A DNA stretch of 36,705 nt from a virus (lineage: Duplodnaviria; Heunggongvirae; Uroviricota; Caudoviricetes), in IMG/VR virus record IMGVR_UViG_2693429677_000015. The stretch is one strand, 5' to 3'. A program made the position numbers and the translations under genes. This document shows positions 1 through 36,705 of this stretch, in pieces. The notes under the pieces are model-generated. The model searched no databases and was not told where the DNA came from. It was given only the letters and a program-made list of their open reading frames with translations. The first letter of the stretch is position 1, and the number at the start of each line of letters is the position of its first letter.

Positions 1-8608: not shown

Positions 8609-9160
8609 TTAATTCTCGCTAATGTTCTGCGGTAATTCTGGCCATACAATCGCGGCATACGATGCTTTATCTGTAACCTGGCTGAATGTCATCTCCCGTA
8701 ACGTTTTTGTATAAATACGGCAGGCTTTCAGTTTTTCCCTGTCTTCGTCGCTGATTAATCCCAGCAGCAGGTCTTTTTCCCATTCGCTGGTCATGATGCT
8801 GACCTGTTTTAACTGTGCATCACGCTCATCTTCCGCTTTAAGTTTGTAGTCGAAGATAAAATTGCCATCGCGGTAAAACCAGTAACCAGGCACGGTAATA
8901 CGGCGATTAGCGGTAATATCCGGAACTTCAATAACACTGGCATTACGGGGTTCAATGCCTGTCACATCCTTACCGACCCACACCACGCGCCCGTCCCCGG
9001 TGTAAACCATTTTTATTGTGTCGCTGGCAAAGTTCTTCTGTTCTTCATGCCAGTTTTTGTCGTCTTCCGAAAAAAGCCAGGTGACACCATATTGTTTTGT
9101 CATCTGATATTGTTCTGCGGTTTTCGGATTGCCCGCAGTAATATTTTTTAAATGCAACAT
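8609..9160 (-). CDS. Tail fibre assembly chaperone (Tfa/gpG-like)
   Basis: 183 aa directly downstream of the gpH-like fibre; C-terminal ...AAIVWPELP resembles the Caudo_TAP family ending. Confidence 0.65.
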   Translation of the reverse strand: MLHLKNITAGNPKTAEQYQMTKQYGVTWLFSEDDKNWHEEQKNFASDTIKMVYTGDGRVVWVGKDVTGIEPRNASVIEVPDITANRRITVPGYWFYRDGNFIFDYKLKAEDERDAQLKQVSIMTSEWEKDLLLGLISDEDREKLKACRIYTKTLREMTFSQVTDKASYAAIVWPELPQNISEN

Positions 9161-9162
9161 TG

Positions 9163-10863
9163 TTAAACACTCGTCACGTTATACCAGGTGCCGTTAATCA
9201 GTTTCTGAAGCGGTCGGTAATACACGCCGCCGATGTTATCTGCCGAATTACTTCCGGTTTCCTGCACATTAATACCAGATAATCCATGGCCTGAAGGTGA
9301 GCGAAATGTCCAGGATATCTGGTTACCTCCCGGGTTGTAATACATTTCGGAACCATAACGCACATCCTGCACGCCGCCTGTTTTGCTCTGGTAACGGGCA
9401 TCAAAGTTTCCGTAGTCTGACGGTGTTACCCGCCCGGTAACGTTTACAGGTTTATTGCTCTGAATGCTGCCACTCTGAAAACGCAACACATGCACGCTAT
9501 TGGCATAAACATCCAGCAGGCCATCACCATTCTGTTTCAGGCCGGTATCGTTATCCCCGAAAGCAATTGAGTTTCCGCCCAGCGCGTTCTGAACGCCGAT
9601 ACCCAGCGCACCATTCACCTGAGAGCCGCCACCAACAGACACTTTATGCGACATGGATATTTCACCCGTCCGCAGATTAATAGTGAACGGACGCAGGGGA
9701 CCAATATCGCCATTTTCGCCCTGATTTTCCTGGGTGGGAATAAGATGCAGGCACTCTTCAGAGCGACGAAAAATCAGGCCAAAAGCTTCGTTGAAAATCC
9801 TCAGTGCATTAACACCACAGATTTTCAGCTCCCCGGTCATGGTGTCGCCGTCGCGCTCAACAGCGTCTTTTGCTTTATCCATTGCAGCTTTTACTGCCTT
9901 TGATGTGGCGGCGCGGTCTTCTGCGTCGCTGTCGGTGGAGTTGCTGTACTGCGCAAAGCCTTTCTCCTTCAGTGTTGCATCCGGATGATGGCGGGATTTT
10001 TCGTGCTCTGCCAGTGCATTGCTCTGTTCCTCGTCGGGTGTCTCCGGGCGCAGGTCCTGTGGGCCGTCTCCTGTCATTTTTGCAAGTGGCGCGACAAAGT
10101 GTCGGAAGCCGTTACCGTCTGTATAAGACGCATGTTCCTGGCGGGCGCAGAACGTAAAAACGGTATTCCATTCGCCGGTAACAAATCCCTGCCAGCTTGC
10201 ATCAATCCAGAGGGTATCCCCGACCGCAGCCGGCAGGCTGTAAGGTTTGCGCAGACTGACGCGCAGACCTCCCACATAACCCACGCCGGCGGCAACAGTA
10301 GCGGTACCATCCTGATAGCTGACCTGAAAACCATCCCCCAGAAAAGCGGCTTCACCGTAGTGATCAAACGCCAGCAGCCGGCGGGCCTCATCCATTCCTG
10401 CAAGGCGCGCAGTGAAATCAATCTGCCAGACATCGGCGCTGACATCGATATGCATTGCTGCGGCCGCGCCGTCAAACTCCATGGAAAATGTGCGGATCAG
10501 GTTGTTTCCCTGCACGCCGTTCGCTGTTTTAATTTTTTGCTGACGAGGTGTGTGTGCAATCATGCAGAGCACGCCGCTTTCTTCGTTCAGCAGACCGATC
10601 CAGTTGTATTCGAAGTCGCCGACTGTCGTGTCCAGAATGATGGAAAACGCGGTCGCGTTTGGCGACAGGAGGCCGTACTGGGTGACCGGCGCACGATACT
10701 GAATCATGGATTCATCAGGGAGTATCTCATCGCGGGGGATCTCTGCGGATTCATCCTGTCCCGGAATATATGCAAAAACAAATGTATCCGGGCGCGCAGG
10801 TTTTCCACTGATGAGCTGATTCGCACACCAGTGTTCGTACTGTTCAGTAATAATTGTGCTCAT
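9163..10863 (-). CDS. Tail fibre protein (P2 gpH-like)
   Basis: 566 aa; EHEKSRHHPDATLKEKGFAQYSNSTDSDAEDRAATSKAVKAAMD matches the conserved gpH segment (EHEQSRRHPDASLTAKGFTQLSSATNST...TPKAVKAAYD) as I recall it; follows gpI. Confidence 0.8.
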   Translation of the reverse strand: MSTIITEQYEHWCANQLISGKPARPDTFVFAYIPGQDESAEIPRDEILPDESMIQYRAPVTQYGLLSPNATAFSIILDTTVGDFEYNWIGLLNEESGVLCMIAHTPRQQKIKTANGVQGNNLIRTFSMEFDGAAAAMHIDVSADVWQIDFTARLAGMDEARRLLAFDHYGEAAFLGDGFQVSYQDGTATVAAGVGYVGGLRVSLRKPYSLPAAVGDTLWIDASWQGFVTGEWNTVFTFCARQEHASYTDGNGFRHFVAPLAKMTGDGPQDLRPETPDEEQSNALAEHEKSRHHPDATLKEKGFAQYSNSTDSDAEDRAATSKAVKAAMDKAKDAVERDGDTMTGELKICGVNALRIFNEAFGLIFRRSEECLHLIPTQENQGENGDIGPLRPFTINLRTGEISMSHKVSVGGGSQVNGALGIGVQNALGGNSIAFGDNDTGLKQNGDGLLDVYANSVHVLRFQSGSIQSNKPVNVTGRVTPSDYGNFDARYQSKTGGVQDVRYGSEMYYNPGGNQISWTFRSPSGHGLSGINVQETGSNSADNIGGVYYRPLQKLINGTWYNVTSV

Positions 10864-11495
10864 GCTTCGTCTGCCTGTAATGTGTAATGCTCCACGGACA
10901 GGCCGTAATGTCCTGCCTGTAGCGAAGCGGTTAACCAGATGGTGTCCTTTCTCACCGTTGCTTCTGCTGTGTGATACCTGTAATGACCATCAAATGTGCC
11001 GGCTGTCAGCCGGGCAGTGGTTGTATTGATTACCTGAAAGAAATAGCGCCTGCAGGTACGACCATACTGGCGCACGAGCTGCATCATCAGCGCGTTGTTT
11101 TCACTTAACTGGGTGTCATTAATGCGCAGTAAAATAACGTCCCAGTCATGCTGCAGTTGCCGTTCCAGTGTTTTAACGTCTCCCACGCCAAGACGCTTAA
11201 AGATGCGTTCGAAGCCGGCGCGTTCGCCAGAGTCCTGAGCGTTAATAAACGCGTGTTTCACTCTTAAGCGAAATAACGAAACCGGCTCACCTTTAAATCG
11301 GGTGATATTGCGCTGATAAGCCAGCAGGTTAAGTAAAGGCTCTGCGCAGGTGTCGACATCAATCTGCTGTAGTGGCCACGTCAGCCAGCTGTATACCTTT
11401 TCCCAGTAGCGATGCGATGAATGTGCCAGCGTTAACGGCTCGCCTTTATTCATCCAGGTGGGGAGCGGGAATTCAGGGATCTCCGGAAGTTTCAC
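10860..11495 (-). CDS. Baseplate protein (P2 gpI-like)
   Basis: 211 aa between gpJ-like and gpH-like genes; GTG start with GGAGGTGA 5 nt upstream; overlaps gpJ stop. Confidence 0.7.
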   Translation of the reverse strand: MKLPEIPEFPLPTWMNKGEPLTLAHSSHRYWEKVYSWLTWPLQQIDVDTCAEPLLNLLAYQRNITRFKGEPVSLFRLRVKHAFINAQDSGERAGFERIFKRLGVGDVKTLERQLQHDWDVILLRINDTQLSENNALMMQLVRQYGRTCRRYFFQVINTTTARLTAGTFDGHYRYHTAEATVRKDTIWLTASLQAGHYGLSVEHYTLQADEA

Positions 11496-12676
11496 GCGCT
11501 CACCTCCACAGTAAGGGATTCCAGACGAGGAACAGCCAGATCACTGAGAATATCCGGAAGAGAAAATGTAACCGACTCCACCTGCGGAAATACCTGGTGG
11601 ATCTCTTCGCCCAGTCTGGACATGCTGAAACGGCTGTACGGCCATGTTTTCTGAACGTCATAATCGCTGTTTTCTCGAAATGCACAGCGAACCAGATTTT
11701 CCACATTGCGCAATAACGTCTGAATTTCCTCATCGCTGAGGTTCAGTGTTGCATATAACCAGAGTGTCACGGTCAGGGTGTGGCGTGTTTCAGGCATGGA
11801 AAAACAGCGCAGATCATCACCGTGTCCGTGATGACCTTCATCGTTAATGAATGCGTTTACGGCATCAACGAACGGTTCGGATGCGATGCCGGTATCCAGC
11901 AGAATGTAAGCATTTGCTGTGCCGGGGCCGCGTGGTGCGTCATGCAGAAAATAGATGCGGTCGGCACTGATGCCGGCAACGCCGGCAATTAATCCCCGGT
12001 AAACAGCATCTGTGTGATAAGCGCCGGCAAGATTAAACTGATTGCGAACACGATCACGCAGCTCGTCATCGCTTTCTTCGTTGGCACCCGGTGTGGTCAG
12101 CCAGTTTTCATCGTTCTCAACGCCGGCAATACCATCAATCGCCACCGGAAGGATGCGGTAATATCCCGGCGCAAGGTTAAAGCCGGCTCCGGCCTGTTCC
12201 GCAGAAACATCGATGTTCATGCTGAGTGTTCCTACCGGAATAACGGTATCCCTGACAACGGTCAGCGTATAAATCACGCCGTTAATGCGTTCTGTCTGAA
12301 TCTGCGTACCGGCCGGCACGGTAACTGCGCGATCAATGTCGTTCTTGGTGAAACGAATCACGCCGGCTGCGTGCGTGGCGGCCTTGCGTTGCAGGTTTAC
12401 CGCCCAGGCAAAAACATCAACGAATACACCGCTGGCATCGGCCAGAAACAGGTTTTTCATCACCACATTAACCAGCGCATCTTTCAGCCACATCACGGGT
12501 TTTGTGGTGATGGCTGTAATCAGTCGCCAGAACGGCGACATGCGGGATGTGTTGGTGATAAGCCCTTCGTCTTTGATAATGGCTTCAAATTCAGCGCGTG
12601 CCTGTTCTTCGGTTACCGGCATGCCGTTATCAGCCAGAATGCGCTCGTAATCTGCGGTGGGTTTGCCGTTAATCAT
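11492..12676 (-). CDS. Baseplate assembly protein (P2 gpJ-like)
   Basis: ~394 aa; position W-J-I-H; ATG at 12676, one codon inside the TTG-initiated ORF of the track. Confidence 0.75.
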   Translation of the reverse strand: MINGKPTADYERILADNGMPVTEEQARAEFEAIIKDEGLITNTSRMSPFWRLITAITTKPVMWLKDALVNVVMKNLFLADASGVFVDVFAWAVNLQRKAATHAAGVIRFTKNDIDRAVTVPAGTQIQTERINGVIYTLTVVRDTVIPVGTLSMNIDVSAEQAGAGFNLAPGYYRILPVAIDGIAGVENDENWLTTPGANEESDDELRDRVRNQFNLAGAYHTDAVYRGLIAGVAGISADRIYFLHDAPRGPGTANAYILLDTGIASEPFVDAVNAFINDEGHHGHGDDLRCFSMPETRHTLTVTLWLYATLNLSDEEIQTLLRNVENLVRCAFRENSDYDVQKTWPYSRFSMSRLGEEIHQVFPQVESVTFSLPDILSDLAVPRLESLTVEVSA

Positions 12677-13019
12677 CAAGAGATACCGTAAAAGTCAGGG
12701 GTTCAAAAAAATCTTCGGTGTGGGCGCTAATCAGCAGGCGACCAGAAAGCGGGGTTTCTTCTGTCACACTGACCGTGCCGGGTGTGATGCGCTCATCATC
12801 TTCAATCAGCAGTGTCATCTGCATCATGATGTCGGCACGAAGTGTCGGGCTTTTTTCAGCCAGCAGGCGCGTTGCCAGTCCGCTCTCAATGATGGCGTGC
12901 TGGCAGTCCTGGGCAATACTTTCCCTGTTGTTGCATAACACCGGCTCACTGGCGCTGTTCAGCGTGAGATTGCGGCCGGTGATGAGCAAATCAATGTAAA
13001 GCGGTTTATCAGTATGCAT
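12669..13019 (-). CDS. Baseplate wedge protein (P2 gpW-like)
   Basis: ATG at 13019 (MHTDKPLY...) gives 116 aa; start lies 8 nt from the tape-measure stop; the longer track ORF would overlap the tape-measure gene. Confidence 0.6.
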   Translation of the reverse strand: MHTDKPLYIDLLITGRNLTLNSASEPVLCNNRESIAQDCQHAIIESGLATRLLAEKSPTLRADIMMQMTLLIEDDERITPGTVSVTEETPLSGRLLISAHTEDFFEPLTFTVSLDD

Positions 13020-15105
13020 GCAGCTCCATCCACTCGTTAAGACGGGCAGGGGATGGATCCTGCACATTGACGTTAACCACACGACGGGAGTTGTCGATGG
13101 TGGTCTGGTTTTCGCTGTTGTTCTGCATCTCTGCCGCAATGCCGCCCGGTCCCGCACTGATGGCTTTGCCGCCGGTTAATACGGAGCCTTCGCCACTTCC
13201 TGTGCTTTCCGGTGTGTCGATATTGACGCCGGGGATCATGTTGAGCTTGCCTACAATCCAGCCCCATGAATCACTGAAGGACTGTTTCACCAGTTCCCAG
13301 AGGTTACTGAAAATATTCAGGATGCCGCCCGCGAGATCCTTCAGGGCATCCAGTGGTGAATGCGTGGAAAAATAGTTAACCAGTGCATTCCAGCCGTCCT
13401 GGATTGTGTTCCATGCATTGCCGAACCATGCCCCCATACTGCCGACCATTTCAGCCACCCACTGAAAGGCGGCAGTATCCATCAGCGCGACTTTAATCTC
13501 ATCCCAGCGGGTGATCAGGAAATAAATGCCCACGCCCAGCGCAGCCAGTGCCAGGATGATTAATGTGATGGGGCTGAAAAGTAACTGTGTTGCAATTGCA
13601 GCTCCGCTGGTGACTGCGGTGTAGATTTTCATTGCTATGCCGGCGGCACCCAGCGCAACAGAATAAAGCCAGAGTCCGGCGCGCTGTAATTTCAGCAGCG
13701 CCAGCTGAATTTTTGCTTTGACGTTGTATGTTCCCATAGCAATGGACATGGCCAGATACAACGCCCTGACCGTTCGGGCAACTACAGTGAATGCCCACAT
13801 GGTAGCCGTCAGTGTGCGTTTCAGCAGAATGAGAATCTTCAGGGGTGCAACTGCTGCCAGCCAGACCAGCCGCAGTCCTGTCCAGACAAACTTCGCCACA
13901 CCCACCATAATGTTGACAACGGCACCCACTGCGGCAATGCCCAGCAGGGCGGCAGACAGTAAACCAATAGCCCGTGTGATATTGGGATACAGACGTAACC
14001 AGGCAACAAAGGATTTACCGCCTTCGTTGCTTTTCTGGATAAACGGGTACAGAACAGGCAGCAACTGCGTGCCGATTTCGATGCGAATGCCGTTAATAAT
14101 TGCGGCGGCCTGTTCCCATGGATCAGCCATGGCCTGCGCCATTTCGACAGCCTTATCCATACCTTTGATATTGCCCAGCGTGGCGATATTCTTTTCAAGT
14201 CCGCCAATGTCCGCATTGAGTAATTTAATCATGGCCACAGCTTCATCGGAGCCAAAGGCGCTTTTCAGCAAATCGGAATCAGCCACTTTTGACAGATCAC
14301 CAAATTTACCCCTGATAAGTTTCATGATCTCGACAACACTTTTCATCGTGCCGTCTTTATTCACGAAATTAAGCCCCAGCTTTTTCTGGGCGCTGCCTAC
14401 TGCGGCAAGAAATGCCTTGTATTTTGTCCCGGCCTCGCTGCCACTCATGGTGGCCTGTAGTTGTCCCAGCACGGCGAACTGTTCAGCCGCATCAATACCG
14501 GCCGCTTTTGCACTGGCACCCAGCGTGGTGAACGCTGCTGACATGTTATCGCCGGTTGTTTTAAACATTTGCACGGCGGTGGCGGTTTGCCCGGCGACCT
14601 GCTCCACCCATTTGCTTTTTCCCATGGCATCAGCCTGGTCTTTAAAGATGCCGTACATGGTGCCCATGTAGGCGGTAATGGTCTGGCTGCTGGATTTGGT
14701 TGCTGCTGCCACCGTTGCTGATGCGGTGGTGAAGCGCGACAGCTCATCGTCAGTTAACCCGGCAATGGCTGACTGGATGTCGTAAGAAGCACGCACAAAA
14801 TCCTGCGCAGCCCCGCCGTATTCCATAGTGAAATCAACGGCGGCGCGGCTGAGTTTACGCAATCCGGACTCTGCGACGCCCAGTGATTTCACCTCACCGA
14901 GCGCCCTGTCCATTTCAATGGCTGGCATCAGTGCCCCCTGAATGGCTGCACCCACTCCCCAGAGCGCAGCGCCTCCGGTAGCAATGTCCCGAAAGGCTCC
15001 CCGACTTGTTGCAGCAAATCCCTGAACCTGTCGCCCGGCTGCACGCAACGGCCTTGTCAGGCGGTCTGTCAGTTCAAGAAGTAATTCAAGGCGCTGTTGT
15101 GACAT
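13009..15105 (-). CDS. Tail tape measure protein
   Basis: 698 aa, Ala/Gly-rich helical N-terminal half, central hydrophobic segments, position after the tail chaperone; ATG overlaps the stop of the E' extension frame (TAATG). Confidence 0.85.
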   Translation of the reverse strand: MSQQRLELLLELTDRLTRPLRAAGRQVQGFAATSRGAFRDIATGGAALWGVGAAIQGALMPAIEMDRALGEVKSLGVAESGLRKLSRAAVDFTMEYGGAAQDFVRASYDIQSAIAGLTDDELSRFTTASATVAAATKSSSQTITAYMGTMYGIFKDQADAMGKSKWVEQVAGQTATAVQMFKTTGDNMSAAFTTLGASAKAAGIDAAEQFAVLGQLQATMSGSEAGTKYKAFLAAVGSAQKKLGLNFVNKDGTMKSVVEIMKLIRGKFGDLSKVADSDLLKSAFGSDEAVAMIKLLNADIGGLEKNIATLGNIKGMDKAVEMAQAMADPWEQAAAIINGIRIEIGTQLLPVLYPFIQKSNEGGKSFVAWLRLYPNITRAIGLLSAALLGIAAVGAVVNIMVGVAKFVWTGLRLVWLAAVAPLKILILLKRTLTATMWAFTVVARTVRALYLAMSIAMGTYNVKAKIQLALLKLQRAGLWLYSVALGAAGIAMKIYTAVTSGAAIATQLLFSPITLIILALAALGVGIYFLITRWDEIKVALMDTAAFQWVAEMVGSMGAWFGNAWNTIQDGWNALVNYFSTHSPLDALKDLAGGILNIFSNLWELVKQSFSDSWGWIVGKLNMIPGVNIDTPESTGSGEGSVLTGGKAISAGPGGIAAEMQNNSENQTTIDNSRRVVNVNVQDPSPARLNEWMELHAY

Positions 15106-15586
15106 TACGATCCCTTAAAAGCACGGATAATGCCGTTATTGACGGCGATGCTCATATTTTCCCAGTAGTGGTTATCCAGCCAGACGGCGGCAGCCAGTGA
15201 CTGCGGCGAGTCATCCTCGCCGGGCAGCCAGTGGCGGCGCAGGATCAGCATCCGGGTAAGGTCATTGCGATCAATGGCCCCCAGATGGCTTTTTATTTTT
15301 TTACGGTGATTTCCACTTCCGGCACAAACTCGTTATTCACGGCTGTTGCCAGGCTGGCCGGCATTCCTGGTTTTTCCAGCAACTGGTTAAGCAGATCGCG
15401 GTGCTCTTTAATCACGATACGGCGCAGGTAGTTTTTCAGCGGCGCGATTTTGTTATCCGGCATGAAGTCGTTCTGCAGGTCGTTGTAGGCTTTTACGGTC
15501 GGGATAAACGTCAGTTCATGCTCGCCGACCTGTAAAGTGATGGTGTTCTCTGCGGTAGTCTGGGTGTTTTTATCGTTCATCATCAT
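15105..15586 (-). CDS. Tail assembly chaperone E' (E extended by programmed -1 frameshift)
   Basis: -1 slip at A AAA AAA (15302..15296) opens a 63-codon stop-free frame (IKSHLGAIDRNDLTRMLILRRHWLPGEDDSPQSLAAAVWLDNHYWENMSIAVNNGIIRAFKGS) whose TAA overlaps the tape-measure ATG. Confidence 0.5.
15293..15586 (-). CDS. Tail assembly chaperone (P2 gpE-like)
   Basis: 97-aa ORF upstream of tape measure; ends ...GUA AAA AAA UAA with an A-AAA-AAA slippery heptamer. Confidence 0.6.
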   Translation of the reverse strand: MMMNDKNTQTTAENTITLQVGEHELTFIPTVKAYNDLQNDFMPDNKIAPLKNYLRRIVIKEHRDLLNQLLEKPGMPASLATAVNNEFVPEVEITVKK

Positions 15587-15650
15587 TTCCTTTTAAAGTC
15601 AAGAATAAGAGGGCTTAATAAGCCTGCAGGAAGGCTTATTAAGCGTAAAA

Positions 15651-15992
15651 TCAGCGCACGCCGTCGTGCTCAAGGCTGAAATGATTGCCATCCGGGCGTT
15701 TTTTAAAACGACCGCCCCATGCGCCACCAAGAGACTCCCAGTACTCGCCCAGCTCGCGGTAGGCCTCTGTGCGGGTCTGATATTCACCGTTAATAAACAG
15801 GTTAAAATCCACGGCCAGCCGCTGGCAGTGCAGGCTGTTGGCAATGCCGGATCCCTTTTGTGCGTTGAGTTTTGCCTGTTCTGGCGTGCGGTACGCCTCA
15901 CCGAACGTCAGGCCATAACCGCGCTGATGGGCAAACTCGATGAGTTTTCCGATCATGACGGTAAATTGTTGTTGCTTATCGGAGAGTTTCAT
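15651..15992 (-). CDS. Endolysin, peptidase M15 family (zinc D,D- or L-Ala-D-Glu peptidase fold)
   Basis: 113 aa with H-x6-D ... H-x2-H arrangement (HCQRLAVD ... NHFSLEH) typical of small M15 phage peptidases; immediately downstream of the holin-like gene. Confidence 0.65.
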   Translation of the reverse strand: MKLSDKQQQFTVMIGKLIEFAHQRGYGLTFGEAYRTPEQAKLNAQKGSGIANSLHCQRLAVDFNLFINGEYQTRTEAYRELGEYWESLGGAWGGRFKKRPDGNHFSLEHDGVR

Positions 15993-16096
15993 TTTTGCTC
16001 CTTATGAGGTTGCTGAGGTTTGCGCAGCCAGCGCCACAACGCCCGGATAATTTTCCATGCAATGGCGGCAGCTTTTTGTTCCCTGCGGGACAGCAT
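15989..16096 (-). CDS. 35-aa cationic small ORF between holin and endolysin (speculative)
   Basis: MLSRREQKAAAIAWKIIRALWRWLRKPQQPHKEQK; GAGGAG 8 nt upstream; its TGA overlaps the endolysin ATG (ATGA coupling). Confidence 0.2.
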   Translation of the reverse strand: MLSRREQKAAAIAWKIIRALWRWLRKPQQPHKEQK

Positions 16097-16101
16097 TGCT
16101 G

Positions 16102-16398
16102 TTACTCCTCTTTGTTCTCTTTCTCGCCCAGCTTCCGGCGCATATGACGCAGGAAGATTTCCACAACCTGGTAACCGGCAACGCCCATTGCAGTGCCTGC
16201 GCCGGCAATGGCCAGTGGGTCAAGGTTCGGGTAACGAACCAGCAGGGCGGCGGCAGAAACACCCAGCGCGCTCCCCAGCAGGGTTCGACCCACAAACAAC
16301 CGCAACGTAATCGGCTCTGCGCCAGCCAGCACCCGACTTGCGGCAGCGATTCCGCCCAGAATGCCCAGGGTGATAATGGTGCGCTCATGCTCCTGCAT
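16102..16398 (-). CDS. Holin-like small membrane protein
   Basis: 98 aa, two or three predicted TM segments and a charged C-terminus (RRKLGEKENKEE); directly upstream of the endolysin. Confidence 0.55.
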   Translation of the reverse strand: MQEHERTIITLGILGGIAAASRVLAGAEPITLRLFVGRTLLGSALGVSAAALLVRYPNLDPLAIAGAGTAMGVAGYQVVEIFLRHMRRKLGEKENKEE

Positions 16399-16401
16399 GG
16401 T

Positions 16402-16857
16402 TCACCCCATCAGTCCGCGCACGTCGTTCTCTGAGAGAACGGGCACGCCGTTGATACGCACAAAGTCAGGGCTTGCCACCACGTACTTGATTTTGTGCGT
16501 GGTCAGATCTGCGCTCTCGGTGTCAATGCTTAACAGGCCGGAAAGCATCAGCTCGCAACCGAAGGCTTCGACGCGGATTTCTTCAGTGCCCGTGTTGGCG
16601 TAAAACACAAAATCCATTGGCGGCAGATCGCGCCACGATCCCGCCTGAGCAGCTACTTCCCCGAGCTGGTTAAAGCTGCGGGTACTCATTTCGATTTCAC
16701 CTTCGGCACTGACAGGTCCACGCAGTTTACCGTCAGGGATGCCACGGGTTTTGGCAACGGCGCTTTCATCGCTGATGTCCAGTGAGATGCTTTTCACATG
16801 GATATCCGTTCCACCGATAAAGGTGTCAAACGCCATGCCGTTAATGCGGGTCGTCAT
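16402..16857 (-). CDS. Tail tube protein (gpFII-like)
   Basis: 151 aa immediately downstream of, and overlapping, the sheath gene. Confidence 0.65.
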   Translation of the reverse strand: MTTRINGMAFDTFIGGTDIHVKSISLDISDESAVAKTRGIPDGKLRGPVSAEGEIEMSTRSFNQLGEVAAQAGSWRDLPPMDFVFYANTGTEEIRVEAFGCELMLSGLLSIDTESADLTTHKIKYVVASPDFVRINGVPVLSENDVRGLMG

Positions 16858-18002
16858 GCGTTTTCCTCCAGAGATTTATCCAGCTGAATGCCCACTTTGA
16901 TGGTTTTAGGGCAGGCGTAAGGGCGGACAACAATGCTGATGCTGACCGTCTTTTCGTCCTGCCAGGTGATAACCACGTCGCCTTTCTTGGGCGATTTCAC
17001 TTCGCCCGGAAACGTGATGCCGTTAATCTGCGTGGATTTCGCCATGGCACGCAGTGGGCGGGCAAACAGCGTTTCATGTGCGGCAATGCTGCCCGGCGTG
17101 CTGTTCAGCGAGCGATCTGCAATCTTGGGGATGGCCATCAGCCGCACGCGGCGCGCCACCTTATCAGCAATGCGGACATGCTCAATGACGTTGAAGTCCC
17201 CGCCTTCCACCTCAAGTGTTACACCGTCAGCCCAGTAAAGACCCTCATAGTCGGCATACCACATGGGCACGCTGTAGCGGGCGGTTGCCAGTGCCTGCAG
17301 GGTGTCGAGATCAATTGCCTGCCCTGCGCTGTCTTTCGGGCGCTCTGTGGTTTTCAGTGCGGACAGCGCCCCGGTTGCCACACGTGCCGGGCTGTCAGCA
17401 ATGGTGACGGCGCTGTTACACAGACGACCGGCAAGAACGCCCGGTTCAAATCCAAAAATCTCCGGAACCAGCATGACCTGCGGGGCTGCAATGCCTTTCT
17501 GTAGCGTGGTCAGCTCGGCAACGTATTCCGCCCAGGTTTTACTGTTGTCGTTGGCGGCGATAGTCAGGATGAACCAGATGCGGCGCTGATATTTATTGAT
17601 GATGGTCTGACGTAACGCCTGTATGGCGTTGATGTCATCCTTCGTGCTGACCGGTTCGGTGATCACCACTCCTTCAACTGAAACAGTTTCCTGAGCCGCC
17701 AGTATGGCGTTCTGCCATGCCTGGCAGGCTGGCGTCGCTTCTTTGCCCTTGCCGGCTTCCGGCAGAACGGCAACATAGAAAAAGGCATTCTGTCCGGCAT
17801 TGGTCAGTGCGGACTGAAGGAAGTTCTTCAGCGGGGTGGCTTTCGTTCCCAGTAGCTCGTCCAGATCACTGTTGGCATTAACCGGCAGAACCTTACCTTT
17901 GTTGTTTTGTGCATTGCCCACAAACAGCAGCGTATTTTCCACGCCGTCCGGTGAACTGCTGAATGTGTTGTACTGTTCAATCGTGACAGATGGCCATGTC
18001 AT
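16854..18002 (-). CDS. Contractile tail sheath protein (gpFI-like)
   Basis: ATG at 18002 preceded by AGGAGA; 382 aa; sheath-tube gene pair order. Confidence 0.8.
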   Translation of the reverse strand: MTWPSVTIEQYNTFSSSPDGVENTLLFVGNAQNNKGKVLPVNANSDLDELLGTKATPLKNFLQSALTNAGQNAFFYVAVLPEAGKGKEATPACQAWQNAILAAQETVSVEGVVITEPVSTKDDINAIQALRQTIINKYQRRIWFILTIAANDNSKTWAEYVAELTTLQKGIAAPQVMLVPEIFGFEPGVLAGRLCNSAVTIADSPARVATGALSALKTTERPKDSAGQAIDLDTLQALATARYSVPMWYADYEGLYWADGVTLEVEGGDFNVIEHVRIADKVARRVRLMAIPKIADRSLNSTPGSIAAHETLFARPLRAMAKSTQINGITFPGEVKSPKKGDVVITWQDEKTVSISIVVRPYACPKTIKVGIQLDKSLEENA

Positions 18003-18021
18003 GGTTTGTCTCCTGATTTTG

Positions 18022-18735
18022 TTATCTCGTGCCGCCGTAATGCAGGCTGCGCAGCTGCGCTTCCAGAATGCGGGCAAATTCAGCATCGCTGGCTCCCAGA
18101 AATGCGCGGGAGGGGATTTTGATTTCCCATACACGTTTTTTCTGCTCGCCTTTCAGAATGCTGATCACCAGTCCGGCCTGCGCCATACTCATGTTTTCCA
18201 TAATCCATTTCAGAGAAGGCTTTCTGCGTCCCCTGCGTCCGGTTTTTTTGCTGACTGCGCCGACGGGGGCGCGAAAGCCCAGAGAAAGAAGGCGTTCTGC
18301 CTGCCGTCGTGTGGCGGGACGGGTGCGCATGGCTTCGCTGTCCCGGCGTTTTGTGGCGCGGCCTTTGATGGTTGCGCCGTGCTGTTGCACCCACGCGACC
18401 GCCCCACCATGAGAGCCGGTGTTGTAATCCCCTTTTTTGAAGAAAAGGCGGACACTTTTCCCGCTGCCGTCAACCCTGATGGCCAGCAGTTTCGGCAGTC
18501 CCAGCAGCATTTTGTTTTTATACCTGCCGCTGGCTTTATCCGGTCTTTTTCGTGGTGCCCAGGCTGCCCCCTCCGGTGTTCGCTGTGCTTTCACATTGCG
18601 TCGTGCAGCCGGTATCAGGCCGTATTTCGCAATGCGAACCAGCAGCTTTCTGGCCTTTGCCGGCGGAAGTTCTGCCTCTCTGATGGCGCGACGAATCTGC
18701 CGGAGTTGTGACTCGTTAATCACTGGGCGCGTCAT
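18022..18735 (-). CDS. Basic virion morphogenesis / tail completion protein (gpS-like position)
   Basis: 237 aa, very Lys/Arg-rich; located between head completion and sheath genes; overlaps neighbour stops. Confidence 0.4.
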   Translation of the reverse strand: MTRPVINESQLRQIRRAIREAELPPAKARKLLVRIAKYGLIPAARRNVKAQRTPEGAAWAPRKRPDKASGRYKNKMLLGLPKLLAIRVDGSGKSVRLFFKKGDYNTGSHGGAVAWVQQHGATIKGRATKRRDSEAMRTRPATRRQAERLLSLGFRAPVGAVSKKTGRRGRRKPSLKWIMENMSMAQAGLVISILKGEQKKRVWEIKIPSRAFLGASDAEFARILEAQLRSLHYGGTR

Positions 18736-19205
18736 GGCATCACCTGACAGTGAAGCTGATGCGCCTGAGCCACCCAGATTTCAGGCTTTTCCAGCTGGTA
18801 ACGTTTCCCGCCTCTGGGGATGGGGCCGTTTTCATCCTCAACCAGGGTGATGGGATCAACCAGCGGCAGACTGATTTCCAACCATGCAACTTCATTTTCA
18901 TCATCCACTTCGACGTCAACGGCTGGCGCATCCGGTGCCAGGCGCTGGCGCAGGTCGCCGGCGTTGTCTGCCAGCCAGGCTTCAACCAGAGAAAACACCA
19001 AATCCGGATTGAGCTGACGATAGGGCCATGCGTCCCATCGCAGAAAAGCTGTATATTTTCGGACCTGCGTACATAACTGCCCGTGCCCCAGCGACTTCGT
19101 AAACGGAAGGAGCGTTATGTCATCCATGTCACTGGTGAACGGAATGCGTGCGCGTGCCGGCAGATTGTTTTCAATGAATGCCGTCAGGCTGGCGAGTTGC
19201 GTCAT
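18732..19205 (-). CDS. Tail completion / head-tail joining protein (gpR-like position)
   Basis: 157 aa; position only, no motif confirmed. Confidence 0.35.
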   Translation of the reverse strand: MTQLASLTAFIENNLPARARIPFTSDMDDITLLPFTKSLGHGQLCTQVRKYTAFLRWDAWPYRQLNPDLVFSLVEAWLADNAGDLRQRLAPDAPAVDVEVDDENEVAWLEISLPLVDPITLVEDENGPIPRGGKRYQLEKPEIWVAQAHQLHCQVMP

Positions 19206-19214
19206 ACCATTTCC

Positions 19215-19709
19215 TTAATCAATCAGCGCGATGGATGCACGCGGTCGGCCCAGCAGCGCCCGCACCGCCATTGCCGCTTCAGCCAGCAACGTCCGGCGGC
19301 TCTCGCTGGCTTCTGATGAGGGCTGCGCCTCGCGTCGCCCCACGCTGGCAGATTCCGGCAAAAGATCAGCCTTTGCGCGTGCATACACAGCCTTGGTGTA
19401 CAGTGCTGTAATGTGGTTCTGCATCTGTTCAGGTTGTGCATCCGTATTGCGCGGCTCTGGTTGCAACACGGTGTAACCCGGAATATCAGCGGCCCGGATG
19501 TAGCCCTGTTCCTGCCAGTATTCACGGCGTGCAGCCAGTTCAGTGTTAATCTCTGTTACCGCGCAAAGCAGCGCCGTCAGCACCGTTTCGTGTGACGTGA
19601 CGGCGGGGATGCTGCGGCTCTTTTCAAAATCGCCGGCATCAATATCCGGCCAGAATCCATCGTTCTGAATAATGGCCTGCTGATAGTGAATGCTTTTCCC
19701 GTCAAACAT
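19215..19709 (-). CDS. Head completion/stabilisation protein (P2 gpL-like)
   Basis: ATG at 19709 with GGAG 7 nt upstream gives 164 aa; follows small terminase as in P2 (O-N-M-L). Confidence 0.5.
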   Translation of the reverse strand: MFDGKSIHYQQAIIQNDGFWPDIDAGDFEKSRSIPAVTSHETVLTALLCAVTEINTELAARREYWQEQGYIRAADIPGYTVLQPEPRNTDAQPEQMQNHITALYTKAVYARAKADLLPESASVGRREAQPSSEASESRRTLLAEAAMAVRALLGRPRASIALID

Positions 19710-19807
19710 GCTCACTCCGGGGAAAGGCGGGCTGACCGGTTTCCGCAGTGTGCTGATGGCTTTTGCCGGCACACCTCCACCGCGCCCGCCCGGTTGTTGG
19801 GAGTCGT

Positions 19808-20518
19808 TTACGTGCCCTGCAACGCGCGCAGTCTTGCGGCAATGCGCTGGCGCAGGGTTTTCACCTGAATTTTTGGATGCAGCCAGGCAGCCTGTTCCAG
19901 ACACTGGTCGGCCTGTTGCAGTCTCTCCGGATCGTTAATTGCACTGGCCAGCGGTTTACCGTCATCGCCGCGCAGCAGCAGGACGCCTGCAAAGCGCCAG
20001 TAGCGGGCAGCAAGGCGTTCATTCACGCGCCATTTGTCACGGATTTTTTCAAACACCTGCTGAAAATATGGCGCGATACTGTTCCCGCGTTCAGCTTCGG
20101 TTTCTGCCCATTCAAGAATGAAATGGGCCACAAACGTTGGCAGCTCGCTTTTGAAGTTCTCCGGCGTCTTTTGCCCCTGCTCAATGGCAATGTCAGCCCA
20201 CCGCAGCGCCATCTCAAACTGCCCGGTATCGAACAGCCAGATGATGCAGTACACCAGAATGGGATTCTGATAGACGCGTTCCCCCTCCAGATAAGCCTGT
20301 GCGTGTGGCAGCCAGCGGGGCAGCAGCGTGTTCCGTTTGAATTCCAGCTTGTCAGACAGCAGCTCCATGTTGTGCAGTTGTCTGATGTCGTTATCCAGTG
20401 CCAGCAGCTTAATGTGCTGACTCTCTGTGCTGATGGCGCTCCCGTCCGTTCTGGTCATGAGCGCCGCACGGCGCTCATCCATCTGTCGGGCACGTTGTCG
20501 CTGCATTGGCGTTGGCAT
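19808..20518 (-). CDS. Terminase small (endonuclease) subunit, P2 gpM-like
   Basis: 236 aa directly after the capsid gene in the P2 O-N-M order. Confidence 0.65.
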   Translation of the reverse strand: MPTPMQRQRARQMDERRAALMTRTDGSAISTESQHIKLLALDNDIRQLHNMELLSDKLEFKRNTLLPRWLPHAQAYLEGERVYQNPILVYCIIWLFDTGQFEMALRWADIAIEQGQKTPENFKSELPTFVAHFILEWAETEAERGNSIAPYFQQVFEKIRDKWRVNERLAARYWRFAGVLLLRGDDGKPLASAINDPERLQQADQCLEQAAWLHPKIQVKTLRQRIAARLRALQGT

Positions 20519-20535
20519 ACCGTGCGCTCCGTTTA

Positions 20536-21549
20536 TCAGGCGATGGTGACCGCAGACTCATCTACGGCAGCATATAAATCCGGATCGCCCAGGGCGTACC
20601 CCTCGTAACGCCAGTATGAGTTTTCGAACTGTTTGCGATCGCCCACATCTTCTGCCTTGCGGCGGCGGGAGCCTTTCAGCGTCAGGATCTGCAGGTTTGG
20701 CAGCATGGTCACCACCATACGTTTGCCCGGCATAAACGGCGGAATGATGGCCTTGCGGCCTGCAATGTTCTTCGTCAGCAACTGTGCGGCCACTTTTTCG
20801 GTAGGCTTATCCTCTTTGTTGTAGAGGCGTAGTTCTTCAGCAGCCACAAGGTCTGCGCCGACCAGTACGGTAAGTCGTGGGTCGTTGTGATACTGTGCCG
20901 GGATGTAAGTGCGGATCAGGTCTGAGGCCATGGCATCAAGACCGACATAATCGCCGCCTTCGCCCAGGGTAACGGCGTCTGTCAGAATACGGGAGGTATT
21001 GCCGGGCTGTTCTCCCCACTTTTTGGCGATTTCATGCCAGCCGATGTTGACGTCTTCGCCGTTCGGGTGACTTTCCGGGTCAGAGTTTTCCGCTGCTGTT
21101 TTACCGTTAAAGCCAATGCGCAGCATATCCAGCGCAAAGTTGGTAACGGCGGCGGAGTTCATCAGGTTGAAAAATTCCTGCGGGCTGCCGGCATTCGCCC
21201 AGATGGCGAGTTGTTCCCAGGTGATCACGCAGCAGGAATCAGTTTCAACGAGTTTAAATTCGTTGCCTTTGATGCCCGAACCTTTAGCGAAACGACCGCT
21301 TTTCACGCGACCGGTGCGCAGTGTGGATTCGCCCACGGTGACGACCTGCCCCTGCGGGTGCGGAACGTCCATGCAGGTGATGAAACTCAGAAACTCCGTG
21401 CTTTCCAGCAGGGCTTTACGCAGAGCAATACTGCGTGGCTCGGTCAGCGAAAAGAAACGATCGCTTGATTTCCCGCAGTCACTGAATGTTTTTTGCAGTT
21501 CGCTGATGTACTGATTAACCAGCTTTTGTGCTTCTGGTGTCATGTTCAT
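20536..21549 (-). CDS. Major capsid protein (P2 gpN-like)
   Basis: 337 aa; ...IGFNGKTAAENSD...VNIGW... and ...GEGGDYVGLDAM...NDPRLTVLVG... parallel P2 gpN segments (...AGFNGVKRAETSD..., ...GKGGDYASLDAL...EDPDLVVIVG...) as I recall them. Confidence 0.85.
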   Translation of the reverse strand: MNMTPEAQKLVNQYISELQKTFSDCGKSSDRFFSLTEPRSIALRKALLESTEFLSFITCMDVPHPQGQVVTVGESTLRTGRVKSGRFAKGSGIKGNEFKLVETDSCCVITWEQLAIWANAGSPQEFFNLMNSAAVTNFALDMLRIGFNGKTAAENSDPESHPNGEDVNIGWHEIAKKWGEQPGNTSRILTDAVTLGEGGDYVGLDAMASDLIRTYIPAQYHNDPRLTVLVGADLVAAEELRLYNKEDKPTEKVAAQLLTKNIAGRKAIIPPFMPGKRMVVTMLPNLQILTLKGSRRRKAEDVGDRKQFENSYWRYEGYALGDPDLYAAVDESAVTIA

Positions 21550-21563
21550 TGCGTTCTCTCCGG

Positions 21564-22454
21564 TTACACCAGGTTAAAAGTTTCGCCACCGGCCGGATTG
21601 TTGCCCGGCAGCTTCGTGGCGTCCTTGCTGAGTTCAGCAAATGCGGTTTCCATACTGGTAACCTTCTCCGCGATGGCGTTCACTGTGGAGAACAGCTTTT
21701 CGCCCTGCTCGGTGGTCAGCGTGAAGGTTTTGTCGTCCTTGTTGTTCTGTTCTGCGTTGTCCTGCCCCTGATCGCCGGTGCTGCCTTCCGGCTTGTTATC
21801 ACAGGTATCTTTCGGGGCATCCTTCGCGCTGAACTGCGCGACGTTTTCTTCCAGTTTGTCCAGGCGTTCGCCGGTTTTGTTGATAGCGTCCATCAACTGG
21901 CCGAACTGTTTTTCGTTCATATCGTTTTCCTGTTTGTTGCGTCCCACGGAGAAAAGGCCGGAAAAGAAACTGCGTTTGGCCTGCTCGTCGTCAGACTGCA
22001 GCGTGAAATTCAGTTCTTCTGCATTCCCCATGTGAATGGAATCTCCCTGCGAAAATTGCAGGCGGGTGGTGTTGATGCTGGCCGGTGTGTCAGTCACAGC
22101 GATACCGGATACAAAGAATTTGCCTGTTCCCAGGTAGTTTTCCTTTACCTCTATGGAGGTGAAAAGTTTTTGTCCAGCCTCGTTGGCTTCGGTCAGAAAG
22201 CGGTTGGGTATCAGGCGGGCTTTCAGCTGCACTTTATCACCGACTTTTTCCGCCTTCAGTGCATCAACAAGACCATAGTTATTGGTGAAAGCACGCCAGC
22301 CGGCGCTGGCATGAAACGGCCAGAGCATGGCGGTGTGTTCGTCCGGGTTATAAACCTCGGCGGCATCCGTCAGCCACTTTGGATCAATTTCCCGACCGTC
22401 GATGGTGGGGCCTGAAGTGGCTACGACCACCCAGTCTGTTTTCAGTTTCGACAT
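21564..22454 (-). CDS. Capsid scaffolding protein (P2 gpO-like)
   Basis: 296 aa; acidic Glu/Asp/Lys-rich C-terminal half; motifs ALKAEKVGD and GIAVTDTPAS resemble gpO; first gene of the leftward late operon. Confidence 0.8.
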   Translation of the reverse strand: MSKLKTDWVVVATSGPTIDGREIDPKWLTDAAEVYNPDEHTAMLWPFHASAGWRAFTNNYGLVDALKAEKVGDKVQLKARLIPNRFLTEANEAGQKLFTSIEVKENYLGTGKFFVSGIAVTDTPASINTTRLQFSQGDSIHMGNAEELNFTLQSDDEQAKRSFFSGLFSVGRNKQENDMNEKQFGQLMDAINKTGERLDKLEENVAQFSAKDAPKDTCDNKPEGSTGDQGQDNAEQNNKDDKTFTLTTEQGEKLFSTVNAIAEKVTSMETAFAELSKDATKLPGNNPAGGETFNLV

Positions 22455-22648
22455 CTGAATTAACCCGCTGATAAAAATTAAACTGGCGTTATTTAACGGA
22501 GAAATAAAAATGTCGTCATCTGATTAATTTCCGGTACTTTCGGATATGCGTATATATCCGAAAAATACCGAAAAGCGATATTCGTTTTTAAAAAAGCCTT
22601 TGCTGAAAATGCATAAATTAAAATTGCATCAGCAGGTGAGGTTTATTT
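22455..22648. promoter_or_regulatory. Divergent late promoter region between scaffold (O) and terminase (P) genes, with a 9-bp-arm palindrome
   Basis: TTCGGATAT-GCGTAT-ATATCCGAA at ~22539-22562 (arms extend to 15/16 bp with one mismatch); AT-rich; AGGTGAGG precedes the terminase ATG. Confidence 0.5.
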
Positions 22649-24436
22649 ATGGCGTATTCTGATGAGGTGATTGCTGCTGCAAAATCGCTCTATCTGAAAA
22701 GGCACACACCAAAAGAAATACAAAAGAAACTCGGACTGAACAGCCCGCGAATTGTTTATTACTGGGCGACAAAGTTTGAGTGGTACACGCAGCTCAATAC
22801 GGAAGGTGTGGAGGATGTTATCGCCCGGCGTCTCGCTGTACTGGCGGAGCGTGACCATAAAACGCCGGAAGAACACGATGAACTCGACCGCCTGATTGGT
22901 CATCACGTCAAACTAATGTCGGTCAGAAACAAGCACACGGAACGAATGGCTGAGATTGCGCGAATGGGAGTGGACATCCCCCAGCCGGGCCGTTATGGAA
23001 AAGAAGAACGCGGAGAAAAAGGTGCAGGTAAGAAAGAGCGTCCCCGCAAAACTAATGACGTTTCCGGACTGACTGCTGAAAGTTTTGAGCCGTTTACGAA
23101 GAAGTTGTTTGCTTATCAGTTGCGCCTGCGTGAAAACAAATTCCGCCGTGTACGCAACCTGCTTAAATCCCGTCAGATTGGGGCGACGTATTACTTCGCG
23201 TTTGAGGCGTTTGAAGATGCGGTATTAACCGGCGACACACAGATATTTTTATCGGCATCAAAACGTCAGGCCGAAGTGTTCCGTACTTATATTGTAAAAA
23301 TTGCACAAACAGAGTTTGGCATTCCCATTAAAGGCAATCCGGTTAAGTTAAGTAATTTGGCTGAACTGTATTTTCTGGCGACCAACAGCAACACGGCACA
23401 GTCAAACAGCGGCCACCTGTACATTGACGAATACCTGTGGATCCCCGGTTTTCGCCGTCTCAATGAAGTGGCGTCAGGGATGGCCACCCATAAACACTGG
23501 CGCATTACCTATTTCTCCACGCCGTCATCCAAAACACACCAGGGTTATCCGTTCTGGTCTGGCGATGAATGGCGCAAAGGTGATCCGAAACGAAAAGGGG
23601 TTGAGTTTCCGTCCTTTGATGAACTGCGTGATGGCGGGCGCGAATGCCCGGACGGTCAGTGGCGCTATGTGGTTACGCTGGAAGATGCCATTGCCGGCGG
23701 CTTTAACCTTGCTGACATCAACGAGCTGCGCGAGCGATACAACGAAACAGCGTTCAATATGCTGTTTATGTGTGTGTTTGTGGATGACAAAGAGAGCGTC
23801 TTTAAATTCGATGACCTCGTGCGCTGTGGCGTTGATGTCAGTACGTGGGAGGATTTTCACCCGGAAGAACCCATGCCATTTGGTAACCGTGAGGTGTGGG
23901 GTGGCTTTGACCCTGCGCGCTCCGGCGATAACGCCACGTTTGTGGTGCTGGCACCGCCGCTGGTTTCGGCAGAACGATTCCGCGTGCTGGAAAAACACCA
24001 CTGGCGCAGTATGTCATTCCAGTTTATGGCAGAGCGTATCCGCAGCATTAAGGCGCGCTATAACATGACATTTATCGGCATTGACGTCACCGGTCTTGGC
24101 TACGGTGTCTTTGAGCTGGTTCAGGGATTTGCCCGCCGTGAAACAGTGGCCATTCATTACAGCGTTGAATCCAAAAACCGCCTGGTGATGAAGATGCTGG
24201 ATCTGATTTACGCCAACCGTATTGAGTGGGATGAAGAAGCCACAGATATTCCGGCATCGTTCCTGGCCATTCGTCAGGAGTCCACTAACAGTGGCAATAA
24301 AGTCACTTTCACCGCCGAACGTAGCGAAAAAACCGGGCACGCAGACATCTTCTTTGCCATAGCTCATGCCGCAAGTAATGAACCCCTGAACTATAAGCAC
24401 AAGCGCAAATCAACATGGATCCTGTCAGATGAGTAA
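22649..24436 (+). CDS. Terminase large (ATPase) subunit, P2 gpP-like
   Basis: 595 aa; Walker A-like SRQIGATYY and typical terminase nuclease C-terminal half; overlaps portal start by 8 nt. Confidence 0.9.
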   Translation: MAYSDEVIAAAKSLYLKRHTPKEIQKKLGLNSPRIVYYWATKFEWYTQLNTEGVEDVIARRLAVLAERDHKTPEEHDELDRLIGHHVKLMSVRNKHTERMAEIARMGVDIPQPGRYGKEERGEKGAGKKERPRKTNDVSGLTAESFEPFTKKLFAYQLRLRENKFRRVRNLLKSRQIGATYYFAFEAFEDAVLTGDTQIFLSASKRQAEVFRTYIVKIAQTEFGIPIKGNPVKLSNLAELYFLATNSNTAQSNSGHLYIDEYLWIPGFRRLNEVASGMATHKHWRITYFSTPSSKTHQGYPFWSGDEWRKGDPKRKGVEFPSFDELRDGGRECPDGQWRYVVTLEDAIAGGFNLADINELRERYNETAFNMLFMCVFVDDKESVFKFDDLVRCGVDVSTWEDFHPEEPMPFGNREVWGGFDPARSGDNATFVVLAPPLVSAERFRVLEKHHWRSMSFQFMAERIRSIKARYNMTFIGIDVTGLGYGVFELVQGFARRETVAIHYSVESKNRLVMKMLDLIYANRIEWDEEATDIPASFLAIRQESTNSGNKVTFTAERSEKTGHADIFFAIAHAASNEPLNYKHKRKSTWILSDE

Positions 24437-25463
24437 AAAGAAAAAATCCCCCGTGCTACACGATGGCGTGGCAAAAAAAACAGCCAGCAAAATGACGTTT
24501 ATTGAATTTGGTGACCCGGAACCAGTCGCTGCATGGGGCTGTTATTACGGCTCGCTCTGGGATGGCTATAACGGCTGGTACACGCCGCCCATTGAGCGCA
24601 TGGATCTCGCTATGTTGGCCAATATCGCACCGTATCACGGCGCGGTATTGCGTGCGCGCGTCAATATGATCATGCAGGGTTTTCGGGGGGGCGGTGGTAT
24701 GACACACGCCGCCATGGCGGCAGCGGTGACCAATCTGCTGATATTCGGGGATATGGGTCTGCTTAAAGTGCGCAATGGCTTCGGTCTGGTAGTGCGCCTG
24801 CACACACTGCCGTCGCTGTACCTGCGGCGTAACAACGAGGGTGGCACGGTGATTGTGCAGGCGGCACTGGAAGATCTCGTTTACCCGCCAGGCGAAGTGG
24901 TGTTCGTGGCCATTTATGACCCGCAACAGCAGGTTTACGGTGTCCCGGATTATATTCACGGGATGGAATCCGCCATGCTGAATGTGGATGCCACCCGCTT
25001 TCGCCGCAAGTATTACAAGAACGGCGCACATCTTGGTTATATCCTGTATTCCACTGACCCGGACATGGATCCCGAGCTCGAGGCGGAATTCCGTAAAAAG
25101 ATAGAGGCGTCAAAAGGGGCGGGCAATTTTAAATCCATGTTTATCAATATACCGGGCGGAGACAAAGAAGGCGTTAAGGTGATCCCTATCGGGGATTCAG
25201 GTACAAAAGATGAGTTCCTGAATATAAAAACTATCAGTGCCCAGGATCAGCTCGTCGCGCACCGTTTCCCACCCGGACTTGCCGGCATCATTCCCGCAAA
25301 TACGGCCGGGCTTGGTGACCCACTGAAATCCCGCGAGGCATATTACAGGGATGAGGTTATCCCGATGCGCCGCCTGATTATGGAGGGGATCAACAGCGAC
25401 CCGGATATCAGACGACTGGGGGAGGTGAAATTTATTCTTGATTTTGATGAACCCATGGAGTGA
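24429..25463 (+). CDS. Portal protein (P2 gpQ-like)
   Basis: 344 aa following the terminase in a P-then-Q operon divergent from O-N-M-L. Confidence 0.85.
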   Translation: MSKKKKSPVLHDGVAKKTASKMTFIEFGDPEPVAAWGCYYGSLWDGYNGWYTPPIERMDLAMLANIAPYHGAVLRARVNMIMQGFRGGGGMTHAAMAAAVTNLLIFGDMGLLKVRNGFGLVVRLHTLPSLYLRRNNEGGTVIVQAALEDLVYPPGEVVFVAIYDPQQQVYGVPDYIHGMESAMLNVDATRFRRKYYKNGAHLGYILYSTDPDMDPELEAEFRKKIEASKGAGNFKSMFINIPGGDKEGVKVIPIGDSGTKDEFLNIKTISAQDQLVAHRFPPGLAGIIPANTAGLGDPLKSREAYYRDEVIPMRRLIMEGINSDPDIRRLGEVKFILDFDEPME

Positions 25464-25500
25464 TGTGCGGTATGGGGAAAGAGCGGGTAAAATTGGTGGC
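25464..25500. other. Candidate cos site
   Basis: GTGCGGTATGGGGAAAGAGCGGG contains the GGGGAAAG core of the P2/186 cohesive ends as I recall them (GGCGAGGCGGGGAAAGCAC); lies next to the portal gene as in P2; match is partial. Confidence 0.2.
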
Positions 25501-25528
25501 AGTAAAACGCTGTTCCGGGAGGTGGAAA

Positions 25529-25786
25529 ATGCGCAGACAGAAAGCGCGATGTCATTGCTGCGGTGCACATGCAGTGATTGAGAAAACAGCCTGGAAAACC
25601 GATCAGTTTGCTGATGTGTATTACCGTTGCACCCGTCTCGAGTGCGGACATACCTGGGTGATGAATCTGACCTACTCGCACACACTGGTGCCCAGCGGGC
25701 TGGAGAATGGTGTGTTAAAGCTGTTGATTGAGCGGATGCGTCCGGAAGAAAAACAAATGGCTCTGGAGTTGTTGCAGGCCGGATAG
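25529..25786 (+). CDS. ogr: Ogr/Delta-family zinc-finger late transcription activator
   Basis: ATG at 25529 after GGAGG; 85 aa; C-x2-C-x22-C-x4-C (CHCC...CTRLEC) as in P2 Ogr. Confidence 0.8.
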   Translation: MRRQKARCHCCGAHAVIEKTAWKTDQFADVYYRCTRLECGHTWVMNLTYSHTLVPSGLENGVLKLLIERMRPEEKQMALELLQAG

Positions 25787-25808
25787 CTGACGCGCTTCGC
25801 TTGTCCAA

Positions 25809-25857
25809 CCCGGAACGGGCGCACAAAGAATTTGCGCACCCGTTCCGGGTTTTCTTA
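25809..25857 (+). terminator. Rho-independent terminator after ogr, shared with the convergent rrf2-like gene
   Basis: ~19-bp imperfect stem CCCGGAACGGGCGCACAAA / TTTGCGCACCCGTTCCGGG followed by TTTTCTT. Confidence 0.6.
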
Positions 25858-26214
25858 TTCAATGGCAGACAACTGATAATTTGTGTCTTCCTGCAGGCTG
25901 GTTAAAGAAATATTATCCAGTGCAGCCAGAATAACGTGCTGTGTATATAATCCGGAACATTTCATTGCCCGGACAATATCACCAACACTGTAATTTTCTT
26001 TTGTCGGGATATATCCACCACCCGGGCCGCGTGTGGCTTTTACCAGGCTACTTTCCCGTAAATATCTGAATATTTGCTCCAGATATGACAGTGAAACGGT
26101 TTCTTTGCTTAATTGCCGGAGTGAGATTGGCTTTCCGGTGTACTGTTTCACAAATTTAATCATTACCATAACTGCAACTGATGCACGCTGGCTTCCGGAA
26201 TTATCTTTCATCAT
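25855..26214 (-). CDS. Rrf2-family winged-helix transcriptional regulator (single Cys, probably not Fe-S binding)
   Basis: VSLSYLEQIF and LVKATRGPGGGY match the Rrf2/IscR signature; alternative ATG at 26226 overlaps the upstream stop (TAATG). Confidence 0.7.
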   Translation of the reverse strand: MMKDNSGSQRASVAVMVMIKFVKQYTGKPISLRQLSKETVSLSYLEQIFRYLRESSLVKATRGPGGGYIPTKENYSVGDIVRAMKCSGLYTQHVILAALDNISLTSLQEDTNYQLSAIE

Positions 26215-26225
26215 GATTACTTCCA

Positions 26226-26513
26226 TTAATGGCATAAATTGATGGGGCGGGTCAGTGAATAAAGAGGCAATACATTCCATCCCTTAGAGCGCCAGCTGTC
26301 TGCAACATCTTTACTTCTTGTTATCGCCGGTATTCCAATAGGATTATTTGCGTGCATCCATGCCACTGGCTCTGCTTCCAGTGATGCAAGTGCGATTTCC
26401 AGTGCGATTAACATATTGTGATCGTCTTCATCAAGACCGAACGGGATGTCTTCGCGCCACGATTTAAACTCTGTGATTTTACGTTGTAACCATTCTTTGG
26501 TAATGGTGGACAT
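26226..26513 (-). CDS. Hypothetical protein co-transcribed with parMR and the rrf2-like gene
   Basis: ATG at 26513 with AGGAG 7 nt upstream (the 26531 start of the track is GTG); 95 aa; no recognised motif. Confidence 0.4.
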   Translation of the reverse strand: MSTITKEWLQRKITEFKSWREDIPFGLDEDDHNMLIALEIALASLEAEPVAWMHANNPIGIPAITRSKDVADSWRSKGWNVLPLYSLTRPINLCH

Positions 26514-26527
26514 AGTTACTCCTGTTT

Positions 26528-26842
26528 TCACTTCGGGAAAAACGCCTGAATATTCTTTTTCACCTGCTGCATATGGGGGGCGCTGTCTGCTGCTGGTTGC
26601 GCCGGTTTTTCAGGCTGTACTGGTAGCGGTGGCATCCGTATTTCGTCTTCTGACCATTCTGCCAGCGAATACGCCAACGCGGGGGTGCGTTTTATAAGAG
26701 CTAGTCCAGCCAGAAAAGCCGCGCGTTGTGCGCGGCTGCGTTCGGAGGCTGGCAGGCTGTCGAGGTAACTGCACGCCTCCCGTTCGCTCTTGACGACGGC
26801 GGGCTTCAGATAGAAACTTATCCGTCTGGTTGGTGTCGTCAT
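26528..26842 (-). CDS. parR: ParR/StbB-type ribbon-helix-helix centromere-binding protein
   Basis: ATG at 26842 with AGGAG upstream, 5 nt from the parM stop; LDSLPASERSRAQRAAFLAGLAL parallels R1 ParR (LDSIPQGERSRLNRAALTAGLAL) as I recall it. Confidence 0.75.
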   Translation of the reverse strand: MTTPTRRISFYLKPAVVKSEREACSYLDSLPASERSRAQRAAFLAGLALIKRTPALAYSLAEWSEDEIRMPPLPVQPEKPAQPAADSAPHMQQVKKNIQAFFPK

Positions 26843-26846
26843 TGAT

Positions 26847-27806
26847 TTACTCCTTGTCCATTGCGTACAGCCCATTAACCAGAGCAAACTGTGGCACCCC
26901 GTCCGCGATGAAAGTCGCATTAACTCCGCAGGCTTCGCGGATAGCGGGTGCCACAATCTCCGCTCCTCCACCTACAACCATCACCCGCCCGTAACCCGAA
27001 AAAACCGCCAGCGCGCGGATCACGCGTTGTTTCAGTGTTTCCTCCTTTTCACGAATAACTGCCATCAGGCTGGCGTAATGCGCGTCATTGTGGATGTGCT
27101 GGCGCAGCCAGGCTTCATCGTGGCGATGTTCGATAATGGTATTGGCGATGTGGTTACTGGTGCGCATACCGTTGGTGGCCATCACCGACAGCACGGCATC
27201 GGCCATCAGAGAAACGCCTACGTGTGGATCGCAAAACACCTGGCTGATACCTGCCAGTTGCCCCTGAACCTTTGCCACATCCAGCGTGGTTCCGCCCAAA
27301 TCCACAATCAGCAGGGATTCAAACGGACTCATGTCAGCCAGTGCCTTAAAACCAGCCGGAATGGATTCAGGCATAACCCGCACGTTACGGATAGTGAATG
27401 CCTCGCCGTTCTGGTACTCCACCGGGCGCATAACGTTCGCTTTTTTGCGGTTGATGTTGGCCATGTCCGGCTGTGCGTTTGTGTCGAAATACTCGCTCAG
27501 TGGCAGGGTAACAACCACATCCACTACCTGTGGTGTGATGCCTGATTTGACCAGCGCGTGGTGAATGGCGATTACATTCACATCGCTGTACTGGTATTGC
27601 GTGTCGGTCGTCTGGACAAAGCGATCGCTAACCGGATCAAAACCATAGCGCACGCCATCAAGCATGTAGTTCGCGGGCTGCGTGCCACCGAACGGCGCAG
27701 ACCATTCCGACTTGAAGCTGTTCGGGCTGATGGCGTTGCGGCGTTCGCCGTTCTCAGTCCATGCCAGCTTGATGTTGGTGGAGCCGTCGTCGATACAAAT
27801 TTTCAT
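26847..27806 (-). CDS. parM: ParM/StbA actin-like segregation ATPase
   Basis: MKICIDDGSTNIKLAW..., DLGGTTLDV, VVGGGAEIV: actin-fold phosphate and adenosine motifs, with strong similarity to R1 ParM across the length as I recall it. Confidence 0.9.
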   Translation of the reverse strand: MKICIDDGSTNIKLAWTENGERRNAISPNSFKSEWSAPFGGTQPANYMLDGVRYGFDPVSDRFVQTTDTQYQYSDVNVIAIHHALVKSGITPQVVDVVVTLPLSEYFDTNAQPDMANINRKKANVMRPVEYQNGEAFTIRNVRVMPESIPAGFKALADMSPFESLLIVDLGGTTLDVAKVQGQLAGISQVFCDPHVGVSLMADAVLSVMATNGMRTSNHIANTIIEHRHDEAWLRQHIHNDAHYASLMAVIREKEETLKQRVIRALAVFSGYGRVMVVGGGAEIVAPAIREACGVNATFIADGVPQFALVNGLYAMDKE

Positions 27807-27835
27807 GTCGCTTTTCCTTATGTTGATTAATTAAT

Positions 27836-27951
27836 CGTTTACGGGATTTTTAAATCCCGTTTTCGCCTGTTTTGTGCGCGCTTCATATATCGCGGCGCGT
27901 TTTTTGCTCATTTACGGGATTTGTGAATCCCGTTTCTGTCTGTTTTTTGTT
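27836..27951. repeat. Two ~40-bp direct repeats, each with an ACGGGATT(T)-N2-4-AAATCCCGT dyad, upstream of parM (candidate parC centromere/operator)
   Basis: Repeat 1 at 27836-27878 (intergenic), repeat 2 at 27909-27951 (inside the last codons of gene A); 73-bp periodicity. Confidence 0.45.
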
Positions 27952-30705
27952 TCTACTGGTCAGGCCACCCCGCAGCAGGTCTGCTTTGCGGCGGGCGCGT
28001 TCAGTTGTTTCACTGATTCTCTGTGCGTGCTCTGCGTCACGGATGGCGCGCAGCATGTCAGAAAGCACGGTAACGGGGGTTTTCATGGTGTTCTGGTCCT
28101 GCTGAAGTGTGGATGCCAGACGTGCGGCGGCTTCGGGGTCTGATGCCCCCAGCTGTGCCAGATAGCTGGCGATCGGGTTATGGCGGATCTCCGTGCTGCT
28201 TACGCCGTGATTACGGCTCAGGTGCTGCCAGAGCTGCGTGATTCGGCTGTCCGGGCGGGTATCCGGTTTGCGTACAATTTCAAATCCCTGTGGTGCAATG
28301 ATGCTGCCGTCAACGTACAGGCTGCCGCCCCGTAACAGGTGCTGCATCTGCTGTTCACCGATATGCAGGCCGAGAGATTCGGCAGATTCCCGCCATTCTT
28401 TAGTGAGTAATTCGTGGTTATCAGGCAAAGGCCGTGGCTGTTTGCGGCTCTGTGTCCAGTTCTGCATTTCATCACTGCTGTTTTTTGCCTGCTTGTCACG
28501 CAGCGAACGCATCAGCGCCCGGCGTTCGTGCCGTTTCAGTGAGCGCATCCATTCGTTCACTTCAACGCCGTCAGGGAGCTGCGGCCACGGTGCTGGCCGT
28601 TCTTCCGGCTGTTCTGTCCCGTTGTTGTCCGTTTCCTGTACACGGGGACAGTTATTGCCACGAGTCCAAGGGGCGGCAGGGCCGCCCTGAAGGTCAAAAC
28701 CATTTTCGTGGGCGCTGCCTTCCTGTTCCGGTTTACGTCTTACCAGCTTCCAGTTATCCGGGTGCGTGCACACACGGGAGGATTCCCCGATGAGTGGTGA
28801 CCAGATCCCGTAAATCTGTACACTCTGTTCGCCGTAATCGTTCAGCTCATCGGCGAGGTCGTAGGCGGTGCGAATCAGGTAGTCTTTGCGTGGAACAAGT
28901 ACGCCGCCCTGTTTCTCTATGTAGGTGGCAAAACATCCGGCATCAGCGGCAGCGAGTACCGCATCCATTGCGTCATCCTTCAGCCGTTGCGGGCCTTCCG
29001 GGTTGCGTGCCATCTGGCTGGCAAGGCGGCGGAGTTCACGCCACACCTGACGGGAGGGGATGCCAAAGAACTGGAACTGGCGGACCCGGTGAAGGCGTGC
29101 CCAACCGATGGCGCGCTCCACGCTCTCGGCCATTGATTTTCCGGTTTCGTGGTCAACGCGTGGTTTGCCCGTTTTCGGGTCGATGCCATCCACGGCGCGG
29201 CTGTCCAGGTTCTTTCCGATGTAGGTCGCGATATAGCTGGTTGGTGTGCCTTTTGAGCCGTCGACATACTCCACTTTAAAGCGCGGAGTAATATCATTGC
29301 CCAGCTCGTGGCGGTCTTCCTGAATGGCAATATCGCGGGTGATGGCCACGATGCTGTCGATTTCTTCCGGATGAGCAAAGACCATCATATGCCAGTGCAC
29401 GGTGCCGTCATGGTGAGGCTCCACCGTGCGGATGCCATACCAGCGCAGGCCGTCGCGGTTCAGTTTTTTGCGGACCGCCGCAAAAAACGTGTTAACCAGG
29501 TAATCGCTGGAGTCGCGCATGGTGGCCCCGTTCCATTTGGGGTTCGGATGACCGTTCTCCGTTGTTGCGTGGTATTTTGACGGGCAGGTGACAGTCAGAA
29601 ACACCGCTCTGTCGCCACGGGCTTCGGCCAGAAGTTCCAGTCCCTTCATGGTGGCCATCATTTCTGCCTTACGGTGAACCGGGTTACTTACTCCCGCGTA
29701 ATACACTGTCTCGAGATCAATCGTGAACCCGTCTTCGTTTTCCAGCATGAAACTTTTCAGGAAATCGCGTGTTTTCTCGCGCTGTGCGCGAAACTCGCTT
29801 AACGCGTCCTGGCTCAGATAGGGCGATGTTTTTCTGGAAACCAGACAGGCGGCGCGGAGTTGTTCTTCTCTCCACTCGCAACGTAACAGCCATAGTTTGC
29901 GTTTCCACCATTCCGCACAGGTCAGGCGAAGGATTGCGCCCGGCAGCAGCTCTGTGTCCGGTTCGTTCCTCCGGTCTTTGTCTGTTGTCAGTGCGTCATA
30001 ATGTGGAGGCATGGCGTGCAGGTGTAACGCCATGCGGGCCAGCATCTGATACGCCTTCAGCGTTACATCCATGGTCAGTTCGCCATCAGTCGCGCCAAAG
30101 CCATCGCAGAGTTTTTCGAAGGTGCTGCTGAACATCGCCGCCGTCATGGTGGCCAGCGTCTGTATCTGGTGTTTGTTGAGCTGCGGCAGGTAAAGCAAAT
30201 CGTCCAGGCGTTCGCGTCCAGCAAGGGAGCGATAACCCGGTGTCAGCCAGCGGTGATCGGTGCGGTCCAGACGTTCGAATATTTTGCGCAGGGTTCCGCG
30301 TGCATAGCGTTCCGCCTGCCAGCTCTTTTTGCCTTTCCGGCGATCGGCTTCCTGTTTTTTGCGCAGGAAGGAGAGGTGGCGAATAAGCGGATCGCGCAGA
30401 TAGGACGGCAGCAGGCGCAGCGAGGCCATGGCTTCATCCACCGCGCCGCGTGCCTGTTTTCTGGCGTCTCCTGCCAGTGTGATGGTTTTGTCCTGTTTTT
30501 CCTGTGCGTCCAGGCTTTTATTAATCAGGTTGCCCAGCGGCGTGGCGGAGAACGCCGCATCAGCCATTTCCTGGCGGCGCTCGTTCTCTACCCGGTAGGC
30601 GCCCAGCCAGGAGGAAAGCGCGGATTCAGGAGCGGGGATCCCCGTTCCTTCACGCCCCACCGCGTGGCGCGGTTGTTGCCAGTCCCTGATGTACTCTGCC
30701 GTCAT
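27883..30705 (-). CDS. Replication initiation endonuclease (P2 gpA-like, rolling-circle)
   Basis: 940 aa; large early-operon protein with HxH-type motif region (GTVHWHMMVF) typical of the P2 A family; longer than P2 A (761 aa). Confidence 0.8.
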   Translation of the reverse strand: MTAEYIRDWQQPRHAVGREGTGIPAPESALSSWLGAYRVENERRQEMADAAFSATPLGNLINKSLDAQEKQDKTITLAGDARKQARGAVDEAMASLRLLPSYLRDPLIRHLSFLRKKQEADRRKGKKSWQAERYARGTLRKIFERLDRTDHRWLTPGYRSLAGRERLDDLLYLPQLNKHQIQTLATMTAAMFSSTFEKLCDGFGATDGELTMDVTLKAYQMLARMALHLHAMPPHYDALTTDKDRRNEPDTELLPGAILRLTCAEWWKRKLWLLRCEWREEQLRAACLVSRKTSPYLSQDALSEFRAQREKTRDFLKSFMLENEDGFTIDLETVYYAGVSNPVHRKAEMMATMKGLELLAEARGDRAVFLTVTCPSKYHATTENGHPNPKWNGATMRDSSDYLVNTFFAAVRKKLNRDGLRWYGIRTVEPHHDGTVHWHMMVFAHPEEIDSIVAITRDIAIQEDRHELGNDITPRFKVEYVDGSKGTPTSYIATYIGKNLDSRAVDGIDPKTGKPRVDHETGKSMAESVERAIGWARLHRVRQFQFFGIPSRQVWRELRRLASQMARNPEGPQRLKDDAMDAVLAAADAGCFATYIEKQGGVLVPRKDYLIRTAYDLADELNDYGEQSVQIYGIWSPLIGESSRVCTHPDNWKLVRRKPEQEGSAHENGFDLQGGPAAPWTRGNNCPRVQETDNNGTEQPEERPAPWPQLPDGVEVNEWMRSLKRHERRALMRSLRDKQAKNSSDEMQNWTQSRKQPRPLPDNHELLTKEWRESAESLGLHIGEQQMQHLLRGGSLYVDGSIIAPQGFEIVRKPDTRPDSRITQLWQHLSRNHGVSSTEIRHNPIASYLAQLGASDPEAAARLASTLQQDQNTMKTPVTVLSDMLRAIRDAEHAQRISETTERARRKADLLRGGLTSRNKKQTETGFTNPVNEQKTRRDI

Positions 30706-30711
30706 AGTGAT

Positions 30712-31077
30712 TTACTTCGTCATGCCATTCAGGGTGTCGCGGCAGACGGCAGCCAGCCGCTGAATTTCCAGCACGGTGTCTTCTGTGTCGGCATGGCGAT
30801 GTGTGATGCGGATGCTGTCGGCAATCACATCGACGATTGCAGAGGATGGGCGCTGGTAAATGCCAATAACGGACGGGGTGCCACCTTCAATGCGGTAAAG
30901 CCTGTAATTTCCCTCGTGGCTGTCAATCATGTAGCGGCCATCAATAACAATCTTTCCGTCAGCGAGCTGCGGTACAGGCAGGGATTTCAGGTACATGTCA
31001 TAACGGTCACGCACGCGAACGGCAAGATCACGCTCTGTGTTGAGCAGGTATTCAAGAAAGTCGTTGGCGAGAATCAT
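30712..31077 (-). CDS. Hypothetical early protein
   Basis: 121-aa ORF directly upstream of gene A. Confidence 0.4.
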   Translation of the reverse strand: MILANDFLEYLLNTERDLAVRVRDRYDMYLKSLPVPQLADGKIVIDGRYMIDSHEGNYRLYRIEGGTPSVIGIYQRPSSAIVDVIADSIRITHRHADTEDTVLEIQRLAAVCRDTLNGMTK

Positions 31078-31149
31078 TGCGGCAATCCTCTGGTTACAGA
31101 TGTGCGAAGGCCTCCCGCCGCAAGGTGCAAGAAAGGCCCGGAACAGGAA

Positions 31150-31380
31150 TTAATGGAGTTTGTTTTGCTGCTGGATGAGATCCTGAAGAGACAGGAGGTC
31201 TTCCGCCAGATAGCTGAATACAGCGGCGCAGTAGTCGGCTGAAATAGTGCTGTTGAGTCTGTGCAATGTGTTGGATTGCATGATAAAGGCGATGTGTGCG
31301 GCGCGGGTGAGTCTGCGATCGATTTCAGTCTGGATGTGACGACGCTCCGCGATAGCGCGGTGCTGTTTGCGGTTTGCCAT
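31150..31380 (-). CDS. Hypothetical early protein
   Basis: 76-aa ORF; no motif recognised. Confidence 0.3.
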   Translation of the reverse strand: MANRKQHRAIAERRHIQTEIDRRLTRAAHIAFIMQSNTLHRLNSTISADYCAAVFSYLAEDLLSLQDLIQQQNKLH

Positions 31381-31700
31381 GGTGTGGCCTCTTTGGTTGT
31401 AAGTTTTGAAAACTCACCATCCAGAGGTTCCAAGCTCGGGGTGGTGAGACGTACAGGGTTGGAACTACCGGCAACCAAAGAACCCGGCCCGACCGAAGTC
31501 GGCCCCATACGCCTCACCATAATTCGTGTGCGAAAAAGACGTGGCGATACGGTACGCACAAAAAAACCGCTGGCGCGGTTGTGCGCTTTGGTTGTCAGCG
31601 GGGTTCCAATCCCGGCACCCGTTTTATGAGGCGCAGCGGAAATGTAACCTGACTGATTGCGGCATGGCAAGCGGTTTTTTTGTGTGTGCATAGTGGTTAC

Positions 31701-32252
31701 TCAGTCCGGTAGCAGTTCGCAAAGCACGGTGTCAGCGGCGGTATATCGTGCGTAAAGCCGGGCGGGAACCCATCTTTTAAGGGATATCCCGGCTGTGTCC
31801 CGGATGTGCTTCCTGATTTCGCTGAATGTCATCCCCTTCTCATCACGCAGTTCAGTTACCAACTCCACCAGGTGATCGCTGTATCTGGTTCTGTGGTGGA
31901 GTTCCCCGTATTTCCTGAACCGATACCCTCTTTTTCTCAGGTTCAGTTCCACCGTGGATGGCGAGCGCCCCAGCTCATTCGCGAGTTCCCGGATAGTTTT
32001 TGTGTGGCGATTCCTGATGAGCATGCTGAGTTCTTTTGTGCTCAGGTGGGGGCGTTTGGCGTGAATAACCCCCTGAGAGAGCAAAAGACGGATGCGACTT
32101 CGTATTGCTGACTCGGTTCTCTGAAGGTGCTTTGTCAGCTCCGGCGCTGTGTGGGAGTGGTATAACGTGGCTAAAAGTTCATCCTCCTGCTGTGTCCATG
32201 GTTTTACATGTGCCGGAGCCACACCAGGTGTACCCATTGGTTTGAGTTTCAT
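31701..32252 (-). CDS. Putative DNA-binding early protein with repeated helix-turn-helix-like segments
   Basis: 183 aa; three basic segments with HTH-like character (e.g. TIRELANELGRSPSTVELNLRKRG). Confidence 0.4.
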   Translation of the reverse strand: MKLKPMGTPGVAPAHVKPWTQQEDELLATLYHSHTAPELTKHLQRTESAIRSRIRLLLSQGVIHAKRPHLSTKELSMLIRNRHTKTIRELANELGRSPSTVELNLRKRGYRFRKYGELHHRTRYSDHLVELVTELRDEKGMTFSEIRKHIRDTAGISLKRWVPARLYARYTAADTVLCELLPD

Positions 32253-32266
32253 TGTGATTTACTCCC

Positions 32267-32566
32267 TTACTGGTTAAGGAAAAAATCGAAAACGTTGTCG
32301 ATGCGTTGCAGCAGCTCCTGCTGCATTGCTTCCGGCGTTTCTGATTCACCTGGTGACTCCAGCGTCGCGCAGAAATCCTTGATTTCATGATGGAGCGTCA
32401 GACGAATGGCAGGAGCCATGGTTCTGGCGTGCTCCAGCTCATCCAGCAGTGCCAGCACGGCAGATGGCGAGAGCATTGCGCGAAACGCCAGTAATTTTTG
32501 ATGCGTTGCCATTCGTTGCAGGTCAGTCGCCAGTTCGCGTAGTTCCTGGTGGTTGATGGTGCTCAT
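32267..32566 (-). CDS. Hypothetical early protein
   Basis: 99-aa ORF overlapping the upstream stop. Confidence 0.35.
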   Translation of the reverse strand: MSTINHQELRELATDLQRMATHQKLLAFRAMLSPSAVLALLDELEHARTMAPAIRLTLHHEIKDFCATLESPGESETPEAMQQELLQRIDNVFDFFLNQ

Positions 32567-32808
32567 GCTCTGGCTTCCTTCAGTAGCTGGTTAAACATGT
32601 TGGTAAGTGGATTGCCGCACCCGAACGGCATCGGGTTTATCTGGTAAGAAAAGCGACCACCTGTTTTGCGCTCTTTTCTTATGACTGAACCGCTGCGCCA
32701 GAGTCGGCGTAACTCCGCATTAATGGCTGTGGTTGGGGTATTCAGTGCTGCGGCGATTTCTCCACCGCTACAACCCGGATTGGCGGCGATGTAGTCCAGA
32801 ATGGTCAT
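32563..32808 (-). CDS. Small winged-helix-like DNA-binding protein
   Basis: 81 aa; GGEIAAALNTPTTAINAELRRLWRSGSV resembles an HTH recognition region. Confidence 0.4.
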   Translation of the reverse strand: MTILDYIAANPGCSGGEIAAALNTPTTAINAELRRLWRSGSVIRKERKTGGRFSYQINPMPFGCGNPLTNMFNQLLKEARA

Positions 32809-33008
32809 CTGCGTGACTCCTGTACCAGTCTGATAAGATTCACCTGCACCACGTTGGTGGCGCAGAAGTAAGTGTCGTCAGTGAGATAAATGTGATGCGC
32901 GTCAGGTTGCGAACGGTGACGGTCGATCGTTTTAATCAGCCGTTCGTCAACTTCGTATTCACGCCCTCTGGAGGTGAAACGAATGACGGAAAAACGCTTA
33001 ATTGCCAC
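32805..33008 (-). CDS. Hypothetical early protein
   Basis: 67-aa ORF, coupled to the downstream gene. Confidence 0.3.
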   Translation of the reverse strand: MAIKRFSVIRFTSRGREYEVDERLIKTIDRHRSQPDAHHIYLTDDTYFCATNVVQVNLIRLVQESRR

Positions 33009-33031
33009 TGCGCCCCCTTTGTCCAGTAACC

Positions 33032-33442
33032 CTATGCGTTAAATACGGTGCGCTGTGCGTCATCAATGAATGCGACTTGAGAGCGCTCTATCAGGCGGAG
33101 ATTTGTCAGAATTTCTGATTCCCTTATGGGGTGAGGAGTGATCAGGTATTTATCCTGTAATCCGGCGATAATGGTGTATCGCTGTAGCTCCGAGCCAATT
33201 GTGTAAATAAGGCGTCCGGTGTTAGACAAATCCAGTCCGGTGACTGGTTGTGTTCTGAGAACCGCCAGTTCAGCATCCTGTTTTGCGATAATTTCGGCTG
33301 CTTCTGCCGTGACTCTTGCGACTATCAGTGTGTGGGTTGCGACGTCCATATGTGCATTTGCCACGGCTTTTTTCGCTACTTCGTTTTCTGTCTTTGAAAT
33401 TTCTTTCAGTGCTCTGATGATACCTTCTTCTTTTGCGTGCAT
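33032..33442 (-). CDS. Hypothetical early protein
   Basis: 136-aa ORF. Confidence 0.35.
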   Translation of the reverse strand: MHAKEEGIIRALKEISKTENEVAKKAVANAHMDVATHTLIVARVTAEAAEIIAKQDAELAVLRTQPVTGLDLSNTGRLIYTIGSELQRYTIIAGLQDKYLITPHPIRESEILTNLRLIERSQVAFIDDAQRTVFNA

Positions 33443-33645
33443 TTTTGTATCTCCGTTATTTGCGTGTGCGAATACCTCCGTTAATACGGAAGGTTTTCAC
33501 GTTTTCTTATTTAATTTGATGCTTTATTTGTATCGTTATTCACCAGTGAAAAAGCGTTCAATCTTTTTTACTGAATGAATAATTCGCATAATCCCAATGG
33601 CGCAGGCCACCGAAATAATCAGAACAAGCCATGAGATAAATATAC

Positions 33646-33888
33646 TCATGCAATATTCCCCAGCTTATACGGTTCAATATGTTCTCCGCATTCTGCGGCA
33701 CAGATCAGCTCGGAAAGTTCGTTAAGTGCATCCAGATCATCAGCGTAAAAAGCCACGTCATACAGACTCCGGATTGCCCTGGTCAATGAGTCACGGGCTG
33801 CACGTTCAGCATGAGCGCCTGATGCACTTAAGCGAAAATAAAAACGCTCAAGTGCTTTGTTAATGAGAGTTTTATATTCTTTGCCCAT
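33646..33888 (-). CDS. Hypothetical early protein
   Basis: 80-aa ORF. Confidence 0.3.
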   Translation of the reverse strand: MGKEYKTLINKALERFYFRLSASGAHAERAARDSLTRAIRSLYDVAFYADDLDALNELSELICAAECGEHIEPYKLGNIA

Positions 33889-33899
33889 CGCAACGCCCT

Positions 33900-34187
33900 T
33901 TAATCTGCTTTCTGAATTTCAGTTTCTGAATCCATACAAATAATTTCGATATAGGGTTCATCGCCATTAGCCAGGCGTGCCTTTTCAGCTTCACTAATGA
34001 TTTCTCGTACGGTCTGGTACGGAAGTTCCACAAGCAGTCGCGTGCCGTTCAGATAAACGTAAGTGGCTTCGTCGGCTCCGTTTTTACCCGCCGGAGCCAC
34101 TCCATCAATAGCGGATGCGCGTAATAACAGTTCACCGCGAAAATCAATAAAACGGATAAATACACCTTGTGCATGCTCTTTGGTCAT
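33900..34187 (-). CDS. Hypothetical early protein
   Basis: ATG at 34187 with AGGTG upstream gives 95 aa and avoids overlap with the upstream gene. Confidence 0.35.
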   Translation of the reverse strand: MTKEHAQGVFIRFIDFRGELLLRASAIDGVAPAGKNGADEATYVYLNGTRLLVELPYQTVREIISEAEKARLANGDEPYIEIICMDSETEIQKAD

Positions 34188-34197
34188 AAAGCACCTG

Positions 34198-34656
34198 TTA
34201 TAAATCAGCCTGTTTAATAAAACTTTGCCCGCGAAGCAGACGATCAACCGTGCGAAGTGCTTCGTATAATGTGAAATCCTGTCCGAAGTGATTGTCGCCG
34301 TTGCTCAGAGCAAAAATGCGGTTTCCGGTAAACGGATTGCGTGGGCATCTGTGAACCACGATTCCTGCTTTCTCAATCAGCCAGGTGTGCTCGCCGATTT
34401 GTTTTACAGCGTGTCCGTCTGGTGTTGCATGCGTTTCGCTCAGGCTGTAGCGAGAGCTGCTGCGTGATGCACTGGTAGCGAAACGGTTAGCATGGCGTTC
34501 CGCACCGTTGCGGAAGCGCTGCTGTGAAGAATTGCACTGTTGCTTCATGTCAAAAACTCCGTACCTATTTACTTCCCCGGCATAACGCCCATTTTCAAAG
34601 TAATTGCGACGAAGTCCCGTGTTATGGGGCTTGCCATTTCGCTGTTGCTTATTCAT
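34198..34656 (-). CDS. Hypothetical early protein
   Basis: ATG at 34656 with GAGG upstream (the 34683 start of the track is TTG); 152 aa. Confidence 0.35.
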   Translation of the reverse strand: MNKQQRNGKPHNTGLRRNYFENGRYAGEVNRYGVFDMKQQCNSSQQRFRNGAERHANRFATSASRSSSRYSLSETHATPDGHAVKQIGEHTWLIEKAGIVVHRCPRNPFTGNRIFALSNGDNHFGQDFTLYEALRTVDRLLRGQSFIKQADL

Positions 34657-34667
34657 TTTTCGTGCCT

Positions 34668-34874
34668 CTACCCGATGAGCCAAATAACAAACGCCATGAG
34701 CACCGCACCAATGGTGATCGGAAAAAGACCTCTGGCATAAGCGGCGAGGTAATGAACGTTGAGAACAATAAAGCGTTCTTTTTGTCCTGTTAGCTTGCTA
34801 AGCAGATAAATCGCTATTACACCCACTTCTAGGAATACAAGGTCCAAAATGGCGCTGGTGATATTGCTGGTCAT
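34668..34874 (-). CDS. Small hydrophobic membrane protein (two predicted TM helices)
   Basis: 68 aa immediately downstream of cox. Confidence 0.35.
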   Translation of the reverse strand: MTSNITSAILDLVFLEVGVIAIYLLSKLTGQKERFIVLNVHYLAAYARGLFPITIGAVLMAFVIWLIG

Positions 34875-34880
34875 TTATGA

Positions 34881-35168
34881 TTAAAGCCCCAGCCACAACA
34901 ACCATGCATCGCGGCGTTCTTTCGGCTGATCAAAAAACGCTTTGCGCATACCTGCGTTAAATGCTGGCAGATATACCCAGTTTTCTGATGCTCGCGTCTT
35001 CACTGAACCTGGTTTTACAAAGTCAATCGTTGGTAACTTTGCAGCGTCAATCATGGTTCTGACGGTTGATTCTTTGCGACCAATCATCTTGGCAAATAGT
35101 TGATATGGCACCGCTTCAAGTGGATATGGTGCTACCTGAATGAACCCCTCAAGCTCTGATTCGCTCAT
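34881..35168 (-). CDS. cox: Cox-like excisionase / early-promoter regulator
   Basis: ...PYQLFAKMIG...VRTMIDAAKLPTIDF...WVYLPAFN...RRDAWLLWLGL parallels P2 Cox (...PYQEFAKLIG...VRRMIDKGKLPVIDM...WVYLPAWN...IRDGWLMWLGL) as I recall it; AAGGAG upstream. Confidence 0.8.
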   Translation of the reverse strand: MSESELEGFIQVAPYPLEAVPYQLFAKMIGRKESTVRTMIDAAKLPTIDFVKPGSVKTRASENWVYLPAFNAGMRKAFFDQPKERRDAWLLWLGL

Positions 35169-35265
35169 TGTGGTAATCTCCTTAATTCGTCCAAATGGCC
35201 CAAAATGGCTTATATAGGCTTATTTTGGCTATTTGAATGTTTTGTATCACATGTAACCCAATAGC
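35169..35265. promoter_or_regulatory. Immunity switch region: divergent cox and C promoters with repeated (T)GGC half-sites
   Basis: AATGGCCCAAAATGGCTTATATAGGCTTATTTTGGCTATTTGAA between divergent cox and C genes; GGC motifs at ~8-10-bp spacing. Confidence 0.45.
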
Positions 35266-35604
35266 ATGGAGTTTAGATCACATATGATCCACAAATCAAG
35301 CCTTGGAGAAAAACTTCGCCTGATTCGAGAGGCAGAGGGATTGTCACGTAGAGAGATGGAGGAGGTGACAGGGGTATCTCAATACAATCTCAAAAATTAT
35401 GAAATATTGGGAAGAATGATACCTGGAGAAACGTTACTCCTGATTTTGAATCATCCTCGTTTTCGGAAGTATTCGGATTGGGTGATGTTTAATCAAACTA
35501 ATGCTGCGACGGGGCAGATTGCTCCGCCTCTCTCTCTTGATGGCTTCTTCGATTCGGAGGGCGATCAGGTTTCAACCGAAACAAACCAAAAATCACCCCG
35601 CTAA
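35266..35604 (+). CDS. Immunity repressor, P2 C-like (XRE-type HTH)
   Basis: HTH LSRREMEEVTGVSQYNLKNYE; C-terminal ...TGQIAPPLSLDGF parallels P2 C (...SGQIAPALAHFGQ); alternative start ATG at 35284 has GGAG upstream. Confidence 0.8.
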   Translation: MEFRSHMIHKSSLGEKLRLIREAEGLSRREMEEVTGVSQYNLKNYEILGRMIPGETLLLILNHPRFRKYSDWVMFNQTNAATGQIAPPLSLDGFFDSEGDQVSTETNQKSPR

Positions 35605-35700
35605 GGCCAGAAAACTGGTTAGACCTGCTCTTTGTCTGGTCTGATTATTGCTGGAAAGAGGCTGGAGAAATTGTAGGGCGGTTCATTGGAGGGCTTCGCA

Positions 35701-36705
35701 ATGTCAATTAAGAAGCTCGAAGATGGTCGTTATTTGCTGGACATCAGGCCGAACGGACGCAAGGGAAAGCGCGTGCGTAAGGTATTTGACAAAAAATCGG
35801 TAGCGGTGGCCACTGAACGCTACATCATGGCGAACGCTGAAAAGCGGGAATATATACAGGGCTACCGTGATCGCCGAACGCTAAATGATTTGCTTGAGTT
35901 GTGGTGGATGTATCACGGTCAACACAGGCGTAAGGCGGAAGAAGACCGAAAACAACTGTGCAACATAATCAATGAGCTTGGCGCTGATATGCAGGCTGTG
36001 GATCTTGATAAGCTGAAAATTATCGCGTGGCGTTCTCAAAAGATAGCTGCTGGATTGAAACCGTCATCTGCTAACAGGTACATGAACCGACTATCCGGCA
36101 TGTTTACTGTTCTGAAAAGAATAGGCCTTTGGGATGCAGAACATCCGGTAAGGGGAATTTCTATTCTTTATGTATCCCCGCGAGAAATGGCTTTCCTGTC
36201 CCAGAAGGAAGTAGCGCTATTGCTCGATACACTGGAGGGCGACTACTGGCGTGTTGCGCTTTTGTGTTTAAGCACAGGGGCGCGCTGGAGTGAAGCTTGT
36301 AAGCTTCGTGGTGAACAGATAGTTCATAACCGTGTAACGTTTCTTGAAACCAAAAATGGCCGGAAGAGAACGGTGCCAATTTCACAGGCGGTTTGTGAGG
36401 CGATCAGAACCAGAGAAACAGGCAACTTGTTTGAGGTGAAGTACCGGGAATTCTGCCTAGCGCTGAAAAGGGTTAAGCCCGATTTGCCAAAAGGCCAGGC
36501 TGCGCATGTGCTGCGGCATACGTTCGCCAGCCATTTTGTGATGAACGGAGGAAACATTATTGCGCTTCAGAAGATTCTTGGCCACGCAACCATTCAGCAA
36601 ACAATGGCATATGCACATTTTGCACCGGATTACCTGCAGGATGCGGTGGCCCTTAATCCGCTGAAAGGTGGCGTGAGTGTCCACGCAGTGTCCACGGGGG
36701 ATTAA
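35701..36705 (+). CDS. int: Tyrosine recombinase / phage integrase
   Basis: ATG at 35701 with GGAGGG 7 nt upstream (the 35686 start of the track is TTG); C-terminal catalytic region ...GARWSEA...HVLRHTFASHF...ILGHATIQQTMAYAHF...; stop is the last codon of the window. Confidence 0.9.
   Translation: MSIKKLEDGRYLLDIRPNGRKGKRVRKVFDKKSVAVATERYIMANAEKREYIQGYRDRRTLNDLLELWWMYHGQHRRKAEEDRKQLCNIINELGADMQAVDLDKLKIIAWRSQKIAAGLKPSSANRYMNRLSGMFTVLKRIGLWDAEHPVRGISILYVSPREMAFLSQKEVALLLDTLEGDYWRVALLCLSTGARWSEACKLRGEQIVHNRVTFLETKNGRKRTVPISQAVCEAIRTRETGNLFEVKYREFCLALKRVKPDLPKGQAAHVLRHTFASHFVMNGGNIIALQKILGHATIQQTMAYAHFAPDYLQDAVALNPLKGGVSVHAVSTGD

Follow-up and report, generated by a model that had tools for sequence, protein, structure and literature searches.

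A run of seven adenines at the 3′ end of a tail assembly chaperone gene raises the question of whether an Escherichia coli prophage decodes this gene into two products, the chaperone itself and a longer fusion reached by a −1 shift of the reading frame. The prophage lies in the window analyzed here (the whole stretch of DNA, 36,705 nt) and belongs to the P2 family (Peduoviridae), combining P2-type head genes with an HP1-type tail module. Sheath and tube genes are located upstream of the chaperone gene and the tape-measure gene directly downstream of it. All genes of the locus are on the minus strand, in the order tail tube (16402..16857; Pfam Phage_HP1_Orf24, E = 1.1e-50), holin (16398..16102; Phage_holin_3_2, E = 3.8e-28), M15 endolysin (15992..15651; Peptidase_M15_4, E = 4.2e-11), chaperone, −1 extension, and tape measure (13009..15105, 698 aa; PhageMin_Tail, E = 7.5e-29; phrog_28, E = 1.3e-89). 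The lysis genes (holin and endolysin) likewise sit between tube and chaperone in HP1-type relatives, most of which differ from the prophage in carrying Rz-like spanin genes between endolysin and chaperone, where the prophage has none.

Reading frames at the chaperone locus

The chaperone ORF occupies 15293..15586 on the minus strand (97 codons from the first ATG, 15586) and ends in GTA (15304-15302), AAA, AAA, and the zero-frame stop TAA (15295..15293). This stop abuts a slippery heptamer, A_AAA_AAA (15296..15302, minus strand), which, as read from the sequence, has the X_XXY_YYZ phase of the chaperone frame. The position (15302..15296) and phase that a sequence-only reading of the locus had given for the heptamer checked out on the minus strand. 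The same reading had described a 97-aa chaperone; its GTA AAA AAA TAA ending was correct, but the true start is probably the third ATG (15580), yielding 95 aa, since Shine-Dalgarno spacing and the RefSeq gene model (a 288-nt "putative phage tail assembly chaperone") both favor that codon. Predicted Shine-Dalgarno pairing was −5.6 kcal/mol for ATG 15580 versus +0.3 kcal/mol for ATG 15586.

The product of this ORF matched Pfam Phage_TAC_10 (PF10963) over residues 16-97 (E = 1.6e-26; 92.7 bits versus a cutoff of 25.7). Searched against the PDB, the chaperone profile gave a weak match (E = 0.039) to 3FGX, described as a tail assembly chaperone (PMC9603447), and a PDB sequence search with a shallower chaperone profile gave no match. 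The AlphaFold2 model of the chaperone (alignment of 9 close homologues; pLDDT 51, pTM 0.30) was of too low a quality to search for related folds, so that sequence family and gene position are the sole basis for assigning the upstream ORF product as a tail assembly chaperone.

The −1 frame extension (15105..15296, minus strand) comprised exactly 63 codons when read from 15296 (15296..15108; IKSHLGAIDRNDLTRMLILRRHWLPGEDD...AFKGS), followed by a TAA (15107..15105) whose last A also opens the tape-measure ATG (15105..15103). The 63-codon open frame and the TAATG overlap proposed earlier were thereby confirmed at the level of coordinates. The tape-measure Shine-Dalgarno sequence, AAGGGA (15116..15111; pairing of −5.2 kcal/mol), is embedded in the last extension codons. 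The predicted frameshift product, complement(join(15296..15580, 15105..15296)), would be a chaperone-DUF6890 fusion of 158 aa (160 aa when counted from ATG 15586). Its junction, constructed from the sequence, reads ...EITVKK followed by IKSHLGAIDR... and lies in the region ...ITVKKIKSHLGAID..., with SHLGAIDR upstream of Met16 of the extension (ATG 15251). The extension matched Pfam DUF6890 (PF21830) over its residues 19-62 (E = 8e-24; 83.6 bits versus a cutoff of 23.6) and also phrog_7050 (E = 8e-29).

In random sequence, a 63-codon open frame has a chance of roughly 5%, (61/64)^63, and a scan of the window found that a heptamer with a long −1 ORF was not rare among spurious, mechanically called ORFs, so that the observation in a single sequence is only suggestive. 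An estimate of chance within the window, derived from the mechanical ORFs, was dropped because spurious ORFs overlap real genes.

Conservation of the heptamer and the −1 frame

The site was compared across 74 distinct related contexts, taken from HP1, K139, phiO18P, ESSI-2, Edwardsiella, and IMG/VR contigs, with identity down to about 35%. NNA_AAA_AAN was found in phase and in the same alignment column in 74/74 contexts, and an open, conserved −1 frame (DUF6890) lay 3′ of the heptamer in every one of them. Both results strongly support the programmed −1 frameshift put forward in the sequence-only reading, which had counted non-conservation of the extension in related prophages, along with absence of an E′ product, as evidence against it. 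The heptamer was AAAAAAA plus stop in 24 contexts, AAAAAAC plus stop in 48, and AAAAAAG with a stop 7 codons later in the remaining 2; these last two, Pseudomonas phi3 and PfPro, form the only lineage with A_AAA_AAG, and the stop directly abutted the heptamer in all 72 distinct A_AAA_AAA or A_AAA_AAC contexts. The codon before the A's varied (GTA, CTA, GCA, ATA, or TTA) yet ended in A in 74/74, the first A of the heptamer being retained although its codon specifies V, L, A, or I.

Extension length in the relatives was 60-64 codons. In 19 lineages, spanning Escherichia, Edwardsiella, Yersinia, Salmonella, Cronobacter, Haemophilus, Pasteurella, Vibrio, Aeromonas, Pseudomonas, Pseudoalteromonas, and Salinivibrio, the junction fell in an identical gap-free column (fusion identity, 34-82%), and the reconstructed fusions matched both Phage_TAC_10 and DUF6890 in 19/19 cases. 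A tblastn search with the fusion recovered both halves in 76 phage records, side by side but each in its own frame. The two frames overlap by as little as 10 nt in Yersinia phage vB_YenM_324 and by 16 nt in F108, SI7, and SMHB1, which confines the shift to the heptamer. The gap between extension and tape-measure gene ranged from −1 to +27 nt in relatives; the TAATG overlap is not a conserved feature.

The odds for a single sequence, together with the frequency of heptamers with long −1 ORFs among the mechanical ORFs of the window, would suit an absence of functional recoding, the −1 frame being a chance occurrence or the decaying remnant of a defective prophage. Against this stand the match of the extension to a curated family, its retention in at least 557 IMG/VR loci and in functional, plaque-forming phages, e.g., HP1, K139, and phiO18P, and the invariance of site, phase, and extension length. 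The comparative data effectively refute a chance remnant, to which we assign a negligible probability. It is the DUF6890 match combined with a heptamer, phase, and layout kept in all contexts that takes the predicted frameshift beyond chance.

Initiation signals of the DUF6890 extension

In all the E. coli genomes listed as matches, RefSeq/PGAP has a gene of its own for a "DUF6890 family protein," and a small ORF is annotated at this place in several phages (phiO18P gp37, F108 Orf32, phi3 gp26, SI7 gp15, and yong1 gp39). The Pfam DUF6890 model, 44 residues long, begins after the Met encoded at ATG 15251. DUF6890 might on these grounds be an independent gene, as in the RefSeq model, encoding a 48-aa protein from ATG 15251 and lying after the A7 run by coincidence. 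That ATG, however, has no Shine-Dalgarno sequence (+0.7 kcal/mol, versus −5.2 to −8.5 kcal/mol at neighboring genes) and sits within the 3′ arm of the predicted hairpin described below. Annotated starts differ in position between phages, no conserved start codon for the extension was found in the 19 lineages, and 5 of these have no ATG, GTG, or TTG at all within the first 26 extension codons. Moreover, alignment of the extension with the 18 other lineages contained no gaps from the junction on, and residue conservation (an x-R-V-x-A-I-E-x-N motif) continued ungapped past the Met at 15251 back to the heptamer. An independent gene would also leave the in-phase NNA_AAA_AAN of all 74 contexts unexplained, and we consider it very unlikely.

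DUF6890 representatives (n = 43, from 1.84 billion proteins) were all 28-67 aa in length with ragged N termini. No natural in-frame chaperone-DUF6890 fusions were found among 43 + 11 + 17 homologues, which fits a need for two products at a set ratio. The sole protein with both domains, P0005 (Salmonella), was rejected as a natural fusion and attributed to a deletion between two CCTGCGCCG repeats.

RNA structure downstream of the heptamer

An RNA hairpin was predicted at 15247..15290 (minus strand), separated from the 3′ end of the heptamer by a spacer of 5 nt (UAAAA) and consisting of an outer stem and an inner CAUUG-AUCG-CAAUG stem-loop. Its minimum free energy was −19.5 kcal/mol (z = −1.99 versus dinucleotide shuffles, of which 9/200 were at least as stable, a moderate significance); compared to 300 synonymous recodings, z for the hairpin in the window was −3.5, and 0/300 folded as well. 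The 59 nt 3′ of the heptamer were more stable than synonymous recodings in 17/19 lineages, with a mean z of −1.99 versus −0.36 ± 1.04 for control segments from the same loci (n = 190), a difference whose significance is overstated by a pooled Stouffer Z because the 19 lineages are not phylogenetically independent. RNAalifold detected essentially no shared RNA structure in 8 enterobacterial sequences (−1.8 kcal/mol), and counting of hairpin pairs in 6 close relatives gave 85% pairing and only one compensatory change, with no demonstrable covariation. The hairpins seem to lie in different registers between lineages, so that support for structure comes from stability relative to synonymous recodings. 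No Rfam family was found at the frameshift site, and no conserved Shine-Dalgarno-like element upstream of the heptamer was evident by eye in the upstream sequences of relatives.

Phase and structure also bear on whether the same fusion might be made mainly by transcriptional slippage, with RNA polymerase converting A7 into A8 and ordinary translation following (...VKKIKSH...). An A8 mRNA would encode an identical fusion, programmed transcriptional realignment is known at poly-A runs, and the frameshift efficiency of cassettes climbed with A-run length (PMC3711429). Realignment has been described, however, for runs of more than seven A's (PMC3711429), whereas the run here is exactly 7, and 50/74 contexts have no more than six (AAAAAAC or AAAAAAG). 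The length of the A run did not vary among 16 distinct close relatives. What is conserved is the X_XXY_YYZ phase, including the wobble A of the variable codon, and not run length, and such phase together with a hairpin at 5-nt spacing is a feature of ribosomal and not of polymerase slippage. We therefore regard polymerase slippage as an unlikely main source of the fusion; in the A7 variant, it may contribute to a minor extent.

Comparison with known frameshift systems

The frameshift at G/GT of phage lambda was reportedly described by Levin et al. in 1993 and by Xu, Hendrix, and Duda in 2004, 2013, and 2014. As in lambda, two overlapping ORFs lie directly upstream of the tape-measure gene, the downstream ORF lacks initiation signals of its own, and the layout is retained where sequence conservation has been lost. 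The ORF layout, the in-phase heptamer, the absence of downstream initiation signals, and the upstream chaperone would place the locus among those of the G/GT type. The two systems differ in that lambda is a siphovirus whereas the prophage tail is contractile, and sequence similarity between them is absent. The lambda heptamer is G_GGA_AAG, compared to A_AAA_AAA in the prophage, where, in addition, the heptamer runs directly into the zero-frame stop, a hairpin is predicted after a 5-nt spacer, and the holin and endolysin genes intervene between tube and chaperone. The lambda G/GT mechanism has been described with a ratio of 30:1, and its products are absent from mature virions (PMC5009743), so that virion mass spectrometry would be uninformative if the prophage is lambda-like.

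The sequence-only reading had likened the locus to both G/GT and P2 E/E′; the layout indeed matches, but the proteins are not members of the P2 E/E′ family as judged by Pfam and hhalign (<1%). The P2 E/E+E′ frameshift was reportedly described by Christie et al. in 2002. P2 (NC_001895) belongs to the same virus family, Peduoviridae, and likewise has a −1 frameshift close to the end of a chaperone gene of ~90 aa and an extension (57 aa, versus 63 aa in the prophage) that ends at or over the start of the tape-measure gene, T. The P2 proteins belong, however, to Phage_TAC_7 (PF10109) and Phage_P2_GpE (PF06528), and those of the prophage belong to Phage_TAC_10 (PF10963) and DUF6890 (PF21830); P2 E+E′ matched the former pair and the 19 fusions only the latter, even at E ≤ 10. 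Direct comparison of prophage and P2 gave no similarity, either by BLASTP (E = 0.27) or by hhalign (probabilities of 0.7%, 0.1%, and 0.2%). An "HW.P.E" motif shared in BLASTP was considered as a sign of E/E′ homology and rejected after profiles built from alignments of 19 DUF6890 and 10 P2 E′ sequences were compared with each other (probability of <1%). On these comparisons, naming the prophage proteins "E" and "E-prime" is analogy, not homology. The P2 site is T_TTT_TTG (GGT TTT TTG) with a stop 6 codons later, compared to GTA AAA AAA here, and no downstream structure has been reported for it (PMC3091744). P2-type fusions are routinely annotated in databases, whereas the prophage-type fusion was never annotated in the records inspected.

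HP1 orf26, K139 orf30, phiO18P gp36-37, and F108 Orf31-32 are true homologues (35-49% identity). They share with the prophage the Pfam pair, the heptamer column, the extension length, and the order tube, lysis genes, chaperone, and tape measure; HP1-type relatives mostly have A_AAA_AAC, whereas the prophage has A_AAA_AAA.

In E. coli dnaX, the stem-loop lies a few nucleotides from the heptamer. Like the prophage site, dnaX (gamma/tau) has a heptamer of lysine codons (A_AAA_AAG), read by the single E. coli tRNA-Lys, and a stimulatory downstream stem-loop (PMC5009743). It differs in its far shiftier AAG ending, an upstream Shine-Dalgarno-like stimulator, and an efficiency of about 50%, and its shifted product is the shorter one, whereas that of the prophage would be the longer.

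Proposed mechanism

In our assessment, it is highly probable that ribosomes translating the tail assembly chaperone gene of the prophage undergo a programmed −1 frameshift, and this reading is strongly supported by the conserved site, phase, and extension, the absence of initiation signals for a separate gene, and the excess local RNA stability. Most ribosomes would stop at the UAA (15295..15293) and release the 95-aa chaperone. A minority would slip one base back, either with two tRNA-Lys on the AAA AAA of 15302..15296 or once the stop codon has entered the A site and the last tRNA-Lys occupies the P site; in the −1 frame, pairing at both AAA codons would again be perfect. The slip would probably be aided by the slow-to-decode stop 3′ of the heptamer and by the hairpin, roles that we infer for both elements. 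Shifted ribosomes would then read AUA AAA AGC... for 63 further codons and terminate on the tape-measure start codon, producing the 158-aa fusion with the whole chaperone at the N terminus and DUF6890 at the C terminus. If the two products act as G and GT do in lambda, the chaperone part of each would coat the tape-measure protein, and the rare DUF6890 part would recruit tail tube protein, which would polymerize around the tape measure; purely on this analogy, DUF6890 is presumed to be a tube-recruiting domain, with the tail tube protein (HP1 Orf24 family) as its presumed partner.

Frameshifting of about 10% was measured for a cassette with seven A's (A_AAA_AAA), and of 6-7% for HK97-type chaperone cassettes (PMC3711429). 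E. coli ribosomes shift much less readily on A_AAA_AAA and A_AAA_AAC than on A_AAA_AAG (PMC5009743), and efficiency at the prophage site may therefore be low. The fusion is very probably produced, in an amount of probably a few percent. Published experimental evidence of the fused product in Phage_TAC_10/DUF6890 phages, this prophage included, was not found in a literature search. Since the weak heptamers all abut a stop and the A_AAA_AAG lineage has its stop 7 codons on, we tentatively raise the idea, which we think rather doubtful as yet, that frameshifting in this clade is termination coupled (a "shifty stop"), with the slip taking place while the stop codon is in the A site.

Annotation and implications

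Frameshifting in tail assembly chaperone genes is a well-known kind of feature; the site of this clade is without annotation in RefSeq and in 14 phage records. The long product was missing from the inspected RefSeq E. coli record, and the listed matching genomes bear the same feature names. The frameshift was annotated in 0/14 GenBank/RefSeq phage records inspected (HP1, K139, phiO18P, and ESSI-2 groups), and in inspected records the extension was either passed over, leaving an unannotated gap, or given an arbitrary start and listed as a hypothetical or DUF6890 protein in its own right. Xu et al. in 2004 or Christie et al. in 2002 may already list HP1 or K139; a literature search on frameshifting in HP1, K139, or DUF6890/Phage_TAC_10, whose range did not extend to these two papers, returned nothing relevant.

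As a further case of one of the best-known phage recoding events, the locus changes no concept, and its value lies in annotation: as an obligatory −1 extension of Phage_TAC_10, DUF6890 gains a probable function, and at least several hundred genomes of phages and prophages would each gain an essential tail gene product. The natural series A_AAA_AAA, A_AAA_AAC, and A_AAA_AAG, with or without an adjacent stop, is suited to the study of how weak heptamers are boosted in bacteria. Should the shifty-stop idea hold, release-factor competition and the downstream hairpin would govern how much short chaperone is made relative to long, making the stoichiometry of tail assembly sensitive to host termination efficiency. 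If the frameshift reading is true, DUF6890 would add a new sequence family to the tube-recruiting, "T-like" domains, one that occurs solely as an extension reached by frameshifting.

The frameshift site in the window and its prophage setting

Reading of the minus strand confirmed all coordinates that the sequence-only reading had assigned to a programmed −1 frameshift from a tail chaperone into an extension ending on the tape-measure start. The chaperone ORF (97 codons, ATG 15586 to TAA 15295..15293, minus strand) has the 3' end GAA ATC ACC GTA AAA AAA TAA, in which the slippery heptamer of seven A's (15302..15296, minus strand) lies in phase as X_XXY_YYZ. The −1 frame (15296 to TAA 15107..15105, minus strand) was open for exactly 63 codons (IKSHLGAIDRNDLTRMLILRRHWLPGEDDSPQSLAAAVWLDNHYWENMSIAVNNGIIRAFKGS), and the final A of its TAA is indeed base 1 of the tape-measure ATG (TAATG). 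The 97-aa chaperone stands as an ORF from ATG 15586, but the chaperone product probably has 95 aa and the fusion 158 aa, because Shine-Dalgarno pairing (−5.6 kcal/mol at the third ATG, 15580, versus +0.3 at ATG 15586) and the RefSeq gene model, which also begins the chaperone there, favor ATG 15580.

The zero-frame product matched Pfam Phage_TAC_10 (E = 1.6e-26) and is called "putative phage tail assembly chaperone" in RefSeq; the extension alone matched Pfam DUF6890 (E = 8e-24) and phrog_7050. RefSeq has a separate 48-aa "DUF6890 family protein" from ATG 15251, and the slippage join is absent from its annotation of this locus. The tape-measure gene (15105..13009, minus strand) encodes 698 aa (PhageMin_Tail, phrog_28), and the upstream genes encode an M15 endolysin, a holin, an HP1-Orf24-type tail tube, and a DUF2586-type sheath. 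This Escherichia coli prophage, whose head, terminase, and ogr genes are of P2 type and whose tail is of HP1 type, was present in 42 of 5,426 complete genomes.

Several other features of the prophage were observed. The endolysin-chaperone gap, in which most HP1-type relatives carry Rz-like or O-spanin genes, is just 64 nt (15587-15650, minus strand), and no spanin candidate was identified in it. The sheath ORF (16854-18134, minus strand) was called mechanically as 426 aa from a GTG, versus 382 aa from the later RefSeq DUF2586 start; its Pfam match starts at residue 47, and translation probably does not include the long N-terminal extension. Rfam matches over the gathering score were found for a C4 antisense RNA (31437-31524, minus strand; 84 bits) and, adjoining it near one prophage end, the Hfq-binding sRNA isrK (31560-31634, minus strand; 67 bits), a pair resembling, within a P2-family prophage, a C4 immunity element of the P1/P7 kind. 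The E. coli 700481 copy of the prophage (L001), otherwise 99% identical, carries an IS66-family element (tnpA/tnpB/tnpC; L001 9183-11887, at about window 21805-21814) between the capsid scaffold and major capsid genes that is absent from the window. Also annotated in L001, near the prophage end next to host raiA, are a Hok/Gef family toxin gene (30890-31030) and a pair resembling Mu com/mom (31717-32665), with a Com-family regulator and, after it, a DNA methyltransferase.

Conservation of the heptamer and the −1 frame

The extension was conserved in related prophages and phages, with the in-phase heptamer at one alignment column. All close relatives, drawn from GTDB genomes and IMG/VR and with chaperone identities as low as 64% (Edwardsiella), kept GTA AAA AAA TAA/TAG and an open −1 frame of 62 to 64 codons. 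In tblastn with the hypothetical fusion as query, its halves matched as neighboring pieces in different frames in 76 of 50,697 phage records, spanning the HP1/HP2, K139/Kappa, phiO18P, ESSI-2, F108, phi3, SI7, and vB_YenM_324 groups and many Vibrio phages. In each of the 14 of these records inspected, NNA AAA AAN ended the chaperone domain; the homologous −1 frame after it stayed open for 60 to 64 codons and ended 1 to 27 nt before the tape-measure start. Reconstructed fusions from 19 lineages (34 to 82% identity) all matched both Pfam families and aligned without gaps from well upstream of the junction, which fell in a single column, to the C terminus.

A wider IMG/VR scan found the extension encoded at at least 557 loci; among the 80 loci returned, all 78 that were parseable had the in-phase heptamer. 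The pooled set comprised 74 distinct contexts (63 distinct extension proteins): 48 with A_AAA_AAC and a stop, 24 with A_AAA_AAA and a stop, and 2 with A_AAA_AAG and a stop 7 codons later. Across these contexts the first A lies in GTA, CTA, GCA, ATA, or TTA; the wobble A is constant while the encoded residue changes, which shows selection on nucleotide sequence, not protein. Both frames are open together over just 10 nt in vB_YenM_324 and 16 nt in F108, SI7, and SMHB1, so the frame change must occur on the heptamer.

The rival reading of DUF6890 as a separate gene

That DUF6890 is an independent small gene starting at ATG 15251, as in RefSeq, is very improbable. This ATG lacks a Shine-Dalgarno sequence (+0.7 kcal/mol; chaperone, tape-measure, holin, and endolysin starts, −5.2 to −8.5 kcal/mol) and is buried in the 3' arm of the hairpin predicted past the heptamer. 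Five of the 19 lineages (E. ictaluri, vB_YenM_324, ESSI-2, SMHB1, and P05B) have no ATG, GTG, or TTG in extension codons 1 to 26, ahead of the conserved LRRHYLP core; conservation (x-R-V-x-A-I-E-x-N) reaches upstream past Met16 (ATG 15251) as far as the junction, and the small-ORF starts chosen by phage annotators vary between records.

All 43 DUF6890 matches in a set of 1.84 billion representative proteins were 28 to 67 aa long with ragged N termini, and none was a natural chaperone-DUF6890 fusion, which fits a need for both products at a fixed ratio. The sole two-domain protein found (P0005, Salmonella Montevideo, 96 aa) carries the DUF6890 core directly after the chaperone's N-terminal half. 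It corresponds to an exact in-frame deletion between copies of a 9-bp direct repeat, CCTGCGCCG, which occurs in the window once in the chaperone gene (15428-15420, minus strand) and once in the extension (15243-15235, minus strand), and is probably a defective prophage allele.

Mechanism of the frame change

With the single tRNA-Lys of E. coli, both tRNAs on A_AAA_AAA would re-pair perfectly in the −1 frame. A_AAA_AAA and A_AAA_AAC are far less shifty than A_AAA_AAG in E. coli (PMC5009743). The reported frameshifting of a 7-A cassette (~10%) and of HK97-type chaperone cassettes (6 to 7%) (PMC3711429) is comparable in magnitude to the 30:1 G:GT ratio of lambda (PMC5009743). In the 74 contexts, a stop codon always abutted the weak heptamers and was displaced from the strong one, a pattern that suggests "shifty stop" stimulation, on the basis of a single evolutionary event. 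An identical protein would result from transcriptional slippage on the A run, but that process is described for runs longer than 7 (PMC3711429), and two-thirds of the relatives have just six A's at this in-phase position. Slippage is thus improbable as the main route, and these data argue for ribosomal shifting as that route, with a small transcriptional contribution possible in the A7 variant of the window.

A hairpin of −19.5 kcal/mol was predicted at 15290..15247 (minus strand), beginning 5 nt past the heptamer (z = −1.99 versus dinucleotide shuffles). In 300 synonymous recodings that preserved the extension amino acids and the codon usage of the locus, stability averaged −9.9 ± 2.7 kcal/mol (z = −3.5), and none was equally stable; 190 control segments from the same loci had a mean z of −0.36 (standard deviation, 1.04), with 1% reaching −3.5. 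Of the 19 lineages, which are not independent, 17 exceeded their recodings in stability (mean z, −1.99). The hairpins lie in differing registers, no consensus structure was found across the lineages compared, and in 6 close relatives 85% of the pairs of the window hairpin could form, with one compensatory change; a hairpin in the window is therefore probable, not proven.

Relation to lambda and P2

The comparison with lambda G/GT and P2 E/E+E' held for the arrangement, which works in the same way; from the lambda model (PMC5009743) we infer that the chaperone domain would bind the tape measure and the DUF6890 domain would recruit the tube protein. Kinship with the P2 E/E' families did not hold (BLASTP E = 0.27; hhalign probability, <1%), and hmmscan at E ≤ 10 gave no link between them and the window proteins. 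P2 E+E' combines Phage_TAC_7 and Phage_P2_GpE at T_TTT_TTG (reconstructed from NC_001895), whereas the window combines Phage_TAC_10 and DUF6890 at A_AAA_AAA. A 142-aa protein representing the P2-type fusion is annotated widely; annotation of the Phage_TAC_10/DUF6890 fusion was not found in any record inspected. We found no mention of DUF6890 or of frameshifting in this clade in the literature searched; the key 2002 and 2004 papers (Christie et al.; Xu et al.) may already list HP1-type phages.

The finding is real and its interpretation as a programmed −1 frameshift essentially right: the site is one more case, new or at least not annotated, of a very well known recoding. Its value is chiefly for annotation, in that HP1-type chaperones have DUF6890 as their frameshift extension; the lysine-codon heptamers of the clade also form a natural series for mechanistic work.

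What the first reader, a model, noticed from the sequence alone, without database searches (positions are those of the whole stretch)
15586..16398. Lysis cassette embedded between tail tube and tail chaperone genes, with a coupled 35-codon cationic ORF and no obvious spanins
A holin-like membrane protein, a 35-aa Trp/Arg/Lys-rich ORF (GAGGAG site, ATGA-coupled to the next gene) and an M15 peptidase endolysin sit inside the tail operon, not after the head genes as in P2. I found no Rz/Rz1-like pair. A 12-bp-stem hairpin (GCTTAATAAGCC...GGCTTATTAAGC, ~15613-15645) and a TTGACT -35-like element separate the endolysin from the chaperone gene.
Basis: partly seen in the sequence, partly recalled or inferred. 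Interest (0 to 1): 0.45.

Follow-up and report, generated by a model that had tools for sequence, protein, structure and literature searches.

The report
Spanin-less prophage lysis cassette with cationic peptide
An E. coli prophage carries its cell-bursting genes among its tail genes, which is normal for its phage family, but it has lost the usual outer-membrane-breaking gene pair and gained a conserved 35-residue antimicrobial-peptide-like gene that may do that job.

Summary
The described features are all present. On the minus strand: tail tube, PF04550 holin (16102-16398), a 35-codon ORF (15989-16096; GAGGAG site, ATGA-coupled), M15 endolysin (15651-15992), a 13-bp-stem hairpin (15613-15644), then tail chaperone.

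The placement is ordinary. Haemophilus phage HP1, four enterobacterial Peduoviridae genera and 45 of 50 species-representative loci have tube-holin-endolysin-Rz/Rz1-chaperone.

The unusual part is narrower. This Escherichia lineage (42 of 5426 complete E. coli genomes, plus E. albertii) has no Rz/Rz1 anywhere in the prophage. In their place it has a small ORF between holin and endolysin. PGAP does not call that ORF.

The ORF looks like a real gene:
- pN/pS is 0.21 in its frame and 0.85-0.89 in the other two.
- Both indels are in frame.
- Premature stops occur only after codon 27.
- Two diverged sublineages carry 39- and 41-residue counterparts, also without spanins.

All three peptides have net charge +8/+9. 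The 35-residue peptide has a predicted amphipathic helix at residues 4-24 and no membrane-spanning segment or lipobox.

Best reading (about 0.5): a disruptin-like outer-membrane disruptor, analogous to phiKT gp28 but unrelated in sequence. This is untested. The TTGACT cannot be the chaperone's promoter.

The parts
16402..16857 (-). Tail tube gene (151 aa), upstream neighbour of the lysis cassette
   Evidence: PF10772 Phage_HP1_Orf24 E 1.1e-50; PHROG 1182 tail protein
16102..16398 (-). Holin (98 aa), HP1-type 'phage holin family 2'
   Evidence: PF04550 E 3.8e-28; PHROG 175 holin. Three hydrophobic segments plus a charged C-terminal tail. pN/pS 0.03 among 19 haplotypes. Homologous to the phiKT holin gp29 (E 3e-11).
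16105..16110 (-). GAGGAG Shine-Dalgarno site for the small ORF, inside the last two holin codons
   Evidence: Read directly from the sequence; 8-nt spacer to the ATG
15989..16096 (-). 35-codon ORF 'p35': cationic (+8), Trp/Arg-rich amphipathic-helix peptide; candidate disruptin-like outer-membrane disruptor
   Evidence: ORF and ATGA coupling. Frame-specific purifying selection: 0.21 against 0.89 and 0.85. In-frame indels, and stops only after codon 27. Counterparts of 39 aa (64% identical) and 41 aa at the same position in two diverged spanin-less sublineages. Hydrophobic moment 0.55-0.64. AlphaFold2 helix at residues 4-24. Not annotated by PGAP.
15651..15992 (-). Endolysin (113 aa), M15 (LAS-type) zinc peptidase, cytoplasmic (no signal or SAR domain)
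   Evidence: PF13539 E 4.2e-11. H55-x6-D62 and D101-x2-H104 motifs align to 8q2g, an L-alanyl-D-glutamate endopeptidase. 75-81% identical to endolysins of SI7, ev239, ESSI-2 and YenM324. Maximum hydropathy 0.7. pN/pS 0.08.
15613..15644 (-). Conserved stem-loop (13-bp stem, 6-nt loop) followed by CCUCUUAUUCUU; probable weak intrinsic terminator or mRNA-stabilising hairpin at the spot where relatives have Rz/Rz1
   Evidence: Terminator-like hit. Fold z = -3.2. Kept in L087 and L122: 96% of cells paired and 4 pairs changed on both sides in 6 sequences.
15597..15602 (-). TTGACT hexamer; not a usable -35 for the chaperone gene
   Evidence: Ends 10 nt before the ATG at 15586. No promoter-like site is reported here. 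L087 has CTGACA at this place.
15293..15586 (-). Tail assembly chaperone (97 aa), downstream neighbour
   Evidence: PF10963 Phage_TAC_10 E 1.6e-26
13009..15251 (-). DUF6890 ORF (15105-15251) and tape measure gene (13009-15105): continuation of the tail operon
   Evidence: PF21830 and PF10145; PHROG 28

Best explanation
The region is the lysis cassette of an intact-looking P2/HP1-like (Peduoviridae) E. coli prophage, in the position normal for HP1-type phages.

The holin (three predicted membrane segments) would accumulate in the inner membrane and trigger. That lets the cytoplasmic M15 endolysin reach and cut the peptidoglycan.

In this Escherichia lineage the ancestral Rz/Rz1 spanin pair after the endolysin is gone, leaving 64 bp with a conserved hairpin. 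A small gene sits between holin and endolysin and is translationally coupled to the endolysin gene.

Its product has 35 residues, net charge +8 and three Trp. It forms one predicted amphipathic helix (about residues 4-24/26) followed by a polar tail. I infer that it is a disruptin-like peptide. Made in the cytoplasm with the other lysis proteins, it would reach the outer membrane (at the latest through the holin lesions), bind LPS through its Arg/Lys face and insert its Trp/Ile/Leu face. This would weaken the outer membrane so that it ruptures once the wall is degraded, replacing spanin-mediated membrane fusion.

Shown: gene content, synteny, loss of spanins, reality and conservation of the ORF, and its physicochemistry. 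Inferred: translation in vivo, localisation, and outer-membrane disruption.

The hairpin is most likely a leaky terminator or stabiliser that ends the abundantly needed sheath-tube-lysis part of the transcript.
For: - Synteny. HP1, SI7, ev239, ESSI-2 and YenM324 and 45 of 50 species-representative loci have tube-holin-endolysin-Rz-Rz1-chaperone. Only the window type (E. albertii L007) has holin-p35-endolysin-chaperone.
- No spanin homologue, lipobox ORF or second lysis module in the whole prophage.
- Evidence that p35 is a gene. It has a strong SD and ATGA coupling. pN/pS is 0.21 in frame and 0.89/0.85 out of frame. Between the two main haplotypes there are 9 synonymous and 6 nonsynonymous differences, binomial P = 0.001. 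Deletions of 3 and 9 nt are both in frame, and stops occur only at codon 28 or 34.
- Two diverged spanin-less sublineages keep a small coupled cationic ORF at the same spot. L122 has 39 aa, 64% identical, while its tube, holin and endolysin are 92, 81 and 94% identical. L087 has 41 aa, net +9 and barely detectable similarity, while its holin and endolysin are 73 and 86% identical.
- Physicochemistry matches the one proven disruptin and LL-37. Values are p35 +8 with muH 0.64, gp28 +7 with 0.52, and LL-37 +6 with 0.78. AlphaFold2 predicts a helix at residues 4-24.
- phiKT gp28 also sits between endolysin and holin, in a spanin-less phage whose holin belongs to the same family.
- Holin and endolysin are under strong purifying selection (0.03 and 0.08). 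The prophage occupies at least two chromosomal sites with different cargo. Both points argue for a lineage that still lyses cells.
Against: - There is no experimental evidence of any kind, and p35 has no sequence similarity to gp28.
- A different related E. coli prophage type (L119, 2 genomes) lacks both spanins and any small ORF. Spanin loss therefore does not by itself demand a replacement.
- p35 is less constrained than its neighbours (0.21 against 0.03-0.08), and its segregating sites are spread evenly over codon positions (8/8/10).
- Four sampled loci truncate p35 at codon 34 and one at codon 28.
- Diversity of the window-type ORF is shallow (13 haplotypes, all from Escherichia).
- A cytoplasmic cationic amphipathic peptide could equally act on the inner membrane or on the holin.
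Confidence: 0.5

Rival explanations
1. p35 is a real lysis-cassette protein, but it acts at the inner membrane. It would be a holin modulator: an antiholin, a triggering or timing factor, or an accessory needed for endolysin release. On this view the lineage simply lives without a dedicated outer-membrane step.
For: It lies directly after the holin gene and is coupled to the endolysin. Small accessory lysis proteins acting at the holin level exist, for example the 65-residue Lcc6 of LambdaSo. A related prophage type lacks both spanins and a small ORF, which suggests spanins can be lost without replacement.
Against: p35 has no membrane-spanning segment (maximum hydropathy 0.85 over 15 residues), unlike Lcc6 and membrane antiholins. 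The gain of the ORF coincides with spanin loss in all three sublineages, and the ORF is absent from every spanin-bearing relative examined. What is conserved is charge and amphipathicity rather than sequence. That is expected for a lipid or LPS-binding peptide more than for a specific protein partner.
Confidence: 0.2
2. The peptide itself has no function. The ORF is a translated spacer that keeps endolysin translation coupled after a DNA insertion at the holin-endolysin junction, or a chance ORF. The prophage is spanin-deficient and relies on shear or low divalent-cation conditions, or is on its way to decay.
For: The holin-endolysin junction accepts foreign DNA; a DNA methyltransferase gene is inserted there in another E. 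coli prophage. PGAP does not call the ORF. Some copies are truncated. Constraint is weaker than on the neighbours.
Against: Purifying selection is frame-specific: 0.21 against 0.85-0.89. Nonsynonymous changes are conservative (R/K/H, I/V, A/V, E/D), and codons 1-27 are intact in all 36 loci. Charge and amphipathicity are retained in the 41-aa version, where sequence similarity is barely detectable. A mere spacer would not need these properties. The other phage genes are intact and constrained.
Confidence: 0.15
3. Outer-membrane disruption is provided by something unrecognised: an atypical spanin, another prophage's Rz/Rz1, or a host factor. On this view p35 is an unrelated small moron, for example a toxin or an anti-competitor peptide released at lysis.
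For: Several prophage ORFs have unknown function. The element carries variable cargo, including a Hok/Gef toxin. E. coli strains usually hold lambdoid prophages with spanins (general knowledge).
Against: No lipobox-bearing ORF with a signal-peptide-like N-terminus exists anywhere in the window. There is no similarity to the relatives' Rz/Rz1. The ORFs of unknown function sit in early or baseplate modules shared with spanin-bearing relatives. Spanins of repressed resident prophages are not expressed during another phage's late phase (established phage biology). The moron idea does not explain tight translational coupling inside the lysis cassette.
Confidence: 0.1

Closest known systems
Lysis cassette of Haemophilus phage HP1 and of enterobacterial HP1-like Peduoviridae (Salmonella phage SI7, Escherichia phage ESSI2_ev239, Cronobacter phage ESSI-2, Yersinia phage vB_YenM_324)
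   Same: Same position (sheath-tube-holin-endolysin-...-chaperone-tape measure). Same holin family (PF04550). In the enterobacterial genera the same M15 endolysin, 75-81% identical.
   Different: Those phages have holin and endolysin genes overlapping directly, with an Rz/Rz1 spanin pair between endolysin and chaperone. The window has a 35-codon ORF between holin and endolysin, no spanins, and a hairpin in their place.
Disruptin gp28 of Escherichia phage phiKT (Holt et al.; bioRxiv 10.1101/515445)
   Same: A small cationic peptide with a predicted amphipathic helix and no signal, TMD or lipobox. It is encoded between holin and endolysin of a spanin-less phage. The partner holin is of the same family. 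Net charge is +7 against +8 here.
   Different: No sequence similarity. 56 against 35 residues. gp28 has 1 Trp and p35 has 3. Gene order is endolysin-gp28-holin in phiKT against holin-p35-endolysin here. phiKT is a virulent podovirus with an unrelated endolysin. gp28 function is shown experimentally, and p35 is untested.
Helical and Trp/Arg-rich cationic antimicrobial peptides (LL-37; lactoferricin-type RRWQWR motifs)
   Same: Length (LL-37 has 37 aa), net charge +6 to +8, a single amphipathic helix, and Trp at the polar/apolar boundary. The lactoferricin comparison is from my own knowledge.
   Different: Those are secreted host-defence peptides acting from outside. p35 would be made in the cytoplasm of the cell it helps to lyse. 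No homology.
P2 lysis module (Y holin, K endolysin, LysA, LysB/LysC spanins)
   Same: Same virus family and the same overall virion gene set.
   Different: The P2 cassette lies after the head genes and includes spanins.

Membership tests
HP1-type Peduoviridae lysis cassette | Located between the tail tube gene and the tail assembly chaperone gene | tested here: met
   the same order in HP1 and in SI7, ev239, ESSI-2 and YenM324
HP1-type Peduoviridae lysis cassette | Holin of Pfam PF04550 followed by an endolysin | tested here: met
   PF04550 E 3.8e-28; PF13539 E 4.2e-11
HP1-type Peduoviridae lysis cassette | Rz-like i-spanin and overlapping Rz1 o-spanin directly after the endolysin | tested here: not met
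   Only 64 bp lie between endolysin and chaperone. There are no tblastn hits to five relatives' spanins and no lipobox ORF.
Disruptins (functional class; archetype phiKT gp28) | Small (<80 aa), net cationic (>= +4) protein with a predicted amphipathic helix | tested here: met
   35 aa, +8, muH 0.55-0.64; only 1.3% of shuffles reach that value. AlphaFold2 helix at residues 4-24.
Disruptins (functional class; archetype phiKT gp28) | No transmembrane domain, signal peptide or lipobox | tested here: met
   Maximum hydropathy 0.85 over 15 residues. The peptide has no Cys, so no lipobox is possible (sequence).
Disruptins (functional class; archetype phiKT gp28) | Encoded in the lysis cassette of a phage that lacks any spanin | tested here: met
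Disruptins (functional class; archetype phiKT gp28) | Complements a spanin defect / disrupts the outer membrane; the synthetic peptide is antimicrobial | not testable with these tools
   Needs lambda Rz-am Rz1-am complementation and peptide assays, as in 10.1101/515445
Disruptins (functional class; archetype phiKT gp28) | Sequence homology to gp28 | tested here: not met
   BLASTP finds no alignment to p35. HMMER against 1.84 billion representatives finds only p35's own cluster and the 39-aa P0004. The class is defined by function, so this does not exclude it.
Canonical (large-hole) three-TMD holin | Three hydrophobic segments, a charged cytoplasmic C-terminal tail, and a partner endolysin without an export signal | tested here: inconclusive
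   Hydropathy shows segments at about 7-26, 31-54 and 60-82 and the tail RHMRRKLGEKENKEE. The endolysin has no hydrophobic N-terminus. No dedicated topology predictor was available.
Peptidase M15 (LAS-fold zinc peptidase) endolysin | H-x(3-6)-D and a second His motif forming the zinc site | tested here: met
   H55-x6-D62 and D101-G-N-H104 align with the same motifs in 8q2g. They are invariant in the relatives' sequences. Ligand roles are inferred by homology.
Intrinsic (rho-independent) terminator | Stable G+C-rich stem immediately followed by a U-tract | tested here: inconclusive
   13-bp stem with only 5 G-C pairs. The tail CCUCUUAUUCUU is an interrupted U-tract. The stem is conserved with compensatory changes. 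Downstream tail genes must still be transcribed.
Sigma-70 promoter for the chaperone gene | -35 and -10 hexamers 16-18 nt apart, with the start site upstream of the gene | tested here: not met
   TTGACT ends 10 nt before the ATG, and no promoter-like site is reported

The most novel reading that the evidence does not exclude
The 35-, 39- and 41-residue peptides are a second type of phage-encoded 'disruptin', unrelated in sequence to the first. In a temperate Peduoviridae lineage of Escherichia this type took over outer-membrane disruption from the ancestral Rz/Rz1 spanins. It would be the first disruptin in a temperate myovirus or prophage and the first documented natural spanin-to-disruptin replacement. 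It would also mean that about 1% of complete E. coli genomes encode an unannotated LL-37-sized Trp/Arg-rich membrane-active peptide.
Probability: 0.45. Interest if true: 0.75.

Novelty: new member of a known kind. Interest (0 to 1): 0.6.

Why it matters
About 13-15% of phages of Gram-negative hosts have no recognisable spanin. Only one alternative, phiKT gp28, has been demonstrated. A January 2026 paper still calls it an open question whether spanin-less phages generally encode disruptins (PMC12819732).

This window offers a clean comparative case:
- Dozens of close relatives have spanins and no small ORF.
- One lineage has the small ORF and no spanins.
- The peptide has the expected properties and sits at the expected place.

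The candidate is short enough to synthesise. It can be tested directly in the established lambda Rz/Rz1 complementation system, and it gives a template for finding more such genes. The template is a small, coupled, cationic ORF at the holin-endolysin junction of a cassette whose relatives have spanins.

The case also shows that standard annotation misses the gene. The placement of the cassette in the tail operon has no news value.

Tried and rejected
1. Spanins hidden elsewhere. tblastn with Rz/Rz1 of SI7, ev239, ESSI-2 and YenM324 and the Proteus phage Brookers lysis protein found nothing. A strict lipobox scan over every start codon in six frames found nothing. The relaxed scan gave only out-of-frame artefacts.
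   - The one hit inside the cassette is a 30-codon ORF at 15599-15691 (MAIISALSTTAC...). It overlaps the endolysin 3' end and the hairpin.
   - I rejected it because it has no SD, no basic n-region, a non-canonical T-T-A-C box, no i-spanin partner and no homologue.
2. A second lysis module in the prophage. PHROG scans of 19 further ORFs gave no 'lysis' family.
3. p35 as a duplicated holin tail or a remnant of an inserted gene. BLASTP against the holin found no alignment. There is no similarity to the DNA methyltransferase that occupies the same junction in another prophage.
4. Homology of p35 to gp28: none.
5. Homology of p41 to p35/p39: only an 11-residue match, E 0.013 in a two-sequence search. 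This is inconclusive.
6. tblastn of p35 against 50,697 phage records: no match.
With the 41-aa query it returned only its own cluster.
8. The Pfam hit of p35 to 'WRW' (mitochondrial ATP synthase subunit f) is below cut-off and driven by the WRW motif. I rejected it.
9. An apparent match of the sheath gene to host rluD was my misreading of a multi-record file. The hit is to the ESSI-2 sheath gene.
10. One literature search was wasted because 'disruptin' also matched 'disrupting'.
Full report
**What the window is.** The 36.7-kb window is an E. coli chromosome segment. It is 99-100% identical to several complete genomes, such as NZ_CP087377. It holds a P2/HP1-like prophage from the integrase (35.7 kb) to a Hok/Gef and cargo end (about 2.6 kb) beside flk. 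PGAP annotation of the identical locus lists a complete set: integrase, Cox, replication endonuclease, Ogr, portal, terminases, scaffold, capsid, head completion, tail completion, sheath, tube, holin, M15 peptidase, chaperone, tape measure, baseplate and fibres. In another strain the same prophage sits next to raiA with different cargo and an IS66 insertion, so the element has moved.

**Check of the observation.** All genes of interest are on the minus strand.
- Tube: 16402-16857 (PF10772, HP1 Orf24).
- Holin: 16102-16398 (PF04550, E 3.8e-28; PHROG 175).
- A 35-codon ORF: 15989-16096.
- Endolysin: 15651-15992 (PF13539 Peptidase_M15_4, E 4.2e-11).
- Chaperone: 15293-15586 (PF10963).
- DUF6890: 15105-15251.
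- Tape measure: 13009-15105.

The small ORF has GAGGAG 8 nt upstream of its ATG, and its TGA overlaps the endolysin ATG. The endolysin has H55-x6-D62 and D101-G-N-H104, which align with the same motifs of a solved L-alanyl-D-glutamate endopeptidase (8q2g). It has no hydrophobic N-terminus. The holin has three hydrophobic stretches and a charged C-terminal tail. The hairpin at 15613-15644 has a 13-bp stem and is the top terminator-like site in the region.

**The position is ordinary.** Haemophilus phage HP1 has sheath-tube-hol-lys-Rz-like-orf26-orf27. Salmonella phage SI7, Escherichia phage ESSI2_ev239, Cronobacter phage ESSI-2 and Yersinia phage vB_YenM_324 represent four Peduoviridae genera. 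All four have tube-holin-M15 endolysin-Rz(/Rz1)-chaperone-tape measure, with endolysins 75-81% identical to the window's.

A scan of one genome per bacterial species with a tube-protein profile returned 50 loci. In 45 of them I found tube, (holin) M15 endolysin, Rz, Rz1 and chaperone in that order. One locus is a truncated contig. Three (Pseudomonas, Nitratidesulfovibrio) have about 1.4 kb of unrecognised genes at that place. One, from E. albertii, is identical to the window. 'Not after the head genes as in P2' is therefore true, but it has been the known layout of this clade since HP1.

**What differs.** In all these relatives the holin and endolysin genes overlap directly and a spanin pair follows the endolysin. 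The window instead has a 35-codon ORF between holin and endolysin, and only 64 bp (the hairpin) between endolysin and chaperone.

The relatives' spanins have no counterpart anywhere in the window. No ORF with a credible lipoprotein signal exists in any frame. No other prophage ORF belongs to a PHROG lysis family. Since HP1 and all sampled genera have spanins, their absence here is a derived loss.

This cassette type occurs in 42 of 5426 complete E. coli genomes at 97-100% identity. It also occurs in E. albertii, in 22 IMG/VR contigs and in 6 metagenome contigs.

**Is the small ORF a gene?** PGAP does not call it. Some pipelines do: its 90%-identity cluster has 50 members on hundreds of E. coli contigs, all named 'hypothetical' or 'uncharacterised'.

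Across 36 loci there are 13 DNA haplotypes.
- Mean pairwise pN/pS is 0.21 in the ORF's frame and 0.89 and 0.85 in the other two frames.
- The two main haplotypes differ by 9 synonymous and 6 nonsynonymous changes where neutrality predicts about 1:4 (binomial P = 0.001).
- Replacements are conservative (R/K/H, I/V, A/V, E/D; position 22 toggles R/Y/H).
- The two length variants are deletions of 3 and 9 nt, both in frame.
- Premature stops occur only at codon 28 (one locus) or 34 (four loci), after the predicted helix.
- Constraint is weaker than on the holin (0.03) and endolysin (0.08).

**Deeper comparison.** An exhaustive HMMER search of 1.84 billion representative proteins found, besides p35's own cluster, one 39-residue protein that is 64% identical. 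Its sequence is MKLTDRQQKRAAIAWKILRTLWRWLCKPQKTSKDKNETL. Its contig (L122) has tube, holin, endolysin and chaperone 92, 81, 94 and 92% identical to the window. The 39-codon ORF overlaps both holin and endolysin, there are no spanins, and the same hairpin is present.

A further sublineage (L087, identical to L094; E. coli, WP_305855007) has tube 84%, holin 73% and endolysin 86%. At the same place it has a 41-codon ORF, MTGKKASPGILSGMRQFAVKVWQLLRSLQKLRNSMNGKTRP. That ORF is GTGA-coupled to the holin stop and ATGA-coupled to the endolysin. Its net charge is +9 with no acidic residue. Again there are no spanins and the hairpin is present. Its similarity to p35/p39 is marginal.

What is conserved, then, is a small, coupled, strongly cationic, amphipathic peptide rather than a sequence. 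It is found only where spanins are missing.

**Properties.** p35 has 10 K/R, 2 E, 3 W and net charge +8. Over residues 8-32 the 18-residue hydrophobic moment is 0.55-0.64, and only 1.3% of shuffles reach the maximum. Lys15, Arg18, Arg22, Arg25 and Lys26 fall on one face, with Ile, Leu and Ala opposite and Trp at the boundary. AlphaFold2 without an alignment gives a single helix at residues 4-24 (mean pLDDT 75; 87 for residues 11-20), followed by a Pro-containing polar tail. There is no segment hydrophobic enough to span a membrane.

**Comparison with what is known.** The only demonstrated non-spanin outer-membrane disruptor is phiKT gp28.
- It has 56 residues, net charge +7 and a predicted amphipathic helix.
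- It is membrane-associated and complements lambda Rz/Rz1 mutants.
- As a synthetic peptide it is as active as LL-37.
- It is encoded between endolysin and holin of a spanin-less podovirus (10.1101/515445).

In the phiKT record the holin gp29 is a homologue of the window's holin family (E 3e-11 to 8e-16). The endolysin and gp28 are unrelated to the window's proteins. On the same scales the values are gp28 +7 and 0.52, LL-37 +6 and 0.78, p35 +8 and 0.64, p39 +8 and 0.57, and p41 +9 and 0.51. A 2026 paper still describes gp28 as the archetype and calls the situation in other spanin-less phages an open question (PMC12819732).

**Mechanism proposed.** Late transcription through sheath and tube continues into holin, p35 and endolysin.
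- The holin accumulates and triggers.
- The cytoplasmic M15 peptidase passes through the holin lesions and cleaves the peptide stems.
- p35 reaches the outer membrane, either earlier by its own membrane activity (as argued for gp28) or together with the endolysin. There it displaces divalent cations from LPS and inserts, so the outer membrane fails once the wall is gone.

Only the gene content, the conservation and the physicochemistry are shown. Every step involving p35 is inference. I put this at about 0.5.

**Rivals.**
- A holin-level regulator or accessory (0.2). Small accessory lysis proteins exist, such as Lcc6.
- A functionless translated spacer in a spanin-deficient prophage (0.15).
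- Unrecognised outer-membrane machinery, with p35 as an unrelated moron (0.1).

The main caveat is a different related prophage type in two E. coli genomes (L119). It has neither spanins nor a small ORF. Spanin loss therefore can occur without a visible substitute.

**The hairpin and the TTGACT.** The stem-loop is retained in all three sublineages. In a six-sequence alignment 96% of cells pair, and four pairs change on both sides (for example U-A to G-C and A-U to U-A in L087). Only 2 of 500 shuffles reach these values. The sample is small and the sequences are related, so this is supportive rather than conclusive.

The stem is A+U-rich (5 G-C pairs of 13) and the tail CCUCUUAUUCUU is an interrupted U-tract. 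Essential tail genes lie downstream. I therefore read it as a leaky terminator or a 3'-stabilising element ending the abundantly needed part of the transcript. Spanin-bearing relatives have no intergenic space here, because Rz1 overlaps the chaperone start.

The TTGACT ends 10 nt before the chaperone ATG, so it cannot be that gene's -35. No promoter-like site is reported there.

**Verdict.** The cassette's location is already known biology. The small ORF is real and unannotated in RefSeq. It is a well-supported candidate for a new, sequence-unrelated member of the disruptin class, backed by an unusually clean comparative contrast. It is directly testable.

Noticed in passing
window 15293-15332 (minus strand): The chaperone ORF ends GTA AAA AAA TAA, with an A7 run at 15296-15302. 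The DUF6890 reading frame is open upstream to 15332, so it overlaps the chaperone 3' end. This looks like the P2 E/E+E'-type -1 programmed frameshift, which would make a chaperone-DUF6890 fusion just before the tape measure gene.
   Followed up: partly
window 31437-31524 and 31560-31634 (minus strand): Rfam matches above gathering score to C4 antisense RNA (84 bits) and isrK Hfq-binding RNA (67 bits). They lie in the early region, next to a truncated ash-family/hypothetical gene.
   Followed up: no
window 1264-2811 (minus strand): Cargo at the prophage end is annotated as T6SS-associated TagO, 'type VI secretion protein', a zinc-ribbon protein and a Hok/Gef toxin. In strain 700481 the same prophage instead carries a Com-regulated DNA methyltransferase there and sits next to raiA rather than flk.
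   Followed up: no
window 26528-27806 (minus strand): ParM and a 'plasmid partitioning/stability family' gene lie inside an integrated P2-like prophage. This hints at a plasmid-prophage ancestry or an alternative lifestyle.
   Followed up: no
L120 749-1501 (E. coli 2013C-3033, NZ_CP027323): In a related prophage a 251-aa DNA methyltransferase gene is inserted exactly between holin and M15 endolysin, with the Rz-like gene retained. The holin-endolysin junction is therefore a recurrent insertion point.
   Followed up: partly
L119 1224-1901 (E. coli LZSFT34, NZ_CP132728): An A+T-rich related prophage has tube-holin-M15 endolysin-chaperone with no spanins and no small ORF, and only 49 bp before the chaperone. 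It occurs in two E. coli genomes. How it gets through the outer membrane is unexplained.
   Followed up: partly
L001 24645-27233 (E. coli 700481): This copy of the prophage has an IS66-family element in the capsid-scaffold gene region (between the major capsid and scaffold genes; the annotated scaffold CDS is shortened). It is probably inactivated, whereas the window's copy is intact.
   Followed up: no
window 15599-15691 (minus strand): A 30-codon out-of-frame ORF (MAIISALSTTACADFTLNKPSCRLIKPSYS) runs from the endolysin 3' end through the hairpin and has a lipobox-like T-T-A-C. I judged it a chance ORF: it has no SD, no basic n-region and no partner.
   Followed up: yes

Follow-up and report, generated by a model that had tools for sequence, protein, structure and literature searches.

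A conserved ParMR cassette with two upstream dyads in P2-like prophages of Escherichia coli: a candidate type II partition system for transient phage circles

The window analyzed here, a stretch of 36,705 nucleotides, is an Escherichia coli prophage of the P2 family (Peduoviridae, P88-like/Xuanwuvirus) that carries two dyads, parM and parR at the end of its replication gene A. The locus appears to be a type II (ParMRC) partition system, as it encodes a ParM and a ParR with the characteristic C-terminal tail and is preceded by repeats. Judged by their sequence and distribution, the dyads and parMR are a conserved phage module, old and resident in a clade of P2-like temperate phages. We propose, at about even confidence, that this type II (ParMRC-type) cassette segregates transient circular phage DNA rather than maintaining the prophage as a plasmid. 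We observe the identity and integrity of the two proteins, the specificity and conservation of the cis site, purifying selection, and a near-exclusive chromosomal location. The presence of the cassette is already known: Rousset et al. 2022 (PMC9122126) reported a partition system and listed this exact gene arrangement, and the genes are routinely annotated. A literature search returned no study on what parMR does in P88-like or P2-like phages. Because the presence of the cassette is published and annotated, its value lies in a testable question and not in a discovery.

The window contains P2-type capsid, scaffold, terminase, portal, gpA, Cox, ogr, and integrase modules. An annotated prophage with P2-type modules matches it with 99% identity over 26.7 kb, and the nearest phages are P88 and other members of Xuanwuvirus. 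The features of the locus and its surroundings are as follows.

35686–36705: integrase
27883–30705, minus strand: gene A (replication endonuclease, Phage_GPA), stop codon at 27883–27885; its 3′ end contains HP1
27908–27949, minus strand: parC-like upstream (distal) 42-nt repeat, a candidate ParR site; located in the final ∼20 codons of gene A
27914–27933: dyad HP1 in the distal repeat, ACGGGATTCACAAATCCCGT on the minus strand
27835–27876, minus strand: parC-like downstream (proximal) 42-nt repeat, a candidate ParR site and operator; intergenic, 35 nt in front of the parM ATG
27841–27860: dyad HP2 in the proximal repeat, perfect, ACGGGATTTAAAAATCCCGT
27825–27836, no strand assigned: 12-bp palindrome GATTAATTAATC between HP2 and the ribosome-binding site
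26847–27806, minus strand: parM, actin-like segregation ATPase, 319 amino acids; Shine-Dalgarno AAGGA at 27815–27819
26528–26842, minus strand: parR, ribbon-helix-helix adaptor, 104 amino acids; Pfam Plasmid_stab_B PF10784, 1.9e-24
26226–26513, minus strand: ORF3, 95 amino acids, PHROG 660/60; hotspot cargo outside the par system
25855–26214, minus strand: mini Rrf2-like winged-helix protein, 119 amino acids, nearly orphan; hotspot cargo
25808–25850, no strand assigned: long GC-rich hairpin between the convergent Rrf2-like gene (minus) and ogr (plus), read from the sequence
Plus strand: ogr, portal, and terminase

After gene A, the minus strand thus carries the two 42-nt repeats, parM, parR, ORF3, and a truncated Rrf2-like gene. 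Gene A is the co-directional neighbor on the 5′ side of parMR, which starts 76 nt downstream of it, and orf91 of P2 occupies the same co-directional place after A. We propose that the dyads, parM, and parR occupy the distal end of the transcription unit of replication gene A. On the minus strand of the A-to-parM interval, a terminator scan found no terminator-like site, and a promoter scan passed no strong σ70 match upstream of parM; both scans are weak evidence, with counts no higher than in shuffled sequences. Reading by eye, we noted a weak promoter-like arrangement (TTTAAA-17-ATTAAT) that overlaps HP2. No Rfam RNA family was found in 25855–27951. At the far end of the locus, the hairpin at 25808–25850 is terminator-like on the plus strand, with a terminator-like site at 25838–25850 (plus). 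A preliminary description of this DNA had reported stop/start overlaps at each junction. With the best-supported starts, the genes are instead separated by 4 nt (parM–parR), 14 nt (parR–ORF3), and 11 nt (ORF3–Rrf2), and overlaps arise only from mechanical longest ORFs or a 141-amino acid PGAP call.

The R1-type ParM/ParR cassette with a repeated upstream cis site recognized in that description is present with all its elements where it had placed them, and the profile searches it had called for are significant for both proteins. ParM matches StbA_N (1.4e-81, 272.6 bits, cut-off 24.6) and the ParM C-terminal domain (7e-69, 231.4 bits), aligns over its full length (residues 2–316) with R1 ParM structures in the PDB (E 3.9e-92), and conserves all nucleotide-binding motifs (DDGSTNIK, MPESIPAG, DLGGTTLD, and GGGAE). 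The gene is intact in 87 of 87 copies (70 alleles) and, with a dN/dS of 0.06, is under very strong purifying selection.

ParR, whose start codon lies 4 nt past the parM stop, belongs to Plasmid_stab_B (1.9e-24, 85.7 bits, cut-off 25), and a profile of phage and plasmid ParRs matches pB171 ParR (PDB code 2jd3) over its full length (E 1.6e-13, residues 8–130). In the protein, an N-terminal DNA-binding domain and a C-terminal tail (K-x-N-I-x-x-x-F-P), both conserved, are separated by a hypervariable linker (residues 66–95). The RRISFYLKP strand and the tail are invariant while the linker is hypervariable, and Asn-97, Ile-98, Phe-102, and Pro-103 are identical in all 21 phage ParRs. The tail aligns with the C terminus of pB171 ParR and, as K/R-x-N-x-x-x-x-F-P, is also found in the ParR of one IncL/M plasmid and in those of Hafnia, Plesiomonas, and Serratia; it is the predicted ParM-binding element. 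An invariant strand and tail joined by a free linker suggest selection for an adaptor function, beyond DNA binding alone. The AF2 monomer model of ParR is of low confidence (pLDDT 55) and too poor for a fold search. A recombination boundary within the hotspot falls inside parR.

The two direct 42-nt repeats are 83% identical, lie 73 bp apart, and contain one 20-bp dyad each (ACGGGATTT-NN-AAATCCCGT). Both lie upstream of the operon, as had been described; the proximal copy is intergenic, and the distal copy lies inside the 3′ end of gene A. The dyad pattern has 4 matches in the window against 0.06 expected by chance (70-fold excess), and across ∼200 related loci it is confined to the position upstream of parM. 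In IMG/VR, the exact pattern occurs ≤250 nt from the parM start in 113 of the 115 matches that are not cut off by a contig end. The sole two matches away from parM fall in an unrelated terminator and an unrelated coding region, which gives no support to the idea that satellites or plasmids hijack the system through the dyad. The pattern is absent from the A-cos region of P2, and no further half-sites cluster near the two dyads. Plesiomonas and Hafnia relatives, with a ParM that is 62% identical, likewise possess two dyads of the same 18-nt span with a spacing of 72–73 bp. One dyad of this type shows a symmetric change of its arms (CGGG/CCCG to TGGG/CCCA), and hairpin stability is lost, favoring a protein site over an RNA structure. 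We infer that ParR binds the dyads and treat them as candidate ParR sites; at a distance of 73 bp, ∼seven helical turns, both would be presented on the same face of the DNA.

Several other functions of the dyads were considered and rejected. As RNA, the E. coli dyads fold with −11 kcal/mol (z −3.7), whereas those of Plesiomonas and Hafnia reach only z −0.4 to −1.8; arms, span, and spacing are kept in the latter despite the weak folding, and a protein-binding site on DNA is preferred. Variants in a single arm are compatible with wobble pairing on one strand in the first dyad and on the other strand in the second, and terminator-like character is found on the antisense strand only. A role as part of the gene A origin was rejected as well, since P2, whose origin is nicked 427 nt into A, is devoid of a dyad of this kind. 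In addition, one related locus (L053) has a mosaic boundary 14 nt upstream of the distal repeat, where homology resumes after a divergent 3′ region of A. Between HP2 and the ribosome-binding site, the core of the 12-bp palindrome (ATTAATCAA) is conserved between E. coli and the Hafnia and Plesiomonas relatives, and a variant (GGTTAATTAACC) carries a symmetric double change that preserves the palindrome. Possible functions of this element are a weak −10 region and a second protein site.

The order of cis site, parM, and parR is that of ParMRC (parA/stb) from R1, from IncF and IncL/M plasmids, and of pB171 par1. As in R1 and pB171, the phage system combines a full-length R1 ParM homolog with a ParR of the same Pfam family and a shared tail motif. 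In contrast to R1-type plasmids, the host is an integrating phage and its ParM shares only ∼50–53% identity with plasmid ParMs; intermediate forms do not occur on plasmids. At 104 amino acids, the ParR of the E. coli phages is shorter than plasmid ParRs and is devoid of a segment found in them. The suggested resemblance of the repeats to a parC centromere does not extend to the organization of R1 parC: they are two direct repeats with dyads, whereas R1 parC consists of ten direct ∼11-bp iterons in two blocks that flank the par promoter (PMC5016525), and this arrangement is not found in the phage locus. The parC regions of the plasmids with the closest ParMs consist of AT-rich direct iterons of ∼10 bp, compared with two 20-bp dyads 73 bp apart here. 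Against a partition reading, two dyads are perhaps too few for a ring-like segrosome of the kind that ten R1 iterons could support, in which case they might serve chiefly as an operator. In one natural variant (L030), a 73-bp deletion has left a single dyad.

The region beyond parR had been identified as an accessory region between gene A and portal/ogr of an integrase-bearing P2-family prophage, and it indeed corresponds to the gpA–gpQ hotspot (orf91/tin/old in P2; PMC9122126), with >50 gene arrangements between fixed flanks among 85 loci. Whereas that study counts partition genes as one of the hotspot systems, we find parMR to be a fixed module that borders the variable part and has its own cis sites. 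Treating all four genes as one unit is not borne out. ORF3 and the Rrf2-like gene have a GC content of 40–43%, compared with 54–57% for parMR, which matches the phage core. The pair occurs in 8 of the 85 related loci (∼10%), and >50 other arrangements occupy the same spot. On these grounds, ORF3 and the Rrf2-like gene, which strictly co-occur (11 of 11 loci), are a separate, swappable two-gene cargo of the hotspot that is unrelated to the par system.

ORF3 belongs, as one of the short members, to a large modular family of prophage proteins (713 representative clusters). Its N-terminal module of ∼55 amino acids is fused elsewhere to a DUF551 or a dATP/dGTP pyrophosphohydrolase domain, according to Pfam matches of longer relatives, and its predicted model (pLDDT 61) is too poor for a fold search. 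The other cargo protein had been called an Rrf2-type regulator. It passes the Pfam gathering threshold for Rrf2 (50.7 versus 30 bits), but only with its N-terminal winged helix-turn-helix (profile positions 2–85 of 132), and it misses the NCBIfam cut-offs (rrf2_super, 53.3 versus 73.3). Motifs of this domain in IscR/Rrf2 regulators, including SLSYLEQ and RGPGGGY, are conserved. However, the protein comprises 119 amino acids instead of ∼165–180, and most of the dimerization helix is missing, as is a ∼26-residue segment that bears the three cysteine ligands of IscR-type relatives; one cysteine is left.

Several cargo genes lie directly 3′ of parR on the same strand and have no obvious promoter of their own. 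Cargo that needs to be expressed in lysogens would entail expression of parMR as well, which fits a model of induced-only expression less well. Along these lines, ParR and the dyads could be an autoregulated promoter/operator or an insulator that drives cargo in lysogens, with ParM having no role in segregation. Many cargo genes do follow parR after a short gap, which in the window measures 14 nt and contains no promoter-like site, and the number of dyads, two, is operator-like. The proximal dyad, 35 nt upstream of the parM start and beside the conserved ATTAATCAA box, is positioned such that bound ParR could control transcription into parM. We nevertheless regard this explanation as very improbable, because the selection on parM (dN/dS 0.06, 87 of 87 intact) and the invariant ParM-binding tail of ParR, next to a linker that is free to vary, are unexpected for a mere promoter cassette. 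Moreover, many cargo sets lie on the opposite strand and thus have their own promoters.

Among 5426 complete E. coli genomes, 1303 carry parM, with 1441 chromosomal and 2 plasmid places in all, and ∼10% of the carrier genomes have two or three copies of the cassette. A synteny comparison with P2-like relatives, as had been suggested, extends the order gpA–parM–parR–cargo–portal to prophages of four other genera (Hafnia, Plesiomonas, Serratia, and Enterobacter). The distribution contradicts the phage-plasmid lifestyle put forward in the preliminary description and also by Rousset et al. 2022 (PMC9122126), in which the phage would persist as a low-copy plasmid over many generations with parMRC as its maintenance system. 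A complete cassette under selection would suit such a lifestyle. The sole other phage with this ParM family among 50,697 phage records is D6, a P1-like plasmid prophage with a StbA-type protein of 47.8% identity, although D6 measures 91 kb and the P88-like phages are integrating P2-family phages of ∼35 kb. PLSDB also contains a 34,461-bp circular “plasmid” (NZ_CP148288) that is a whole P2-like phage with parMR, but it retains its integrase, and this integrase type occurs 311 times on chromosomes and never on plasmids. The few plasmid records with the cassette are mostly very large replicons, and the one examined in detail carries an IS26-truncated prophage fragment. All examined relatives keep int, C, and cox, and no theta-type plasmid replicon was seen, gene A encoding a rolling-circle endonuclease. 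Finally, the DNA-binding domain of ParR and the dyads are near-invariant among E. coli lineages despite the multicopy carriers, which is unexpected if co-resident episomes competed through incompatibility. The skewed location and the fixed, conserved character of the module leave a stable phage-plasmid lifestyle unsupported, and we consider it the least probable of the explanations discussed here.

Segregation of a transient circle, the reading we hold at even confidence, would proceed as follows. ParR dimers would bind both dyads through the invariant ribbon-helix-helix strand, the conserved C-terminal tail would capture ParM filaments, and the filaments would push replicated circular phage genomes apart. 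This would take place in a transient extrachromosomal phase, either between infection and integration or once the prophage has excised. When the genes are expressed and what the phage gains are likewise inferred; the gain would be more daughter cells that inherit the phage or are lysogenized, or fewer abortive excisions.

A precedent is srpMRC of the SXT/R391 ICEs, a ParMRC system that stabilizes only the transient excised replicating form (PMC4489591). Like the phage cassette, it comprises a ParM-type ATPase, a small adaptor, and upstream repeats in a normally integrated element, and it is strictly conserved in its element family. SrpM and SrpR have only a remote relationship to R1 ParMR, and no domain is recognizable in SrpR, whereas the phage proteins are clear members of the R1 family. 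The host of srpMRC is an ICE and not a phage, and its control by SetCD and its function were tested experimentally; the phage cassette is known from sequence.

A second precedent also lends itself to a different role. AlpAC of CGP3, an integrated prophage of Corynebacterium glutamicum, links circular phage DNA to actin-like filaments (PMC4446434), and the AlpAC/alpS system (PMC4446434, PMC5539076) likewise pairs a prophage actin-like protein with a co-transcribed adaptor whose binding sites precede the operon itself. AlpC, however, belongs to another actin-like subfamily in a Gram-positive host, and its role is efficient replication after early induction, not partition. ParMR might similarly position or spread replicating circles for replication or packaging in the lytic cycle, with no part in inheritance by daughter cells. 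The products of P2 replication, and the substrates of its packaging, are monomeric circles, separate objects that a ParMRC could move, and parMR adjoins the co-directional replication gene A. We consider such a lytic role unlikely, since R1-type ParMRC pushes paired centromeres apart in a bipolar manner, and this subfamily is not known to have a replication role. Furthermore, about three quarters of E. coli P2-like phages replicate without the cassette (PMC9122126); its dispensability for the P2 life cycle also counts against the partition reading. Sequence alone does not separate a lytic organizer from partition.

The cassette might also be a weapon, with prophage ParR and ParM disturbing how incoming plasmids or superinfecting related phages are partitioned. 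R1 parC reportedly expresses incompatibility (Dam and Gerdes 1994), and the tail motif shared with plasmid ParRs makes cross-talk with plasmid ParM filaments conceivable. The cassette also borders a hotspot of anti-phage systems (PMC9122126), and PADLOC matches AbiLi/AbiLii, IetA, and RmrA among the related hotspot loci. The four proteins of the window, however, have no PADLOC defense match, and the plasmids with the most similar ParMs have centromeres made of AT-rich direct iterons that bear no relation to the dyads. ParM itself is distant from its plasmid homologs, as described above. Whereas defense genes of the hotspot turn over, the cassette keeps its place and is conserved from genus to genus. 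Such an exclusion function is improbable.

About one quarter of complete E. coli genomes thus contain, inside integrating prophages, a plasmid segregation machine under strong purifying selection. Should it partition a transient episome, P2-like phages would, like the SXT/R391 ICEs, blur the distinction between integrating elements and plasmids, and models of lysogenization and prophage loss in the P2-like family would need an extra step. The locus would also provide a natural minimal (two-dyad) centromere for asking how few ParR sites suffice. More tentatively, and with considerable doubt, we suggest that about one quarter of the E. coli P2-like prophages, together with their Hafnia, Plesiomonas, Serratia, and Enterobacter relatives, are integrative but partitioned and pass through a regulated episomal phase. 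Circles replicated by gene A would then be segregated by a minimal two-dyad ParMRC such that both daughter cells keep the phage. The two dyads, seven helical turns apart, would represent a centromere architecture unlike any characterized parC, and a classic family of integrating phages would possess a hidden carrier or plasmid-like stage.

The window holds a P88-like prophage (Xuanwuvirus, P2 family) of Escherichia coli. An annotated chromosomal prophage that carries the P2-type capsid, scaffold, terminase, portal, ogr, gpA, and Cox genes matches it at 99% identity over 26.7 kb, and the stop codon of the tyrosine integrase gene coincides exactly with the end of the window. The R1-type partition genes parM and parR are part of a row of closely spaced, co-directional genes that runs from gene A to an Rrf2-like gene.

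27883..30705, minus strand, gene A
27908-27949, distal 42-nt direct repeat with a 20-bp dyad, within the final codons of gene A
27835-27876, proximal 42-nt direct repeat with a 20-bp dyad
26847..27806, minus strand, parM
26528..26842, minus strand, parR
26226..26513, minus strand, ORF3 (95 aa)
25855..26214, minus strand, Rrf2-like gene
after the Rrf2-like gene, a long hairpin facing the convergent ogr

The preliminary description had reported stop/start overlaps at each junction from parM onward, but these arise only from the longest mechanical ORFs. With the best-supported start codons (from PGAP for parR and ORF3, from a 119-aa NCBI cluster for the Rrf2-like gene, together with Shine–Dalgarno motifs), successive genes from parM onward are separated by 4, 14, and 11 nt. 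parM follows gene A in the same direction after 76 nt, and sequence scans of this interval found no terminator-like site and no strong promoter match.

Profile searches confirmed that the two proteins are ParM-like and ParR-like. ParM matches the Pfam families StbA_N (1.4e-81) and ParM C-terminal domain (7e-69), aligns over its entire length with the structure of R1 ParM (E 3.9e-92), and has the same phosphate-1, catalytic-Glu, phosphate-2, and adenosine motifs. ParR matches Plasmid_stab_B (1.9e-24), and a profile built from ParRs of phages and plasmids matches the pB171 ParR structure over its full length (E 1.6e-13). parM is intact in all 87 collected copies (70 alleles) and parR in 84 of the 85 copies readable to the stop codon, with dN/dS values of 0.06 for parM versus ∼0.31 for parR. 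Judged by their sequences, the two proteins form a complete pair under purifying selection.

Alignment of 21 phage ParRs revealed a near-invariant N-terminal domain, in which RRISFYLKP is invariant, a hypervariable linker (residues 66-95), and an invariant C-terminal tail, K-x-N-I-x-x-x-F-P. The tail is common to the ParR of an IncL/M plasmid and to those of P2-like prophages of other genera. Conserved ParR C-tails are known to bind ParM in type II systems (PMC5016525), and the invariance of a tail shared with plasmids indicates that the adaptor function of ParR is under selection, besides DNA binding. The gene is also mosaic, as DNA similarity between phages breaks off at varying points within parR. 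This places the left recombination boundary of the gpA-gpQ hotspot inside the variable linker, and parR seems to act as the left recombination anchor, with both functional ends retained.

The two ∼40-bp direct repeats with dyads noted earlier upstream of parM are indeed present; they share 83% identity at a spacing of 73 bp. The dyad pattern has 4 matches in the window versus 0.06 expected, and in ∼200 related loci it is confined to the two positions upstream of parM. It is absent from the region between A and cos in P2, a phage with no parMR, and at one locus with a divergent 3′ region of gene A (L053) homology restarts 14 nt before the distal dyad. Together, these observations argue that the repeats travel with parMR and that the dyads are a specific, conserved pair belonging to the cassette. 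Whereas R1 parC consists of ten direct repeats flanking the promoter (PMC5016525) and the genes for the closest plasmid ParMs adjoin AT-rich iterons, the phage site has only two dyads.

This arrangement is kept in P2-like prophages of Plesiomonas and Hafnia, in which ParM is only 62% identical: there are again two dyads, with an identical 18-nt span (YGGGA...CCCR) and 72-73-bp spacing. One Hafnia dyad carries a symmetric change from CGGG/CCCG to TGGG/CCCA. Stable hairpins are lost from the Plesiomonas and Hafnia sites although their symmetry is kept, which speaks against reading the dyads as RNA structure. The conserved feature is the twofold symmetry of a DNA site, which is what ribbon-helix-helix dimers would be expected to recognize; each dyad is a candidate ParR site. 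In the Serratia and Enterobacter relatives the ParR strand is more diverged (NRKISFYL in Serratia), and other paired repeats are found that still start with YGGGAAC.

Several variations surround this site. Upstream of the ribosome-binding site of parM, and after the proximal dyad, comes a perfect 12-bp palindrome, GATTAATTAATC (27825-27836); its frequent variant GGTTAATTAACC (related loci L007-L086) has a symmetric double change that retains the palindrome, and its core ATTAATCAA is conserved in Hafnia and Plesiomonas as well. The palindrome could serve as a further protein site or as an unusual -10 region. In one related locus (L030, IMG/VR 2657245439_000011, ∼3934), the 73-bp unit between the repeats is deleted, leaving a single dyad and a slightly altered gene A C terminus (…KKQTKTGFKNPVTD*), with parM and parR intact. 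Hafnia and Enterobacter relatives (L089 5453-5956; L094 4914-5848) have one or two added genes between gpA and parM, encoding a 167-aa protein or a D12-methyltransferase-like protein and a 71-aa protein, and the Hafnia distal dyad is inside an added ORF instead of gpA.

The location after gene A and before the portal/ogr block, as first proposed, holds in synteny comparisons: Hafnia, Plesiomonas, Serratia, and Enterobacter all have the order gpA, parM, parR, cargo, (ogr), portal, terminase, where cargo denotes the variable hotspot genes. In 50,697 phage records, members of this ParM family were confined to P88-like phages and the plasmid prophage D6. The GC content of parMR (54-57%) is like that of gene A, and in a rough neighbor-joining tree, with which one or two acquisitions would both be compatible, phage ParMs form two deep groups separate from the plasmid clades. 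These features indicate that parMR is a resident phage module and not a recent acquisition from a plasmid.

Of 5426 complete E. coli genomes, 1303 carry parM; 1441 of its locations are on chromosomes and only 2 on plasmids, and the element that carries it is almost always integrated. Plasmid ParMs are at least 95% identical in six records, after which identities fall directly to 53% or less. Four of the six replicons are between 272 kb and 1.4 Mb in size. Also among the six is NZ_CP148288.1 (PLSDB), a 34,461-bp circle labeled as a plasmid that represents a complete, integrase-bearing P2-like phage genome (int, C, cox, gpA, and parMR, along with a hok/gef gene and a Com/methyltransferase pair). 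The assembly may have caught a phage that was excised or replicating, or the circle may be a genuine episome. The sixth, NZ_MK439959.1 (39750-58000), is a P2-like prophage fragment within a 228-kb IncC KPC plasmid, reaching from the early genes through gpA and parMR to the capsid and lysis genes, its int side cut by IS26. A stable phage-plasmid lifestyle, which the preliminary description had favored, fits this distribution poorly. About one-tenth of carrier genomes hold two or three copies, and despite this both the dyads and the DNA-binding domain of ParR are near-invariant, which likewise argues against stable plasmid maintenance; we consider it very improbable. A role in exclusion or incompatibility seems distinctly unlikely.

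We favor, at about even chances, partition of transient circular phage genomes: ParR would bind the dyads, and ParM filaments would segregate replicated circles while the phage is transiently extrachromosomal, either between infection and integration or once it has excised. By analogy, two systems that have been tested speak for this reading. The srpMRC system of SXT/R391 integrative and conjugative elements stabilizes the excised form alone (PMC4489591), and AlpAC of the Corynebacterium glutamicum prophage CGP3 ties circular phage DNA to actin-like filaments (PMC4446434). An AlpAC-like role in lytic replication is a rather unlikely alternative.

The operon had been described as continuing into ORF3 and the Rrf2-like gene. 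The pair is instead swappable cargo, unrelated to the par cassette: it is found in 8 of 85 loci, has a GC content of 40-43%, and stays together in all 11 cases of a larger set. The region 3′ of parR is hypervariable, with >50 gene arrangements in the 85 loci. It encodes defense proteins of the AbiL (AbiLi/AbiLii-like), IetA, and RmrA types (e.g. L027/L070, L009/L043, and L020), as well as an Ead/Ea22-like protein, a ClpX-zinc-finger protein, and DUF4760. A mainly regulatory role of parMR, on behalf of this cargo, is quite improbable. Gene pairs are also found in the hotspot, for instance one that includes a 128-aa protein with an HVO_A0114/MarR-like winged helix-turn-helix (L046) and, in L006 and L075, one in which a 280-aa membrane protein accompanies a DUF4760 protein.

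ORF3 is a member of a large, modular family of prophage proteins (713 representative clusters). In other proteins, the ∼55-aa module found at its N terminus is joined to DUF551 or to a dATP/dGTP pyrophosphohydrolase domain. The module (…WLQRKI…EDIPFGLDE.DHNMLIAL.IAL.SLEA.PVAW) occurs on proteins of 49-383 aa, also in cargo cluster c3 (e.g. L074), and one 3192-aa protein has nine stretches matching it. The Rrf2-like protein, nearly an orphan, keeps the winged helix and has lost the segment with three Cys ligands. The only non-trivial homologue of this mini Rrf2-like protein (51% identity, 104 aa; Logan SRR27258098_1054, 2044-2358) is located in a lambdoid-type replication/nin-like gene row, adjoining an IstB/DnaC-like gene and DUF977, with no ORF3 homologue nearby.

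In the early region, matches above the Rfam gathering score place a C4 antisense RNA (84 bits) and the Hfq-binding RNA isrK (67 bits) side by side at 31437-31634 on the minus strand, inside or adjoining an "ash family" ORF (31074..31691). In P1 and P7, C4 RNA controls an antirepressor, and by analogy this P2-like phage may have an immunity circuit of that kind.

As an observation, the partition cassette is already known: the same locus was analyzed by Rousset et al. 2022 (PMC9122126), and PGAP annotates the parMR genes routinely. Our literature search found no functional study of parMR in P88-like or P2-like phages. What the present analysis adds is that the cassette is an ancient module, fixed in place and equipped with an unusual site of two dyads, that it is under strong selection, that the ORF3/Rrf2-like pair beside it is unrelated cargo, and that a plasmid lifestyle accords poorly with where the module is found.
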